Positions 1 to 60,563 of a stretch of 60,563 nt of DNA are shown here, in pieces. Where the stretch lies: the IMG/VR virus record IMGVR_UViG_3300032227_001790, positions 1 through 60,563 of that record. One strand, 5' to 3'. The notes below the pieces were generated by a model that did not search any database, was not told where the DNA came from, and worked only from the letters and a program-made list of their open reading frames with translations. Positions within the stretch are counted from its first letter, which is position 1, and each line of letters begins with the position of its first letter. The DNA comes from a virus. Taxonomy: Duplodnaviria > Caudoviricetes. Made by a program: the position numbers and the translations under genes.

Positions 1-195
1 AAGAATGTTAATCCTTGTACGTTTAGTTCCTTTGAATTTTACGAAACATATTTTTATAGTTATTTAATGAGTGACCTTCATCCCCAGTATTATATGATTG
101 ATAATTTTGATTATCTTGGAGTTCTTGAGGAATTGAAGGACCTATTTTATGTTGACCTCACCGAAGAATATTTTGAACGCAAAAGGGCTTGTTAA
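1..195 (+). CDS. hypothetical protein, 3' part (runs off window start)
   Basis: Open frame from base 1 to TAA 193-195 (...VDLTEEYFERKRAC*). Confidence 0.6.
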   Translation, partial: KNVNPCTFSSFEFYETYFYSYLMSDLHPQYYMIDNFDYLGVLEELKDLFYVDLTEEYFERKRAC

Positions 196-310
196 TTCTC
201 TGCAGCCGGAAACCGACGACAATCCCCCTACCCCCTTTTTGACCGACGGTCCCCGACCGACTTCGTCGGTTCTTGTTCCTTATATAATATCCCCCTTCGT
301 TGGAACCATC

Positions 311-358
311 TTAAACAAATGGGTCGGAGTATTTATTTGTAATGAAATATCTTATTAC
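311..358 (+). repeat. 48-bp direct repeat, copy 1 (promoter motif plus first codons)
   Basis: TTAAACAAATGGGTCGGAGTATTTATTTGTAATGAAATATCTTATTAC, identical to 653-700. Confidence 0.95.
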
Positions 359-656
359 AGAAGAACAATTGAAATCTTTGGGAAATAGACAAATGATGAA
401 TTTAGTAGGAAGAGTCATTCATAGTGTTTATCCCGAATTTAATAAAAAAGATGTTAAAATTCGAAGAAATGGTGAGAATGAAATATATCATGCGGATGGA
501 ATATTTTTTGCAAGGTATTATTCTTCACAAACGCTTCAATTGAACTACCCAATATATGATTTGTTGGAATCTTTGTTGGGTGAAAATATTGATAACCATA
601 TTGTTGATTGGTTCAATAACGAGTTCGACAAACATGCCGAAGAAGTTTTTTTTTAA
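342..656 (+). CDS. hypothetical protein with MKYLITEEQ leader
   Basis: ORF; TATTTAT just upstream; leader shared with many ORFs here. Confidence 0.8.
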   Translation: MKYLITEEQLKSLGNRQMMNLVGRVIHSVYPEFNKKDVKIRRNGENEIYHADGIFFARYYSSQTLQLNYPIYDLLESLLGENIDNHIVDWFNNEFDKHAEEVFF

Positions 657-700
657 ACAAATGGGTCGGAGTATTTATTTGTAATGAAATATCTTATTAC
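653..700 (+). repeat. 48-bp direct repeat, copy 2
   Basis: Identical to 311-358. Confidence 0.95.
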
Positions 701-1223
701 GGAAAGACAATATGGTGTGTTATTTGAACAACAAGTTAGAATTCCTATGCCACTACAAAATCCAGTTTTTGGTGAAGTTGTTAAATTAAATAAAAAGTTT
801 TTTGGACTACCTGTCAATTCGCAAATTACTCCTGAATATACTAAGAAGATAAATGATTTATTAGACAAAAAAAATGTTGATGAATCACAAAGAACTTTGA
901 TGGGAGCCTTGGTAAACTTTATACCTGTATATGAAACAGTTGTTGACCTTGAGTCACTTATAGATGGAATTACAACAGGTGATAAATCAAAATTTAAAGG
1001 AGGACTTGTTGGTTTGGTAAATCCTTTTTTTTCGTATAAAGCAATTAATAATTTGATTGGATGGTTCTCAGAAAAATTGGTAGGTAAAGAACAAGCCGAT
1101 TATAATGAAAAAGGTTTTAGTGATTTGGTGAATATGAAACAACAAGATAGAGAAAAATTATTCAAAAGATATGGATATGGTGGTTATGAAAAGTGGGTTA
1201 AAGTTGGAAAACCAAAATTATAA
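684..1223 (+). CDS. hypothetical protein with MKYLITERQ...LFEQ leader
   Basis: ORF, leader motif, TATTTAT upstream. Confidence 0.8.
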   Translation: MKYLITERQYGVLFEQQVRIPMPLQNPVFGEVVKLNKKFFGLPVNSQITPEYTKKINDLLDKKNVDESQRTLMGALVNFIPVYETVVDLESLIDGITTGDKSKFKGGLVGLVNPFFSYKAINNLIGWFSEKLVGKEQADYNEKGFSDLVNMKQQDREKLFKRYGYGGYEKWVKVGKPKL

Positions 1224-1232
1224 TATTGAAAA

Positions 1233-1280
1233 CCCTTCGTTGAAACCATCTTAAATGAGGTGGTCGGAGTATTTATTGTA
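1233..1280 (+). repeat. diverged third copy of the upstream element
   Basis: CCCTTCGTTGAAACCATCTTAAA...GGTCGGAGTATTTATT matches 293-340. Confidence 0.85.
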
Positions 1281-1294
1281 AAGTTATTAGTCAT

Positions 1295-1714
1295 ATGAAA
1301 AAGATTATAAGATTGACTGAATCAGATTTGGTTAGATTGGTAAATGAAGTGATTTCAGAACAACAGGCAAGTTCTGAACTTGATTATTTTATGAAATTAG
1401 GTGTAATAAAAAATAAATTATACGGTTCCCAATGGAGTAAACTCCTATCAAAGCCTAAGGACGTTGTTGAAGAGATTGCATGGAATAATGCTTTTGTATT
1501 ACCAAAAGGTACTTATGAAAAATATGCGAAGTCATCAACGGGACCATTCTATGGTAAAATGGTTTGGACTAAGAAAGGTAGAAATGGTATTTTAACACTT
1601 TATATTTCATCAAAAGATAAAAACATATTCGTGTTGAATAATCCTGAAGTCGGAACACGTAAATTTAATATCTCTGATGAGGGTCAATTTCAAAATTTGG
1701 AAAATCAATTGTAA
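1295..1714 (+). CDS. hypothetical protein with MKKIIRLTESDL...ISEQ leader
   Basis: ORF, leader motif. Confidence 0.8.
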   Translation: MKKIIRLTESDLVRLVNEVISEQQASSELDYFMKLGVIKNKLYGSQWSKLLSKPKDVVEEIAWNNAFVLPKGTYEKYAKSSTGPFYGKMVWTKKGRNGILTLYISSKDKNIFVLNNPEVGTRKFNISDEGQFQNLENQL

Positions 1715-2042
1715 TTCGTAGAATATATTGTTACACACGGACAATTATCTATTTTTTTAAACAAGACCCCCCTCTACCGATTTGTCCCCAACTAAGAAAA
1801 AAATTTTTGGAAATTTTTTAGAAATGTCTATCTTTGTAAAAATGTATAGACATGAGAAATTATTATGAATATTGGTATAAAAGATTTTTGAAAGATGGTC
1901 TGAAAGCCATCAAGGTTGTAATTGGTTTGGGACTTTCAGTTTCTTTAGGTTATTCTGTGAACCTTCCTGTTGGAATTTTGTTTTTTGGTTGGGTATTGAT
2001 TGAATCTTTAATTGAAAAAAATTAAAACATTAAACGTATAAT

Positions 2043-2225
2043 ATGAAAAGAATACCAATATTAATCGTAAAATGGCTTGCTAATAAACTAGGATATAAAA
2101 TTGCAATGCTCAAAGTAACAAAGGGAACAACTACAATTGAGGGTGATAAAGAATTACTCCGATATGTAGATATAACCGGTTATTTCTTTAAGAAAGAACC
2201 TCTTAAACGTGGAATAAAACATTAA
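2043..2225 (+). CDS. hypothetical protein
   Basis: 60-aa ORF in a co-oriented run. Confidence 0.55.
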   Translation: MKRIPILIVKWLANKLGYKIAMLKVTKGTTTIEGDKELLRYVDITGYFFKKEPLKRGIKH

Positions 2226-2270
2226 ATGTGTAACATAAAGAATAGAAAAGTTATTAGTAAATTAAAACAT

Positions 2271-2444
2271 ATGAAAAAGTTTAGTATTAGTGAGTTATTG
2301 ATTTTGGTTGTATGCGTTGTTTGTATATTTGTTAGTGAATATATCTATATCGTACAAGATAATCCTACAAAGGCAATTTTTATTGGTCTATGGCCACCTA
2401 CCATATTGGGTTTGTTGAATTTTGTTAACATTAAAAGAAAATAG
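2271..2444 (+). CDS. small two-TM membrane protein
   Basis: Hydrophobic segments, IFIGLWPPT; start moved to MKKF. Confidence 0.7.
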   Translation: MKKFSISELLILVVCVVCIFVSEYIYIVQDNPTKAIFIGLWPPTILGLLNFVNIKRK

Positions 2445-2446
2445 TA

Positions 2447-2797
2447 ATGGAAAATTTGGATATTATAGTTTTGACAAGTATTCTGTCAACACTTTTTGTT
2501 GTCTTCGGTGTTTTGGTATATAAGGAACTAACAAATCTTGATGAGGATGATTATAAGACTTCTAAAGCGGGAGGGCCAAGGGTTCATTTGTTGAAGTTGA
2601 TGGAAAGGGTTTTTGATAATCGTTCCATTCCTGTTGAAGAAAAGAAAATGATTTATAAGGCGGTGAAACGAACCATATCTGATATGGAATCTGATGGAAT
2701 GTATTTTCCTGATGATGTTAAGGAGAAGTTAAAAGAATATAGGGACGAGTTGTTATGTGAGTATAGTGGTTTACCTTCCCCAAAATCTTATGAATAA
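2447..2797 (+). CDS. N-terminal TM hypothetical protein
   Basis: ORF; C-terminal CEYSGLPSP motif. Confidence 0.7.
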   Translation: MENLDIIVLTSILSTLFVVFGVLVYKELTNLDEDDYKTSKAGGPRVHLLKLMERVFDNRSIPVEEKKMIYKAVKRTISDMESDGMYFPDDVKEKLKEYRDELLCEYSGLPSPKSYE

Positions 2798-2946
2798 TAT
2801 TTTATGACATTATTAGTTGTTCTTTTATGTTCCGTTGTATTATCTGTTGGGGTTATGTATTTGGGTTATAAGTATGTTTTCGTCAAAGAGGATGATGAAC
2901 CATTTTTATTTTGAACTATTTCCATTTTGGAAACAACTCGACTTTT

Positions 2947-3228
2947 ATGAAAAATTTATTGAATGTTGATATTGGGAAGTATGACCTCATTCGTTATGAA
3001 AACCAAGGGTTGGTTCCATGTTATTATGATGATGGTTTGAAAATATTTGATTCTCCTACTCCCAAAGGTGAAAGGAAAGTATTTCGAGTTCACCTCATCG
3101 AAAAAGTTAAGTTTGATAAACTTATTGAACTTGAAAACAACATGAACGAAAGAATTGAACTTGAACTTCGCAAAATCGAATTACTTAAACAAATGGTTCC
3201 TGCAGTTTTGAATGATATTATGAAGTAA
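2947..3228 (+). CDS. hypothetical protein
   Basis: ORF, start moved to ATG 2947. Confidence 0.6.
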   Translation: MKNLLNVDIGKYDLIRYENQGLVPCYYDDGLKIFDSPTPKGERKVFRVHLIEKVKFDKLIELENNMNERIELELRKIELLKQMVPAVLNDIMK

Positions 3229-3230
3229 AA

Positions 3231-3307
3231 CGGAAATATATTTCGGATTTTATTTAAATTCATTCGAATTTGTTTCTCTTAAACATACAAACGGAAGTAT
3301 ATTTCCG
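3231..3307. promoter_or_regulatory. pair of 16-bp near-palindromes (CGGAAATATATTTCCG consensus)
   Basis: 3231-3246 CGGAAATATATTTCGG and 3292-3307 CGGAAGTATATTTCCG, intergenic. Confidence 0.5.
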
Positions 3308-3345
3308 ATAACTCCCAAACCTTGCCTCAGAAGTATTTATTGTTA

Positions 3346-3687
3346 ATGAAATACATTATTTCCGAATCTCAGTACAAAACATTGTTGGAACAAAATGTTC
3401 CAAATTCAATTAAAAGAAGAGCCAATGAAAAAACATTGGTAAAGTATATTTTGTTATCACAAAGAAATAATCCACCTTATTGTCAGGAACACGAAGATGG
3501 TTATGATTATGCTGATGCAGTGATAGATGATGCCATCGATTATTTTTTAACTGAGGTTGGTCCTGAAATTGAAGAAATAAATGAGTATGGTGATATTTTG
3601 GAATATCTTAGAATGATGTGTAGAAATTTGTTTGGTGAATCTTTGGTCTATCACTATGAAAATAACTGTATTCCTGATGAAAGTTAA
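3346..3687 (+). CDS. hypothetical protein with MKYIISESQ...LLEQ leader
   Basis: TATTTAT 3334-3340, leader motif. Confidence 0.8.
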   Translation: MKYIISESQYKTLLEQNVPNSIKRRANEKTLVKYILLSQRNNPPYCQEHEDGYDYADAVIDDAIDYFLTEVGPEIEEINEYGDILEYLRMMCRNLFGESLVYHYENNCIPDES

Positions 3688-3708
3688 TTTACATAATAAA
3701 AACTCCGA

Positions 3709-3993
3709 ATGAACTACGAAATAAGCGAAAAAAGATTGAAGTACTTGATTATGGAGATTATTCGTAATCTTGAAATCGGAGAAATTTATCGAGTTCAGAT
3801 TGAGTTTCCCAAAGGTGTTACACCATGTGTAGTTGCACTTTTTTTCGAATACGTCAGAGGTTCAGAATATCAACAAAAAATAAAGAAAGAAGTGGAAGAT
3901 GCAATTCGAAATATCTTAAATTTTGAACCTTTAGTTATTATTATTCCATATAGTGAAGCGAAATACCATTTAAGGGAACCAAGAAATATTTAA
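3709..3993 (+). CDS. hypothetical protein (MNYEISEKRL leader variant)
   Basis: ORF. Confidence 0.7.
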   Translation: MNYEISEKRLKYLIMEIIRNLEIGEIYRVQIEFPKGVTPCVVALFFEYVRGSEYQQKIKKEVEDAIRNILNFEPLVIIIPYSEAKYHLREPRNI

Positions 3994-3996
3994 AGT

Positions 3997-4320
3997 ATGA
4001 ACACTTTCCAACTATCAAAAGCTCTATCTATAGTATTCAACAACCTTGCAAATGATTGGATTAAAGAACATTTAGGCCAAGAACCATTTTTATTCAGAAC
4101 ATTGGTTAGAAAACCCGGTCACGATGAAGAGGAGTTAGGAAATTATATAGTTGAGGTGTATACTGATAGATTTATTCCGAAAACTATGACCTACACAAAA
4201 GACGGTAAGAAGAAAAAAGTAACTCACGAATTTTTAAGGAAAAAACTCATTGCACTTTCAAAATATATTGAACCCACAGAACGCATCGAAATTAAGTTGA
4301 TGGATATAGACTACAAGTAA
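3997..4320 (+). CDS. hypothetical protein
   Basis: ORF. Confidence 0.7.
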   Translation: MNTFQLSKALSIVFNNLANDWIKEHLGQEPFLFRTLVRKPGHDEEELGNYIVEVYTDRFIPKTMTYTKDGKKKKVTHEFLRKKLIALSKYIEPTERIEIKLMDIDYK

Positions 4321-4356
4321 ATTTTATCCCATTTTTTTGTTATATTTGCTCTCGTT

Positions 4357-4878
4357 ATGAGACGTAAAATTATTTTCATTGATATTGATGGTCCATTAGC
4401 ATGGGGAACTTGGGGTGATGGTAAAGTTTCCCTTAACGAAGGTTCACATATGTTTACAATACCTTACCCTTGGGTTGAGGAAGATTGTCAAGCACTACAA
4501 AAAATTTTAACTGAAACTAATTCCGAAATGGTATTGAGTTCAGATTGGAGAAAACATTTCACCTTTAGGCAGATGTGTAGAATATTTTCATATTATGGGA
4601 TTGACCCACACAGGTTAGTAGATATTACCACACATCAGGACTTATGGAAGAAATTTAGTAGACCCTCAATCGAGTGGGAACGTGCAGCCGAAATCAAAAA
4701 GTGGGTTAAGGATAACAAGATAACAAATTGGGTTGCCGTTGATGACTTAAACTTAGCAAAAGAATTCAAATGGATACGTATTCCACAATGGAGACATATT
4801 CAAGTGGATGGTGATTTTGGTACAGGGGGTAGACTCAGAGATAAAATCGATGAGTGTATCACTAAGTTGAATAAGTAA
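4357..4878 (+). CDS. HAD-family phosphatase, Swiss-Army-Knife RNA-repair type
   Basis: FIDIDG motif I, LSSDWR motif II, VAVDD motif IV; TATATTTG promoter 4341-4348. Confidence 0.8.
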   Translation: MRRKIIFIDIDGPLAWGTWGDGKVSLNEGSHMFTIPYPWVEEDCQALQKILTETNSEMVLSSDWRKHFTFRQMCRIFSYYGIDPHRLVDITTHQDLWKKFSRPSIEWERAAEIKKWVKDNKITNWVAVDDLNLAKEFKWIRIPQWRHIQVDGDFGTGGRLRDKIDECITKLNK

Positions 4879-4926
4879 TTATATATCACACCTGACGGGT
4901 ATTTATATCAACGTAAAATCACCGGA

Positions 4927-5193
4927 ATGGGTAAAGAAATAAACTATTTTAAAAAACAATTTGGAAAGTATATCGAGAGTGTTATTTTACCATCTTATCC
5001 CCAAATTGTTGACTATGAGATAGAAGAATGGTTTCCTGATTCACAAAACTTGAATTTTGAATTCGATTTTTATTACGATTCATATCCTGATGTCCATGTA
5101 GATAGTTCAATAGAAGACTCTGTTCGTGAAATGATTAATTCATTTTCTATTGAAGAAATTGTATATGGAATTAACTTTAAAATAAAAGAATAA
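4927..5193 (+). CDS. hypothetical acidic protein
   Basis: ORF, TATTTAT upstream. Confidence 0.65.
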   Translation: MGKEINYFKKQFGKYIESVILPSYPQIVDYEIEEWFPDSQNLNFEFDFYYDSYPDVHVDSSIEDSVREMINSFSIEEIVYGINFKIKE

Positions 5194-5196
5194 CTT

Positions 5197-5319
5197 ATGG
5201 GAAGTGCTGAAAAAAAACCAAGACCAATGAAAAGTAGAAAAAGTGGTCTCAAAACAAAAAAAAGAATTGATAGTAATCATTTAGTGATTAAGAAACTTGA
5301 GTCTAAGAATAACCAATAA
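5197..5319 (+). CDS. small basic protein (40 aa, not in ORF track)
   Basis: MGSAEKKPRPMKSRKSGLKTKKRIDSNH...; fills intergenic gap exactly. Confidence 0.55.
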   Translation: MGSAEKKPRPMKSRKSGLKTKKRIDSNHLVIKKLESKNNQ

Positions 5320-5339
5320 AATAGATAAAAAATAAAGTC

Positions 5340-6209
5340 ATGAAAAAGTTAATTTTCCTGTTATTTTTTCCAATTTTAGTTTTTTCTCAGTCCGAAAGAG
5401 CACAAAAAGCTGATGTAAGAAGTTTCGGAACCTACGGACCCTCATCATCTCCACAATTTAGGTCTGAATCCTTTAGTAGACCTTTCAATAGTGAGTCTCA
5501 ACAAAAACTCACAGAAAGAAATAGACGTTCCGAGTATTACACACCTCAAAATAATCGTCCGGGTAGGTACTTTGGTTACGACCCATGGATGGATTGGGGT
5601 TGGGGATGGAATAGATGGTCTCCGATGTGGGGATGGAATACCTTTACACCTTTTTTTTGGTATGATAGTTGGGGATATAGAAATCCGGGAAGAGTTTACA
5701 TATACGATGACGGAAAAATAGACACTATCAAACTAAAACCTGTCCATGGTTCAATCGGATTATCTTATAATTTGAATTCTGAGTTTGGTTTTTGGGGAAC
5801 TTTGGGTCGTGAAATATATGTAATTGCAGAATTCTCAAAAAATAACCCAAGAGATATATCCGTTTTCTATCCGCAACTAACTTTAGACAAAGTTTTACCT
5901 TGGGAAGACAGAAAACTTTCGAATTATCAACAACAATCAACGTTTTCGATTGGTTTGGGAAAAAAACTAAATAAATTTGCGGGTGTTCACATGATGCTAG
6001 GGTTCGGAAGAGAAAAAAACAACTTTAGATATTTCGACGAATTATTTATATTGTCCAATAATGGAGAATATAGTTTTCCTAACTATAGAACCAACATAAC
6101 AACGTTAAAAATTGGTACACTTTTGAATTTGTCAAATAAATTCAATTCCAAAATAGATTACGACTTAGGTGTACGTCACATATCTTGGGGTTTGGGTGTC
6201 AAACTTTAA
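5340..6209 (+). CDS. secreted protein, Trp/Gly-rich linker plus probable outer-membrane beta-barrel
   Basis: Signal peptide MKKLIFLLFFPILVFSQ; alternating beta-strands ending ISWGLGVKL. Confidence 0.65.
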   Translation: MKKLIFLLFFPILVFSQSERAQKADVRSFGTYGPSSSPQFRSESFSRPFNSESQQKLTERNRRSEYYTPQNNRPGRYFGYDPWMDWGWGWNRWSPMWGWNTFTPFFWYDSWGYRNPGRVYIYDDGKIDTIKLKPVHGSIGLSYNLNSEFGFWGTLGREIYVIAEFSKNNPRDISVFYPQLTLDKVLPWEDRKLSNYQQQSTFSIGLGKKLNKFAGVHMMLGFGREKNNFRYFDELFILSNNGEYSFPNYRTNITTLKIGTLLNLSNKFNSKIDYDLGVRHISWGLGVKL

Positions 6210-6220
6210 AAAAAAAACAT

Positions 6221-6415
6221 ATGAATCTTACAAATCAACAGAAAGCGGCTCTCTACGATGAGGGTATTAGGAGATATAATTTAGTGGAAGAAGAAATAAG
6301 ACAAATAAAGGCAAAAAACTTCGAAGTTTCTGATTCTGACAGACAGATTATAGAAAGATTAGAAAGAAAGAAGAAAGAAATTTTCAACAGAACACAAACA
6401 TTACACGCAAAATAG
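6221..6415 (+). CDS. small coiled-coil protein
   Basis: ORF from MNLTNQQK. Confidence 0.65.
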   Translation: MNLTNQQKAALYDEGIRRYNLVEEEIRQIKAKNFEVSDSDRQIIERLERKKKEIFNRTQTLHAK

Positions 6416-6423
6416 GATTTTAT

Positions 6424-6672
6424 ATGTTCAATAATTTAACTGTAGGTAAAGTTTACGAAATAAGTGAAATTTCTTCAGGAACTCCATGTTTAAATTGTAA
6501 TTCTTGCATAAGAATGCGACTGATGGAAATGGGTTTGACTGAAGGTGAGAAAATTCGTGTTGAAGGTAAATCTCATGGTTTATACAGATTGAGTATTTTA
6601 TCTAAAAAAGAGAATTTATTTACAACTCTAGCTCTTAGAGAAGAAGAAATGGAAAGAATTTGTGTTTTGTAA
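6424..6672 (+). CDS. FeoA-like SH3 domain protein
   Basis: RLMEMGLTEGEKIRV...LALREEE matches FeoA pattern. Confidence 0.75.
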   Translation: MFNNLTVGKVYEISEISSGTPCLNCNSCIRMRLMEMGLTEGEKIRVEGKSHGLYRLSILSKKENLFTTLALREEEMERICVL

Positions 6673-6702
6673 AAAAAATTCATATCTTTACAAAAAAAAG
6701 AT

Positions 6703-7134
6703 ATGACTAAAGTAAAAATTTCTACAGAACAAGGGGACATGATTGCAGAACTATATGATGATGCAACCCCCAAGACCGTAAAAAACTTCGTAGACCTGAT
6801 TCAAAAAGGGTTTTATAATGGACTAAACTTTCATAGAGTAATTCCAAACTTTGTTATTCAAGGGGGATGTCCAAATGGAATTGGTAATGGTGGTCCAGGT
6901 TATACAATCGAATGTGAAGTTGACCGACCTCAACAATATCACGACAGAGGTGTATTATCTATGGCTCATGCGGGTAGAAATACAGGAGGGTCTCAATTTT
7001 TTATCTGTCACGGTAGGACGAATACACAACATCTTGATGGAAACCATACTTGTTTTGGTAAAGTAGTTGAAGGCGTTGATGTTATCGACAAAATTTCGCA
7101 GGGTAACAAAATTAATTCTATCGAAATCATTTAA
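6703..7134 (+). CDS. cyclophilin-type peptidyl-prolyl cis-trans isomerase
   Basis: FHRVIPNFVIQGG, LSMAHAG, GSQFFI, HLDGNHTCFGKV. Confidence 0.97.
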   Translation: MTKVKISTEQGDMIAELYDDATPKTVKNFVDLIQKGFYNGLNFHRVIPNFVIQGGCPNGIGNGGPGYTIECEVDRPQQYHDRGVLSMAHAGRNTGGSQFFICHGRTNTQHLDGNHTCFGKVVEGVDVIDKISQGNKINSIEII

Positions 7135-7143
7135 TTTCTAAAA

Positions 7144-7677
7144 ATGAAAAATAATAAACTTTTAATTTTAGTGGGATTAGTTATTTTGGGTTTGGGTTTT
7201 TTTATTATCTATAACTCACAAACAAAAGAAGAACCTTCTTTCAAACCTGTAGAATTAAAACAACAAAATTCCGTCATCAATGGTTATCTTCCTACTTATT
7301 ATGATACAATAGTGAAGGTTGGATTAGAATTAACGGGTATCGAAGGTGTCACCGTAACTATTGAAGAACTTCCTGAAGAGGTTAAAAAAACCTTTGATGG
7401 TGAATTGAATGCCCATGTCAGATATTTGGATGGTCGTTTCTACTTGTTTATAGACCCACTAAATAAAAGAAAGGCTATTACTGTTATCTCACACGAAATT
7501 GTCCACATGAAACAATACTTGGATGGAACGTTTAAATATGATGACGGTAGGATAACTTGGAATGGTCGGGCCTATTTATTAGAAGATATTACATATGATG
7601 ATAGACCTTGGGAAACCGAAGCATTTCAATTAGAAGGTCAGTTGGCTTCTCAAATATCTGAAGTAGTATATCAATAA
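7144..7677 (+). CDS. membrane-anchored zincin-like metallopeptidase
   Basis: N-terminal TM; HEIVHMKQ and PWETEA motifs. Confidence 0.7.
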   Translation: MKNNKLLILVGLVILGLGFFIIYNSQTKEEPSFKPVELKQQNSVINGYLPTYYDTIVKVGLELTGIEGVTVTIEELPEEVKKTFDGELNAHVRYLDGRFYLFIDPLNKRKAITVISHEIVHMKQYLDGTFKYDDGRITWNGRAYLLEDITYDDRPWETEAFQLEGQLASQISEVVYQ

Positions 7678-7694
7678 ACATTAAATAAAGTAAT

Positions 7695-8186
7695 ATGTCT
7701 ACAGGTATTTTAGTTTTAGTTGGTTTGGGGGTTCTATTCGGAATTCTTGCATTTTTTACTCTTAAAAAAGATAAAAAAATTGTACCTCCTACTTATGAAG
7801 AAATTCCTACACCACGTTTGAGCTTTGACCCATCAATTAAAGAACCTGAACCAACTCCTGTTCCTCAAGAACCTGAAGTAGTTCCTGTTCCTCCTGTGAT
7901 TGACTGGGTTAGCCCTGTTGTTGACCCTGTTAATCAACTTTGTTGGGGACATCGCGTTAGTGTTTCTAACGGTGTTGAAACAATTTGTCAAAGTCAAGAA
8001 GAAATCACAGTCTTTACTTGTGTTGAATCCATTTTGGAAGCAAACCAATTATTCATGAGTGAAGAAGCATGTAAGTTTGACAGACCAAATTGGTCTGACC
8101 AATTTAATCATGTTAAATACTTAGGAAAGTATTGTTCTGTGGATACTGAAGGACGAGTCCTTGGTTTCCTTGATTGTATCGAGTAA
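7695..8186 (+). CDS. membrane-anchored protein, Pro-rich linker and Cys-rich domain
   Basis: TM, PEP-rich stretch, six Cys. Confidence 0.65.
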   Translation: MSTGILVLVGLGVLFGILAFFTLKKDKKIVPPTYEEIPTPRLSFDPSIKEPEPTPVPQEPEVVPVPPVIDWVSPVVDPVNQLCWGHRVSVSNGVETICQSQEEITVFTCVESILEANQLFMSEEACKFDRPNWSDQFNHVKYLGKYCSVDTEGRVLGFLDCIE

Positions 8187-8229
8187 AAAAAAATCCCACA
8201 AATTGTGGGATTTTTTGTATCTTTGTATT

Positions 8230-8529
8230 ATGAATTACGAAAAAATGAAATTATCGGAGTTGAAAGTCTTAGCAGACCTTCATGAAATTCCCACAAATCT
8301 TACCAAAGACCAAATCGTTAAAAACTTAAAGCTTGTCGACCAAGATAAGTACATCAAATCGACCACATGTGAAAAATATGATAAAGATTTATATTTGGTT
8401 GGAGTTGATTTGAAAAATCAACAAAAATTGGTGTCTTGTGGTAAATTTATTGAAAATGGTGAAATGAAAAAGTCTATGATGTATAGTTCAGACAGAGTAT
8501 ACTTCATTTCTTCATTCAGAATGATGTAA
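8230..8529 (+). CDS. hypothetical protein, possible SAP/HeH-like N-terminus
   Basis: YEKMKLSELKVLA...TKDQIV; TATCTTTG promoter 8218-8225. Confidence 0.6.
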   Translation: MNYEKMKLSELKVLADLHEIPTNLTKDQIVKNLKLVDQDKYIKSTTCEKYDKDLYLVGVDLKNQQKLVSCGKFIENGEMKKSMMYSSDRVYFISSFRMM

Positions 8530-8530
8530 A

Positions 8531-9169
8531 TTAAAAACCAAAGTCATTCCCTACTACTTTTTTGAACTGTGCCAAGGTTACTATCTCATCTACCAAACCA
8601 TTAGGTTTATCTTTTGTGTTTTTGAAGATATAATATTCATATTTGTCCTGTGACTTGATGTAAATAACTTTCCAACAAAGTTCAGGAACTGAAACCTGAC
8701 CAATTTTTTTTATTTCTCCTACGTTTCCACACCATACTCTTACAGAATCAAATTTTTTGGACAATTCTCTTGTCTCCATTTCCAATTTTTTCCAATCTCC
8801 AGCATTTAATGAATGATATTGGGGAGACATATTAGTAAAATAGAAACTTTCGTTCAAAACATCTTTACCTGAACATTGATTATCTGCGGCAGGACTCATA
8901 TGTCCTCTATCAAAACCACTTTTGGTGTAAGAATCTTGTAAATTAGTTTGTTCCTTCAATAAAGGGTCAGGTAAAAATTTATCTGACCTTGGAACAGGGT
9001 TTGTACAAGTAACTTTTTGTTTTGTGACCCACCATTCAACTAAAACTGGATATTTTTTACTTTTAGAGAATACTGTAGTATAATTTTCATGAACCAATCT
9101 TACAGTATCTTGAGAAAAAACCGTTTTTCCAATAAAACATACCAAAAGAAATAGAATAAACTTTTTCAT
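8531..9169 (-). CDS. secreted DNA/RNA non-specific endonuclease (NucA/EndoG family)
   Basis: DRGHMSPA active site, TNMSPQ..LN..W; signal peptide. Confidence 0.93.
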   Translation of the reverse strand: MKKFILFLLVCFIGKTVFSQDTVRLVHENYTTVFSKSKKYPVLVEWWVTKQKVTCTNPVPRSDKFLPDPLLKEQTNLQDSYTKSGFDRGHMSPAADNQCSGKDVLNESFYFTNMSPQYHSLNAGDWKKLEMETRELSKKFDSVRVWCGNVGEIKKIGQVSVPELCWKVIYIKSQDKYEYYIFKNTKDKPNGLVDEIVTLAQFKKVVGNDFGF

Positions 9170-9219
9170 GTATATAAATAGAGAAATAAACAATTACAAA
9201 AAACAAAATATTTAAAAGT

Positions 9220-9717
9220 ATGGAAAGAAGATTCATTTTAACAGAAGAAGAAAAGAAAAATATTAGAAAACAATATTTTTTCGAACAATCTACAGAAAAA
9301 ACAGAAAAAAGATTTTGTCACAAAGGTAATACTAAGTCTTTAGAAGACATCATGGGTCCTGAAGATGCTGAAGATTATATTGAAGGTGTAAGATTGAGAA
9401 ATTCAGGTGTTCGTGGATTGACAGATACTCTCGAATTACTCAAAACAATTCATCTACACCCAAATATTTCGGACGGTGGAATGGATTTAGCTAACAAACT
9501 AGTCAGTAATCTTCAAACTTACAAACCTTACAACTATTTCGACGAAACTAAGAAAGAATGTAATAGAGCAATGGATAAAATCATTGAACTCTATAAAGAA
9601 AACGAACACGGTGAAGAATTAGTTAAAGATATTGAAAAAGTATATCAAATAAAAGATGTTTCAGACAGAGCGAAAGAATATATCAAACACGGACTAGCTA
9701 TCATAAAGGGTGAATAA
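9220..9717 (+). CDS. hypothetical protein with ILTEEEK...FFEQ leader
   Basis: ORF, leader motif. Confidence 0.75.
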   Translation: MERRFILTEEEKKNIRKQYFFEQSTEKTEKRFCHKGNTKSLEDIMGPEDAEDYIEGVRLRNSGVRGLTDTLELLKTIHLHPNISDGGMDLANKLVSNLQTYKPYNYFDETKKECNRAMDKIIELYKENEHGEELVKDIEKVYQIKDVSDRAKEYIKHGLAIIKGE

Positions 9718-9752
9718 TTGAATTCACCCTTTTTTATTTTTATTATTGTTCC

Positions 9753-10133
9753 GTGAGCACACAATCCCATATAGATAAAGTAAATTTAAAGCCGAATACT
9801 CTCCCATACCCACACCATGTAGGTGCGCCTAAGATAGAACCAGTCGATGTAACATTTTTCAAACAGAATGGCACTCGAAAAGTTAATAGAGTTCTACAGA
9901 GAAGGTATGATGAGTTGTTGCAAGAGGCAGAAACACTCCAAAATTCGTATTTAACCAATCGGGAGGTATATGACTCACATTACAAATTTGAACCCGTTAT
10001 TGGGGAGATATATCATTTATACGAGGAGTTGGATGGTATAAAGACACTCTCGTTGATTTCACCGAAAGAATGGGGAAAAAAACATTTGTATTCTGTTGTT
10101 TTAAATTCTGATTTAACATGGACAAAAGTTTGA
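9753..10133 (+). CDS. DUF2452-like protein
   Basis: LPYP..VGAPKI, FEPVIGEIYHLY, LSLISPKEW. Confidence 0.75.
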   Translation: MSTQSHIDKVNLKPNTLPYPHHVGAPKIEPVDVTFFKQNGTRKVNRVLQRRYDELLQEAETLQNSYLTNREVYDSHYKFEPVIGEIYHLYEELDGIKTLSLISPKEWGKKHLYSVVLNSDLTWTKV

Positions 10134-10360
10134 TGAAACTGGTTGTCAAAGTTTTAGAAATCAATTATGAAAATTTAACTATCGAGTCTTGTGAGAAGGT
10201 AAAAACCTTTGCCTATGATGAGAAATCAGAAAATTGGTTACCTGATGACTTTACTTTGTTTATTAAAGTAAAAAATAAAACCCACGACATATGGAACTCT
10301 ACTGATGTTGAACGTTGTTTATTCGAACATTTAGGGGTCACTTCAGTAATAACTGTGTGA
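10118..10360 (+). CDS. hypothetical protein
   Basis: ORF. Confidence 0.6.
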   Translation: MDKSLMKLVVKVLEINYENLTIESCEKVKTFAYDEKSENWLPDDFTLFIKVKNKTHDIWNSTDVERCLFEHLGVTSVITV

Positions 10361-10409
10361 TAATTTAATAAAAACTATCATATTTATTAGGTATATTAAA
10401 TTTAATTAA

Positions 10410-10709
10410 ATGGCAGATTCACCGATTTGGACGGTTTTTGTTACCGCAATAACAGTTTTAGGTTCCGCAAGTGCGTGGAGATATTGGGAAAGAAGGGCGA
10501 TGAAAAAAGAAAAGGATGAAGATTTCATGAAAAGTGATTGCAGAGATAGAATTTCTAAATTAGAAGCACTATTAGCTGAAAGTAGTAGAGAAAAAGATGA
10601 AATGAGAGAACTCATTTTATCTTTGACTGAGAAAGTTGCTGCATTGTCTGTTAAGGTTGAGTACTTACAAAAAGAAAACCATGACCTCCAAAATAGAATA
10701 GTAAATTAA
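10410..10709 (+). CDS. N-terminal TM plus coiled-coil protein
   Basis: TM, heptad-rich C-terminus; TATTTAT at 10381. Confidence 0.75.
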   Translation: MADSPIWTVFVTAITVLGSASAWRYWERRAMKKEKDEDFMKSDCRDRISKLEALLAESSREKDEMRELILSLTEKVAALSVKVEYLQKENHDLQNRIVN

Positions 10710-10713
10710 AATT

Positions 10714-11841
10714 ATGAAAAAGATTATAAGATTGAACGAAAATGATTTAGAATCAATTATAAAAAAGGTTCTTATTGAACAATCTAACATTACTGCAACA
10801 GCAGGACTCTCTATGGGGAATAAGGAAAACTTAAATCCCAAAAACCTTAAATTAGGTGATGGTGGAAATAGAAACCCAAAAAAAATAGAGGACGTTAAAA
10901 AATTGCAAAAAAGATTGATGGATTTGGGTTTTCTTAAAACAAAATCTATGGTTCCTACAGGATTCTTTGGTCAATTAACCAAAACTGCACTTGATAACTA
11001 TGAAAAGTCAGGTACGGTAAAAAAAGGAGAACAACTACCACAAAAGAAAGAACTACCGCAGACTAAAGAGTACAAATTAACACCTAGAATTGACCAAGAA
11101 TTAGACTTTATTAAAATGAGAGGTTTAGATGACAAACCATTTTTTATTTATGACCCACTCCAAAATTTAATTTTTCTTTTTAATGTTGGTGGAAAATTAG
11201 TTGCAAGTTCAAGTGTCGTGGATGGAGCTGACAAACAGAAGGATGCTAAACCTATGACATCTCAAGATTGGTGTAAGTTATCTGGTTTGGAGCATAGCCC
11301 TTATTTGTGTACTGACCCTAAGAACAAACAAAAAAAAGACCCTTATTATAGTGTTATTGCAAACATAGCACAAAGGTTTTTACCTAAGGGTATATATAGT
11401 ATAGGTAAATTATTCAGACATGAGGGTTATTCTGGTAAAGGATTAAATTCATTCAGTATGTATGATGATAAGGGTAATAGAATTGCAGCCGCAATACACG
11501 GAATACCAAATTTACCTGATAGATTGAAGGCGAGTGAAGATTTAGAAAATTTATTGAAAAGCGAATTATCGAGTGGAAAAGTACCTAAACAATATATAAA
11601 TAATATAAAGGCGATTGCAAACGCAAACAAAAGTTTTGGGTGTGTTGGTGTACCTGCAAAATTCATAGAAAATCCCCAAGTTCAATCATTGTCTCAAGGT
11701 GCAAGAGTTTTTGTAATGGGTGAATCAGGTAAGGGATTTTTAGTACAAAATGCGATAGAATATTTTGATAATTTATCTGGTGACGGGGAAAATTGTATCA
11801 ATCCAACGAGTTTAGCAAGTAAAATGTCAAATATGGCATAA
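10714..11841 (+). CDS. leader + peptidoglycan-binding domain + L,D-transpeptidase (YkuD)-like domain
   Basis: MKKIIRLNEND leader; VKKLQKRL...TGFFGQLT; IHG...SFGCV. Confidence 0.7.
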   Translation: MKKIIRLNENDLESIIKKVLIEQSNITATAGLSMGNKENLNPKNLKLGDGGNRNPKKIEDVKKLQKRLMDLGFLKTKSMVPTGFFGQLTKTALDNYEKSGTVKKGEQLPQKKELPQTKEYKLTPRIDQELDFIKMRGLDDKPFFIYDPLQNLIFLFNVGGKLVASSSVVDGADKQKDAKPMTSQDWCKLSGLEHSPYLCTDPKNKQKKDPYYSVIANIAQRFLPKGIYSIGKLFRHEGYSGKGLNSFSMYDDKGNRIAAAIHGIPNLPDRLKASEDLENLLKSELSSGKVPKQYINNIKAIANANKSFGCVGVPAKFIENPQVQSLSQGARVFVMGESGKGFLVQNAIEYFDNLSGDGENCINPTSLASKMSNMA

Positions 11842-11879
11842 TTTTTTTTATTTCAAAATAAAAAGACTATTTTTGTGGT

Positions 11880-12452
11880 ATGAAACTAATCATACCACTT
11901 TTTTTTGTCTTCATCTTCCTTTCACCCAAAAAAGAACAAAAAGTAATTTATATTCAACCGTTGGGTAATGTAGAAACCAAATATATAAATCACATTCAAA
12001 TTACATTAAAAAATTTCTACGGATACAATTGTGTAGTTCAAAAAAAACTTGATTTAACCGAAGATTTATTATCAAAGTCAAAAAAAAGATATGACGGATT
12101 GAAAATCCTTAAAAAATTTAGGTCTGATAAAAATATTATCATTATAACCGAGAAAGATATTACAACAAAAAAAGGGATTTACGATGAATGGGGAATATTA
12201 GGACTTGGATTTAGACCTGGTACCGTTTGTGTAGTTTCAACTTATAGAATGAGAAGAAATGTTAATGAACAAAAAATACTTGATAGACTAAAAAAGGTTT
12301 CAATTCATGAGGTTGGACATAACTTAGGATTAGACCACTGTAAAAATGATATTAAGTGTATGATGAACGATGCAAAAGGAACCATAAGTCAAATTGACAA
12401 AGAAGAGTTTTATTTTTGTAAAAAATGTAAAAATCAAATCAATATTAAGTAA
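11880..12452 (+). CDS. archaemetzincin-like (M54) zinc metalloprotease
   Basis: HEVGHNLGLDHC...CMM...FCKKC. Confidence 0.88.
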   Translation: MKLIIPLFFVFIFLSPKKEQKVIYIQPLGNVETKYINHIQITLKNFYGYNCVVQKKLDLTEDLLSKSKKRYDGLKILKKFRSDKNIIIITEKDITTKKGIYDEWGILGLGFRPGTVCVVSTYRMRRNVNEQKILDRLKKVSIHEVGHNLGLDHCKNDIKCMMNDAKGTISQIDKEEFYFCKKCKNQINIK

Positions 12453-12735
12453 CATCCCAACTTATCATAACTTTTATGTGTTGTTCAGGATAGATTGGGT
12501 CAATCGTTTCTCTGATTAACAAATCACACATTTCATTTTCCATAACTTCTTCCGAAATTACTTCACCAAGTTCTATTTTGACTTCAACTAATATTAAATT
12601 GTTTGATAACGAATAGGAAAGGTTTTTAACCTTAATTTTTGTCCCAATACCATAAAAAGAGTCTATTGTATCTTGGCAACTTTCTGCAAGATACCTATTC
12701 ATAATTTTGATTATACTTTTTTTATTGGACACCAA
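12445..12735 (-). CDS. hypothetical protein
   Basis: ORF. Confidence 0.6.
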   Translation of the reverse strand: MVSNKKSIIKIMNRYLAESCQDTIDSFYGIGTKIKVKNLSYSLSNNLILVEVKIELGEVISEEVMENEMCDLLIRETIDPIYPEQHIKVMISWDVT

Positions 12736-12769
12736 TGAAAATATAATCTACTATTAAATTAAAGGAACT

Positions 12770-12904
12770 TTATCTACCTTGTCCTCTATAATTCTTCTCA
12801 GAAGAGTCATGTTTGTTGTAAGATTTTTGGTGTTTACCTTTCTTTCTTTTTCCAAATGTTAGCTTTCTTGAGTCTCCACTTTTTGAACCTTTTGCTTTTG
12901 TCAT
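12770..12904 (-). CDS. small basic protein ending YRGQGR (44 aa, not in ORF track)
   Basis: MTKAKGSKSGDSRKLTFGKRKKGKHQKSYNKHDSSEKNYRGQGR*. Confidence 0.7.
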   Translation of the reverse strand: MTKAKGSKSGDSRKLTFGKRKKGKHQKSYNKHDSSEKNYRGQGR

Positions 12905-12944
12905 ATATTATGATTTGACAATAAATAGTGGTATATTTATTTAT

Positions 12945-13235
12945 ATGTTGTTGACAGAAGAAGATAAAAAAGAAATACGAGACAAATACAAAGATAATGT
13001 CTCTAAAGAGGTTCTTAATGCTTTGAAAAGAGGATATCCTGTAGAAAAAAGTCCTTGGAATGTTGGAAATTTTAATCCCAGCATGTTATCGGTAGGTGAT
13101 AAGTCTTATTGGATTGAAGGAAATAAGAAATATCTTGTTAGTAAACTATCATCTATTATGGAAGAACAGTTTCCTACTGTAGATGTTCCAACTTTGAGAA
13201 GAACTGTAAAATTTTATTTAGATTTAATGAAATAA
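12945..13235 (+). CDS. hypothetical protein with LLTEEDK leader
   Basis: TATTTAT upstream, leader motif. Confidence 0.7.
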   Translation: MLLTEEDKKEIRDKYKDNVSKEVLNALKRGYPVEKSPWNVGNFNPSMLSVGDKSYWIEGNKKYLVSKLSSIMEEQFPTVDVPTLRRTVKFYLDLMK

Positions 13236-13236
13236 A

Positions 13237-13268
13237 TTTGTCTGAATGACAAAGTTTATTTACCTTTG
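13237..13268 (+). promoter_or_regulatory. Bacteroidetes-type sigmaA promoter
   Basis: TTTG 13237-13240, 20-nt spacer, TACCTTTG 13261-13268. Confidence 0.75.
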
Positions 13269-13328
13269 TAAAGGATTTGAAACCCATAGGTGATGAAAGA
13301 TACTCAGGTAATTCAAATTCAGTTCTTT

Positions 13329-13404
13329 GGTAGCGGTAGCTCAGTCCCGGTAGAGCAACATCCTGAACAGATGTGTGCCAGAGGTTCGATTCCTCTCCCT
13401 ACCA
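13329..13404 (+). tRNA. tRNA-Phe(GAA), irregular acceptor stem
   Basis: D arm GCTC/GAGC, ACATC-CTGAACA-GATGT, T arm AGAGG-TTCGATT-CCTCT; one extra C in acceptor. Confidence 0.8.
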
Positions 13405-13488
13405 CAAAAAATGTTTTTGTGTCGTCTGTATAGAACCAATGACCTATAAAAGTAAACAGGAGGTCCCACAAAAAATTTTCAAAAAAGA

Positions 13489-13520
13489 TTTGTTTGTTTG
13501 TCGAAACTTACTTATCTTTG
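13489..13520 (+). promoter_or_regulatory. Bacteroidetes-type sigmaA promoter
   Basis: TTTG 13489-13492, 20 nt, TATCTTTG 13513-13520. Confidence 0.75.
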
Positions 13521-13525
13521 TAATG

Positions 13526-13800
13526 AAACAGGACAGCGGAATGTTTATTATAGGTGGTTCCCCATACTCACCTCACCCATATTCTTCTCCGCTTTATAAA
13601 TTAGAAACTAACGGTAATCAAAACAAGGGCAGTTTATGAGAATGGTCATCTCAGTCTTACTGTAAAAGACAAAACTCACCAAGTCTATTTTTTCACTATG
13701 GTTCGTTTTCACAGACTTAAAACAAGAAAACAGAAGTATGTCCTACTTCACGGGTTTCAGAGATTGACCCACCACAAAACAACTCAAAACTTGTCCTGAC
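13526..13800 (+). ncRNA. candidate ~270-nt multi-branched ncRNA
   Basis: Closing helix CAGGACA/TGTCCTG, at least 6 internal hairpins, own promoter and terminator. Confidence 0.65.
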
Positions 13801-13809
13801 GGGGACTTC

Positions 13810-13833
13810 GGGGAGACGACGGTCTCCCCTTTT
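13810..13833 (+). terminator. intrinsic terminator
   Basis: GGGAGAC-GACG-GTCTCCC then T-run. Confidence 0.8.
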
Positions 13834-13866
13834 TGTTATATTTATTGGTAAGTAAATTACCAATAT

Positions 13867-14127
13867 ATGAAAAAATTTTTTGAATCACTTTTCAGTGATG
13901 ACAACAACATCAATGAAAAAGCAGTAATCGGTTTCGGAGCATTTGTTATGATGGTTGTATTTGCAATTGCGGATATAATCACTGGAAGTATGGGAAAAGA
14001 ATTAATAATTCAAGAATTCATCTTCAATTCCTTCTTAATTATGACCTTGGGTTGTTTCGGAATTGCCTCTGTCGACAAGTACATGAACAAAAAGTTTGGA
14101 GACAAAGAAGAAGAAATTTCCGAGTAA
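13867..14127 (+). CDS. small two-TM membrane protein (holin-like)
   Basis: Two hydrophobic helices, charged C-terminus. Confidence 0.6.
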   Translation: MKKFFESLFSDDNNINEKAVIGFGAFVMMVVFAIADIITGSMGKELIIQEFIFNSFLIMTLGCFGIASVDKYMNKKFGDKEEEISE

Positions 14128-14182
14128 AATTAGTCCCCTCCTTCAAGAGGGGATTTTAATTTATTTTTGTATTTATAAAAAT

Positions 14183-15154
14183 ATGAATGTTATTGTATCA
14201 CAGGACCAAATAGAAAGGGTAATCCCAAACGAAGACATCGAATTTGTCAGGAAATATAGAGAGATGTATGGTAATTACCCAACATTTAGGGGGCTACAAC
14301 AGGGTAAACATACTGTTGGTGAAGTTCATCCTAATCACTCAAAAAAAGATTTGAAATGGAAAACTTATGTTGATGGTTTAGGTAAACTTTTCTCACTGAT
14401 TGTTATGATAGTTTCTAAAGGAAAAGGTGAAGAATTGGCAGATATTAAAAAGACCGGAAAAAGACTTCAGAGCTTAGATAAGAAACATCTTTTTGTTAGT
14501 AAGTTAGAAGCATTTACGTACAACATATTTCTTTTAGAAAATGTTGCACAAGAAATGGAATTGGAACCGAAAAAGTTCTTACGTACCTGTAATAAAATAC
14601 CTGATTTTCTTTGGGAAAATAAAAAGGTGGTTATCGAGGTTGCTGGTATGGAATCTGAAAAATATATCAACAAGTTAGAAGATGCTAAAAAATGTTTTTC
14701 AGATTTGGGTTATAATGTAATAACTTTGGATGCAAGAAAATTCGAAAGGGCTAATAAATTTATAGAATATTACCTCTATGTGTGTAATATTTTTGGTTTT
14801 AAACCTAAAAAAGAAGTTTTGGGTTCTCCATACAAATATTTGGGATTTACGCAATTGCAACGTCAAGATTTACAAAAGTATATCGATGACAATATTAACA
14901 AGTACAATGAACTTGATAGAAAAGGTCAGTACACACTAAACAAGTATGTTCAGGAACTTCATGGTATCAATGTCAGACAATATAAAAATAAAATAGGAAT
15001 TCCAAGATATTCAACCTCAGTTTCAAAACAAAAAATAATTGACTACAAAAAAGAAAATCCTACAATGTCCAATCAGGAAATAGCCGATTACTTTGGAGTT
15101 AGTAAAAATACAATACAAGTAGCAACTTCAGGTATGGTTGGTAGAAACAATTAA
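14183..15154 (+). CDS. PD-(D/E)XK-like endonuclease with C-terminal HTH
   Basis: IPDF...VVIEVAG; MSNQEIADYFGVSKNTI. Confidence 0.6.
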   Translation: MNVIVSQDQIERVIPNEDIEFVRKYREMYGNYPTFRGLQQGKHTVGEVHPNHSKKDLKWKTYVDGLGKLFSLIVMIVSKGKGEELADIKKTGKRLQSLDKKHLFVSKLEAFTYNIFLLENVAQEMELEPKKFLRTCNKIPDFLWENKKVVIEVAGMESEKYINKLEDAKKCFSDLGYNVITLDARKFERANKFIEYYLYVCNIFGFKPKKEVLGSPYKYLGFTQLQRQDLQKYIDDNINKYNELDRKGQYTLNKYVQELHGINVRQYKNKIGIPRYSTSVSKQKIIDYKKENPTMSNQEIADYFGVSKNTIQVATSGMVGRNN

Positions 15155-15171
15155 ATTTGTATTTATTCAAT

Positions 15172-16464
15172 ATGAAAAAAATTAGAAAACAAATAAAAAA
15201 GTTTTTAAACGAGATAGTTTCTGAAAAGAATGAAACAGAATTTAATTATGATTTATTCATAGAAAATATTTTAACTGAAGAAACTGAAAGGATTGATGTT
15301 GAGAAAAGATTGAAGAGTTATACTGGGGATATAAAAATTCTCGGTGATTTGCTCCAAAAACTCCAAAAAGGCGTATCTTTATCGGACGAAGAAATAGAGG
15401 TTGCAAAGAAAGAACTTGAAATACTTCAAAAACAAAAAAATACAATGACCAACACACCAAACATTTCTAAATTTATTAGGTCCAATAGAGATTTACAAAC
15501 AAAAGTTAAAAGTTTAGGGATAAAAACATATAAGGATTTAATAAGAACAGATAAAAAAATACTGTTAAATACTCTACTACAAAATACAAAGTTCCGAATA
15601 GATTCACCAAACGATAGTTGGTATCAAAGAAACATAGATGATTTAGAAATTCTTCGTAGTAGATTCAAATCTTCTGTTGGTAATATTAGATGGTCAGATG
15701 GGTCAATTTCCACATTTGATGAAAAAATAACCGAAATGATTGACAAATGTAAAAATAAAGATTTTTTTGGTATATTGGAAAAAGATGGGGATGAAGACGT
15801 TTGGAGTATCACGAACAAATTAGACACCAATTATAGTAATTGGGCTGAAATGATAGAAGATAAACAAAAAGAAGGTTTAATTTTTGGCTCAAATTATGAC
15901 GCTCTCATATTGGAATATTTCAAACAAAGACCAATTGATGAATCAATTACTGACAATGAATTGAGGGACAAAATAAAAGACATCAACAAAAAGAAAAATA
16001 TTCCAATCAATACTTTTAGTTTTGCAGAATCTGATATTATCGAGGCCTTCCAAGACGAATCAAGTCCAAAATTAAAAAACATATTCAATAGGTTATCAAG
16101 TACAACTAAAGAAGGTGATTATGTTGAAGAAAATTTCAAAAAATTAATTACTGGTTTTCCGAAATATGTTGAAGATTTACATGATTTTTCAAGTTGGGGT
16201 AATATTGTTGATATGGTTTTTGGTATCGACTTAATTGTAAAATTGAATGGAACTGAATATGCCGTTCAAGTTAAAAAAGACCAAAGACATGCCGAGAAGG
16301 CTTTCATAAGAAAATTGGGAATAAACTATGTTGTAATATATCCTTCAGGTAAAGGTAAGTATTACTTTGGTTATATTTCACCGAAACAACCAGGCGGAGA
16401 TTTTACAGAAGATTTTAGGAAACTCGTTCAACGAGAGAAGGAAGAAAATAAAAAAAGGGGATAA
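15172..16464 (+). CDS. hypothetical protein, possible C-terminal restriction-like nuclease fold
   Basis: GIDLIV...YAVQVKK (D...QxK); ILTEE leader. Confidence 0.55.
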   Translation: MKKIRKQIKKFLNEIVSEKNETEFNYDLFIENILTEETERIDVEKRLKSYTGDIKILGDLLQKLQKGVSLSDEEIEVAKKELEILQKQKNTMTNTPNISKFIRSNRDLQTKVKSLGIKTYKDLIRTDKKILLNTLLQNTKFRIDSPNDSWYQRNIDDLEILRSRFKSSVGNIRWSDGSISTFDEKITEMIDKCKNKDFFGILEKDGDEDVWSITNKLDTNYSNWAEMIEDKQKEGLIFGSNYDALILEYFKQRPIDESITDNELRDKIKDINKKKNIPINTFSFAESDIIEAFQDESSPKLKNIFNRLSSTTKEGDYVEENFKKLITGFPKYVEDLHDFSSWGNIVDMVFGIDLIVKLNGTEYAVQVKKDQRHAEKAFIRKLGINYVVIYPSGKGKYYFGYISPKQPGGDFTEDFRKLVQREKEENKKRG

Positions 16465-16478
16465 TTTCCCCCTTTTTT
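16449..16478. terminator. bidirectional terminator
   Basis: A-run GGGGA-TAATT-TCCCC T-run between convergent genes. Confidence 0.7.
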
Positions 16479-16855
16479 TAATAGTTTAACTTCTTCTCAA
16501 AATTATTCAAAAGAAATTTAATATTATCACTCCCAACAGGATTTGCAGAATGTATGTTCCATTTAGGTAATGGAATCCCATTAGTCCAACAATAATCACA
16601 TAACCACTTTGCGGCGTCATATCCAGTCTTTTCTTTAAACTCAACATTCAATGGGTCAGGTGGGTTATCATGTCCTCCATTATCAAAATAATATTTTGTG
16701 TGTTCTCTTGATAAATCGTGGTCAAATGAAACTTCATCAGGGGCACCATTCAGTTCGATATAGTTAATAAATTCATCGTAGCTGCGAACAATATCCCATC
16801 CCTCAGTTTTTGGAGTTCTTATGTCGTCTAAATATAACTTCTTTAATTGGTTCAT
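16478..16855 (-). CDS. cyclic-phosphate-processing receiver-like (cREC) protein
   Basis: LYLDDIRTP, VSFDHDL, TGYD, IHSANPVG. Confidence 0.8.
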   Translation of the reverse strand: MNQLKKLYLDDIRTPKTEGWDIVRSYDEFINYIELNGAPDEVSFDHDLSREHTKYYFDNGGHDNPPDPLNVEFKEKTGYDAAKWLCDYCWTNGIPLPKWNIHSANPVGSDNIKFLLNNFEKKLNY

Positions 16856-17057
16856 TTTTTTCTTTTTTTAATGATTCGTTACCAACTTCTTGGTAGGCGT
16901 CCCATAGTTGTCCTAAAGCGTACTCTAATTTAAATTTTATTTCTTTATTTTTTTTGGAGACAGGATGTTTTACACAATGTTCATCTAAAGTACACATTAG
17001 TACATGTAGTCTATCCATTAATTCCAAATAGTGACCATCATTTATTTTATTTTTCAT
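16803..17057 (-). CDS. hypothetical protein
   Basis: ORF; HYLELMDRLH motif. Confidence 0.65.
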   Translation of the reverse strand: MKNKINDGHYLELMDRLHVLMCTLDEHCVKHPVSKKNKEIKFKLEYALGQLWDAYQEVGNESLKKEKNEPIKEVIFRRHKNSKN

Positions 17058-17728
17058 GGGTAATCAATTTGTTTTGTTTCAACATCGAAATCAACAACTA
17101 TAGGTTTGTTATGATGTTGATATTGTTCGTCTAAAACTGAAGCGTTTAAGAATTCAACACCATTAAAATACTTTTGTCCATATGCACAATGGATATGACC
17201 GCAAACATGAATTTTTGGTTTGATTTCCATTATTTTATAAAATAAATCTTGACATCCGGCTTGAGTTCCATTTGGAAGCCAATCGAGCATTCCATGAGCT
17301 GGACCATGAGTAATTAATACATCAGTATCATTTGGTATTAAAGCCCACTTTTCAGCGAGTTTTTCCCCTCTTGGTAGGTTAAATGCCCAATTATAAAATT
17401 CTGGTTGCCATGGACTACCATAGAACTTAACACCATCAATTACAATCTCACTATCGAAAAGATAGTGAACGCCTTTTTCTTTGTATTCAGGTGCAATATC
17501 ATTATGGAGTTCGAAACCCCAATCATGATTACCTGCAATGAATATTTTGTGAGTAAACTCAGTATTTGAGAACCAATCCAAAAAGTTTTCGATTTCGTGA
17601 GTTTTACCCATACCTGTACAGTCACCGGCATGAACTAATACATCACCACTTCCAAGTATGTTATTATAAGCTTTGCTTGTAAGATGCTTGTGTTTGTTGT
17701 GGGTGTCGCTTATAAATGTAATTTTCAT
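17054..17728 (-). CDS. calcineurin-like metallophosphoesterase (MPPED-like)
   Basis: SDTH, HAGD, AGNHD, THGP, GHIH. Confidence 0.93.
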   Translation of the reverse strand: MKITFISDTHNKHKHLTSKAYNNILGSGDVLVHAGDCTGMGKTHEIENFLDWFSNTEFTHKIFIAGNHDWGFELHNDIAPEYKEKGVHYLFDSEIVIDGVKFYGSPWQPEFYNWAFNLPRGEKLAEKWALIPNDTDVLITHGPAHGMLDWLPNGTQAGCQDLFYKIMEIKPKIHVCGHIHCAYGQKYFNGVEFLNASVLDEQYQHHNKPIVVDFDVETKQIDYP

Positions 17729-17883
17729 AATATTTGTTCTTTATCTTGTTCATCAATATCCCAATTCAAAAAATCTTCTCCTTTGTAGTTAGGATGAAAC
17801 TTTTGCATGTAATCAATTCCTCCTAACCATAACCATGCAACAGTTCCACTGAGTGCTAAGATAAGTATAATAACTCCAATCAT
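17725..17883 (-). CDS. small membrane protein
   Basis: TM then GIDYM..HPNYKGEDF. Confidence 0.6.
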   Translation of the reverse strand: MIGVIILILALSGTVAWLWLGGIDYMQKFHPNYKGEDFLNWDIDEQDKEQIL

Positions 17884-17900
17884 AAAATGTTTTTTAATAA

Positions 17901-18533
17901 TTAGTCCCACCAATGTTTCATACCACTCCCGTCATACCATTCGAGCCACAAATTTCCCTTTTTTTTATCATCAGTGAGAGAATTGAATAATTTTCTATAT
18001 TCCTCTATGTCCTGACCCTTCAAAATTGTGAAAAGTTCAACCCATTCCTGAGCCTCAATTTCATCGGCTAATTTGTAAACTTTTCTGTTGTGTTCGTTTT
18101 CTTCTTGGTTATTGGTATCAATTAATTGGTATAGCTCGGGATTATCTTGAGCAGGTTCGAAGTTCCAATCAAAATGTTTTAATTCACCGAGTTCTTTTTC
18201 TGCCATTTCAATATACGAATCTGTACGAATGTTATCAATTAACCGAATAACTCGTTTCATTTTCTCCACTTTCTTCAACCTTGTTTCATCAATCTCATAT
18301 CCATGAAATTCAATTGTGTTAACAGTTTTTTCCAAGGTGCGAGCAAAGAATTGAAGATTAAAAGAATAATCCCACGACCTAAATTCCCAAAGTTGTTTCC
18401 TAAAAAACCATAGGTTTTTGAAGAACTGAGGGAGTTTGTATCTAAAAAATTCATAGAATTTGTAGATAGGATGTTTATGCCAAATCAATCTCTTCAAAGA
18501 CTTGTGAAAACTGTCCGCAAATTTTATTTCCAT
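17901..18533 (-). CDS. hypothetical protein
   Basis: ORF ending WWD. Confidence 0.75.
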   Translation of the reverse strand: MEIKFADSFHKSLKRLIWHKHPIYKFYEFFRYKLPQFFKNLWFFRKQLWEFRSWDYSFNLQFFARTLEKTVNTIEFHGYEIDETRLKKVEKMKRVIRLIDNIRTDSYIEMAEKELGELKHFDWNFEPAQDNPELYQLIDTNNQEENEHNRKVYKLADEIEAQEWVELFTILKGQDIEEYRKLFNSLTDDKKKGNLWLEWYDGSGMKHWWD

Positions 18534-37820: not shown

Positions 37821-38771
37821 ATGAAACAATGGGCAATAGGACTTATGTCTAATGAAGAAAAAAGTAACATTTTAGATAAGCACAGGTCTCTATACGACGG
37901 TTATAGAACAATGCAACCTAAAATCAAAAGTGAACAACCATTATATGTTCAAGATTTTGCAAATGACAAAGGTGGTGTGACGTTGAGCAACAAGAATATA
38001 GTAACATCATACAAAAATGTTGGTATCAACGAACAAGTTCAACCAATGGAAGAAGAAAAAGAATTATGTTCAGAATGTGGTGGGATGATGCAAGAAGGAG
38101 AGTGTATGGAGTGTGGTTATGGTGGAAACATGGAAGAAGGTGAATGCATGGAATGTGGTTCGAATTACGAAATGGAAGAAGAAATGCAACAGGTAAAGGA
38201 TTTGAAAAATGTTGAAGATTTAAATCTTTCTGATAAGTTTGATTACGTTGAAGGAGAAGTTGAAGAAACAGAACAGGGAGACCCTTACGATGAATTAGAA
38301 AGTGCATATACTTTCAAAAGTAAAGGACCCAAAGATGGTGGTGATGCATACTCTGAAAAGGCTTACGACATGGACTTGGATGATGAGGAAGTTAAACCTG
38401 CATTTGATTTTGAATCTGATGGTGCAGAACCAGTATATGAAACAATGGAGTCGGCATTTTCAGACTACGAAGAGAAAGATGAAGAAATCGAAGAAGACTA
38501 TCAAGAAACTGACGAACAATATCCACGTAGACATGTTTGGAATAAAATGAGAAGAAAAAATAAGGCGGATGCGGAAGGTGAAGAGTTTGATGATAGTGAA
38601 CTTGACATGTCAGACTACGAAGAATTTGAACCAAATACCTCTTCGTGGGAAGATATAACTACAATGACTGGCGACGATGAATTTTCTTATTTGGATGAAG
38701 ATTTAAAAGAATCTGTCGTCCAACAAAAAAATAGAATTGTTGAAATGATGAATAGAATGAAAAAATTCTAA
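37821..38771 (+). CDS. very acidic protein with CxxCG repeats (head core/scaffold-like)
   Basis: CSECG, CMECG x2; Glu/Asp-rich; TATTTAT upstream. Confidence 0.7.
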   Translation: MKQWAIGLMSNEEKSNILDKHRSLYDGYRTMQPKIKSEQPLYVQDFANDKGGVTLSNKNIVTSYKNVGINEQVQPMEEEKELCSECGGMMQEGECMECGYGGNMEEGECMECGSNYEMEEEMQQVKDLKNVEDLNLSDKFDYVEGEVEETEQGDPYDELESAYTFKSKGPKDGGDAYSEKAYDMDLDDEEVKPAFDFESDGAEPVYETMESAFSDYEEKDEEIEEDYQETDEQYPRRHVWNKMRRKNKADAEGEEFDDSELDMSDYEEFEPNTSSWEDITTMTGDDEFSYLDEDLKESVVQQKNRIVEMMNRMKKF

Positions 38772-38857
38772 AATAATCCCCTCTCGACGAGGGGATTTTT
38801 ATTTCATATTATTGATACTGAAAAAAGAAGTGTTTATACTTTAAACAAATTTTAATT

Positions 38858-39448
38858 ATGCACTCTTCTCAATTTTTCATGAACTCGCTTCATAGAAACC
38901 AAACAAACCACTGTAATTACTATTATTTTGTCAATCAATTTTCAAATAATGAAATAAATGAAATCAAATATTTGGCTTCTACACTTGTCAGACAAGATGC
39001 TGTCACAGGTGAAAATACTGTTTCAAACTATAGAAAAAGTGAAGTATCTTGGATTGATGAAAATGAAGATTCTGGTTGGATTTATGATAAAATAGCGAAA
39101 TTAGCTCACGAAGCAAACAGAGAAATGTGGAACTTTGATATTTGGGGATTTCCTGATAACTTACAATACACTATCTATCACGGAAACGGTGGTCATTACG
39201 ACTGGCATTTAGACTTAGGTCCAAACATTTCGAACAGAAAACTTTCAATGGTTATGCAACTCGCAGGCCCTGATGAATATACAGGAGGAGATTTAGAAAT
39301 TAACGTTGGAGGAAGTATTTTGACAGTTCCGAAAGAAAAAGGTCTGATTTGCTTTTTCCCTTCATTCTTATTACATAGAGTAACCCCAACAACATCGGGT
39401 ACAAGAATTTCATTAGTTACATGGTTAGGAGGTAACAACTTTAAATAA
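38858..39448 (+). CDS. 2OG-Fe(II) oxygenase (PKHD/P4H-like)
   Basis: WHLD, RKLS, YTGGDL, FPSFLLHRV, RISLV. Confidence 0.92.
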   Translation: MHSSQFFMNSLHRNQTNHCNYYYFVNQFSNNEINEIKYLASTLVRQDAVTGENTVSNYRKSEVSWIDENEDSGWIYDKIAKLAHEANREMWNFDIWGFPDNLQYTIYHGNGGHYDWHLDLGPNISNRKLSMVMQLAGPDEYTGGDLEINVGGSILTVPKEKGLICFFPSFLLHRVTPTTSGTRISLVTWLGGNNFK

Positions 39449-39452
39449 GTTG

Positions 39453-40031
39453 TTACCTTTCAGTATTGAAGAAAAATACTTGGAAGAGTCTTCCATTCTC
39501 TGGAGTGTTCCCAAAGTAATCCAAAGAGACATGATAATTATCTGCTTTATACATAATAAGTCTATTGAATAGGTTTCCAAATCTATCAACCATATCCCAT
39601 TTAGTATAATCTTGGGAGTCGTGACCAGGAGGTGCTTGGTTAAGATATTGTGGGTCTTGGTTTTTATAATCAAAGGTCATCCAACCTGTCTCCTTATGTT
39701 TGAAAATTCCTGTTCCAGCAGAAATAGGTGCGTTAGGTGTTAGATATAAAACTGCTGCCCAATCAGTTGTTGAATCGGCATGTATCCAAGACCTATCAGA
39801 AGACAATGTATATTGAAACGAACCAGTATATTCTCCACCCCAATAAGTTACGTTACCTGCGAAAGGATAAACAATATTTTGGAGTGTTTTTTTCAAAGGT
39901 TCATTCAAGAACGATTCTGTTCTCATTCCAGGGTAATTACCTCTTACTTTAAATTCTTGTCTAAGTGCAAATTCTCTGACTTCCATTGGATTGGAGTAGA
40001 AGTCATCTATTACAAGTGAATTAAATCTCAT
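39453..40031 (-). CDS. 2OG-Fe(II) oxygenase-like (DUF6445-like)
   Basis: IDDFY, YPGMRT, IHAD, LYLTP..GT, FNRL, RLFQVFF. Confidence 0.8.
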   Translation of the reverse strand: MRFNSLVIDDFYSNPMEVREFALRQEFKVRGNYPGMRTESFLNEPLKKTLQNIVYPFAGNVTYWGGEYTGSFQYTLSSDRSWIHADSTTDWAAVLYLTPNAPISAGTGIFKHKETGWMTFDYKNQDPQYLNQAPPGHDSQDYTKWDMVDRFGNLFNRLIMYKADNYHVSLDYFGNTPENGRLFQVFFFNTER

Positions 40032-40121
40032 TTCCTTTTTTTACAAAAATACAAAAAATATCTTAAGAAAAAAATAGATTTTACTGAGTTTTGTGATATT
40101 TGTTTTATAAAATAGAAAGAT

Positions 40122-40430
40122 ATGGAAATCAAGGAGGTGCTCAATTATTATCTTAATAAAGATAATAATCTTTTAGAAGTGAGTTTTAGAACTATTGAAG
40201 ATAGTGAAGAATTAGTTAGGGTAGATAACATAGATTATTCTTTTGTTGAGGAATATGGATACGAATTAGAAAGTGAATCATTTGATTTTTTTGGTGCTCA
40301 AGATGAAGATGATGAGTTTATGAACGAAGAAGACTTAGATTTAGAACTTAATGAAACTGAGTTATTGAACTTTCTGAACGAATACTATACGGTTAATCCA
40401 AACAGTTTACCTTCATCTCAGCCCTATTAA
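40122..40430 (+). CDS. acidic hypothetical protein
   Basis: ORF. Confidence 0.7.
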   Translation: MEIKEVLNYYLNKDNNLLEVSFRTIEDSEELVRVDNIDYSFVEEYGYELESESFDFFGAQDEDDEFMNEEDLDLELNETELLNFLNEYYTVNPNSLPSSQPY

Positions 40431-40452
40431 TTTTAAGAAGATATTTATTTTT

Positions 40453-40698
40453 ATGAACTTCGAGTTAGAAAACTTAATATCAATTTTTAAAAAACACACC
40501 ACTTCTAAAAAAGAATTTGGTGAACAAGATGCAGGTGGTGGAAAAACATCAGGTGGAGATTCGGTATCTGCAGGTGCTACAACAGTTCCTATGTGGAAAG
40601 ATATTGTGGGAGGTCCACAAAGAGGGAAGGCAAATCAATTGGATGTTACGGTATGGAATACTGGTGCCAAAAGAGGTGTTTCTAATCAAATTTGGTAA
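40453..40698 (+). CDS. small protein with RG.AN/RG.SN repeats
   Basis: ORF, TATTTAT upstream. Confidence 0.65.
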   Translation: MNFELENLISIFKKHTTSKKEFGEQDAGGGKTSGGDSVSAGATTVPMWKDIVGGPQRGKANQLDVTVWNTGAKRGVSNQIW

Positions 40699-40724
40699 AA
40701 ATAATATATTTATAAAAAAAAGTT

Positions 40725-41711
40725 ATGTCACAACCAAAATACTCACCCCAAGAAGCCTTGGATAGGGTGAAACTCATGATGAAGTACGATACTTCAAAAA
40801 CTTTAACTGAAAATAAAAATATAATTACAGAACAAACTGCAGGTAATCCAATTACACCAAGAACATTAGGTTATGGAGCTGTTGGAACCGCAGCAGGGGC
40901 AACCATAGCAGGAGGAGGAGCTGCAGCAATGACCGCAGGTGCAACTATTGGTAGTGTTTTTCCTGTTGTGGGAACGGCAATTGGTTTGGTAGCAGGTGCA
41001 GGATTAGGAATGTTAATAGATTGGTGGGCTAGTAAAGATTATGGAAGTGAAGGATTCAAGCAAGTAATGTCGGCGTGTAGCTCCAAGGGAGCGAACAAAT
41101 TGATACCACAACTTTCTAAGGCGGATATCCGTAATATTGCATATGCAATTGAGGACGCTAAAGGGACTTGGAATGATGATGAAGATGCGATTAAATCTGC
41201 ATTAGAAAGAATTCCAACAGTCGGTGATTTGTGTGAAGTTGATAAGAAAATACCTGGAGGATTATATCAATTTTTAGATGATTTGACAGATAGTCCCAAT
41301 GAATGGAAAATGTTTACAAGACCTTTGGTAGGAATTATAGAAGACACTGATTTTAAACTTTCTGATGAAGACCAAAAAAAAGTTGAAGAAGATTGTAAGA
41401 AAAATCCCAACCAAGAAAAATGTAAAGCTGTTACACCAAGAAAAGAAAATAAAGAAAGTAAATATACATCCTGTAGTGGTACATATAAAATAAATTGTAA
41501 ATCTCCAAAAATTGGTGAGGTACAACGTTGTCTAGGTGGATTAAAAGTTGATAATGCTTTTGGTCCGTTGACAGCTGCGAAGCTTAAAGAGAAAGGCTTT
41601 GGTGAGTCATTTACAGATGCGGATGTTGCTAAAATTTGTCAGAAAAAACCCGTGGAAGATAAACCTGAAATTGGTGGAGAAGTTTCTCAAACTAAATGGA
41701 GCGATTTTTAA
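40725..41711 (+). CDS. probable virion protein: leader, glycine zipper, annexin-like motif, C-terminal PG-binding-like motif
   Basis: IITEQ; GAVGTAAG...GAGLG; DDEDAIKSAL; VQRCLG..VDNAFGPLT. Confidence 0.65.
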   Translation: MSQPKYSPQEALDRVKLMMKYDTSKTLTENKNIITEQTAGNPITPRTLGYGAVGTAAGATIAGGGAAAMTAGATIGSVFPVVGTAIGLVAGAGLGMLIDWWASKDYGSEGFKQVMSACSSKGANKLIPQLSKADIRNIAYAIEDAKGTWNDDEDAIKSALERIPTVGDLCEVDKKIPGGLYQFLDDLTDSPNEWKMFTRPLVGIIEDTDFKLSDEDQKKVEEDCKKNPNQEKCKAVTPRKENKESKYTSCSGTYKINCKSPKIGEVQRCLGGLKVDNAFGPLTAAKLKEKGFGESFTDADVAKICQKKPVEDKPEIGGEVSQTKWSDF

Positions 41712-41721
41712 ATTATTAGAA

Positions 41722-42726
41722 GTGAAGATAAAACTTGATATTGAAAAAGAGTTGGTTCTTAATTTACATAGGAATCAAAAAACTGAGAAAATGAAGCTCA
41801 GAGAACAGGCTGGAGACTTAAGGTCCAAACTTCAAGCAATGATTGATAATGGACAGACTCCAGGCGCAATTGGAATTGCTGAATTAGAAACAACAAATCC
41901 TAATAGAAGATTTGCAATAAAAAAAGAAAGTAGTAAGACAAAAGGTAAAATAATTTATTTCTTTTTAGATGGGAAATACGGTTCATTTGGTGCAGATGGA
42001 AAATTTGCATTTGGACCTGGTATTTGGACTCCAGATGAGCCAAAAAACCAAATTATCGATAGAGATTTCAAAAATGCTGAAGTTGAATCATACAAAACTA
42101 AGTATGGTGCTAAGACTAAAGAAGAGGCAATTAACTCAGGATGGGATTTGACTAACTTAAAAAAAGTAACCATCCAAGGTATTGATTTATATATACCGAT
42201 GTCAAGTGCGAATGTTGTGACTGGAGTTTCACAAAAACAAAAAGAAGCCTTAGCAGACATGAAAAGAGAATATGGTGCTAAAGAGTGGCACGAAATGACA
42301 GGTGCAGAACAAAGAAACTGGAGAGAAATGGACATTCCAAACTCCGAAAAATTATTTGGTATCAAAGTAAAACTATATAGACCACAACAAGGAGATATGA
42401 AAATAGATACCAAATCACTTGATGATTTCAGTAGAGAATACGATGTTGATGAGTCAGATTGTTCAGATTTCATCCTCAAATATTTTGATGATTATAGAAC
42501 AGACAGACCGGTACCTCCGAGTTATTTTGATAACTTCAAACCAAAAGTACAATTCTGTAAAAATAAGTTTCACAATAGATGGGGTATTAGAGCAAACGCT
42601 AGAAAATTGAATAAAATTCTTGATTTAATGTCGAGAGAGATTAGTGAATTCCAAGGTGCGAGTCTACCACCGTCTTTCCCTGTAGAAGGGTCTACTAGAC
42701 ATCAATGGTTATTGAAAAATATATAA
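41722..42726 (+). CDS. hypothetical protein (GTG start; LREQ motif)
   Basis: ORF. Confidence 0.7.
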   Translation: MKIKLDIEKELVLNLHRNQKTEKMKLREQAGDLRSKLQAMIDNGQTPGAIGIAELETTNPNRRFAIKKESSKTKGKIIYFFLDGKYGSFGADGKFAFGPGIWTPDEPKNQIIDRDFKNAEVESYKTKYGAKTKEEAINSGWDLTNLKKVTIQGIDLYIPMSSANVVTGVSQKQKEALADMKREYGAKEWHEMTGAEQRNWREMDIPNSEKLFGIKVKLYRPQQGDMKIDTKSLDDFSREYDVDESDCSDFILKYFDDYRTDRPVPPSYFDNFKPKVQFCKNKFHNRWGIRANARKLNKILDLMSREISEFQGASLPPSFPVEGSTRHQWLLKNI

Positions 42727-42728
42727 AA

Positions 42729-43394
42729 ATGGCTTTAAAAAAGGTGATAAAAAAAAGTTTGAAAGAAACTAAGGTTCATAAAGAAACTATCTTGATTGAA
42801 CAAAAAATTGTTCATTCAAGATTAAGAATGATTGTTGAAAATTTTGGTGAAGACAAGTTCAAAAATTTATCCGAAAAAGAACAAGGTAAAATTTGTGTTT
42901 TATTTTTGATGGAAATGTCTTCATTGAATGAAGAAGGGTTATTGACTGAAAATTTTATTGATACTTTGAAAAATATTTTTGGTGCAGCGTTTTGGTCTGT
43001 ACCAGAGGCATTCACCGAAAAAGCATTGAATTCTTTGTTAGGTTCTTTAGGATTTCCTGACAATTCAATAAGGAAATTCTTAGTTTCATTTTTTGCAACC
43101 AATCCTTCAGAACTATTAAAATCATTTAAAGATTGTAAAATCTTAACGAAACACATTGTGAGGGCAATTGGGGAGACTTTAATTATGAATCTCCAACAAA
43201 GTAAAGGTATGGGTGGAACTGGTATGGATATTGTTAGAAATGCCCTTCAAAATGAACTTCAAAATTTAGATTTTATTCAAAATTTAGAAAAAACATTATC
43301 AGGTTCTGTTTGTCAAGTTTTTGAAAAATATAGTGGAAATGCTAAAGAGGTGTTGGATAAATTAAAACCAGCACTTTCCCAAGCAACTAAATAG
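42729..43394 (+). CDS. hypothetical protein (LIEQ/LTE motifs)
   Basis: ORF. Confidence 0.7.
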   Translation: MALKKVIKKSLKETKVHKETILIEQKIVHSRLRMIVENFGEDKFKNLSEKEQGKICVLFLMEMSSLNEEGLLTENFIDTLKNIFGAAFWSVPEAFTEKALNSLLGSLGFPDNSIRKFLVSFFATNPSELLKSFKDCKILTKHIVRAIGETLIMNLQQSKGMGGTGMDIVRNALQNELQNLDFIQNLEKTLSGSVCQVFEKYSGNAKEVLDKLKPALSQATK

Positions 43395-43438
43395 AAAACA
43401 AAAAAAAAGGGGGTGTTCTAAAATCTAAAAAGAAGGGG

Positions 43439-44116
43439 TTAACCCTTCTTTTTTGTTTTAACAATTTCATCGATAATTCCATATTCTAAAGCTTGTTGTG
43501 AATCTAACCACAAATCTCTAGTCGCGTCTTGTTTCACTTGTTCAGCATCTTTGCCACAATACTCACCCAAAAGTGTGAAAAGAATATCGTTTAACTTGTG
43601 CCATTCCTTCATACTGATTTCAGCATCCTGAATGTTACCACCAAAACCACCTGAAGACTGATGTAACATCGTTCTTGAAAATCTGAGTGAACTTCTTTTT
43701 CCTTTAGTACCTGCACCTAATAGAATTGAACCCATAGACGCAGCCATCCCTGTGTTGACCGTAATAATATCACAAGACACATAATTCATAACGTCAACCA
43801 TAGATAATCCGGATTTAACTGAACCTCCAGGAGAATCGATATGCATCGTTATATCAGTCTTTTCTGTGTTATCTAAGAACATTAATTGAGCTTGTACAAT
43901 TGTTGACATTCTATCATCAACACCCCCTGCAACCCATATAATTCTATCTCTCATCAATCTTGAGAAGATGTCAATTTGAGTTGCCCTCATTTCTCTTTCT
44001 TCCAAGATGTAAGGGGTCATAGACGATTGAATTTGCTGTCCAAAATAATGTAGGTCCAAAGAACCTTTTCCTAAATGTTTTGTGTAGTAAGATGAAAATT
44101 CTTTTCCAATATCCAT
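43439..44116 (-). CDS. clpP: ATP-dependent Clp protease proteolytic subunit
   Basis: DIFSRL, SPGGSV, GMAASMG (Ser), MLHQ (His), RD (Asp), YGIID. Confidence 0.96.
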   Translation of the reverse strand: MDIGKEFSSYYTKHLGKGSLDLHYFGQQIQSSMTPYILEEREMRATQIDIFSRLMRDRIIWVAGGVDDRMSTIVQAQLMFLDNTEKTDITMHIDSPGGSVKSGLSMVDVMNYVSCDIITVNTGMAASMGSILLGAGTKGKRSSLRFSRTMLHQSSGGFGGNIQDAEISMKEWHKLNDILFTLLGEYCGKDAEQVKQDATRDLWLDSQQALEYGIIDEIVKTKKKG

Positions 44117-44181
44117 ATTAATTTATTTGATACAAAAATATAAAATATTAGCAACAAACCCAAAATATCGTAAATAATATT

Positions 44182-45855
44182 TTATTGTTTTGAAACCAAA
44201 AACTTATCCAAAACCAAATAGTCTAAATTCCTTTTCAAGAAAGTATTGATTGCGTTGGATGGTGTTTCAACTATTGGTTCATCAGGACCATTGAAACTCG
44301 TATTCAATAAAACGGGAATTCCAGTTGTCATATAAAATGATGTAAGTAAACTATAAAATTTGAAGTTACTATTTTCACTAACACTTTGAAATCTAGATGT
44401 CCCATCAATGTGAACAACTGAAGGTATTTTTTCTTTCCAATCATCAAAAACCTTAGCAGTCACAAGCATGTAGGGTGAGAAAAAGTTTGTATCAAAAATC
44501 TTATTCTGATGTTCATAAATTACTGCAGGTGCAAAGGGTCGATACCACTCTCTCAATTTCACTTCAGAGTTTATATAATTACTTACCCATTTAGAAGTTG
44601 GATTTGCAATTATAGAACGGTTTCCTAATGCTCTCGGGCCTATTTCAGAACCATCTTGAAACCAACCTATTACTTTATTTTCTGATAATAATTCTGAAAC
44701 TTCAAAACATAAAGTTGGAAAATTTTCAAACTCTTGAACATTTAAATTGGGAACTTCATTTATTGCTGAAATAATTTCATTTCTATCATATTTTTTACCC
44801 AAGTAGGGGTTTAAAAAAGTGTATTGTCTTACAAATGCTATTTTTTGATATGCAAACCAAGCACAACCTAACGGAATACCACTGTCATCGGAAGGTGGTA
44901 CAAAATAACATTCATCAAATAACCCTGAATCTAAGATGAGTCTGTTAGAATTACAGTTGAGAAAAGACCCACCAGCAGTACATACATTTTTTGATGATGT
45001 TAAATTCTTTGCAATTCTTGACAATATGACAGATGCTTGCTCCTGTTCTCTTTGATAAAGTCCTGCGACATCGGATTTAGATTGGAAATCTGAATTCCAT
45101 ATCACGTTTGGAAGAATTCTTATATTTGGTATATGAATGTCATTTTCCAATTCTTGTACAAGGTTTGGAATCTCATCTAATTTTTTTTGATTAGCGTATG
45201 AAGCCATACCCATAAGTTTTCCTGCACTCCAACTATGAGTTGTTTGTTCGTAAACTAATTGCAAAGAACCTTCAGAATATCTGGCACCCAAAGACGTACA
45301 TTCCTCTTCTTCAGTATCCCAAAGATGTGGTATTTTTATCCATTTTTTAAAAACTTCTGAGTAAGAATCTCTTTTGAAATGATAAATTGAAATACCCTCG
45401 GTTATATGTCTTCCTTCAGGTAATTCGGATATATCTAAATCATAAAACTGAGACAGTTTTGTTTTAGAGTTGTATATACTTCCAGAAGCGTCTGCAACAA
45501 TTACCGCAGCCTCGTCAAAGTTTGAACTGTAGAAGCTAGAATATGCATGTGCTAGATGGTGTGGAACAAAAAGTAGTTTATCATCCAAACTATATCCTAA
45601 AATTGAGGCCATTTTTTCATCAACATCATCAACCTCTTCTGTTGTACTATATGCCCATAAATTTATGTCTGAGAATTTTAGTCCCGAATGATTCAAACAA
45701 TATTGTATGGATTCAATAGGTATTTGCCCTCCCATGTATCCACCATCGTGTTTAATTCGACTAAGTCTTTCTTGAGTTATACCTATTATAACTTCTCCGT
45801 CAACAATCAGAACAGCACCTCTGTCGTGACCTACGCTGAACCCAATTATTTTCAT
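44182..45855 (-). CDS. NodU/CmcH-type carbamoyltransferase
   Basis: HD, ERLSRIKH, HHLAHA, GKLMG, GPRALGNRS, RPFAP, LNTSFN. Confidence 0.95.
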   Translation of the reverse strand: MKIIGFSVGHDRGAVLIVDGEVIIGITQERLSRIKHDGGYMGGQIPIESIQYCLNHSGLKFSDINLWAYSTTEEVDDVDEKMASILGYSLDDKLLFVPHHLAHAYSSFYSSNFDEAAVIVADASGSIYNSKTKLSQFYDLDISELPEGRHITEGISIYHFKRDSYSEVFKKWIKIPHLWDTEEEECTSLGARYSEGSLQLVYEQTTHSWSAGKLMGMASYANQKKLDEIPNLVQELENDIHIPNIRILPNVIWNSDFQSKSDVAGLYQREQEQASVILSRIAKNLTSSKNVCTAGGSFLNCNSNRLILDSGLFDECYFVPPSDDSGIPLGCAWFAYQKIAFVRQYTFLNPYLGKKYDRNEIISAINEVPNLNVQEFENFPTLCFEVSELLSENKVIGWFQDGSEIGPRALGNRSIIANPTSKWVSNYINSEVKLREWYRPFAPAVIYEHQNKIFDTNFFSPYMLVTAKVFDDWKEKIPSVVHIDGTSRFQSVSENSNFKFYSLLTSFYMTTGIPVLLNTSFNGPDEPIVETPSNAINTFLKRNLDYLVLDKFLVSKQ

Positions 45856-45857
45856 AA

Positions 45858-46091
45858 TTAAATTTTAACTAAAGTTCCTTCGTTTATATCGTCCTGTGTT
45901 CCGGTTATTTGAATAGTACCATCTTTTTTATAAACAACAATCTTATTCCAATCCTTGAATGTTGTGGTGTTATTGGGTATATCTAAAACAATACCGTTAT
46001 TATCTTCAAAAATTAATTCTAACACTTTTGATAATACTATGGAAATATCAAAGACCTTTTGCGCGTTTTCTAAATTCAAATCTAAACTCAT
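45858..46091 (-). CDS. hypothetical protein
   Basis: ORF. Confidence 0.6.
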   Translation of the reverse strand: MSLDLNLENAQKVFDISIVLSKVLELIFEDNNGIVLDIPNNTTTFKDWNKIVVYKKDGTIQITGTQDDINEGTLVKI

Positions 46092-46125
46092 GGACTATTT
46101 TTTGTTACAAAAATAGTTTTAATCG

Positions 46126-46614
46126 TTAAGAAAATAAAGTTTTTTGAAAATCATTCCAAACATTTAATAGAGCATAATTATCATTCATGATTGTTGGGAC
46201 ATAAGGAGTATGTCTCATTTTCATTTTAGCTTCTTCGGGAGTTCTGTTTGCTTTTTTCAAATTACATTTAAAACAAGATGTTACCAAATTTTCCCAAGAG
46301 TTCGAACCCCCCTTGGACTTAGGTATCACATGGTCTATAGTCAATGTTTTTTTTGAACCACAATAAACACATTCATAGTTGTCCCTTTTATATATTCTAG
46401 TTCTATTTGCTCTGTATGTTCTTTTGTGAAATCCTATGAAGCTCAGAAGTCTGATTATTAGAGGCCTTGCAAAATTTTTTACTCCACAGATAATATCTTT
46501 TACATCAGATTTTATAATTTCTGCCTTACCTTTATATACAAGATTAAAACCTCTTTTTATAGAAGTAACATTCAAAGGGCTGTAATCATAATTTAATACC
46601 AATACTTCCTCCAT
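46126..46614 (-). CDS. HNH endonuclease (McrA-like)
   Basis: [37 protein letters not shown]. Confidence 0.93.
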
Positions 46615-46764
46615 TAGAATCTTTTGTTTTTAAACATATTAAAATAATTCATTTGAAAAAAGACTTATAAAATAAATACTTGATTTTTTTTTGGTATATT
46701 TGAAATTAGTTGTATTTTTGTTTCCAACATATACCCAAGATTTAATTAAAGTACGGGAATATAT

Positions 46765-46837
46765 TGACTCGTGGCGTAATGGTTAACGCGGCTCGCTCAT
46801 AACGAGAAGATTGTGGGTTCAAGTCCCTCCGAGTCAA
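46765..46837 (+). tRNA. tRNA-Met/Ile2 (CAT)
   Basis: TGACTCG/CGAGTCA acceptor, CTCG-CTCATAA-CGAG, GGTTCAAGTCC. Confidence 0.88.
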
Positions 46838-46898
46838 CAAATTAGGACTAATAACATTAAATTATGTTTTATTTCATAATTTATGATATTTATATCGT

Positions 46899-47450
46899 AT
46901 GAAAGAACAAAAAAATACATATGAGTATCAAGTGATGAGAGCGTTAAAACGAAAATTTCATTTAATTAGTCTTCATGGTGGTAAGTGTCAACATTGTGGA
47001 TATGACAAAAATTTGTCCGCACTTGATTTTCACCACAGAAACCCCGAAACAAAAAAATTTCAGTTAGACCAAAGAAGTTTAAGTAATTATTCGATGAAAT
47101 TAATTATGGAAGAATTTGAAAAGTGTGATGTTTTGTGTTCGAACTGTCATAGAGAACATCATTTTCCTGAGTTAGTTATTGAAACTATTAGAGAAAAAAT
47201 TTTAAGTTTTGACGGAAAAAAGTTTAAATGGTTAGAAATCAAAGAACAAAAAAAGTATTTTTGTGAAGATTGCTCGTGTGAAATATCAAAATGGGGTAAA
47301 AAATGTGTCGATTGTAATCACAAATCAAAAAGAAAAGTAACTCGACCAAATCTTGAAACTTTGAAAAAAGAAACTGATGTATATGGGTACGAATGGGCGG
47401 GAAGAAAATATAAAGTAACGGGGAAGACAATAAAAAAATGGTTGAAATAA
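46899..47450 (+). CDS. HNH-type endonuclease with Zn ribbon and HTH, beside tRNA
   Basis: CQHCGY...LDFHH...CDVLCSNCHREHH; CEDC..CVDC. Confidence 0.85.
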   Translation: MKEQKNTYEYQVMRALKRKFHLISLHGGKCQHCGYDKNLSALDFHHRNPETKKFQLDQRSLSNYSMKLIMEEFEKCDVLCSNCHREHHFPELVIETIREKILSFDGKKFKWLEIKEQKKYFCEDCSCEISKWGKKCVDCNHKSKRKVTRPNLETLKKETDVYGYEWAGRKYKVTGKTIKKWLK

Positions 47451-47456
47451 AAAAAT

Positions 47457-48050
47457 ATGTCGTACATAGAAAAATATAAAGTGGTTTGGCTTATGCCACA
47501 AAGAGCTTGTACAAGGTCTAGTGTGTCTCTTTTGAAACATTGTGATAGTTTCGTGAACAGAGGACATGAGCTTTCAATCCCTGAAGATAAATTAGACTAC
47601 ACCTTAGTATTCAACATAAGAAACCCTCTACCAAGAATCGTTTCAATTTATTGGTTATCGTGTTTGCACAATCGAGATTTCTACAGAAACTTTGAAGAAT
47701 GGTTATATGAACATGAGTATTGGGAAGAGGATTATCAACTTCATCTTCCATTATATTTGGAAGTATTACCCAAAAAACCCGATTACTTTGTTAGGACTGA
47801 ATTCTATAATGAAGACCTAATGAATATAAAACCATTGAAAGAATTTTTTATTTCTTTGGGTAATGACTATCATGAACAAGTTATCGAAAATCAATATATC
47901 AATGAGTTCAAAGATAAAACTGATAAGGTAAGATTGCCTTGGTATACTGAATATAATCAAAAAACGGCAGATTTTGTTTACGAAATCTGTAAACCACAAT
48001 TTGAAATGTTCGGTTATAATAAAAACTATTGGAAAGATGGCACACCCTAA
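47457..48050 (+). CDS. sulfotransferase-like protein
   Basis: PQRACTRS (degenerate 5'-PSB), IRNPLPRIVS, DYFVRTE, FEMFGY. Confidence 0.65.
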   Translation: MSYIEKYKVVWLMPQRACTRSSVSLLKHCDSFVNRGHELSIPEDKLDYTLVFNIRNPLPRIVSIYWLSCLHNRDFYRNFEEWLYEHEYWEEDYQLHLPLYLEVLPKKPDYFVRTEFYNEDLMNIKPLKEFFISLGNDYHEQVIENQYINEFKDKTDKVRLPWYTEYNQKTADFVYEICKPQFEMFGYNKNYWKDGTP

Positions 48051-48390
48051 CTTACATGCAAAGTCTTCGGCAAAAAAATTTGGAGGAAAACCTGAAGATT
48101 ATATTCATTTACACGAATGGTTAGATGAGACAAAATCTTGGTATGGTGATTCTTTACATAGAATGTTTAGACATCATAGTGAGGGTATTTTTGAAATGGA
48201 ACAAAAGTTTGGAACTGAGTTTAAAAATTCAGATGGAAAAACAGTTTACACAAGATACGTAGGCGAACAACATGTTTCAGAAGATTGTTATGGATATATA
48301 CCAAGTGCAAAGGAGTGGGTATTGAACATGAAAGAAGGTAATAGACCACAGTGGATGATACGAACAAAGAAATTAGAATTTGAAGATTGA
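48037..48390 (+). CDS. DUF6915-like protein
   Basis: MAHP..HAKSSAKKFGG.PEDY..H...D, HR..RHH, EQHV.ED. Confidence 0.75.
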   Translation: MAHPNLHAKSSAKKFGGKPEDYIHLHEWLDETKSWYGDSLHRMFRHHSEGIFEMEQKFGTEFKNSDGKTVYTRYVGEQHVSEDCYGYIPSAKEWVLNMKEGNRPQWMIRTKKLEFED

Positions 48391-48408
48391 TATTTATAAT
48401 TAAAAGTT

Positions 48409-49119
48409 ATGGAACTATTCACACCGGAAGATAAAAAAACCCTAAGAATTACGTCACGATATTTAGAGTCTCTCGGAATTTCATCGGGGTTAGTGGAATT
48501 TAATTTCTATGATGGGTCAGACGATGTTGACTTAGATAAAGAAATTCCTTTTGGGCAACATGAAAAGAATTTTAGTAATCATCATAACATAGAGGTTCCT
48601 GAACCTATCTACCCTATAATTGATAAAATTTTAATGTATTGTAACGATAAAATGACATTCAAAAATGTTTATGTCGACTATTTGAACTATGTTACGCTAT
48701 CGATAGATATTGATGTTGATATGAAGATGGTATCCGCGACCAAATACTGTGGATATACTGATTCTGGTAGTGAAGATGGAACCACATGGGATTCACAAGA
48801 AGATGAAGAGGTTAAAAAATTACTTGAAATGCTTTCAGAAGAAAGTGAGGATTCGAGTTTATTAGTGTTAAGATATAATGGTGGTGGTGATAGTGGATAT
48901 ATTGAGGACAATTTTGAAAATCAATTGGATGTTCCTGCATCAGTTGAAGATTGGTGTTACCAACAATTAGAAAACAATCATGGCGGTTGGGAAATAAATG
49001 AAGGCTCTTCAGGATATTTTGAGTTTGACCTAAAAAATGGTTTAATTCATTTGTACCATACCATGAACGAAGAGTTCAATGTTAGTGACACTATTTTTGA
49101 AGAAAGTTTTGCAAAATAA
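48409..49119 (+). CDS. DUF6878-like acidic protein
   Basis: YNGGGDSGYIE and GWEINEGSSG. Confidence 0.7.
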   Translation: MELFTPEDKKTLRITSRYLESLGISSGLVEFNFYDGSDDVDLDKEIPFGQHEKNFSNHHNIEVPEPIYPIIDKILMYCNDKMTFKNVYVDYLNYVTLSIDIDVDMKMVSATKYCGYTDSGSEDGTTWDSQEDEEVKKLLEMLSEESEDSSLLVLRYNGGGDSGYIEDNFENQLDVPASVEDWCYQQLENNHGGWEINEGSSGYFEFDLKNGLIHLYHTMNEEFNVSDTIFEESFAK

Positions 49120-49138
49120 AATACTTTTCTTATCTTTG
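49108..49138 (+). promoter_or_regulatory. Bacteroidetes-type promoter for tRNA-Leu
   Basis: TTTG 49108-49111, 19 nt, TATCTTTG 49131-49138. Confidence 0.75.
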
Positions 49139-49151
49139 TAATCAATTAAAT

Positions 49152-49264
49152 ACCTTGGTGGTGGAATAGGTAGACACGCTGGACTTACGGGAGCTTCAAC
49201 TCGTCGCACCGTAAAATCCTGTGAACCGAAAAAGTTCGTGCGGGTTCGATTCCCGCCTGAGGTA
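49152..49264 (+). tRNA. tRNA-Leu(TAA) with 26-nt insertion in the anticodon loop
   Basis: ACCTTGG/CTGAGGT acceptor, Leu-type D loop and variable arm; GGACTT[26 nt]AAAATCC. Confidence 0.85.
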
Positions 49265-49302
49265 CAATTGATTTTTTATATTTTTTTACTATTTATTATA
49301 TT

Positions 49303-49398
49303 ATGAACAACAATTTGAGACATAATATTAATGTAGAACAACAAAATACTTGTTGGTGTCAACATATGCTCAAGTGTAGTTCAAATCAAATTAGTTAA
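49303..49398 (+). CDS. 31-aa leader-like peptide
   Basis: MNNNLRHNINVEQQNTCWCQHMLKCSSNQIS*; TATTTAT upstream, terminator downstream. Confidence 0.4.
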   Translation: MNNNLRHNINVEQQNTCWCQHMLKCSSNQIS

Positions 49399-49421
49399 GT
49401 TCCTGAAGACTTATATACACG

Positions 49422-49457
49422 ACCCCGAACTACAGAAATGTATTCGGGGTTTTTTTA
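49422..49457 (+). terminator. intrinsic terminator
   Basis: ACCCCGAA...TTCGGGGT plus T-run. Confidence 0.8.
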
Positions 49458-49495
49458 TTTTTGGTTCTTTGAGATATAGTTCGTAAATTTGTAAC

Positions 49496-49729
49496 ATGAA
49501 AGCAATATTAGAATTTAATTTACCTGAAGACAACCAAGACTTCCAACTTGCCTCAAACGCAATGAAATTTTGGTCTGTGTTGTATGAGTTGGACCAAGAC
49601 CTAAGGTCAAAAACTAAGTATGCACCTGACAGCTTACCACAAGACAAGTATGATGCATATGAGGAAGTTAGGGAAATGTTACATGAACTGATGAGAAATG
49701 AAAATATTAGTTTAGATATGGTCTCATAG
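49496..49729 (+). CDS. conserved phage hypothetical protein
   Basis: MKAILEFNLPED; TAAATTTG promoter 49484-49491. Confidence 0.8.
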   Translation: MKAILEFNLPEDNQDFQLASNAMKFWSVLYELDQDLRSKTKYAPDSLPQDKYDAYEEVREMLHELMRNENISLDMVS

Positions 49730-49741
49730 GTTAATATGAAT

Positions 49742-49812
49742 GGTCGGGTGGCCGAGTGGTTAGGCTGAAGTCTGCAAAACTTCCTACCCCAGTTCGAACC
49801 TGGGTCCGACCT
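49742..49812 (+). tRNA. tRNA-Cys(GCA)
   Basis: GAAGT-CTGCAAA-ACTTC; U discriminator. Confidence 0.95.
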
Positions 49813-49819
49813 CAGTAAT

Positions 49820-49892
49820 ACGTGCGTAGCTCAATTGGTAGAGTACTAGTCTCCAAAACTAGGAGTTTCAGGTTCGAGTCCTGACGTGCGTG
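49820..49892 (+). tRNA. tRNA-Trp(CCA)
   Basis: CTAGT-CTCCAAA-ACTAG; canonical arms. Confidence 0.95.
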
Positions 49893-49895
49893 CAT

Positions 49896-50023
49896 AGGTT
49901 GATTGGGGAATGATGATATGATATACCTGTTAATGGTTGGAAGTTAATGTCATCGGAGTTGAAATTATCATAGTAATGCCAATCGTAAAAGGAGTTGTCC
50001 ACTCGACCATCTTCTCCTTTCCT
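49896..50023 (+). ncRNA. candidate ~128-nt structured RNA between tRNA-Trp and tRNA-Asn
   Basis: Nested stems GATTGG/CCAATC, ATGATGAT/ATTATCAT, ATGATAT/ATGTCAT, then AAAGGAG/CTCCTTT. Confidence 0.6.
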
Positions 50024-50027
50024 TAAA

Positions 50028-50099
50028 GTCTCCTTAGCTCAGTGGTAGAGCATCTCGCTGTTAACGAGAGGGCCTAAGGTTCGAAACCTTGAGGGGACG
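50028..50099 (+). tRNA. tRNA-Asn(GTT)
   Basis: TCTCG-CTGTTAA-CGAGA; canonical arms. Confidence 0.95.
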
Positions 50100-50239
50100 C
50101 AAAAAATTAAAATATTATGAAAATTTTATTTACAAAAATCAAAAATAAATTTGTAGAATTTTACAACTTTCTTAAGTTTGTCGAAAAGAAAAGACTCGAA
50201 CTCATGGAAAGAGCAACATGGGGAAAATTCTGAAATTTT

Positions 50240-50458
50240 ATGAGAAAAAAACGACCATTATTCAAATTATTACTATTTTGTTCGGTTTATAATTTGTTAT
50301 CTTGTAATGTATCAAATCCCAAAGTTATAGGTTCAAGTAATCTATTTAGGGAAGTTACTTTTAGTGGATGTGAATACTATCAAATCGAGTATGGTATCGG
50401 TGAAGGAAGTGTTTACAGATTAATACATAAAGATAGTTGTAAAAATCATCATAAATGA
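50240..50458 (+). CDS. small lipoprotein-like protein
   Basis: LLSC; GCEY...HKDSCKN. Confidence 0.6.
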   Translation: MRKKRPLFKLLLFCSVYNLLSCNVSNPKVIGSSNLFREVTFSGCEYYQIEYGIGEGSVYRLIHKDSCKNHHK

Positions 50459-50492
50459 TAAAAATCCGGAGATACAAATAAGTTCAAAATAT

Positions 50493-50564
50493 GACCTTAT
50501 AGTATAACGGATAGTATGTCTCACTTCGAATGAGCTGGTTTAGGTTCGAATCCTAATGGGGTCA
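50493..50564 (+). tRNA. tRNA-Arg(TCG)
   Basis: CTCA-CTTCGAA-TGAG; A20 present in D loop. Confidence 0.9.
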
Positions 50565-50580
50565 CTCTAAAAAAATAGAA

Positions 50581-51264
50581 ATGGATAATCTTAACTTAGA
50601 AAATTTTGATTGGGGAAATTCTTCAGAATGGTACAAGTCATTTATTGGAGATGAAATTTTCAATCAAAGAATTTACGAAAAATTTTTCACTGTAGATGAA
50701 GGTGATATTGTTATGGACGTTGGTGCCAGCACAGGAATTTTTACATATTCTATTTTGAATAATAATCCTAAACATGTCTTTTGTGTTGAACCAAGCTTTG
50801 ACCAATTTCTTACCTTGAACAAAAACACTATAAAAGGAAATGTTACATGTATTAACAAAGCAATTTCAAGCGACATTGGAGTTAGTGATAAAATTGAGGC
50901 GTATAATGATAAAGAATTACAACACTATACAATCACATTCAAAAAGTTTTTAGAAAACTATAATGTTCAAAAGATAGATTTTATAAAAACAGACTGTGAA
51001 GGAGGTGAATACGATATTTTTAACGTTGAAAATCTTATATGGATTAAAGAAAACGTTAGAAAAGTTGCAGGTGAATTTCATTTGGGACAATTCAACGGGG
51101 TTGACCTCACAAGTCGATTCAAGGTTTTTAGAGATGTTTATTTGAGAGTATTCGATAACTTTCAGGTTCTTTCTATAGACGGTGTTGATATCAAATGGGA
51201 ATTATGGACAGAAAATTTTACAAATTATTATAAACAGGTTTTAATTTATATTGATAATAGATAA
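50581..51264 (+). CDS. FkbM-family methyltransferase
   Basis: MDVGASTG, VEP, IKTDCEGGEY. Confidence 0.9.
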   Translation: MDNLNLENFDWGNSSEWYKSFIGDEIFNQRIYEKFFTVDEGDIVMDVGASTGIFTYSILNNNPKHVFCVEPSFDQFLTLNKNTIKGNVTCINKAISSDIGVSDKIEAYNDKELQHYTITFKKFLENYNVQKIDFIKTDCEGGEYDIFNVENLIWIKENVRKVAGEFHLGQFNGVDLTSRFKVFRDVYLRVFDNFQVLSIDGVDIKWELWTENFTNYYKQVLIYIDNR

Positions 51265-51311
51265 AATATTTGACTCACTTTTTTTTCAAATTATAATTAT
51301 AAATGTTAGCA

Positions 51312-51382
51312 GGGTGGTTCGTTTAGCGGTAAGACAATTGACTCCGACTCAGTTAAGGTAGGTTCGACTCCTACACCATCCA
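51312..51382 (+). tRNA. tRNA with CCG anticodon (nominal Arg, atypical body)
   Basis: GGGTGGT/ACCATCC, ATTGA-CTCCGAC-TCAGT, GGTTCGACTCC. Confidence 0.8.
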
Positions 51383-51451
51383 CAGAACTTATTGTTCATT
51401 GAAATAAAAACGTTTCTGATACTTCGTGTTATAAATTTAATTATATTTGTA

Positions 51452-51540
51452 ACAGGACGTATACTCCTCCCATGGGGGGGTAGACTCTCGCTAGAGTTGT
51501 TGTCTTGATGGTGACAGCTCAGAATCACGAGTCGGAGTAA
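51452..51540 (+). ncRNA. candidate structured RNA / 5' leader
   Basis: Follows TATATTTG promoter; GAGTTGTTGTC/GGTGACAGCTC hairpin inside GACTC/GAGTC. Confidence 0.5.
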
Positions 51541-51578
51541 CCGTATTAGAAATAATTTTATAATTAAAACCAAATATT

Positions 51579-51878
51579 ATGTTATTACAAGTTATTAAAA
51601 TGTCAGACGAAGTGACAGTTAGTTCACTTCCACACCCAATCTCGATGTTCTTTTTAGGTATCTTTGCAATTACCATCATCTTCATGTGGATTGAGGTAAA
51701 TCGAGGTACTAAAAGAAAGGATAAACTTTTGTCAGATATGGAAAGTTTAAAAAAAGATTATTCCGACTACAAATCAGAAATGAGTCAGAAGTTTACAGAA
51801 TTATCAAAAAAAATTGACTCTAGAGTAGACAAAGCTGTTGTAAGTTTAAAAAAACAAGGTAAACTTATCAACGAATAA
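51579..51878 (+). CDS. single-TM coiled-coil protein
   Basis: TM, KIDSRVDK. Confidence 0.7.
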   Translation: MLLQVIKMSDEVTVSSLPHPISMFFLGIFAITIIFMWIEVNRGTKRKDKLLSDMESLKKDYSDYKSEMSQKFTELSKKIDSRVDKAVVSLKKQGKLINE

Positions 51879-51926
51879 AAAAAAACTCAGACAATGTCTG
51901 AGTTTTTTCAATTTGTTCCAAAAAGA

Positions 51927-52091
51927 TTACTTCTTTTTTTCAACAATTGACCATACAGTACCTACAAGTCCTAAAACTCCACCGAGTACTTCTTGAACCA
52001 TGGCATCATCAACCAATCCTTTTACAACTAGAATACCACCCGCAAAAGTAATTACGTGTCTAACAATACCTAATACTTGTTCTTTAGTCAT
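51927..52091 (-). CDS. small two-TM putative holin (54 aa, not in ORF track)
   Basis: MTKEQVLGIVRHVITFAGGILVVKG...WSIVEKKK; TATTTAT upstream. Confidence 0.7.
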   Translation of the reverse strand: MTKEQVLGIVRHVITFAGGILVVKGLVDDAMVQEVLGGVLGLVGTVWSIVEKKK

Positions 52092-52301
52092 TTTTGTTTT
52101 ATTTAAAAGTTTATGCCTAATTATAAATATCTAAACTATTCAAAGATGCGAGCACAATACCCAATCTTAAAATTGCTGACGGTGAGTTCAAAGAAATGTC
52201 TTTATTGATGAAAATATAAAATATTTTATAAACCCAACTTGACGATAAAAAAAATATTAGTTACATTTAACATTAGAAAATAAACAAAAAAAAAACAATT
52301 T

Positions 52302-52502
52302 ATGAAAAAGCTAGTCTTAATTCTTTCTGTTTTCGCTCTTGCATCTTGCGGTGGTTCATCTACATCTTCTGAATCTGTTGTTGACTCTACTGTAGTTGAT
52401 TCTGTTGTTGTAGATACAACTTCTGTTGTTGATACTACAGCGACTGTGGTTGACCCTGTTTCATCTGGTGGCGGTAGCCAAGACGGTAGTATCATCAAAT
52501 AA
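52302..52502 (+). CDS. small lipoprotein with VVD(S/T) repeats
   Basis: Lipobox LASC; DST/DSV/DTT/DTT. Confidence 0.8.
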   Translation: MKKLVLILSVFALASCGGSSTSSESVVDSTVVDSVVVDTTSVVDTTATVVDPVSSGGGSQDGSIIK

Positions 52503-52541
52503 TGATACAACAAAAAACCCATCTTTTGATGGGTTTTTTTA

Positions 52542-54425
52542 TTATAATATTCTTTTAATCCTTTCTATTTGTTCTTTTAATTTTTTCGAATATGTAGGAG
52601 ACCCTTGAGCCATCCAATCGTCTGGTTGTGTTTTTTCAGTAGGAGATGACCATCTTTTTTGTTTTAGGTTACCAGTTTCATCGTATTGGTCTTCAAACCA
52701 TTTTACAGGAGTTGTAAGTATATTACCTAATATCCTACCCCAAGCATTATTATAATAAAGTTTAGGTTCTGATTTAATTCCCTTAGAAGCCAGTTTCTCA
52801 CTTTTAGTGATTTCTTTTTTTACATAATTATCAATATAAACTCTTGAACCAGATTCATCAAACAGAGAAATCGTCACATCAGTATCTGTTTTTCCTAACA
52901 TATCTCCTTTTGATACTTTATTACCATTTCTGACACTTGGTTTACTAATTCCACAATATTCAAGGGTAAAGGTATCTCCATCCATCTTATGAGATATAGA
53001 TATTTGATTTACACATGAAGGATTATATTTTCCTCTTGTAACTATCCCATCAATCGGACTTTTAATTTTTTCATTTTTTTCTTTTGGCAAAGTAATAGAG
53101 CCATATCTCGATTGCTGTGATTTACCGAAGTCACCGTAGACTTTTTCTTCTTTAATTTCGTTTTCAAATTTAATATTCACAGAGCTTGATAGTAAATCTG
53201 CCAATTCTTTGTTTCCATAGAATATTTTTGAACTTGATTTTTGAGTACCGGTAGAATTTAATGCATTTATACCCGAAGAATAATCAATTTCACCCTCAAT
53301 TGAATCTTCGTCTGAAGTTGTAAATGAATCCGACTTTATTGAACTATCGTATGTGATGTCTGCAGCATTAAACTTTTCCATATAATGAGCTGGGTCAACT
53401 TTTTGACCATTTTTTTTCAATGTGAAATGTAAATGTGGTCCTGTTGACCTTCCTTTGCCATAATCACCAGCTCCTCCACCACTCAATCCAACAACATCAC
53501 CTCTATTAACTAAATCACCTACTTTCACATTTATCTGTTTCATATGACAGAATCTTGACCAAAATCCATCACTATACTCAATATCTATTGTACCACCACA
53601 TGGATGTCTATTGGAATGAACACCAACTACTTTACCTGATAATGGGGATTTTACAGGAGTCCCTGAAGGTATGGGTATATCTGTACCTGGATGAATGTAT
53701 CCACCTTTTCTCACCTGTGAAAAATTCCCTTTGAATCCTGGTTGAATAGGTACAGGAGCCATCATTGTAACTTCATTTATTGATTTCATTTCTTCAGTTG
53801 ATTCTAATTTATATTTGTCACCTAAAACTAAATCGGCGAATGATTTATTTCCGTAATATACTTCACTATCAGTGGATGCTGAGCTACTTCCTGTTCCACC
53901 TGTCATTGTTCCTGAACCTTTCTTTAAAATAACATTACAATAAGCGTCAACTAGTTTTTTGATATCTCCAGTCTCCAATGCGAGATGAACGTGAACAGGC
54001 CAATTGGGGTCTTCAGCGGGTTTTCCAATTTTACCTAGTAAATCTCCTTGGGATATTTTTTGCCCTTGTTTTACTTTCGGACCTATTGAAGACAAATGAG
54101 TGTAATATATTTTATCCCCTTCAGTATTCATCTCGATAGAATACCCGTATTCTTTGGTTTCAGGATTGTGTTTTTTCTGTTCTACTCTTGTAATTACTCC
54201 ATTGTCTATTGCGTAGACACTTGTTCCATCAGAACCCATAATGTCCCAAGCTCTATTTACCTGCCATGTTTTTGGATTGTATGATGCGTGTCCATCAGGA
54301 CCTCCGCCCCATTTGCAACTTGCACCTCCGAAAATATGAACTTTTTTTTCTTGTTCCTTTAGAAGAGATTTTGTTTTTAAAATCTCTGAATAAATTTCAC
54401 TGATGTTTAATAATATATTGTCCAT
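52542..54425 (-). CDS. multi-domain M23 peptidase (three M23-like repeats)
   Basis: Middle domain intact (HPGTD, STGPHLHF); first partly, third fully degenerate; C-terminal LKEQIERIKRIL. Confidence 0.88.
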   Translation of the reverse strand: MDNILLNISEIYSEILKTKSLLKEQEKKVHIFGGASCKWGGGPDGHASYNPKTWQVNRAWDIMGSDGTSVYAIDNGVITRVEQKKHNPETKEYGYSIEMNTEGDKIYYTHLSSIGPKVKQGQKISQGDLLGKIGKPAEDPNWPVHVHLALETGDIKKLVDAYCNVILKKGSGTMTGGTGSSSASTDSEVYYGNKSFADLVLGDKYKLESTEEMKSINEVTMMAPVPIQPGFKGNFSQVRKGGYIHPGTDIPIPSGTPVKSPLSGKVVGVHSNRHPCGGTIDIEYSDGFWSRFCHMKQINVKVGDLVNRGDVVGLSGGGAGDYGKGRSTGPHLHFTLKKNGQKVDPAHYMEKFNAADITYDSSIKSDSFTTSDEDSIEGEIDYSSGINALNSTGTQKSSSKIFYGNKELADLLSSSVNIKFENEIKEEKVYGDFGKSQQSRYGSITLPKEKNEKIKSPIDGIVTRGKYNPSCVNQISISHKMDGDTFTLEYCGISKPSVRNGNKVSKGDMLGKTDTDVTISLFDESGSRVYIDNYVKKEITKSEKLASKGIKSEPKLYYNNAWGRILGNILTTPVKWFEDQYDETGNLKQKRWSSPTEKTQPDDWMAQGSPTYSKKLKEQIERIKRIL

Positions 54426-54446
54426 TGACAATAAATACCAAAAAAA

Positions 54447-54674
54447 TTAGAAAATCCTATCAGAGGTATAGTCGATTTTCTGTTTGTATTTATCCCAAAT
54501 ACTTTCATGAAGAAAATACAAAATTGGTTTGAGTATTAATTCACCTAATCCTAAAATTACCGCCCAATTAATTTCAAGGCCTAATATTAATGAAAGGACA
54601 ACTGTGGTTAAAGAACCAACGATTCTGTAACTTATAGTTTTATAGATTTGTATGTTGATATTTTTTCTACTCAT
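54447..54674 (-). CDS. DUF2061-like membrane protein
   Basis: KTISYRIVGS...LYFLHESIW. Confidence 0.8.
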   Translation of the reverse strand: MSRKNINIQIYKTISYRIVGSLTTVVLSLILGLEINWAVILGLGELILKPILYFLHESIWDKYKQKIDYTSDRIF

Positions 54675-55194
54675 TCGATAAAAAATAAACGATTCCTTTA
54701 CTCCAATAATCCCCGAATGTACATTCTTCTTCTTTGTATTTGAATGATGAAACTAATTCTATTCCTTCTATTTCTGTGAAGTGTATTTCCAAAAACTCAG
54801 GTTCGAACTTTTCACCTTCAAACTCCAAAGTGAAAAAGGTTCCCTTGATGTTATCGTTAACGTAAAGTTTATTCTTTTGGTAAATTTCGGTGGTGGAGGT
54901 TTGATTGGAAATAGTTTCTGAAAAGATTAATGAATTTATTTCATCGGAAAATACTTCTGTTTCATTATCTTGTTGTGTGACTGTAAACCTTGAATTCTCA
55001 GGATGAGCTCCAATATAGATTTCATCACTTTCTATTAGACTAAAGGTGTCGTCAAATTCTAAAATATCTGCAACATCTTCTAAAGTACACTCATCGAGGT
55101 TGAGGTGATTCAATTTTTCCTTTTGTTCTGAAGAAATGTTGTGCGTATTGATTTCTGAACCTCTTCCATGAATGTCGATGGTGAATTTTGGCAT
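54667..55194 (-). CDS. acidic hypothetical protein
   Basis: ORF from MPKF; GRGSE and KGTFF motifs. Confidence 0.7.
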   Translation of the reverse strand: MPKFTIDIHGRGSEINTHNISSEQKEKLNHLNLDECTLEDVADILEFDDTFSLIESDEIYIGAHPENSRFTVTQQDNETEVFSDEINSLIFSETISNQTSTTEIYQKNKLYVNDNIKGTFFTLEFEGEKFEPEFLEIHFTEIEGIELVSSFKYKEEECTFGDYWSKGIVYFLSNE

Positions 55195-55224
55195 GTTATT
55201 TTTTTTTATAAAGGTAAATAAAAA

Positions 55225-55303
55225 AGTGGTCAGGGACAAGTGGTAAAAACCTAGGAGTCGACTTCCTTTCACTGCTGCAGACAGCTACACTTGTATGACC
55301 ACT
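55225..55303 (-). ncRNA. candidate ~80-nt three-way-junction RNA
   Basis: AGTGGTCA/TGACCACT and ACAAGTG/CACTTGT stems enclosing GCTG/CAGC and AGGA/TCCT hairpins. Confidence 0.5.
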
Positions 55304-55420
55304 ACACGTTAAAAATAGATTATGTCACCAGATTCCCACTCTTCATGAGTTTCCTCTGGATTTGGGTCAAGTTCTACCTTGTAATCAAAAACATAAAACA
55401 TATTATCTAACGGTTTGCTG

Positions 55421-55493
55421 AGCCACCTGCCGGACTCGAACCAGCGACCAGTAGTTTACAAAACTACTGCTCTACCTACTGAGCTAAGGGGGC
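55421..55493 (-). tRNA. tRNA-Thr(TGT)
   Basis: GTAGT-TTTGTAA-ACTAC; canonical arms. Confidence 0.93.
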
Positions 55494-55509
55494 GTTTCTA
55501 TTAAGTATT

Positions 55510-55692
55510 TCAGAAATTAAATTTATTCATCTCCTCGATAGTTTTAAAACCATTTTTCCAATCTTTCCAGACATCGAAATCTTTTAAATCCTCGAGAGTT
55601 TTTTCATGAACTAAAACAAATCCTTCGGGAGCAACCCCTTCGAATTTTTTTGTTTGTCCAACTTCATCTAATATCTTTTTTATATCTATCAT
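55510..55692 (-). CDS. hypothetical protein
   Basis: ORF. Confidence 0.6.
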   Translation of the reverse strand: MIDIKKILDEVGQTKKFEGVAPEGFVLVHEKTLEDLKDFDVWKDWKNGFKTIEEMNKFNF

Positions 55693-56150
55693 TTTCCTTG
55701 AGCGTCTTTTTCAGAAATTACAAGTTCACTATCACCAATTATTTTATAAATCTCAGATTTAATTTCAGGAATAGTATCCCAAACAATACTACGTTCAGAG
55801 TTGGGATTGTATTCACCATCTACAAGGTAAGTGACTATAGTTTCAGGTTCTAATGTAATAAATCCGTGAGCTTTGGTATTGCCAATCAACACAGCTGAGT
55901 TCTCATCAACTTTTATATATTCTACTTCCTTAGTTTTCAAGTCATATATAAAGTCTATTATCGAGCCTTTGATAACTTTCACATACTTGGTTTGAGGAGG
56001 GTTTTCCTGATAATGCATTCCTCTGAAAGTAAACTTATTCTGATTATAACTAATAGAGGATTGTACCCATTTGATGTCCATTACATCGAGCAGGATGGGT
56101 GTATACGAACCCCTATTATCTTTGAACGTAGGTGATTTTAAAAGTTTCAT
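55689..56150 (-). CDS. rmlC: dTDP-4-dehydrorhamnose 3,5-epimerase family protein
   Basis: FKDNRG, FRGMHYQ, AHGFITL, YNP. Confidence 0.88.
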   Translation of the reverse strand: MKLLKSPTFKDNRGSYTPILLDVMDIKWVQSSISYNQNKFTFRGMHYQENPPQTKYVKVIKGSIIDFIYDLKTKEVEYIKVDENSAVLIGNTKAHGFITLEPETIVTYLVDGEYNPNSERSIVWDTIPEIKSEIYKIIGDSELVISEKDAQGK

Positions 56151-56243
56151 AATCAATTGTTTGATTGGAACATAAATATACATATTTATATTCAATTGGT
56201 CAAAGTTTTCTTTGAATAAACTTTTAATATCAATCTATGGAAG

Positions 56244-56465
56244 ATGGAGAGAAACAGAACTTGGAGAAGCATATTTCTCGAAAACATATCTCAGGTATGT
56301 CTTATGTTGGCACTTTTCTTCAATCCGTTTGGGTTCGATGCCGTTCAGTATTCACTAATATTGTGGACAGGAAGTTTATGGAAAGCGAACTTCGTTTTGT
56401 ATTGTATTGCGGCGTTATTTTTTGGATTTTACTATTACTTTCGAAAAAAATCTAAAGTGCCTTAA
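56244..56465 (+). CDS. small membrane protein
   Basis: LFFNPFGFDA, hydrophobic. Confidence 0.6.
   Translation: MERNRTWRSIFLENISQVCLMLALFFNPFGFDAVQYSLILWTGSLWKANFVLYCIAALFFGFYYYFRKKSKVP

Positions 56466-60563: not shown

What the first reader, a model, noticed from the sequence alone, without database searches (positions are those of the whole stretch)
13526..13833. Independent ~270-nt multi-branched non-coding RNA
Seen: promoter (13489-13520) and terminator (13810-13833) bracket a region without a convincing ORF. Its ends pair (CAGGACA 13529-35 / TGTCCTG 13792-98). Internal helices: AGCGGA/TCCGCT, AGGTG/CACCT, TGAGA/TCTCA, GTCTT/AAGAC, AAGTCT/AGACTT, GAAGTA/TACTTC and GGGT/ACCC, joined by A-rich linkers. 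I do not see tmRNA, RNase P, SRP or 6S hallmarks. Inference: an undescribed phage ncRNA class (scaffold, decoy or anti-defence RNA).
Basis: partly seen in the sequence, partly recalled or inferred. Interest (0 to 1): 0.7.

Follow-up and report, generated by a model that had tools for sequence, protein, structure and literature searches.

The report
New pseudoknotted RNA of jumbo phages
A very large lake phage carries a separate gene for a 305-base RNA that folds into an intricate, knot-rich shape, matches no catalogued RNA family and sits beside an unusual tRNA gene, which makes it a good candidate for a new kind of functional RNA.

Summary
The feature is real. Window 13528(+/-3)-13834 (+) is a stand-alone non-coding RNA gene. 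It has a Bacteroidetes-type promoter (13489-13520) and an intrinsic terminator (13810-13834). No reading frame is conserved.

Homologues turned up in IMG/VR and metagenome contigs: 85 distinct full-length sequences of 296-311 nt were analysed, with median identity 67%. None was found in 185,579 prokaryote species genomes. No match appeared in Rfam 15, and ARAGORN called no tmRNA.

The terminal closing stem does not. The 5' GGACA instead pairs with the loop of an internal hairpin, with compensatory changes, and the proposed 3' partner is half of a separately covarying hairpin. The fold is therefore a chain of four H-type pseudoknots closed by a 5'-end/loop pairing. It also has a nearly invariant T-arm-like hairpin and two 3' hairpins with GACG tetraloops.

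The gene lies in a conserved RNA module: leader hairpin, atypical tRNA-Phe, then this RNA. Related complete 317-321 kb phages carry one copy each and a canonical tmRNA at another locus. Contigs from lake RNA libraries cover the gene.

Function is unknown. My best guess, by inference only, is an early trans-acting folded RNA (protein-binding scaffold or decoy, or a ribozyme) tied to tRNA or translation.

The parts
13489..13520 (+). Bacteroidetes-type promoter (-33 TTTG, -7 TATCTTTG) of the RNA gene
   Evidence: Exact pattern match. The pattern occurs 13 times in the window against 4.76 expected, 0 of 100 shuffles. The -7 element is conserved in the homologues. The consensus itself is recalled from the literature.
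13528..13834 (+). The non-coding RNA. The 5' end is uncertain by about 3 nt; the 3' end is the U-run.
   Evidence: 85 distinct homologues of 296-311 nt. Structure pair counts. An RNA-library contig lies on 13530-13799.
13531..13535 (+). PK-A 5' strand, GGACA. It pairs with 13739-13743.
   Evidence: 97.1% of cells paired. Compensatory variants have GGAUGG with CCAUCC.
13536..13540 (+). P1 5' strand, GCGGA. It pairs with 13588-13592.
   Evidence: 96% paired. Variants AGAGGG/CCCUCU and AGAGAG/CUCUCU occur. 0 of 2000 permutations.
13552..13573 (+). P2, the T-arm-like hairpin AGGUG / CACCU, with a 12-nt loop GUUCCCCAUACU (13557-13568)
   Evidence: The 20-mer is exact in 25 of 33 loci found with a pattern that does not include it. 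The variants are loop C to U, loop C to A, and a stem A to G that keeps a U.G pair.
13575..13577 (+). PK-B 5' strand. It lies inside the P1 loop and pairs with 13613-13615.
   Evidence: It is weak in the window (3 bp), but at least 4 bp form in 80 of 85 sequences, with 55 distinct duplexes. 0 of 2000 permutations.
13588..13592 (+). P1 3' strand, UCCGC
13595..13606 (+). Conserved unpaired linker UAUAAAUUAGAA
   Evidence: Invariant and nearly invariant columns.
13613..13615 (+). PK-B 3' strand
13621..13629 (+). Invariant junction AAACA(A/C)GGG
   Evidence: Invariant columns A94-G102.
13630..13633 (+). PK-C 5' strand, CAGU. It pairs with ACUG at 13659-13662 in the P4 loop.
   Evidence: Other sequences carry AGG/CCU, AGGG/CCCU or AGGCC/GGCCU. 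0 of 2000 permutations.
13638..13652 (+). P3 hairpin, GAGA / UCUC
   Evidence: All 4 pairs show double changes, but the permutation test is not significant. At least 3 bp form in 85 of 85 sequences.
13654..13670 (+). P4 hairpin, GUCUU / AAGAC. Its loop holds the PK-C 3' strand.
   Evidence: 0 of 2000 permutations. At least 4 bp in 82 of 85 sequences.
13681..13686 (+). PK-D 5' strand, AAGUCU. It pairs with AGACUU at 13713-13718 in the P6 loop.
   Evidence: Other sequences carry GUCU/AGAC, GCCU/AGGC, GACU/AGUC or UCAU/AUGA. 36 of 2000 permutations.
13705..13731 (+). P6 hairpin, GUUUUC / GAAAAC. Its loop holds the PK-D 3' strand.
   Evidence: 0 of 2000 permutations. At least 5 bp in 85 of 85 sequences.
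13733..13749 (+). P7 hairpin, GAAGUA / UACUUC. Its loop UGUCC (13739-13743) is the PK-A 3' strand.
   Evidence: All 6 pairs show double changes. 0 of 2000 permutations.
13752..13770 (+). P8 hairpin, GGGU / ACCC. Its loop holds the PK-E 5' strand, GAG-A-UUG (13760-13766).
   Evidence: 37 of 2000 permutations. At least 4 bp in 84 of 85 sequences.
13780..13785 (+). PK-E 3' strand, CAACUC
   Evidence: Other sequences carry GGUCU/AGACC, UGGUA/UACCA, GGUGU/ACACC or AUGAUU/AAUCAU. 0 of 2000 permutations.
13793..13806 (+). P9 hairpin, GUCCU-GACG-GGGAC
   Evidence: 98.8% paired. At columns 300/307, C-G occurs 20 times and U-A 15 times. 0 of 2000 permutations.
13810..13834 (+). P10, the intrinsic terminator GGGGAGAC-GACG-GUCUCCCC followed by U5
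   Evidence: Terminator scan. 100% paired, and 6 of 8 pairs show double changes.
13329..13405 (+). tRNA-Phe(GAA), the upstream partner in the conserved RNA module
   Evidence: ARAGORN and Rfam at 42.1 bits. A tRNA-like T-arm was found upstream of the RNA in 87 of 91 distinct upstream contexts.
13273..13320 (+). Conserved hairpin in the tRNA leader, with the core GGYGAUGAAAGAUACUCRG, behind a second promoter at 13237-13268
   Evidence: The motif is present in 86 of 134 loci that have at least 480 nt upstream. Promoter.

Best explanation
WHAT IT IS (SHOWN). Window 13528-13834 (+) is a stand-alone gene for a ~305-nt non-coding RNA of a lake jumbo phage. The window is an IMG/VR virus record estimated 20% complete, and complete relatives are 317-321 kb. 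The RNA belongs to a family absent from Rfam.

It folds into ten helices and five cross-pairings:
- P1 encloses a nearly invariant T-arm-like hairpin (P2), and its loop pairs downstream (PK-B).
- Three further H-type pseudoknots follow (PK-C, PK-D, PK-E).
- The 5' end GGACA pairs with the loop of hairpin P7 (PK-A), which closes the first two thirds of the molecule into a ring.
- Two 3' hairpins carry identical GACG tetraloops. The second is the terminator.

The gene is part of a conserved RNA-gene module (leader hairpin, tRNA-Phe(GAA), this RNA), and the flanking protein genes differ between phages.

HOW IT WORKS (INFERRED).
- The module's promoters fit the Bacteroidetes consensus. Neighbouring protein genes carry a different motif, TATTTAT. 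I therefore read the RNA as transcribed by host polymerase early in infection.
- It would act in trans as a compactly folded RNA.
- Most likely it binds a host or phage protein through the invariant P2 loop and the twin GACG loops, as a scaffold or decoy connected with tRNA or translation.

MY ODDS. Real, selected, independently transcribed structured RNA of a new family: about 0.9. Trans-acting protein-binding scaffold or decoy, as opposed to the rivals below: about 0.35.
For: - FAMILY. nhmmer found homologues next to a relative of the upstream 106-aa ORF in 9 of 11 loci, at E about 1e-30. Pattern scans gave 28 viral stretches and 108 metagenome stretches. Two patterns that do not use P2 added 9 more viral loci. 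In all, 85 distinct full-length sequences of 296-311 nt were analysed, with identity 50% at the lowest and 67% at the median.
- STRUCTURE, tool count. On a structure-blind MAFFT alignment of 35 sequences, 78.6% of cells form standard pairs. With partners slid by 1-3 columns the figure is 42.5-53.1%. 49 of 72 pairs show changes on both sides. 0 of 500 shuffles reach any of the five measures.
- STRUCTURE, my test. Cognate segments pair better than non-cognate ones in 29 representatives. The result is 0 of 2000 permutations for P1, PK-B, PK-C, P4, P6, P7, PK-E, P9 and P10, and 26-37 of 2000 for PK-A, PK-D and P8.
- Every one of the 13 helices tested forms at least 3 bp in at least 83 of 85 sequences.
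- PK-A. Variants with 5' GGAUGG have the loop CCAUCC.
- STRAND. Many G.U pairs would be A.C mismatches on the other strand, for example UG:20 with CG:15 at columns 301/306 and GC:16 with GU:14 at columns 224/235.
- NOT CODING..
- OWN GENE. Promoter and terminator. Among 131 loci the downstream ORFs have 43 different N-terminal hexapeptides and belong to several unrelated types.
- COPY NUMBER. One match in each of 3 of 3 complete genomes.
- RNA LIBRARIES. Contigs of 4 lake or freshwater RNA runs (4 studies) lie on the gene. A 269-nt contig covers 13530-13799. Two contigs from two studies are identical to the window over 13620-13800 and 13620-13803.
- MODULE. A tRNA-like T-arm lies upstream in 87 of 91 distinct contexts. 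The leader hairpin is present in 86 of 134 loci.
- GACG HAIRPINS. Only two GACG-tetraloop hairpins with stems of 5 or more pairs exist in the 60.5-kb window, and both are in this RNA.
Against: - Nothing here shows what the RNA binds or does. The scaffold or decoy reading rests only on anatomy and neighbourhood.
- The libraries that cover the gene may hold DNA, and contigs cannot show ends, strand or level. Some contigs run on into promoter-like sequence upstream (table 7).
- The sequences were collected with a pattern inside P2. P2's invariance is therefore partly by design, although 25 of 33 loci found independently have it exact.
- P3 is not separable from non-cognate pairs (1133 of 2000 permutations).
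- PK-B is only 3 bp in the window itself.
- The shuffle control ignores relatedness of the sequences.
- The family is confined to one phage clade. Two more distant loci, L001 and L002, lack it near the same neighbour gene. Depth of conservation is therefore modest.
- Early expression is inferred from the promoter type alone.
Confidence: 0.55

Rival explanations
1. It is a trans-acting ribozyme, for instance one that matures the unusual neighbouring tRNA-Phe, which carries a leader hairpin and, in most relatives, a hairpin inserted in the D-loop.
For: - Invariant nucleotides lie in junctions and pseudoknots, and length is strictly conserved at 296-311 nt, as in catalytic or ligand-binding cores.
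- Synteny with an atypical tRNA-Phe is constant.
- Small ribozymes beside phage tRNAs are known (PMC10879173, abstract read).
- No RNase P RNA is found in these phage genomes.
Against: - No catalysis was tested and no known ribozyme model matches.
- The window's own tRNA-Phe has no D-loop insertion, yet the RNA is present.
- The host supplies RNase P.
- A promoter, and in many loci a hairpin followed by Ts, separates the tRNA from the RNA.
Confidence: 0.12
2. It is an RNA that assembles with copies of itself into an RNA-only particle, a small counterpart of ROOL or GOLLD.
For: - It is phage-borne, comes from lakes, lies next to a tRNA gene and has an ornate fold.
- Free invariant loops (the P2 loop and the twin GACG loops) could make contacts between molecules.
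- GOLLD and ROOL form RNA-only complexes (bioRxiv 10.1101/2024.12.08.627333; I saw only the search listing and the start of the abstract).
Against: - Rfam 15, which I recall holds the GOLLD and ROOL models, gave no match to this RNA.
- It is far smaller than I recall those RNAs to be (about 500-800 nt).
- I saw no self-complementary conserved loop.
- Nothing was tested.
Confidence: 0.08
3. It is a cis-acting leader (riboswitch, T-box-like element or attenuator) that controls the gene downstream through the terminator at 13810-13834.
For: - A terminator is followed, at a median of 32 nt, by an ORF on the same strand.
- The P2 loop contains UUC, the codon read by the neighbouring tRNA-Phe(GAA).
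Against: - The downstream genes differ between phages: 43 different N-termini among 131 loci, of several unrelated types.
- Those genes have their own TATTTAT gene-start motif (126 of 131 loci).
- I saw no alternative anti-terminator pairing that is conserved.
- Variants have UUA or UUU in the loop while the tRNA keeps GAA.
- No family of Rfam 15, which I recall holds the T-box and the known riboswitch classes, matched.
Confidence: 0.03
4. It is a divergent tmRNA or RNase P RNA that the standard models miss.
For: A series of H-type pseudoknots closed into a ring recalls tmRNA PK1-PK4. The size is similar, and huge phages do encode tmRNAs.
Against: - ARAGORN and the Rfam models find nothing here.
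- There is no acceptor pairing of the two ends and no conserved tag frame.
- The related phage records carry a canonical tmRNA at another locus: 76.4 bits in 4 of 5 records, about 56 kb away in G001.
- No SmpB gene was found in the phage records.
Confidence: 0.02

Closest known systems
GOLLD and ROOL RNAs (large ornate RNAs of phages and prophages, unknown function)
   Same: Phage-borne, found in lake metagenomes, close to tRNA genes, with many conserved helices and pseudoknots and an unknown role.
   Different: Rfam 15, which I recall holds the GOLLD and ROOL models, gave no match to this RNA. This RNA is 296-311 nt, against the several hundred more nucleotides I recall for those. Self-assembly was not tested here.
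tmRNA
   Same: About 300-400 nt. Several H-type pseudoknots in series form a closed ring. Also encoded by these jumbo phages.
   Different: No tRNA-like domain, no tag reading frame, and no match to ARAGORN or Rfam. The same phage genomes have a canonical tmRNA at another locus.
HDV-like theta ribozymes next to phage tRNAs (PMC10879173, abstract read)
   Same: Pseudoknotted phage RNAs that sit beside tRNA genes and are proposed to serve tRNA maturation or regulation.
   Different: Those are minimal self-cleaving ribozymes whose cleavage site abuts the tRNA. This RNA is about 305 nt and starts about 120 nt after the tRNA, behind its own promoter. No self-cleavage is shown.
Small stable RNAs in the T4 tRNA gene cluster (recalled from memory, not checked in any call)
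   Same: Stable phage RNAs of unknown role that are encoded together with phage tRNAs.
   Different: As I recall they are shorter, and no multi-pseudoknot fold has been reported for them. No sequence comparison was made here.

Membership tests
tmRNA | A tRNA-like domain: the 5' and 3' ends pair as an acceptor stem, with a T-arm and a 3' CCA | tested here: not met
   ARAGORN calls no tmRNA. The Rfam tmRNA models give no match. The 5' end pairs with an internal loop, and end-to-end pairing is not conserved.
tmRNA | A conserved tag reading frame | tested here: not met
   No conserved frame. ORFs from the 5' AUG run 5-90 codons, and the indel phase is scattered between anchors.
tmRNA | A series of H-type pseudoknots | tested here: met
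   PK-B, PK-C, PK-D and PK-E.
tmRNA | It is the genome's tmRNA locus | tested here: not met
   A canonical tmRNA (76.4 bits, cut-off 47) lies elsewhere in 4 of 5 related records. This RNA is at G001:177975-178097.
RNase P RNA | A match to the bacterial RNase P covariance models | tested here: not met
   No match at the gathering thresholds or at E<=10 in the region. RF00010 matched in 0 of 5 records.
RNase P RNA | The universally conserved P4 nucleotides | not tested
   I compared only against a recalled consensus, by eye, and saw no resemblance. No formal test was made.
T-box leader | A specifier codon that matches the anticodon of the tRNA it senses | tested here: not met
   The UUC in the P2 loop becomes UUA or UUU in variants while the neighbouring tRNA keeps GAA. 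No family of Rfam 15, which I recall includes the T-box, matched the region at E<=10 beyond chance rows.
T-box leader / riboswitch | It travels with the gene it regulates | tested here: not met
   Downstream ORFs have 43 different N-termini among 131 loci and their own TATTTAT motif.
GOLLD / ROOL | A match to the family covariance model | tested here: not met
   No family of Rfam 15, which I recall includes GOLLD and ROOL, matched the region.
GOLLD / ROOL | Phage-borne and near tRNA genes | tested here: met
   All carriers are viral or metagenome contigs. No true copy was found in 185,579 species genomes. A tRNA-like T-arm lies upstream in 87 of 91 contexts.
GOLLD / ROOL | Forms RNA-only multimers | not testable with these tools
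   This needs native gels or cryo-EM.
HDV-like (theta) ribozyme | A nested double pseudoknot whose cleavage site abuts the tRNA | tested here: not met
   The strand order differs: the hairpin lies between the first strands of P1 and PK-B. The RNA starts about 120 nt after the tRNA, behind its own promoter.
Intrinsic terminator (P10 only) | A G+C-rich hairpin followed by a U-run | tested here: met
   The stem is 100% paired with 6 covarying pairs.

The most novel reading that the evidence does not exclude
It is a new class of large functional RNA that works together with the atypical phage tRNA-Phe. It could be a trans-acting ribozyme for that tRNA's maturation. It could also be a mimic of the tRNA elbow, with the T-arm-like P2 docking on the GACG(G) loops, that decoys a host tRNA-targeting defence or processing enzyme early in infection.
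Probability: 0.2. Interest if true: 0.9.

Novelty: categorically new. Interest (0 to 1): 0.74.

Why it matters
- Complex-folded RNAs of several hundred nucleotides with unknown jobs are rare. The few that are known (RNase P, tmRNA, and OLE, GOLLD, ROOL and raiA) have each opened new biology.
- This one has five cross-pairings in about 305 nt and a strictly kept length.
- It also has an almost invariant T-arm-like hairpin.
- It has a fixed place beside an odd tRNA-Phe in jumbo phages that also carry their own tmRNA and many tRNAs.
- That points to an unexplored, RNA-based layer of how large phages take over or protect translation.
- It is short enough to transcribe, probe and image directly, so the question can be tested without first culturing the phage.
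- Caveat on 'new': the family is absent from Rfam 15, and my four literature searches turned up no description of it. The unnamed candidate lists of PMC10690425 could not be checked.

Tried and rejected
REJECTED READINGS
- tmRNA: see the membership test. It fell finally when a canonical tmRNA was found elsewhere in related genomes.
- RNase P RNA.
- T-box or codon-anticodon sensing of tRNA-Phe.
- Coding for a small protein.
- Cis-regulation of the downstream gene.
- GACG loops as a general terminator style of this phage: no, only this RNA has them.
- The P2 loop pairing with the invariant GGG at 13627-13629, or with 16S or 5S rRNA look-alikes. I considered these only by eye and from recalled sequences. 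Both sides are invariant, so no test is possible, and I dropped them.
It is possible in the window type (P9 = GUCC/GGAC) but impossible in relatives with P9 = UCUC/GAGA.

LED NOWHERE
- blastn against GenBank phages matched only the tRNA.
- Relatives of the 352-aa downstream ORF: none.
- tblastn of a 629-aa window protein found only a peptidase domain in unrelated phages, so no cultured relative or host came of it.
- Pfam and PHROGs on the neighbouring genes gave nothing RNA-related next to the gene.
- A naive all-against-all column covariation scan was too noisy to use.
- A profile search of L001 and L002 gave no hit.

NOT TO BE READ AS EVIDENCE
- In the four runs I laid, no contig lay on 13316-13447 or 13822-13900. 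All contigs stopped at 13796-13803.
- The relaxed pattern in genome contigs gave 4 stretches. All are chance matches in G+C-rich sequence with none of the family's other motifs in place: no GGACAG upstream in any, and a lone ACA(A/C)GGG in one.

NOT DONE
- I did not attempt a full-length covariance model.
- R-scape is not installed.
- Structure-aware realignment was replaced by the cognate versus non-cognate test.
- Supplements of PMC10690425 were closed, so I cannot say whether this RNA is among its candidates.
Full report
WHAT IS AT THE PLACE

The window is an IMG/VR virus record of 60,563 nt, estimated 20% complete. Relatives that carry the same element include three complete genomes of 317-321 kb, two of them classed with direct terminal repeats. 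So this is a jumbo phage.

Between a tRNA-Phe(GAA) gene (13329-13405) and an 86-aa ORF (13867-14127) lie about 460 nt without a credible ORF. Only two 33-aa ORFs fall inside the flagged stretch.

That pattern occurs 13 times in the window against 4.76 +/- 2.12 expected, and 0 of 100 shuffles reach 13. It stands in front of several tRNA genes too. That this is the Bacteroidetes promoter consensus is recalled knowledge, not a call. The generic sigma-70 scan shows no enrichment.

IS IT KNOWN?

- Rfam 15 at gathering thresholds finds only tRNAs in the window (11 matches).
- At E<=10 on 13250-13950, nothing but the tRNA rises above chance.
- Five homologous loci give no match at the gathering thresholds, and L004 at E<=5 gives only terminator-like noise.
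- ARAGORN reports no tmRNA.
- GenBank phages match only the tRNA part.
- Four literature searches turned up no description of such an RNA.
- A 2023 survey lists 8,495 unnamed candidate structured RNAs from IMG/VR (PMC10690425, passages read).

HOMOLOGUES

- A relative of the upstream 106-aa ORF was found in 11 viral loci. nhmmer found the RNA beside it in 9 of the 11, at E about 1e-30.
- A 20-mer in the most conserved hairpin then gave 28 viral stretches, 108 metagenome stretches and none in one genome for each of 185,579 prokaryote species.
- A relaxed form gave four chance matches there.
- Two scans with patterns outside that hairpin added 9 viral loci.
- In all, 85 distinct full-length sequences were analysed, plus 4 variants seen. 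They are 296-311 nt long, with pairwise identity 50% at the lowest and 67% at the median.
- Each of 3 of 3 complete genomes holds one copy.
- Two more distant loci (L001, L002) have no copy near the same neighbour gene.

STRUCTURE

Reading the aligned segments gave the following model in window coordinates.

- PK-A: 13531-35 with 13739-43
- P1: 13536-40 with 13588-92
- P2: 13552-56 with 13569-73, loop GUUCCCCAUACU
- PK-B: 13575-77 with 13613-15
- PK-C: 13630-33 with 13659-62
- P3: 13638-41 with 13649-52
- P4: 13654-58 with 13666-70
- PK-D: 13681-86 with 13713-18
- P6: 13705-10 with 13726-31
- P7: 13733-38 with 13744-49
- P8: 13752-55 with 13767-70
- PK-E: 13760-66 with 13780-85
- P9: 13793-97 with 13802-06
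- P10: 13810-17 with 13822-29

PK-B, PK-C, PK-D and PK-E are classical H-type pseudoknots. PK-A joins the 5' end to the P7 loop.

Three tests support the model.

(i) Pair counts on a structure-blind MAFFT alignment of 35 diverse members. 78.6% of cells pair, against 42.5-53.1% with slid partners. 49 of 72 pairs change on both sides. 0 of 500 shuffles reach any measure. P9 is 98.8% paired, P10 100%, PK-A 97.1% and P1 96%. The low values for P4 (48%) and PK-E (39-45%) reflect misaligned variable segments.

(ii) An alignment-free test on 29 representatives that share less than 88% identity. Duplex energy between a sequence's own two segments was compared with segments swapped between sequences. 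The result is 0 of 2000 permutations for P1, PK-B, PK-C, P4, P6, P7, PK-E, P9 and P10, 26-37 of 2000 for PK-A, PK-D and P8, and not significant for P3 at 1133 of 2000.

(iii) All 13 tested helices form at least 3 bp in at least 83 of 85 sequences.

PK-A is mostly invariant, but the variants L059, L105 and L137 carry GGAUGG with CCAUCC.

The frequent G.U pairs fix the + strand as the folded one.

Seven of the eight are part of this model. The eighth, the closing stem 13529-35 / 13792-98, is strong in the window (-11.4 kcal/mol) but absent from the family: mean -4.56 against -4.38 for non-cognate pairs, 141 of 2000 permutations. Its 3' half is the 5' strand of P9, which in 15 of 35 aligned sequences is UCUC/GAGA instead of GUCC/GGAC.

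NOT CODING, NOT A LEADER

- No frame is conserved.
- The gene downstream differs between phages: 43 different N-terminal hexapeptides among 131 loci, of several unrelated types (MAT.., MACNYY, MKKFF., MPFKYL and others).
- That gene is preceded by TATTTAT in 126 of 131 loci.
- In the window the same motif stands 4-22 nt before many start codons. 30 of 54 occurrences have an ORF of 60 aa or more starting within 45 nt. It is therefore a general gene-start signal of the phage, not part of the RNA.

NEIGHBOURHOOD

- Upstream, 87 of 91 distinct contexts contain a tRNA-like T-arm.
- The sequences printed there read as tRNA-Phe(GAA) genes with a covarying hairpin inserted in the D-loop. ARAGORN called a tRNA in only 29 of the 91, and named it Phe in 11. 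Rfam scores one such gene at 22.7 bits, below its cut-off of 29.
- The window's own tRNA-Phe lacks the insertion.
- Further upstream lies a conserved hairpin of about 48 nt (13273-13320), with the core GGYGAUGAAAGAUACUCRG, behind another promoter of the same type (86 of 134 loci).
- The module hairpin - tRNA-Phe - RNA is kept while the flanking protein genes vary.

RNA LIBRARIES

Contigs of four lake or freshwater RNA runs from four studies lie on the gene.

- A 269-nt contig covers 13530-13799.
- Two contigs from two studies are identical to the window over 13620-13800 and 13620-13803.
- Short contigs of relatives cover the 5' domain at word depths up to about 500.
- These are contigs, and the libraries may contain DNA. 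This shows presence in RNA libraries. It does not show ends or level.

WHAT IT IS NOT

- tmRNA: there is no tRNA-like domain and no tag frame. Related genomes have a canonical tmRNA (76.4 bits) elsewhere in 4 of 5 records, and no SmpB gene.
- RNase P RNA: no match.
- T-box: the loop UUC changes to UUA or UUU while the tRNA keeps GAA.

MECHANISM

Shown: a selected, compact, pseudoknotted fold on the + strand, an own promoter and terminator, and a fixed partnership with a tRNA-Phe gene.

Inferred:
- Transcription is by host polymerase early in infection, judged from the promoter type.
- Action is in trans.
- Recognition runs through the invariant P2 loop and the twin GACG tetraloops. These are the only two such hairpins with stems of 5 or more pairs in the window.

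I rank the readings as follows: a protein-binding scaffold or decoy linked to tRNA or translation first (about 0.35), then ribozyme (0.12), self-assembling RNA (0.08), cis-leader (0.03), and divergent tmRNA or RNase P (0.02). The remainder is unassigned.

VERDICT

This is a real and, as far as I can check, uncatalogued family of structured phage RNA.

Noticed in passing
Loci L003-L161, about 100-200 nt upstream of the RNA, e.g. L004:4685-4772; window 13329-13405: Most relatives have a tRNA-Phe(GAA)-like gene with a covarying hairpin of 12-20 nt inserted in the D-loop, just before the GG. The anticodon-loop flanks vary (CUGAACA, AUGAAAG, UUGAAAA and others). ARAGORN misses most of them, and Rfam scores one at 22.7 bits, below its cut-off. 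The window's own copy has a normal D-loop.
   Followed up: partly
window 13273-13320, with a promoter at 13237-13268: A conserved hairpin of about 48 nt lies in the leader of the tRNA-Phe transcript. The outer stem covaries and the core GGYGAUGAAAGAUACUCRG is nearly invariant (86 of 134 loci). Its loop shares AUACUC with the P2 loop of the large RNA. A contig of RNA run X12 lies on 13265-13305.
   Followed up: partly
G001:121730-122125, G002 and G003:125442-125837, G004:161079-161474: Related jumbo-phage records encode a canonical tmRNA (Rfam RF00023, 76.4 bits). No SmpB gene was found in the same records.
   Followed up: no
whole window, e.g. 330, 672, 13839, 14170, 15160, 54437(-), 57972(-): The motif TATTTAT stands 4-22 nt before the start codons of many ORFs. 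30 of 54 occurrences have an ORF of 60 aa or more starting within 45 nt. It is likely a phage-specific promoter or gene-start signal, distinct from the TTTG/TAnnTTTG promoters that precede the RNA genes.
   Followed up: partly
window 49152-49264 (+): A 113-nt match to the Rfam tRNA model (39.7 bits) that ARAGORN does not call. It may be another tRNA with an insertion or an intron. A promoter-pattern match lies just before it, at 49108-49138.
   Followed up: no
window 318-360 and 660-702: Two nearly identical gene starts (the same roughly 40 nt around TATTTAT and the ATG) suggest tandem paralogous genes at 342-656 and 684-1223.
   Followed up: no
window 33388-34695 (-), 44182-45855 (-), 31231-32529 (-), 11880-12452 (+): The window encodes a T4 Rnl1-like RNA ligase (phrog_562, E = 1.5e-57), a Nol-like carbamoyltransferase, a thymidylate synthase and an M54-like zinc peptidase. 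The RNA ligase fits a phage that invests in tRNA repair.
   Followed up: no

What the first reader, a model, noticed from the sequence alone, without database searches (positions are those of the whole stretch)
49152..49264. tRNA-Leu(UAA) with a 26-nt hairpin mini-intron in the anticodon
Seen: an otherwise normal, promoter-driven tRNA-Leu reads GGACTT-ACGGGAGCTTCAACTCGTCGCACCGT-AAAATCC. Removing 26 nt (49187-49212, register ambiguous by 1 nt either way) restores the CTTAAAA loop. The insert folds (TACGG/CCGTA, GAG/CTC). Established: group I introns occupy this site in bacterial tRNA-Leu(UAA) but are about 200 nt or more; short protein-spliced tRNA introns are archaeal/eukaryotic. Inference: a protein-dependent phage tRNA splicing route (possibly using the phage ligase and kinase), a nuclease-proof or conditionally activated tRNA, or an intron relic.
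Basis: partly seen in the sequence, partly recalled or inferred. Interest (0 to 1): 0.8.

Follow-up and report, generated by a model that had tools for sequence, protein, structure and literature searches.

The report
Hairpin mini-intron in phage tRNAs
A large phage's leucine tRNA gene is interrupted by a 26-base hairpin that related phages keep through compensating mutations, which suggests bacterial viruses splice some of their tRNAs in a way not yet described.

Summary
Window 49152-49264 (+) is a tRNA-Leu(UAA) gene with 26 extra bases in the anticodon loop (Rfam 39.7 bits; ARAGORN finds it only in intron mode).

It is not a one-off or a relic. Pattern scans found 11 distinct versions in 15 phage-type records: nine of 26 nt, one of 28 and one of 29. 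The same design occurs in a tRNA-Arg(UCU) (24 nt) and a tRNA-Glu(UUC) (28 nt).

- The insert sits at 36/37 (35/36 in the window).
- It is a hairpin plus a 2-nt 3' tail that pairs with the last two 5'-exon bases.
- U33-U34 pair with the first two 3'-exon bases. Both junctions therefore lie in one continuous helix, offset by 2 bp with 3' overhangs. There is no bulge-helix-bulge.
- Intron-side pairs change only by double compensatory changes. Exon-side pairs never change.
- Removing the insert in silico gives a canonical tRNA in 13 of 13 cases.

Nine of 14 hairpin- or 21-nt-type records encode a T4 Rnl1-type ligase, against 0 of 10 controls. In one complete genome the ligase ends 54 nt before the interrupted tRNA.

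Splicing itself is not shown, and the cutting enzyme is unknown.

The parts
49152..49264 (+). tRNA-Leu(UAA) gene, type II (long variable arm), interrupted in the anticodon loop; no encoded CCA
   Evidence: Rfam RF00005 39.7 bits. ARAGORN with introns calls tRNA-Leu(taa). After in-silico removal of the insert, default ARAGORN calls tRNA-Leu(taa) of 88 nt.
49152..49187 (+). 5' exon, ending C32 U33 U34 A35
   Evidence: Register fixed by homology to 10 other versions in which only one register restores CUUAAAA.
49188..49213 (+). 26-nt mini-intron: a 24-nt hairpin plus a 2-nt 3' tail (UA) that pairs with U34-A35
   Evidence: It has 0 of 26 differences among three strains (window, L005, L030).
49214..49264 (+). 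3' exon, starting A36 A37 A38
49185..49190 (+). 5' strand of the splice helix (U33 U34 A35 plus the first three intron bases)
   Evidence: RNAfold and RNAalifold.
49209..49214 (+). 3' strand of the splice helix (three intron bases, the 2-nt tail, and A36)
33388..34695 (-). T4 Rnl1-type RNA ligase (motif I KMDGS present), the candidate sealing enzyme; it carries a 150-nt in-frame insertion relative to the sister strain
   Evidence: PF09511 at 70.7 bits against a cut-off of 28.3. Homologues lie in related contigs. The insertion is shown.
35145..35591 (-). Polynucleotide-kinase-like P-loop kinase (AAA_33). In the window it is interrupted by TAA at 35526-35528 inside the P-loop; the sister strain G009 has an intact 144-aa frame
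36765..37415 (-). Calcineurin-like metallophosphoesterase, a candidate 3'-end healing enzyme, clustered with the kinase and ligase
   Evidence: PF00149 9e-10 and phrog_547 phosphoesterase 2e-41. Homologues sit beside Rnl1 in G020 and G023.
16478..16855 (-). cREC (cyclic-phosphate processing receiver) domain protein
   Evidence: PF20274 1.3e-24. A homologue abuts the phosphoesterase-Rnl1 cluster in G023.
17054..17728 (-). Second metallophosphoesterase, next to the cREC gene
   Evidence: PF12850 and PF00149.
35661..36551 (+). NUMOD3 homing-endonuclease gene inside a 1,025-nt insertion (35520-36544) that the sister strain lacks and that abuts the broken 5' end of the kinase

Best explanation
The 26 bases are a genuine, selected tRNA intron of a class not yet described. 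I call it a hairpin mini-intron. It occurs in tRNAs of large freshwater and environmental phages whose anticodon loop reads C-U-U-N-N-A-A.

Shown from sequence: the intron lies between positions 36 and 37 (35/36 in the window). It is a roughly 22-27-nt hairpin followed by two bases complementary to the last two 5'-exon bases. U33-U34 pair with the first two 3'-exon bases. The precursor's anticodon arm is therefore one continuous helix of 12 bp or more with only C32 unpaired. The anticodon is buried, and the two junctions face each other with a 2-bp offset and 3' overhangs.

Inferred: a protein endonuclease that recognises this helix makes both cuts. The near-constant hairpin length suggests it measures about one helical turn from the hairpin loop. 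The two tRNA halves stay held together by the anticodon stem. The break between 36 and 37 is then sealed by the phage's own Rnl1-type tRNA-repair ligase, or RtcB in one lineage. The neighbouring kinase and phosphoesterases would heal the ends if they are 5'-OH and 2',3'-cyclic phosphate.

Open: the cutter is unknown. The 2-nt 3' stagger fits an RNase III-type enzyme of the host. The linked healing enzymes and the RtcB lineage fit a cyclic-phosphate-forming nuclease instead.
For: 1. Recurrence. There are 11 distinct tRNA-Leu(UAA) versions in 15 records: window, L005, L030, L031, L089, L011, L027, L021, L029, L039, L085, L098, L149, L096, L079. Nine of the 11 have exactly 26 nt, one has 28 and one has 29.

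2. Covariation on alignment A2 (9 distinct sequences). The four exon-side pairs of the splice helix never vary. The five intron-side pairs vary only by changes on both sides (1, 1, 3, 3 and 1 sequences) with no one-sided change, although two of them have 2 and 1 unpaired cells. Overall 98.5% of cells pair, 0 of 500 shuffles reach this, and slid controls reach 33-50%. RNAalifold predicts the same helix independently.

3. The window variant has one base fewer on the 5' side and one more on the 3' side, and its last intron base is A instead of U. This keeps the total at 33 nt, keeps the 2-nt tail pairing, and still restores CUUAAAA.

4. The design is general. A 24-nt intron in tRNA-Arg(UCU) of G023 has the tail AG opposite C35-U36. 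A 28-nt intron in tRNA-Glu(UUC) of L096 has the tail GA opposite U35-C36.

5. In-silico removal at the deduced sites gives a tRNA that default ARAGORN accepts in 13 of 13 cases.

6. Specificity. Among ARAGORN intron candidates, 17 of 61 in 1.12 Mb of phage loci have all 7 helix pairs (8 distinct inserts: 6 of the Leu family, the Glu case, and a doubtful 16-nt one in L034). In 0.90 Mb of genome-collection loci, 1 of 3 does, and that one is the phage-like contig L149.

7. The tRNA is needed. UUA is 41% of Leu codons in 23 window ORFs. In the related tRNA arrays examined, the interrupted gene is the only type II tRNA-Leu(UAA) that ARAGORN finds; G004 and G006 also hold 75-77-nt genes with a UAA anticodon and no long variable arm.

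8. Ligase linkage. PF09511 (Rnl1) is present in 6 of 11 searched records with the hairpin type. That includes all 6 contigs of the 26-nt kind that are 18 kb or longer. It is also present in 3 of 3 records with a separate 21-nt insert type, and in 0 of 10 control phage records with intronless or long-intron tRNA-Leu.

9. In the complete 221-kb genome G020 the order on one strand is kinase, Rnl1, then the interrupted tRNA 54 nt later. G024 has a kinase fused to a fungal-tRNA-ligase-type cyclic phosphodiesterase, PF08302, 2.5 kb from Rnl1. The 29-nt lineage G021 has RtcB instead.
Against: - No RNA data. The only RNA run that shares words with the region has no contig of this phage across the tRNA.
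- No cutting enzyme was identified. RNase III (PF14622) was found in 0 of 11 records and archaeal/eukaryal tRNA-intron endonuclease (PF01974) in 0 of 8, including the complete genome G020.
- The Rnl1 association is not phylogenetically independent, because the carriers have homologous tRNAs and partly shared gene order. RNA ligases are also common in large tRNA-rich phages for repair (PMC7824862, passages read).
- Five of the 11 hairpin-type records show no Rnl1: three fragments of 9-17 kb (G001-G003), G021 at 62% complete and G022 at 42% complete.
- In the window the kinase frame carries an in-frame TAA, and the anticodon stem has a U-U mismatch that L030 lacks.
- Exon-side invariance could in principle reflect recognition by a protein other than the ribosome.
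Confidence: 0.55

Rival explanations
1. The RNA is not spliced. The long-armed tRNA-like molecule is itself the product. It could be a decoy that soaks up host anticodon nucleases or tRNA-modifying enzymes. It could also be a leucine-charged tRNA kept out of the ribosome and used as an amino-acid donor.
For: No spliced RNA was seen and no endonuclease was found. From general knowledge, not tested here, bacterial LeuRS does not read the anticodon, so the precursor could be charged. The window encodes ClpP, which would fit a Leu-tRNA-dependent N-degron route only very loosely.
Against: The exon-side bases C-U-U-A-(A) and (A)-A-A never change, while the adjacent intron pairs change freely. Removing the insert restores a canonical 7-nt loop in 13 of 13 cases across three tRNA identities. 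The window's one-base slide preserves exactly that property. The interrupted gene is the only type II tRNA-Leu(UAA) in the arrays examined, while UUA is the commonest Leu codon. The distal hairpin is not conserved in sequence, as expected for discarded RNA.
Confidence: 0.2
2. This is a selfish or protective DNA insert. A small element associated with the many free-standing homing-endonuclease genes in these tRNA clusters disrupts an endonuclease target site in the tRNA gene, and the tRNA is inactive or dispensable.
For: HNH or GIY-YIG homing-endonuclease genes lie directly beside the interrupted tRNA in G006 and G007 (HNH upstream) and G001 (GIY-YIG downstream). Several more lie in the window. 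From general knowledge, tRNA-Leu(UAA) is a known intron-homing hot spot.
Against: This explains spread but not the RNA-level signature. The helix is kept by compensatory changes, the tail matches each tRNA's anticodon, and the tRNA bodies stay canonical across deep divergence. It can coexist with the splicing explanation, as an intron plus a neighbouring endonuclease.
Confidence: 0.1
3. This is a decayed group I intron, a deletion relic in a dead tRNA gene.
For: Phage tRNA-Leu(UAA) genes with long inserts exist: 195 nt in L044 and L049, and longer inserts in L007/L008, L009 and L037.
Against: In L044, L007 and L009, where both junctions were read, those inserts lie at 34/35 and end in G (the 3' junction of L037 was not located). 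In 10 of 11 mini-intron versions only 36/37 restores the loop. There are no intermediate lengths and no shared sequence. Length is constant and pairs covary. Rfam finds no group I match in the window.
Confidence: 0.03
4. A variant of the cutting step within the main explanation. [quoted passage not shown] The enzyme could be a host anticodon-nuclease-like or an unrecognised phage enzyme, and the pathway would resemble fungal tRNA splicing. Host RNase III would not be involved.
For: A kinase plus a phosphoesterase (metallophosphoesterase, cREC or a 2H/CPD fusion) accompany Rnl1 in G000, G009, G020, G023 and G024. One lineage has RtcB, which from general knowledge joins only such ends.
Against: These healing enzymes are expected anyway for repairing host-inflicted tRNA damage (PMC7824862). 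The strict 2-nt 3' stagger inside a perfect helix is the hallmark of RNase III-type cleavage. No Tpt1 (PF01885) was found in 0 of 8 records.
Confidence: 0.25

Closest known systems
Group I self-splicing intron of bacterial and plastid tRNA-Leu(UAA)
   Same: It interrupts the same tRNA, in the anticodon loop. Phage examples with long inserts at 34/35 were seen here (L044, L007, L009).
   Different: Those inserts are 195 nt or longer, sit at 34/35 and end in G. The insert here is 24-29 nt, sits at 36/37, has no ribozyme core (no Rfam match) and is far too small to self-splice by that chemistry.
Archaeal and eukaryal protein-spliced tRNA introns (bulge-helix-bulge motif, EndA/Sen endonuclease, RtcB or Trl1 ligase)
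   Same: Both are short and lie in the anticodon loop. In both, the anticodon pairs with the intron, and excision needs proteins followed by an RNA ligase. Homologues of the fungal Trl1 modules (Rnl1-type ligase, P-loop kinase, CPD) are present in the carrier phages.
   Different: There are no 3-nt bulges and no 4-bp central helix, so the junctions lie inside a continuous helix with a 2-bp offset. The position is 36/37 rather than 37/38. No EndA-type gene was found in 8 records, including a complete genome. The hosts are bacterial viruses.
T4 tRNA repair (host PrrC anticodon nuclease; phage Pnkp and Rnl1), recalled from general knowledge
   Same: The same ligase family is involved, with a kinase and phosphatase nearby. 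The substrate would likewise be a tRNA broken in the anticodon loop and held together by its stem.
   Different: In T4 the break is host-inflicted damage to a host tRNA at 33/34. Here the break would be a programmed step in maturing the phage's own tRNAs at 36/37, with a piece removed.
'Enigmatic' introns in tRNAs of Lak megaphages (Devoto et al. 2019, PMC6784885; passages read)
   Same: These are phage tRNA genes with inserts that are not classifiable as known introns, are conserved between genomes, and have no known mechanism.
   Different: The Lak inserts are described in a supplementary table that I could not open. One of them holds a tRNA-like element, as does the 79-nt insert in L006 seen here. 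No hairpin rule, covariation or ligase linkage is reported in the passages read.
RNase III substrates (dsRNA hairpins cut on both strands with 2-nt 3' overhangs), recalled from general knowledge
   Same: The precursor arm is a 12-20-bp helix, and the deduced junctions have exactly the 2-nt 3' overhang geometry in 13 of 13 cases.
   Different: No case is known to me in which RNase III products in a tRNA are rejoined. Cleavage was not tested, and the phages encode no RNase III.

Membership tests
tRNA (type II, Leu, anticodon UAA) | Cloverleaf with D, anticodon, long variable and T arms, scoring above the Rfam threshold | tested here: met
   RF00005 scores 39.7 bits against 29. All four arms covary in A2. 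ARAGORN calls tRNA-Leu(taa) once the insert is removed.
Group I intron | Conserved catalytic core (P3-P9), about 200 nt or more | tested here: not met
   The insert is 26 nt, and the Rfam gathering scan of the window lists only tRNA hits.
Group I intron | In tRNA-Leu(UAA): insertion at 34/35 with a terminal G | tested here: not met
   Homologues fix the site at 36/37, and the last intron base is U (A in the window). Long phage introns at 34/35 that end in G were seen for contrast.
Bulge-helix-bulge (archaeal/eukaryal) tRNA intron | Two 3-nt bulges carrying the splice sites, separated by a 4-bp helix | tested here: not met
   Single-sequence and consensus folds give an uninterrupted 6-7-bp helix across both sites, with only C32 unpaired. 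Manual pairing of the required registers fails.
Bulge-helix-bulge (archaeal/eukaryal) tRNA intron | A cognate EndA/Sen-type endonuclease in the genome | tested here: not met
   PF01974 was found in 0 of 8 records, including the complete G020. The control search hit 4 archaeal genomes. A host-encoded enzyme cannot be excluded.
T4 Rnl1-type RNA ligase (window 33388-34695) | Match to the family profile above the curated cut-off, with the motif I lysine | tested here: met
   PF09511 scores 70.7 bits against 28.3. The motif KMDGS is visible in the translation (alignment). A sequence search of the PDB did not reach T4 Rnl1.
T4 Rnl1-type RNA ligase (window 33388-34695) | Seals tRNA broken in the anticodon loop | not testable with these tools
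   This needs an enzyme assay.
Heal-and-seal tRNA ligation (Trl1-like module set) | Ligase, 5'-OH kinase and 2',3'-cyclic phosphodiesterase or phosphatase together | tested here: met
   The window holds Rnl1, an AAA_33 kinase (interrupted; intact in G009), a metallophosphoesterase and cREC. G024 has a kinase-PF08302 fusion. Tpt1 was found in 0 of 8 records.
RNase III substrate | dsRNA helix of about one turn or more, with cuts offset by 2 nt leaving 3' overhangs | tested here: inconclusive
   The geometry of the deduced junctions fits in 13 of 13 cases, and helices are 12-20 bp. Actual cleavage and end chemistry were not tested.

The most novel reading that the evidence does not exclude
Large phages run their own protein-dependent tRNA splicing pathway. 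Pre-tRNAs with U34 anticodons (Leu-UAA, Arg-UCU, Glu-UUC) are made with the anticodon locked inside a helix. A double-strand-specific cut with a 2-nt 3' stagger, measured about one helical turn from the hairpin loop, releases the hairpin. The phage's Rnl1, known so far only as a repair enzyme, seals the loop. The native substrates of phage RNA-repair ligases would then include the phage's own tRNA precursors. The intron would also keep these nuclease-prone U34 tRNAs masked from host anticodon nucleases until the phage's repair machinery is present.
Probability: 0.35. Interest if true: 0.9.

Novelty: new variant of a known kind. Interest (0 to 1): 0.8.

Why it matters
Short protein-spliced tRNA introns are regarded as a trait of archaea and eukaryotes. 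Bacteria and their viruses are thought to have only self-splicing ones.

A conserved hairpin intron class in phage tRNAs, with a recognition structure unlike bulge-helix-bulge, would add a new kind of tRNA intron. Its physical link to Rnl1, kinase and phosphoesterase genes would give the widespread phage RNA-repair enzymes a housekeeping substrate. It would also offer an explanation for the 'enigmatic' phage tRNA introns reported in 2019.

In practice, default bacterial tRNA finders miss these genes, so phage tRNA repertoires are under-counted. The rule is simple: the intron tail complements bases 35-36. That makes the hypothesis directly testable with a transcript of about 115 nt and three or four purified enzymes.

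Tried and rejected
**RNA evidence.** The look-up of sequencing runs returned one RNA run, a freshwater metatranscriptome kept as contigs, sharing 0.07 of the words. When it was laid on 46000-52000, no contig of this phage crossed the tRNA. One foreign 105-nt contig matches 49153-49187 and continues as an uninterrupted tRNA-Leu(UAA) with different flanks. It says nothing about splicing here.

**Cultured relatives.** No close phage record exists: megablast of 10 kb gave no match. tRNA queries hit only 3' halves of intronless tRNA-Leu genes in crAss-like phages, Lak phages and a cyanophage. The nearest Rnl1 in isolates is about 32% identical, in Streptomyces phages.

**Cutter candidates.**
- RNase III was not found in 0 of 5 and 0 of 6 records.
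- EndA-type endonuclease was not found in 0 of 8 records.
- A 100-aa family with no Pfam or PHROG match lies directly upstream of the interrupted tRNA in G004 and G024, and nearby in G001, G002, G005, G006 and G007. It is absent from the complete genome G020 and from the window, so it cannot be a universal factor.
- A YkuK-type RNase H-like gene (PF04308) lies within 0.5-10 kb of the tRNA in G002, G003, G020 and G023. It is also found in G008 and in two controls with 195-nt introns, and it is absent from the window lineage, G004, and the 21-, 28- and 29-nt records. It remains only a weak candidate (PMC3985635 passages).

**Other checks.** Tpt1 was found in 0 of 8 records. A PDB sequence search with the ligase found only a chance-level kinase match. 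The genome-collection scan with the strict pattern gave 0 hits. Two of these carried an intron-type tRNA call: the family member L149, and L190, an archaeal tRNA with a 41-nt intron of its own kind that is not related. A scan for more tRNA-Arg(UCU) cases found only the lineage already known, in 2 of 4 hits; the other 2 were intronless.

**Literature.** Eight of the nine searches made found no paper describing this intron class. The ninth concerned the YkuK family. One listed 'mini-intron' paper (PMC3590771) proved irrelevant once its passages were read. The supplementary table of PMC6784885, which lists the Lak intron sequences, could not be opened and may hold related cases.
Full report
**What is there.** The window is a 60.5-kb virus record estimated at 20% complete, so it is a fragment of a phage of roughly 300 kb. 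GC content is 32%, and default ARAGORN finds 10 tRNA genes. Positions 49152-49264 (+) match Rfam's tRNA model at 39.7 bits, with 29 bases where the anticodon loop should have 3. Default ARAGORN does not see the gene. With introns allowed it calls tRNA-Leu(taa) with a 26-nt intron. 'Promoter-driven' is the exception, because the consensus scan does not support it.

**It recurs and is under selection.** An identical tRNA lies in a second contig (L005) whose flanks are 92-99% identical to the window, so it comes from another strain. Degenerate patterns built on the tRNA body recovered further versions:
- from viral contigs: L011/L027, L021, L039, L085/L098, L089, L096 and L079;
- from metagenome contigs: L029, L030 and L031;
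- from a 170-kb contig binned into a Methanobacterium MAG: L149. This contig carries 21 tRNA genes and phage-type repair genes, so it looks like a phage.

That makes 11 distinct sequences in 15 records. Nine have exactly 26 extra bases, one has 28 and one has 29. The tRNA bodies have diverged: there are several different acceptor stems and variable arms, and two of the nine aligned sequences differ in the T stem.

Between the window and strain L030 the insert shows 0 of 26 differences and the exons 1 of 87. That single change turns the window's U-U mismatch in the anticodon stem into an A-U pair. The 200 nt downstream show 25 differences. Three crAss-like phage tRNA-Leu(UAA) genes found by similarity are uninterrupted.

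**Anatomy.** In 10 of the 11 versions only one register restores the loop CUUAAAA: the 5' exon ends CUUAA and the 3' exon starts AA, so the intron lies between 36 and 37. The intron's first three bases pair with the three bases that precede its last two. Those last two bases (UU) pair with A35-A36, and U33-U34 pair with A37-A38.

The anticodon stem, a bulged C32 and this 7-bp helix form one continuous arm. The two junctions lie on opposite strands of that helix, 2 bp apart. Cutting at both would leave 2-nt 3' overhangs on the exon duplex and on the released hairpin.

The window version has one A fewer on the 5' side and one more on the 3' side, and its last intron base is A rather than U. Relative to the hairpin the geometry is unchanged: tail UA pairs with U34-A35, the total stays 33 nt, and CUUAAAA is still restored. 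Relative to the tRNA the intron sits at 35/36. This slide with compensation is hard to explain unless both the 2-nt tail pairing and the restored loop are selected.

**Covariation.** On the 9-sequence alignment A2, the four exon-side pairs of the helix never vary. The next three pairs and two further inner pairs vary only through changes on both sides. The pair types are CG/UA, GC/AU, GC/CG, GC/UA/AU and CG/UA. There is not a single one-sided change, although two of the inner pairs have 2 and 1 unpaired cells. Over the whole structure 98.5% of cells pair, 0 of 500 shuffles reach the observed values, and slid controls give 33-50% pairing. RNAalifold finds the same helix on its own. The distal part of the hairpin is conserved in neither sequence nor fold. 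The boundary between invariant and freely covarying pairs falls exactly at the deduced 5' junction.

**The design is not specific to leucine.**
- In G023, which also carries the Leu intron, a tRNA-Arg(UCU) about 200 nt away has a 24-nt insert with tail AG opposite C35-U36.
- In L096, which also carries a 28-nt Leu intron, a tRNA-Glu(UUC) has a 28-nt insert with tail GA opposite U35-C36. Its arm folds into a 20-bp helix.

All three tRNAs have the loop C-U-U-N-N-A-A, which lets U33-U34 pair with A37-A38. Removing the insert in silico gives a tRNA that default ARAGORN accepts in 13 of 13 cases.

As a rough specificity check, 17 of 61 ARAGORN intron candidates in 1.12 Mb of phage loci have all seven helix pairs. 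These are 8 distinct inserts: 6 of the Leu family, the Glu case, and a doubtful 16-nt one in L034. The window itself has 6 of 7. In 0.90 Mb of genome-collection loci, 1 of 3 candidates does, and that one is the phage-like contig L149.

**Comparison with known intron classes.** It is not a group I intron. It is too small, has no Rfam match, sits at a different site and lacks a terminal G. Other phages do carry long inserts in tRNA-Leu(UAA). In L044, L007 and L009, where both junctions were read, they sit at 34/35 and end in G. By recollection their core motifs look like group I, although Rfam did not report them. No intermediates link the two kinds, so the relic idea fails.

It is not a bulge-helix-bulge intron either. 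There are no 3-nt bulges and no 4-bp central helix. No EndA-type gene was found in 8 records, including the complete 221-kb genome G020.

**Linked enzymes.** The window encodes an Rnl1-type RNA ligase at 33388-34695 (PF09511, 70.7 bits). Upstream on the same strand lies a polynucleotide-kinase-like P-loop kinase at 35145-35591. It is interrupted by a TAA in the P-loop, next to a 1,025-nt insertion that carries a NUMOD3 homing endonuclease. The sister strain lacks that insertion and has the kinase intact. A metallophosphoesterase follows at 36765-37415. A cREC cyclic-phosphate-processing gene and a second phosphoesterase lie at 16478-17728.

Searches of the records gave this distribution of Rnl1:
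- Hairpin-type records: 6 of 11 (G000, G009, G004, G020, G023, G024). This includes every 26-nt-type contig of 18 kb or more.
- Records with a distinct 21-nt insert in another tRNA-Leu(UAA) lineage: 3 of 3 (G005-G007).
- The 344-kb record with a 79-nt insert: 0 of 1.
- Control records with uninterrupted or long-intron tRNA-Leu: 0 of 10 (14-168 kb, three of them at least 98% complete).

In G020 the kinase, Rnl1 and the interrupted tRNA follow one another on one strand, with 54 nt between ligase and tRNA. G024 has a kinase fused to a fungal-tRNA-ligase-type phosphodiesterase (PF08302, 24.2 bits against 23). The 29-nt lineage G021 lacks Rnl1 but has RtcB.

These associations are suggestive, not proof. 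The carriers are related. A comparative review also reports that RNA ligases with kinases and phosphoesterases are common in tRNA-rich jumbo phages as repair systems (PMC7824862, passages read).

**How it most likely works.** Shown: the conserved architecture, the covariation, the restoration of canonical tRNAs, and the gene linkage.

Inferred: the precursor is cut at both junctions by an enzyme that reads the helix. The near-constant hairpin length (22-27 nt, about one A-form turn plus a loop) suggests measuring from the loop. The halves stay paired through the anticodon stem. The 36/37 break in the loop is then the kind of substrate that, from knowledge of T4, Rnl1 is specialised to seal.

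The 2-nt 3' stagger is the signature of RNase III-type cleavage, whose 5'-phosphate and 3'-OH ends Rnl1 could join directly. The phages encode no RNase III (0 of 11 records), so it would have to be the host's. Alternatively a nuclease that leaves 5'-OH and cyclic-phosphate ends acts, and the kinase and phosphoesterase genes heal them, as in fungal tRNA splicing. The RtcB lineage favours this route. I cannot decide between the two.

A YkuK-type RNase H-like gene near the tRNA in four lineages is a weak third candidate.

Why keep such an intron? UUA is 41% of Leu codons and AGA 69% of Arg codons in the window's genes, so these tRNAs matter to the phage. Burying a U34 anticodon loop in a helix would hide it from anticodon nucleases and tie activation to the phage's own enzymes. 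Neighbouring homing-endonuclease genes may also help the insert spread. These last points are speculation.

**Limits.** No RNA evidence could be obtained. Most records are fragments. The hosts are unknown. The Lak phage supplementary table, the only published list of phage tRNA inserts I know of, was closed.

**Verdict.** The feature is real, conserved and structurally defined, and it fits no known tRNA intron class. The splicing pathway is inferred, not shown.

Noticed in passing
L227/L228 (record G023) 23741-23839, minus strand; same gene in L085 about 1300-1400: A tRNA-Arg(UCU) carries a 24-nt hairpin insert at 36/37 whose 2-nt tail (AG) pairs with C35-U36. It lies about 200 nt from the interrupted tRNA-Leu of the same phage.
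   Followed up: yes
L096 1929-2027, minus strand: A tRNA-Glu(UUC) carries a 28-nt hairpin insert of the same design (tail GA opposite U35-C36). The arm folds into a 20-bp helix. The same contig also has the 28-nt tRNA-Leu version.
   Followed up: yes
L032, L046, L042 (records G005-G007), e.g. G006 12149-12256: A different tRNA-Leu(UAA) lineage has a 21-nt insert at 35/36 with a 4-bp hairpin and no continuous splice helix. An HNH gene lies directly upstream, and Rnl1 is present in all three records.
   Followed up: partly
L006 6371-6536 (344-kb record G008): A tRNA-Leu(UAA) has a 79-nt insert at 36/37 that contains a T-arm-like element. It recalls the tRNA-like intron reported for Lak phages. 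Neither Rnl1 nor RtcB was found in this 94%-complete record.
   Followed up: partly
L044/L049, L007/L008, L009, L037: Phage tRNA-Leu(UAA) genes carry inserts of 195 nt or more. In L044, L007 and L009 they lie at 34/35 and end in G (the 3' junction in L037 was not located). They look like group I introns, but Rfam reported none at gathering score or at E up to 0.1.
   Followed up: partly
window 34219-34368 (minus strand, inside the Rnl1 gene): A 150-nt in-frame insertion (50 aa) lies just after ligase motif I. It is absent from the sister strain G009. Its nature is unknown.
   Followed up: partly
window 35520-36544 and 35526-35528: A 1,025-nt insertion carrying a NUMOD3 homing-endonuclease gene is absent from the sister strain. 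It abuts the 5' end of the kinase gene, which here has an in-frame TAA inside its P-loop.
   Followed up: partly
window 31231-32529 (minus strand): The thymidylate synthase is 432 aa, while the 266-position profile is matched end to end across residues 11-431. The gene therefore holds about 160 aa of inserted sequence.
   Followed up: no
L061 17226-17522; L229 9665-9946; L065 14074-14376; L064 8764-9090; L058 2297-2584: A family of about 100 aa has an invariant PxWKLxSKNxxQWMxKP motif and a CxxC, with no Pfam or PHROG match. It lies directly upstream of the interrupted tRNA-Leu in two lineages and nearby in three others. It is absent from the complete genome G020.
   Followed up: partly
G003 16159-16530; G020 42323-42718; G023 14286-14684; G002 1807-2178; G015 20586-20990; G017 9761-10165: YkuK-type RNase H-like genes (PF04308, function unknown) repeatedly lie near interrupted tRNA-Leu(UAA) genes, both of the mini-intron kind and of the 195-nt kind.
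   Followed up: partly
G023 15040-15149, 20371-20474, 20534-20644 (minus strand): Three tRNA-like genes share one acceptor stem and one T arm but have unrelated, over-long middle sections. No anticodon could be assigned.
   Followed up: no
G024 contig C114 93424-93544 (minus strand); G004 16451-16586; G006 21153-21266: Further over-long tRNA-like genes sit inside tRNA arrays (121, 136 and 114 nt). Their inserts do not follow the hairpin rule and remain unresolved.
   Followed up: no
L149 / G024 contig C114 (170,662 nt): A contig binned into a Methanobacterium MAG carries 21 bacterial-type tRNA genes in 36 kb, plus Rnl1 and a kinase-CPD fusion. It is probably a mis-binned large phage.
   Followed up: partly
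L037 6425-6701 (minus strand): A permuted tmRNA match (RF04321, 63.8 bits against a gathering score of 47) lies in a 168-kb phage contig next to tRNA genes.
   Followed up: no
L018/L020/L028; L012 family; L022; L015/L023: Other phage type II tRNA-like genes have extra sequence between the D arm and the anticodon arm or in the variable region. They were not analysed.
   Followed up: no
window 21411-22835 (minus strand): The phage encodes a PAS-PAS histidine-kinase-like protein (PAS_3 2.7e-29, HATPase_c 6.5e-12).
   Followed up: no
window 49180 with 49220: There is a U-U mismatch in the anticodon stem (positions 28:42) of the window and L005 versions. L030 and all other lineages have a standard pair there.
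   Followed up: yes
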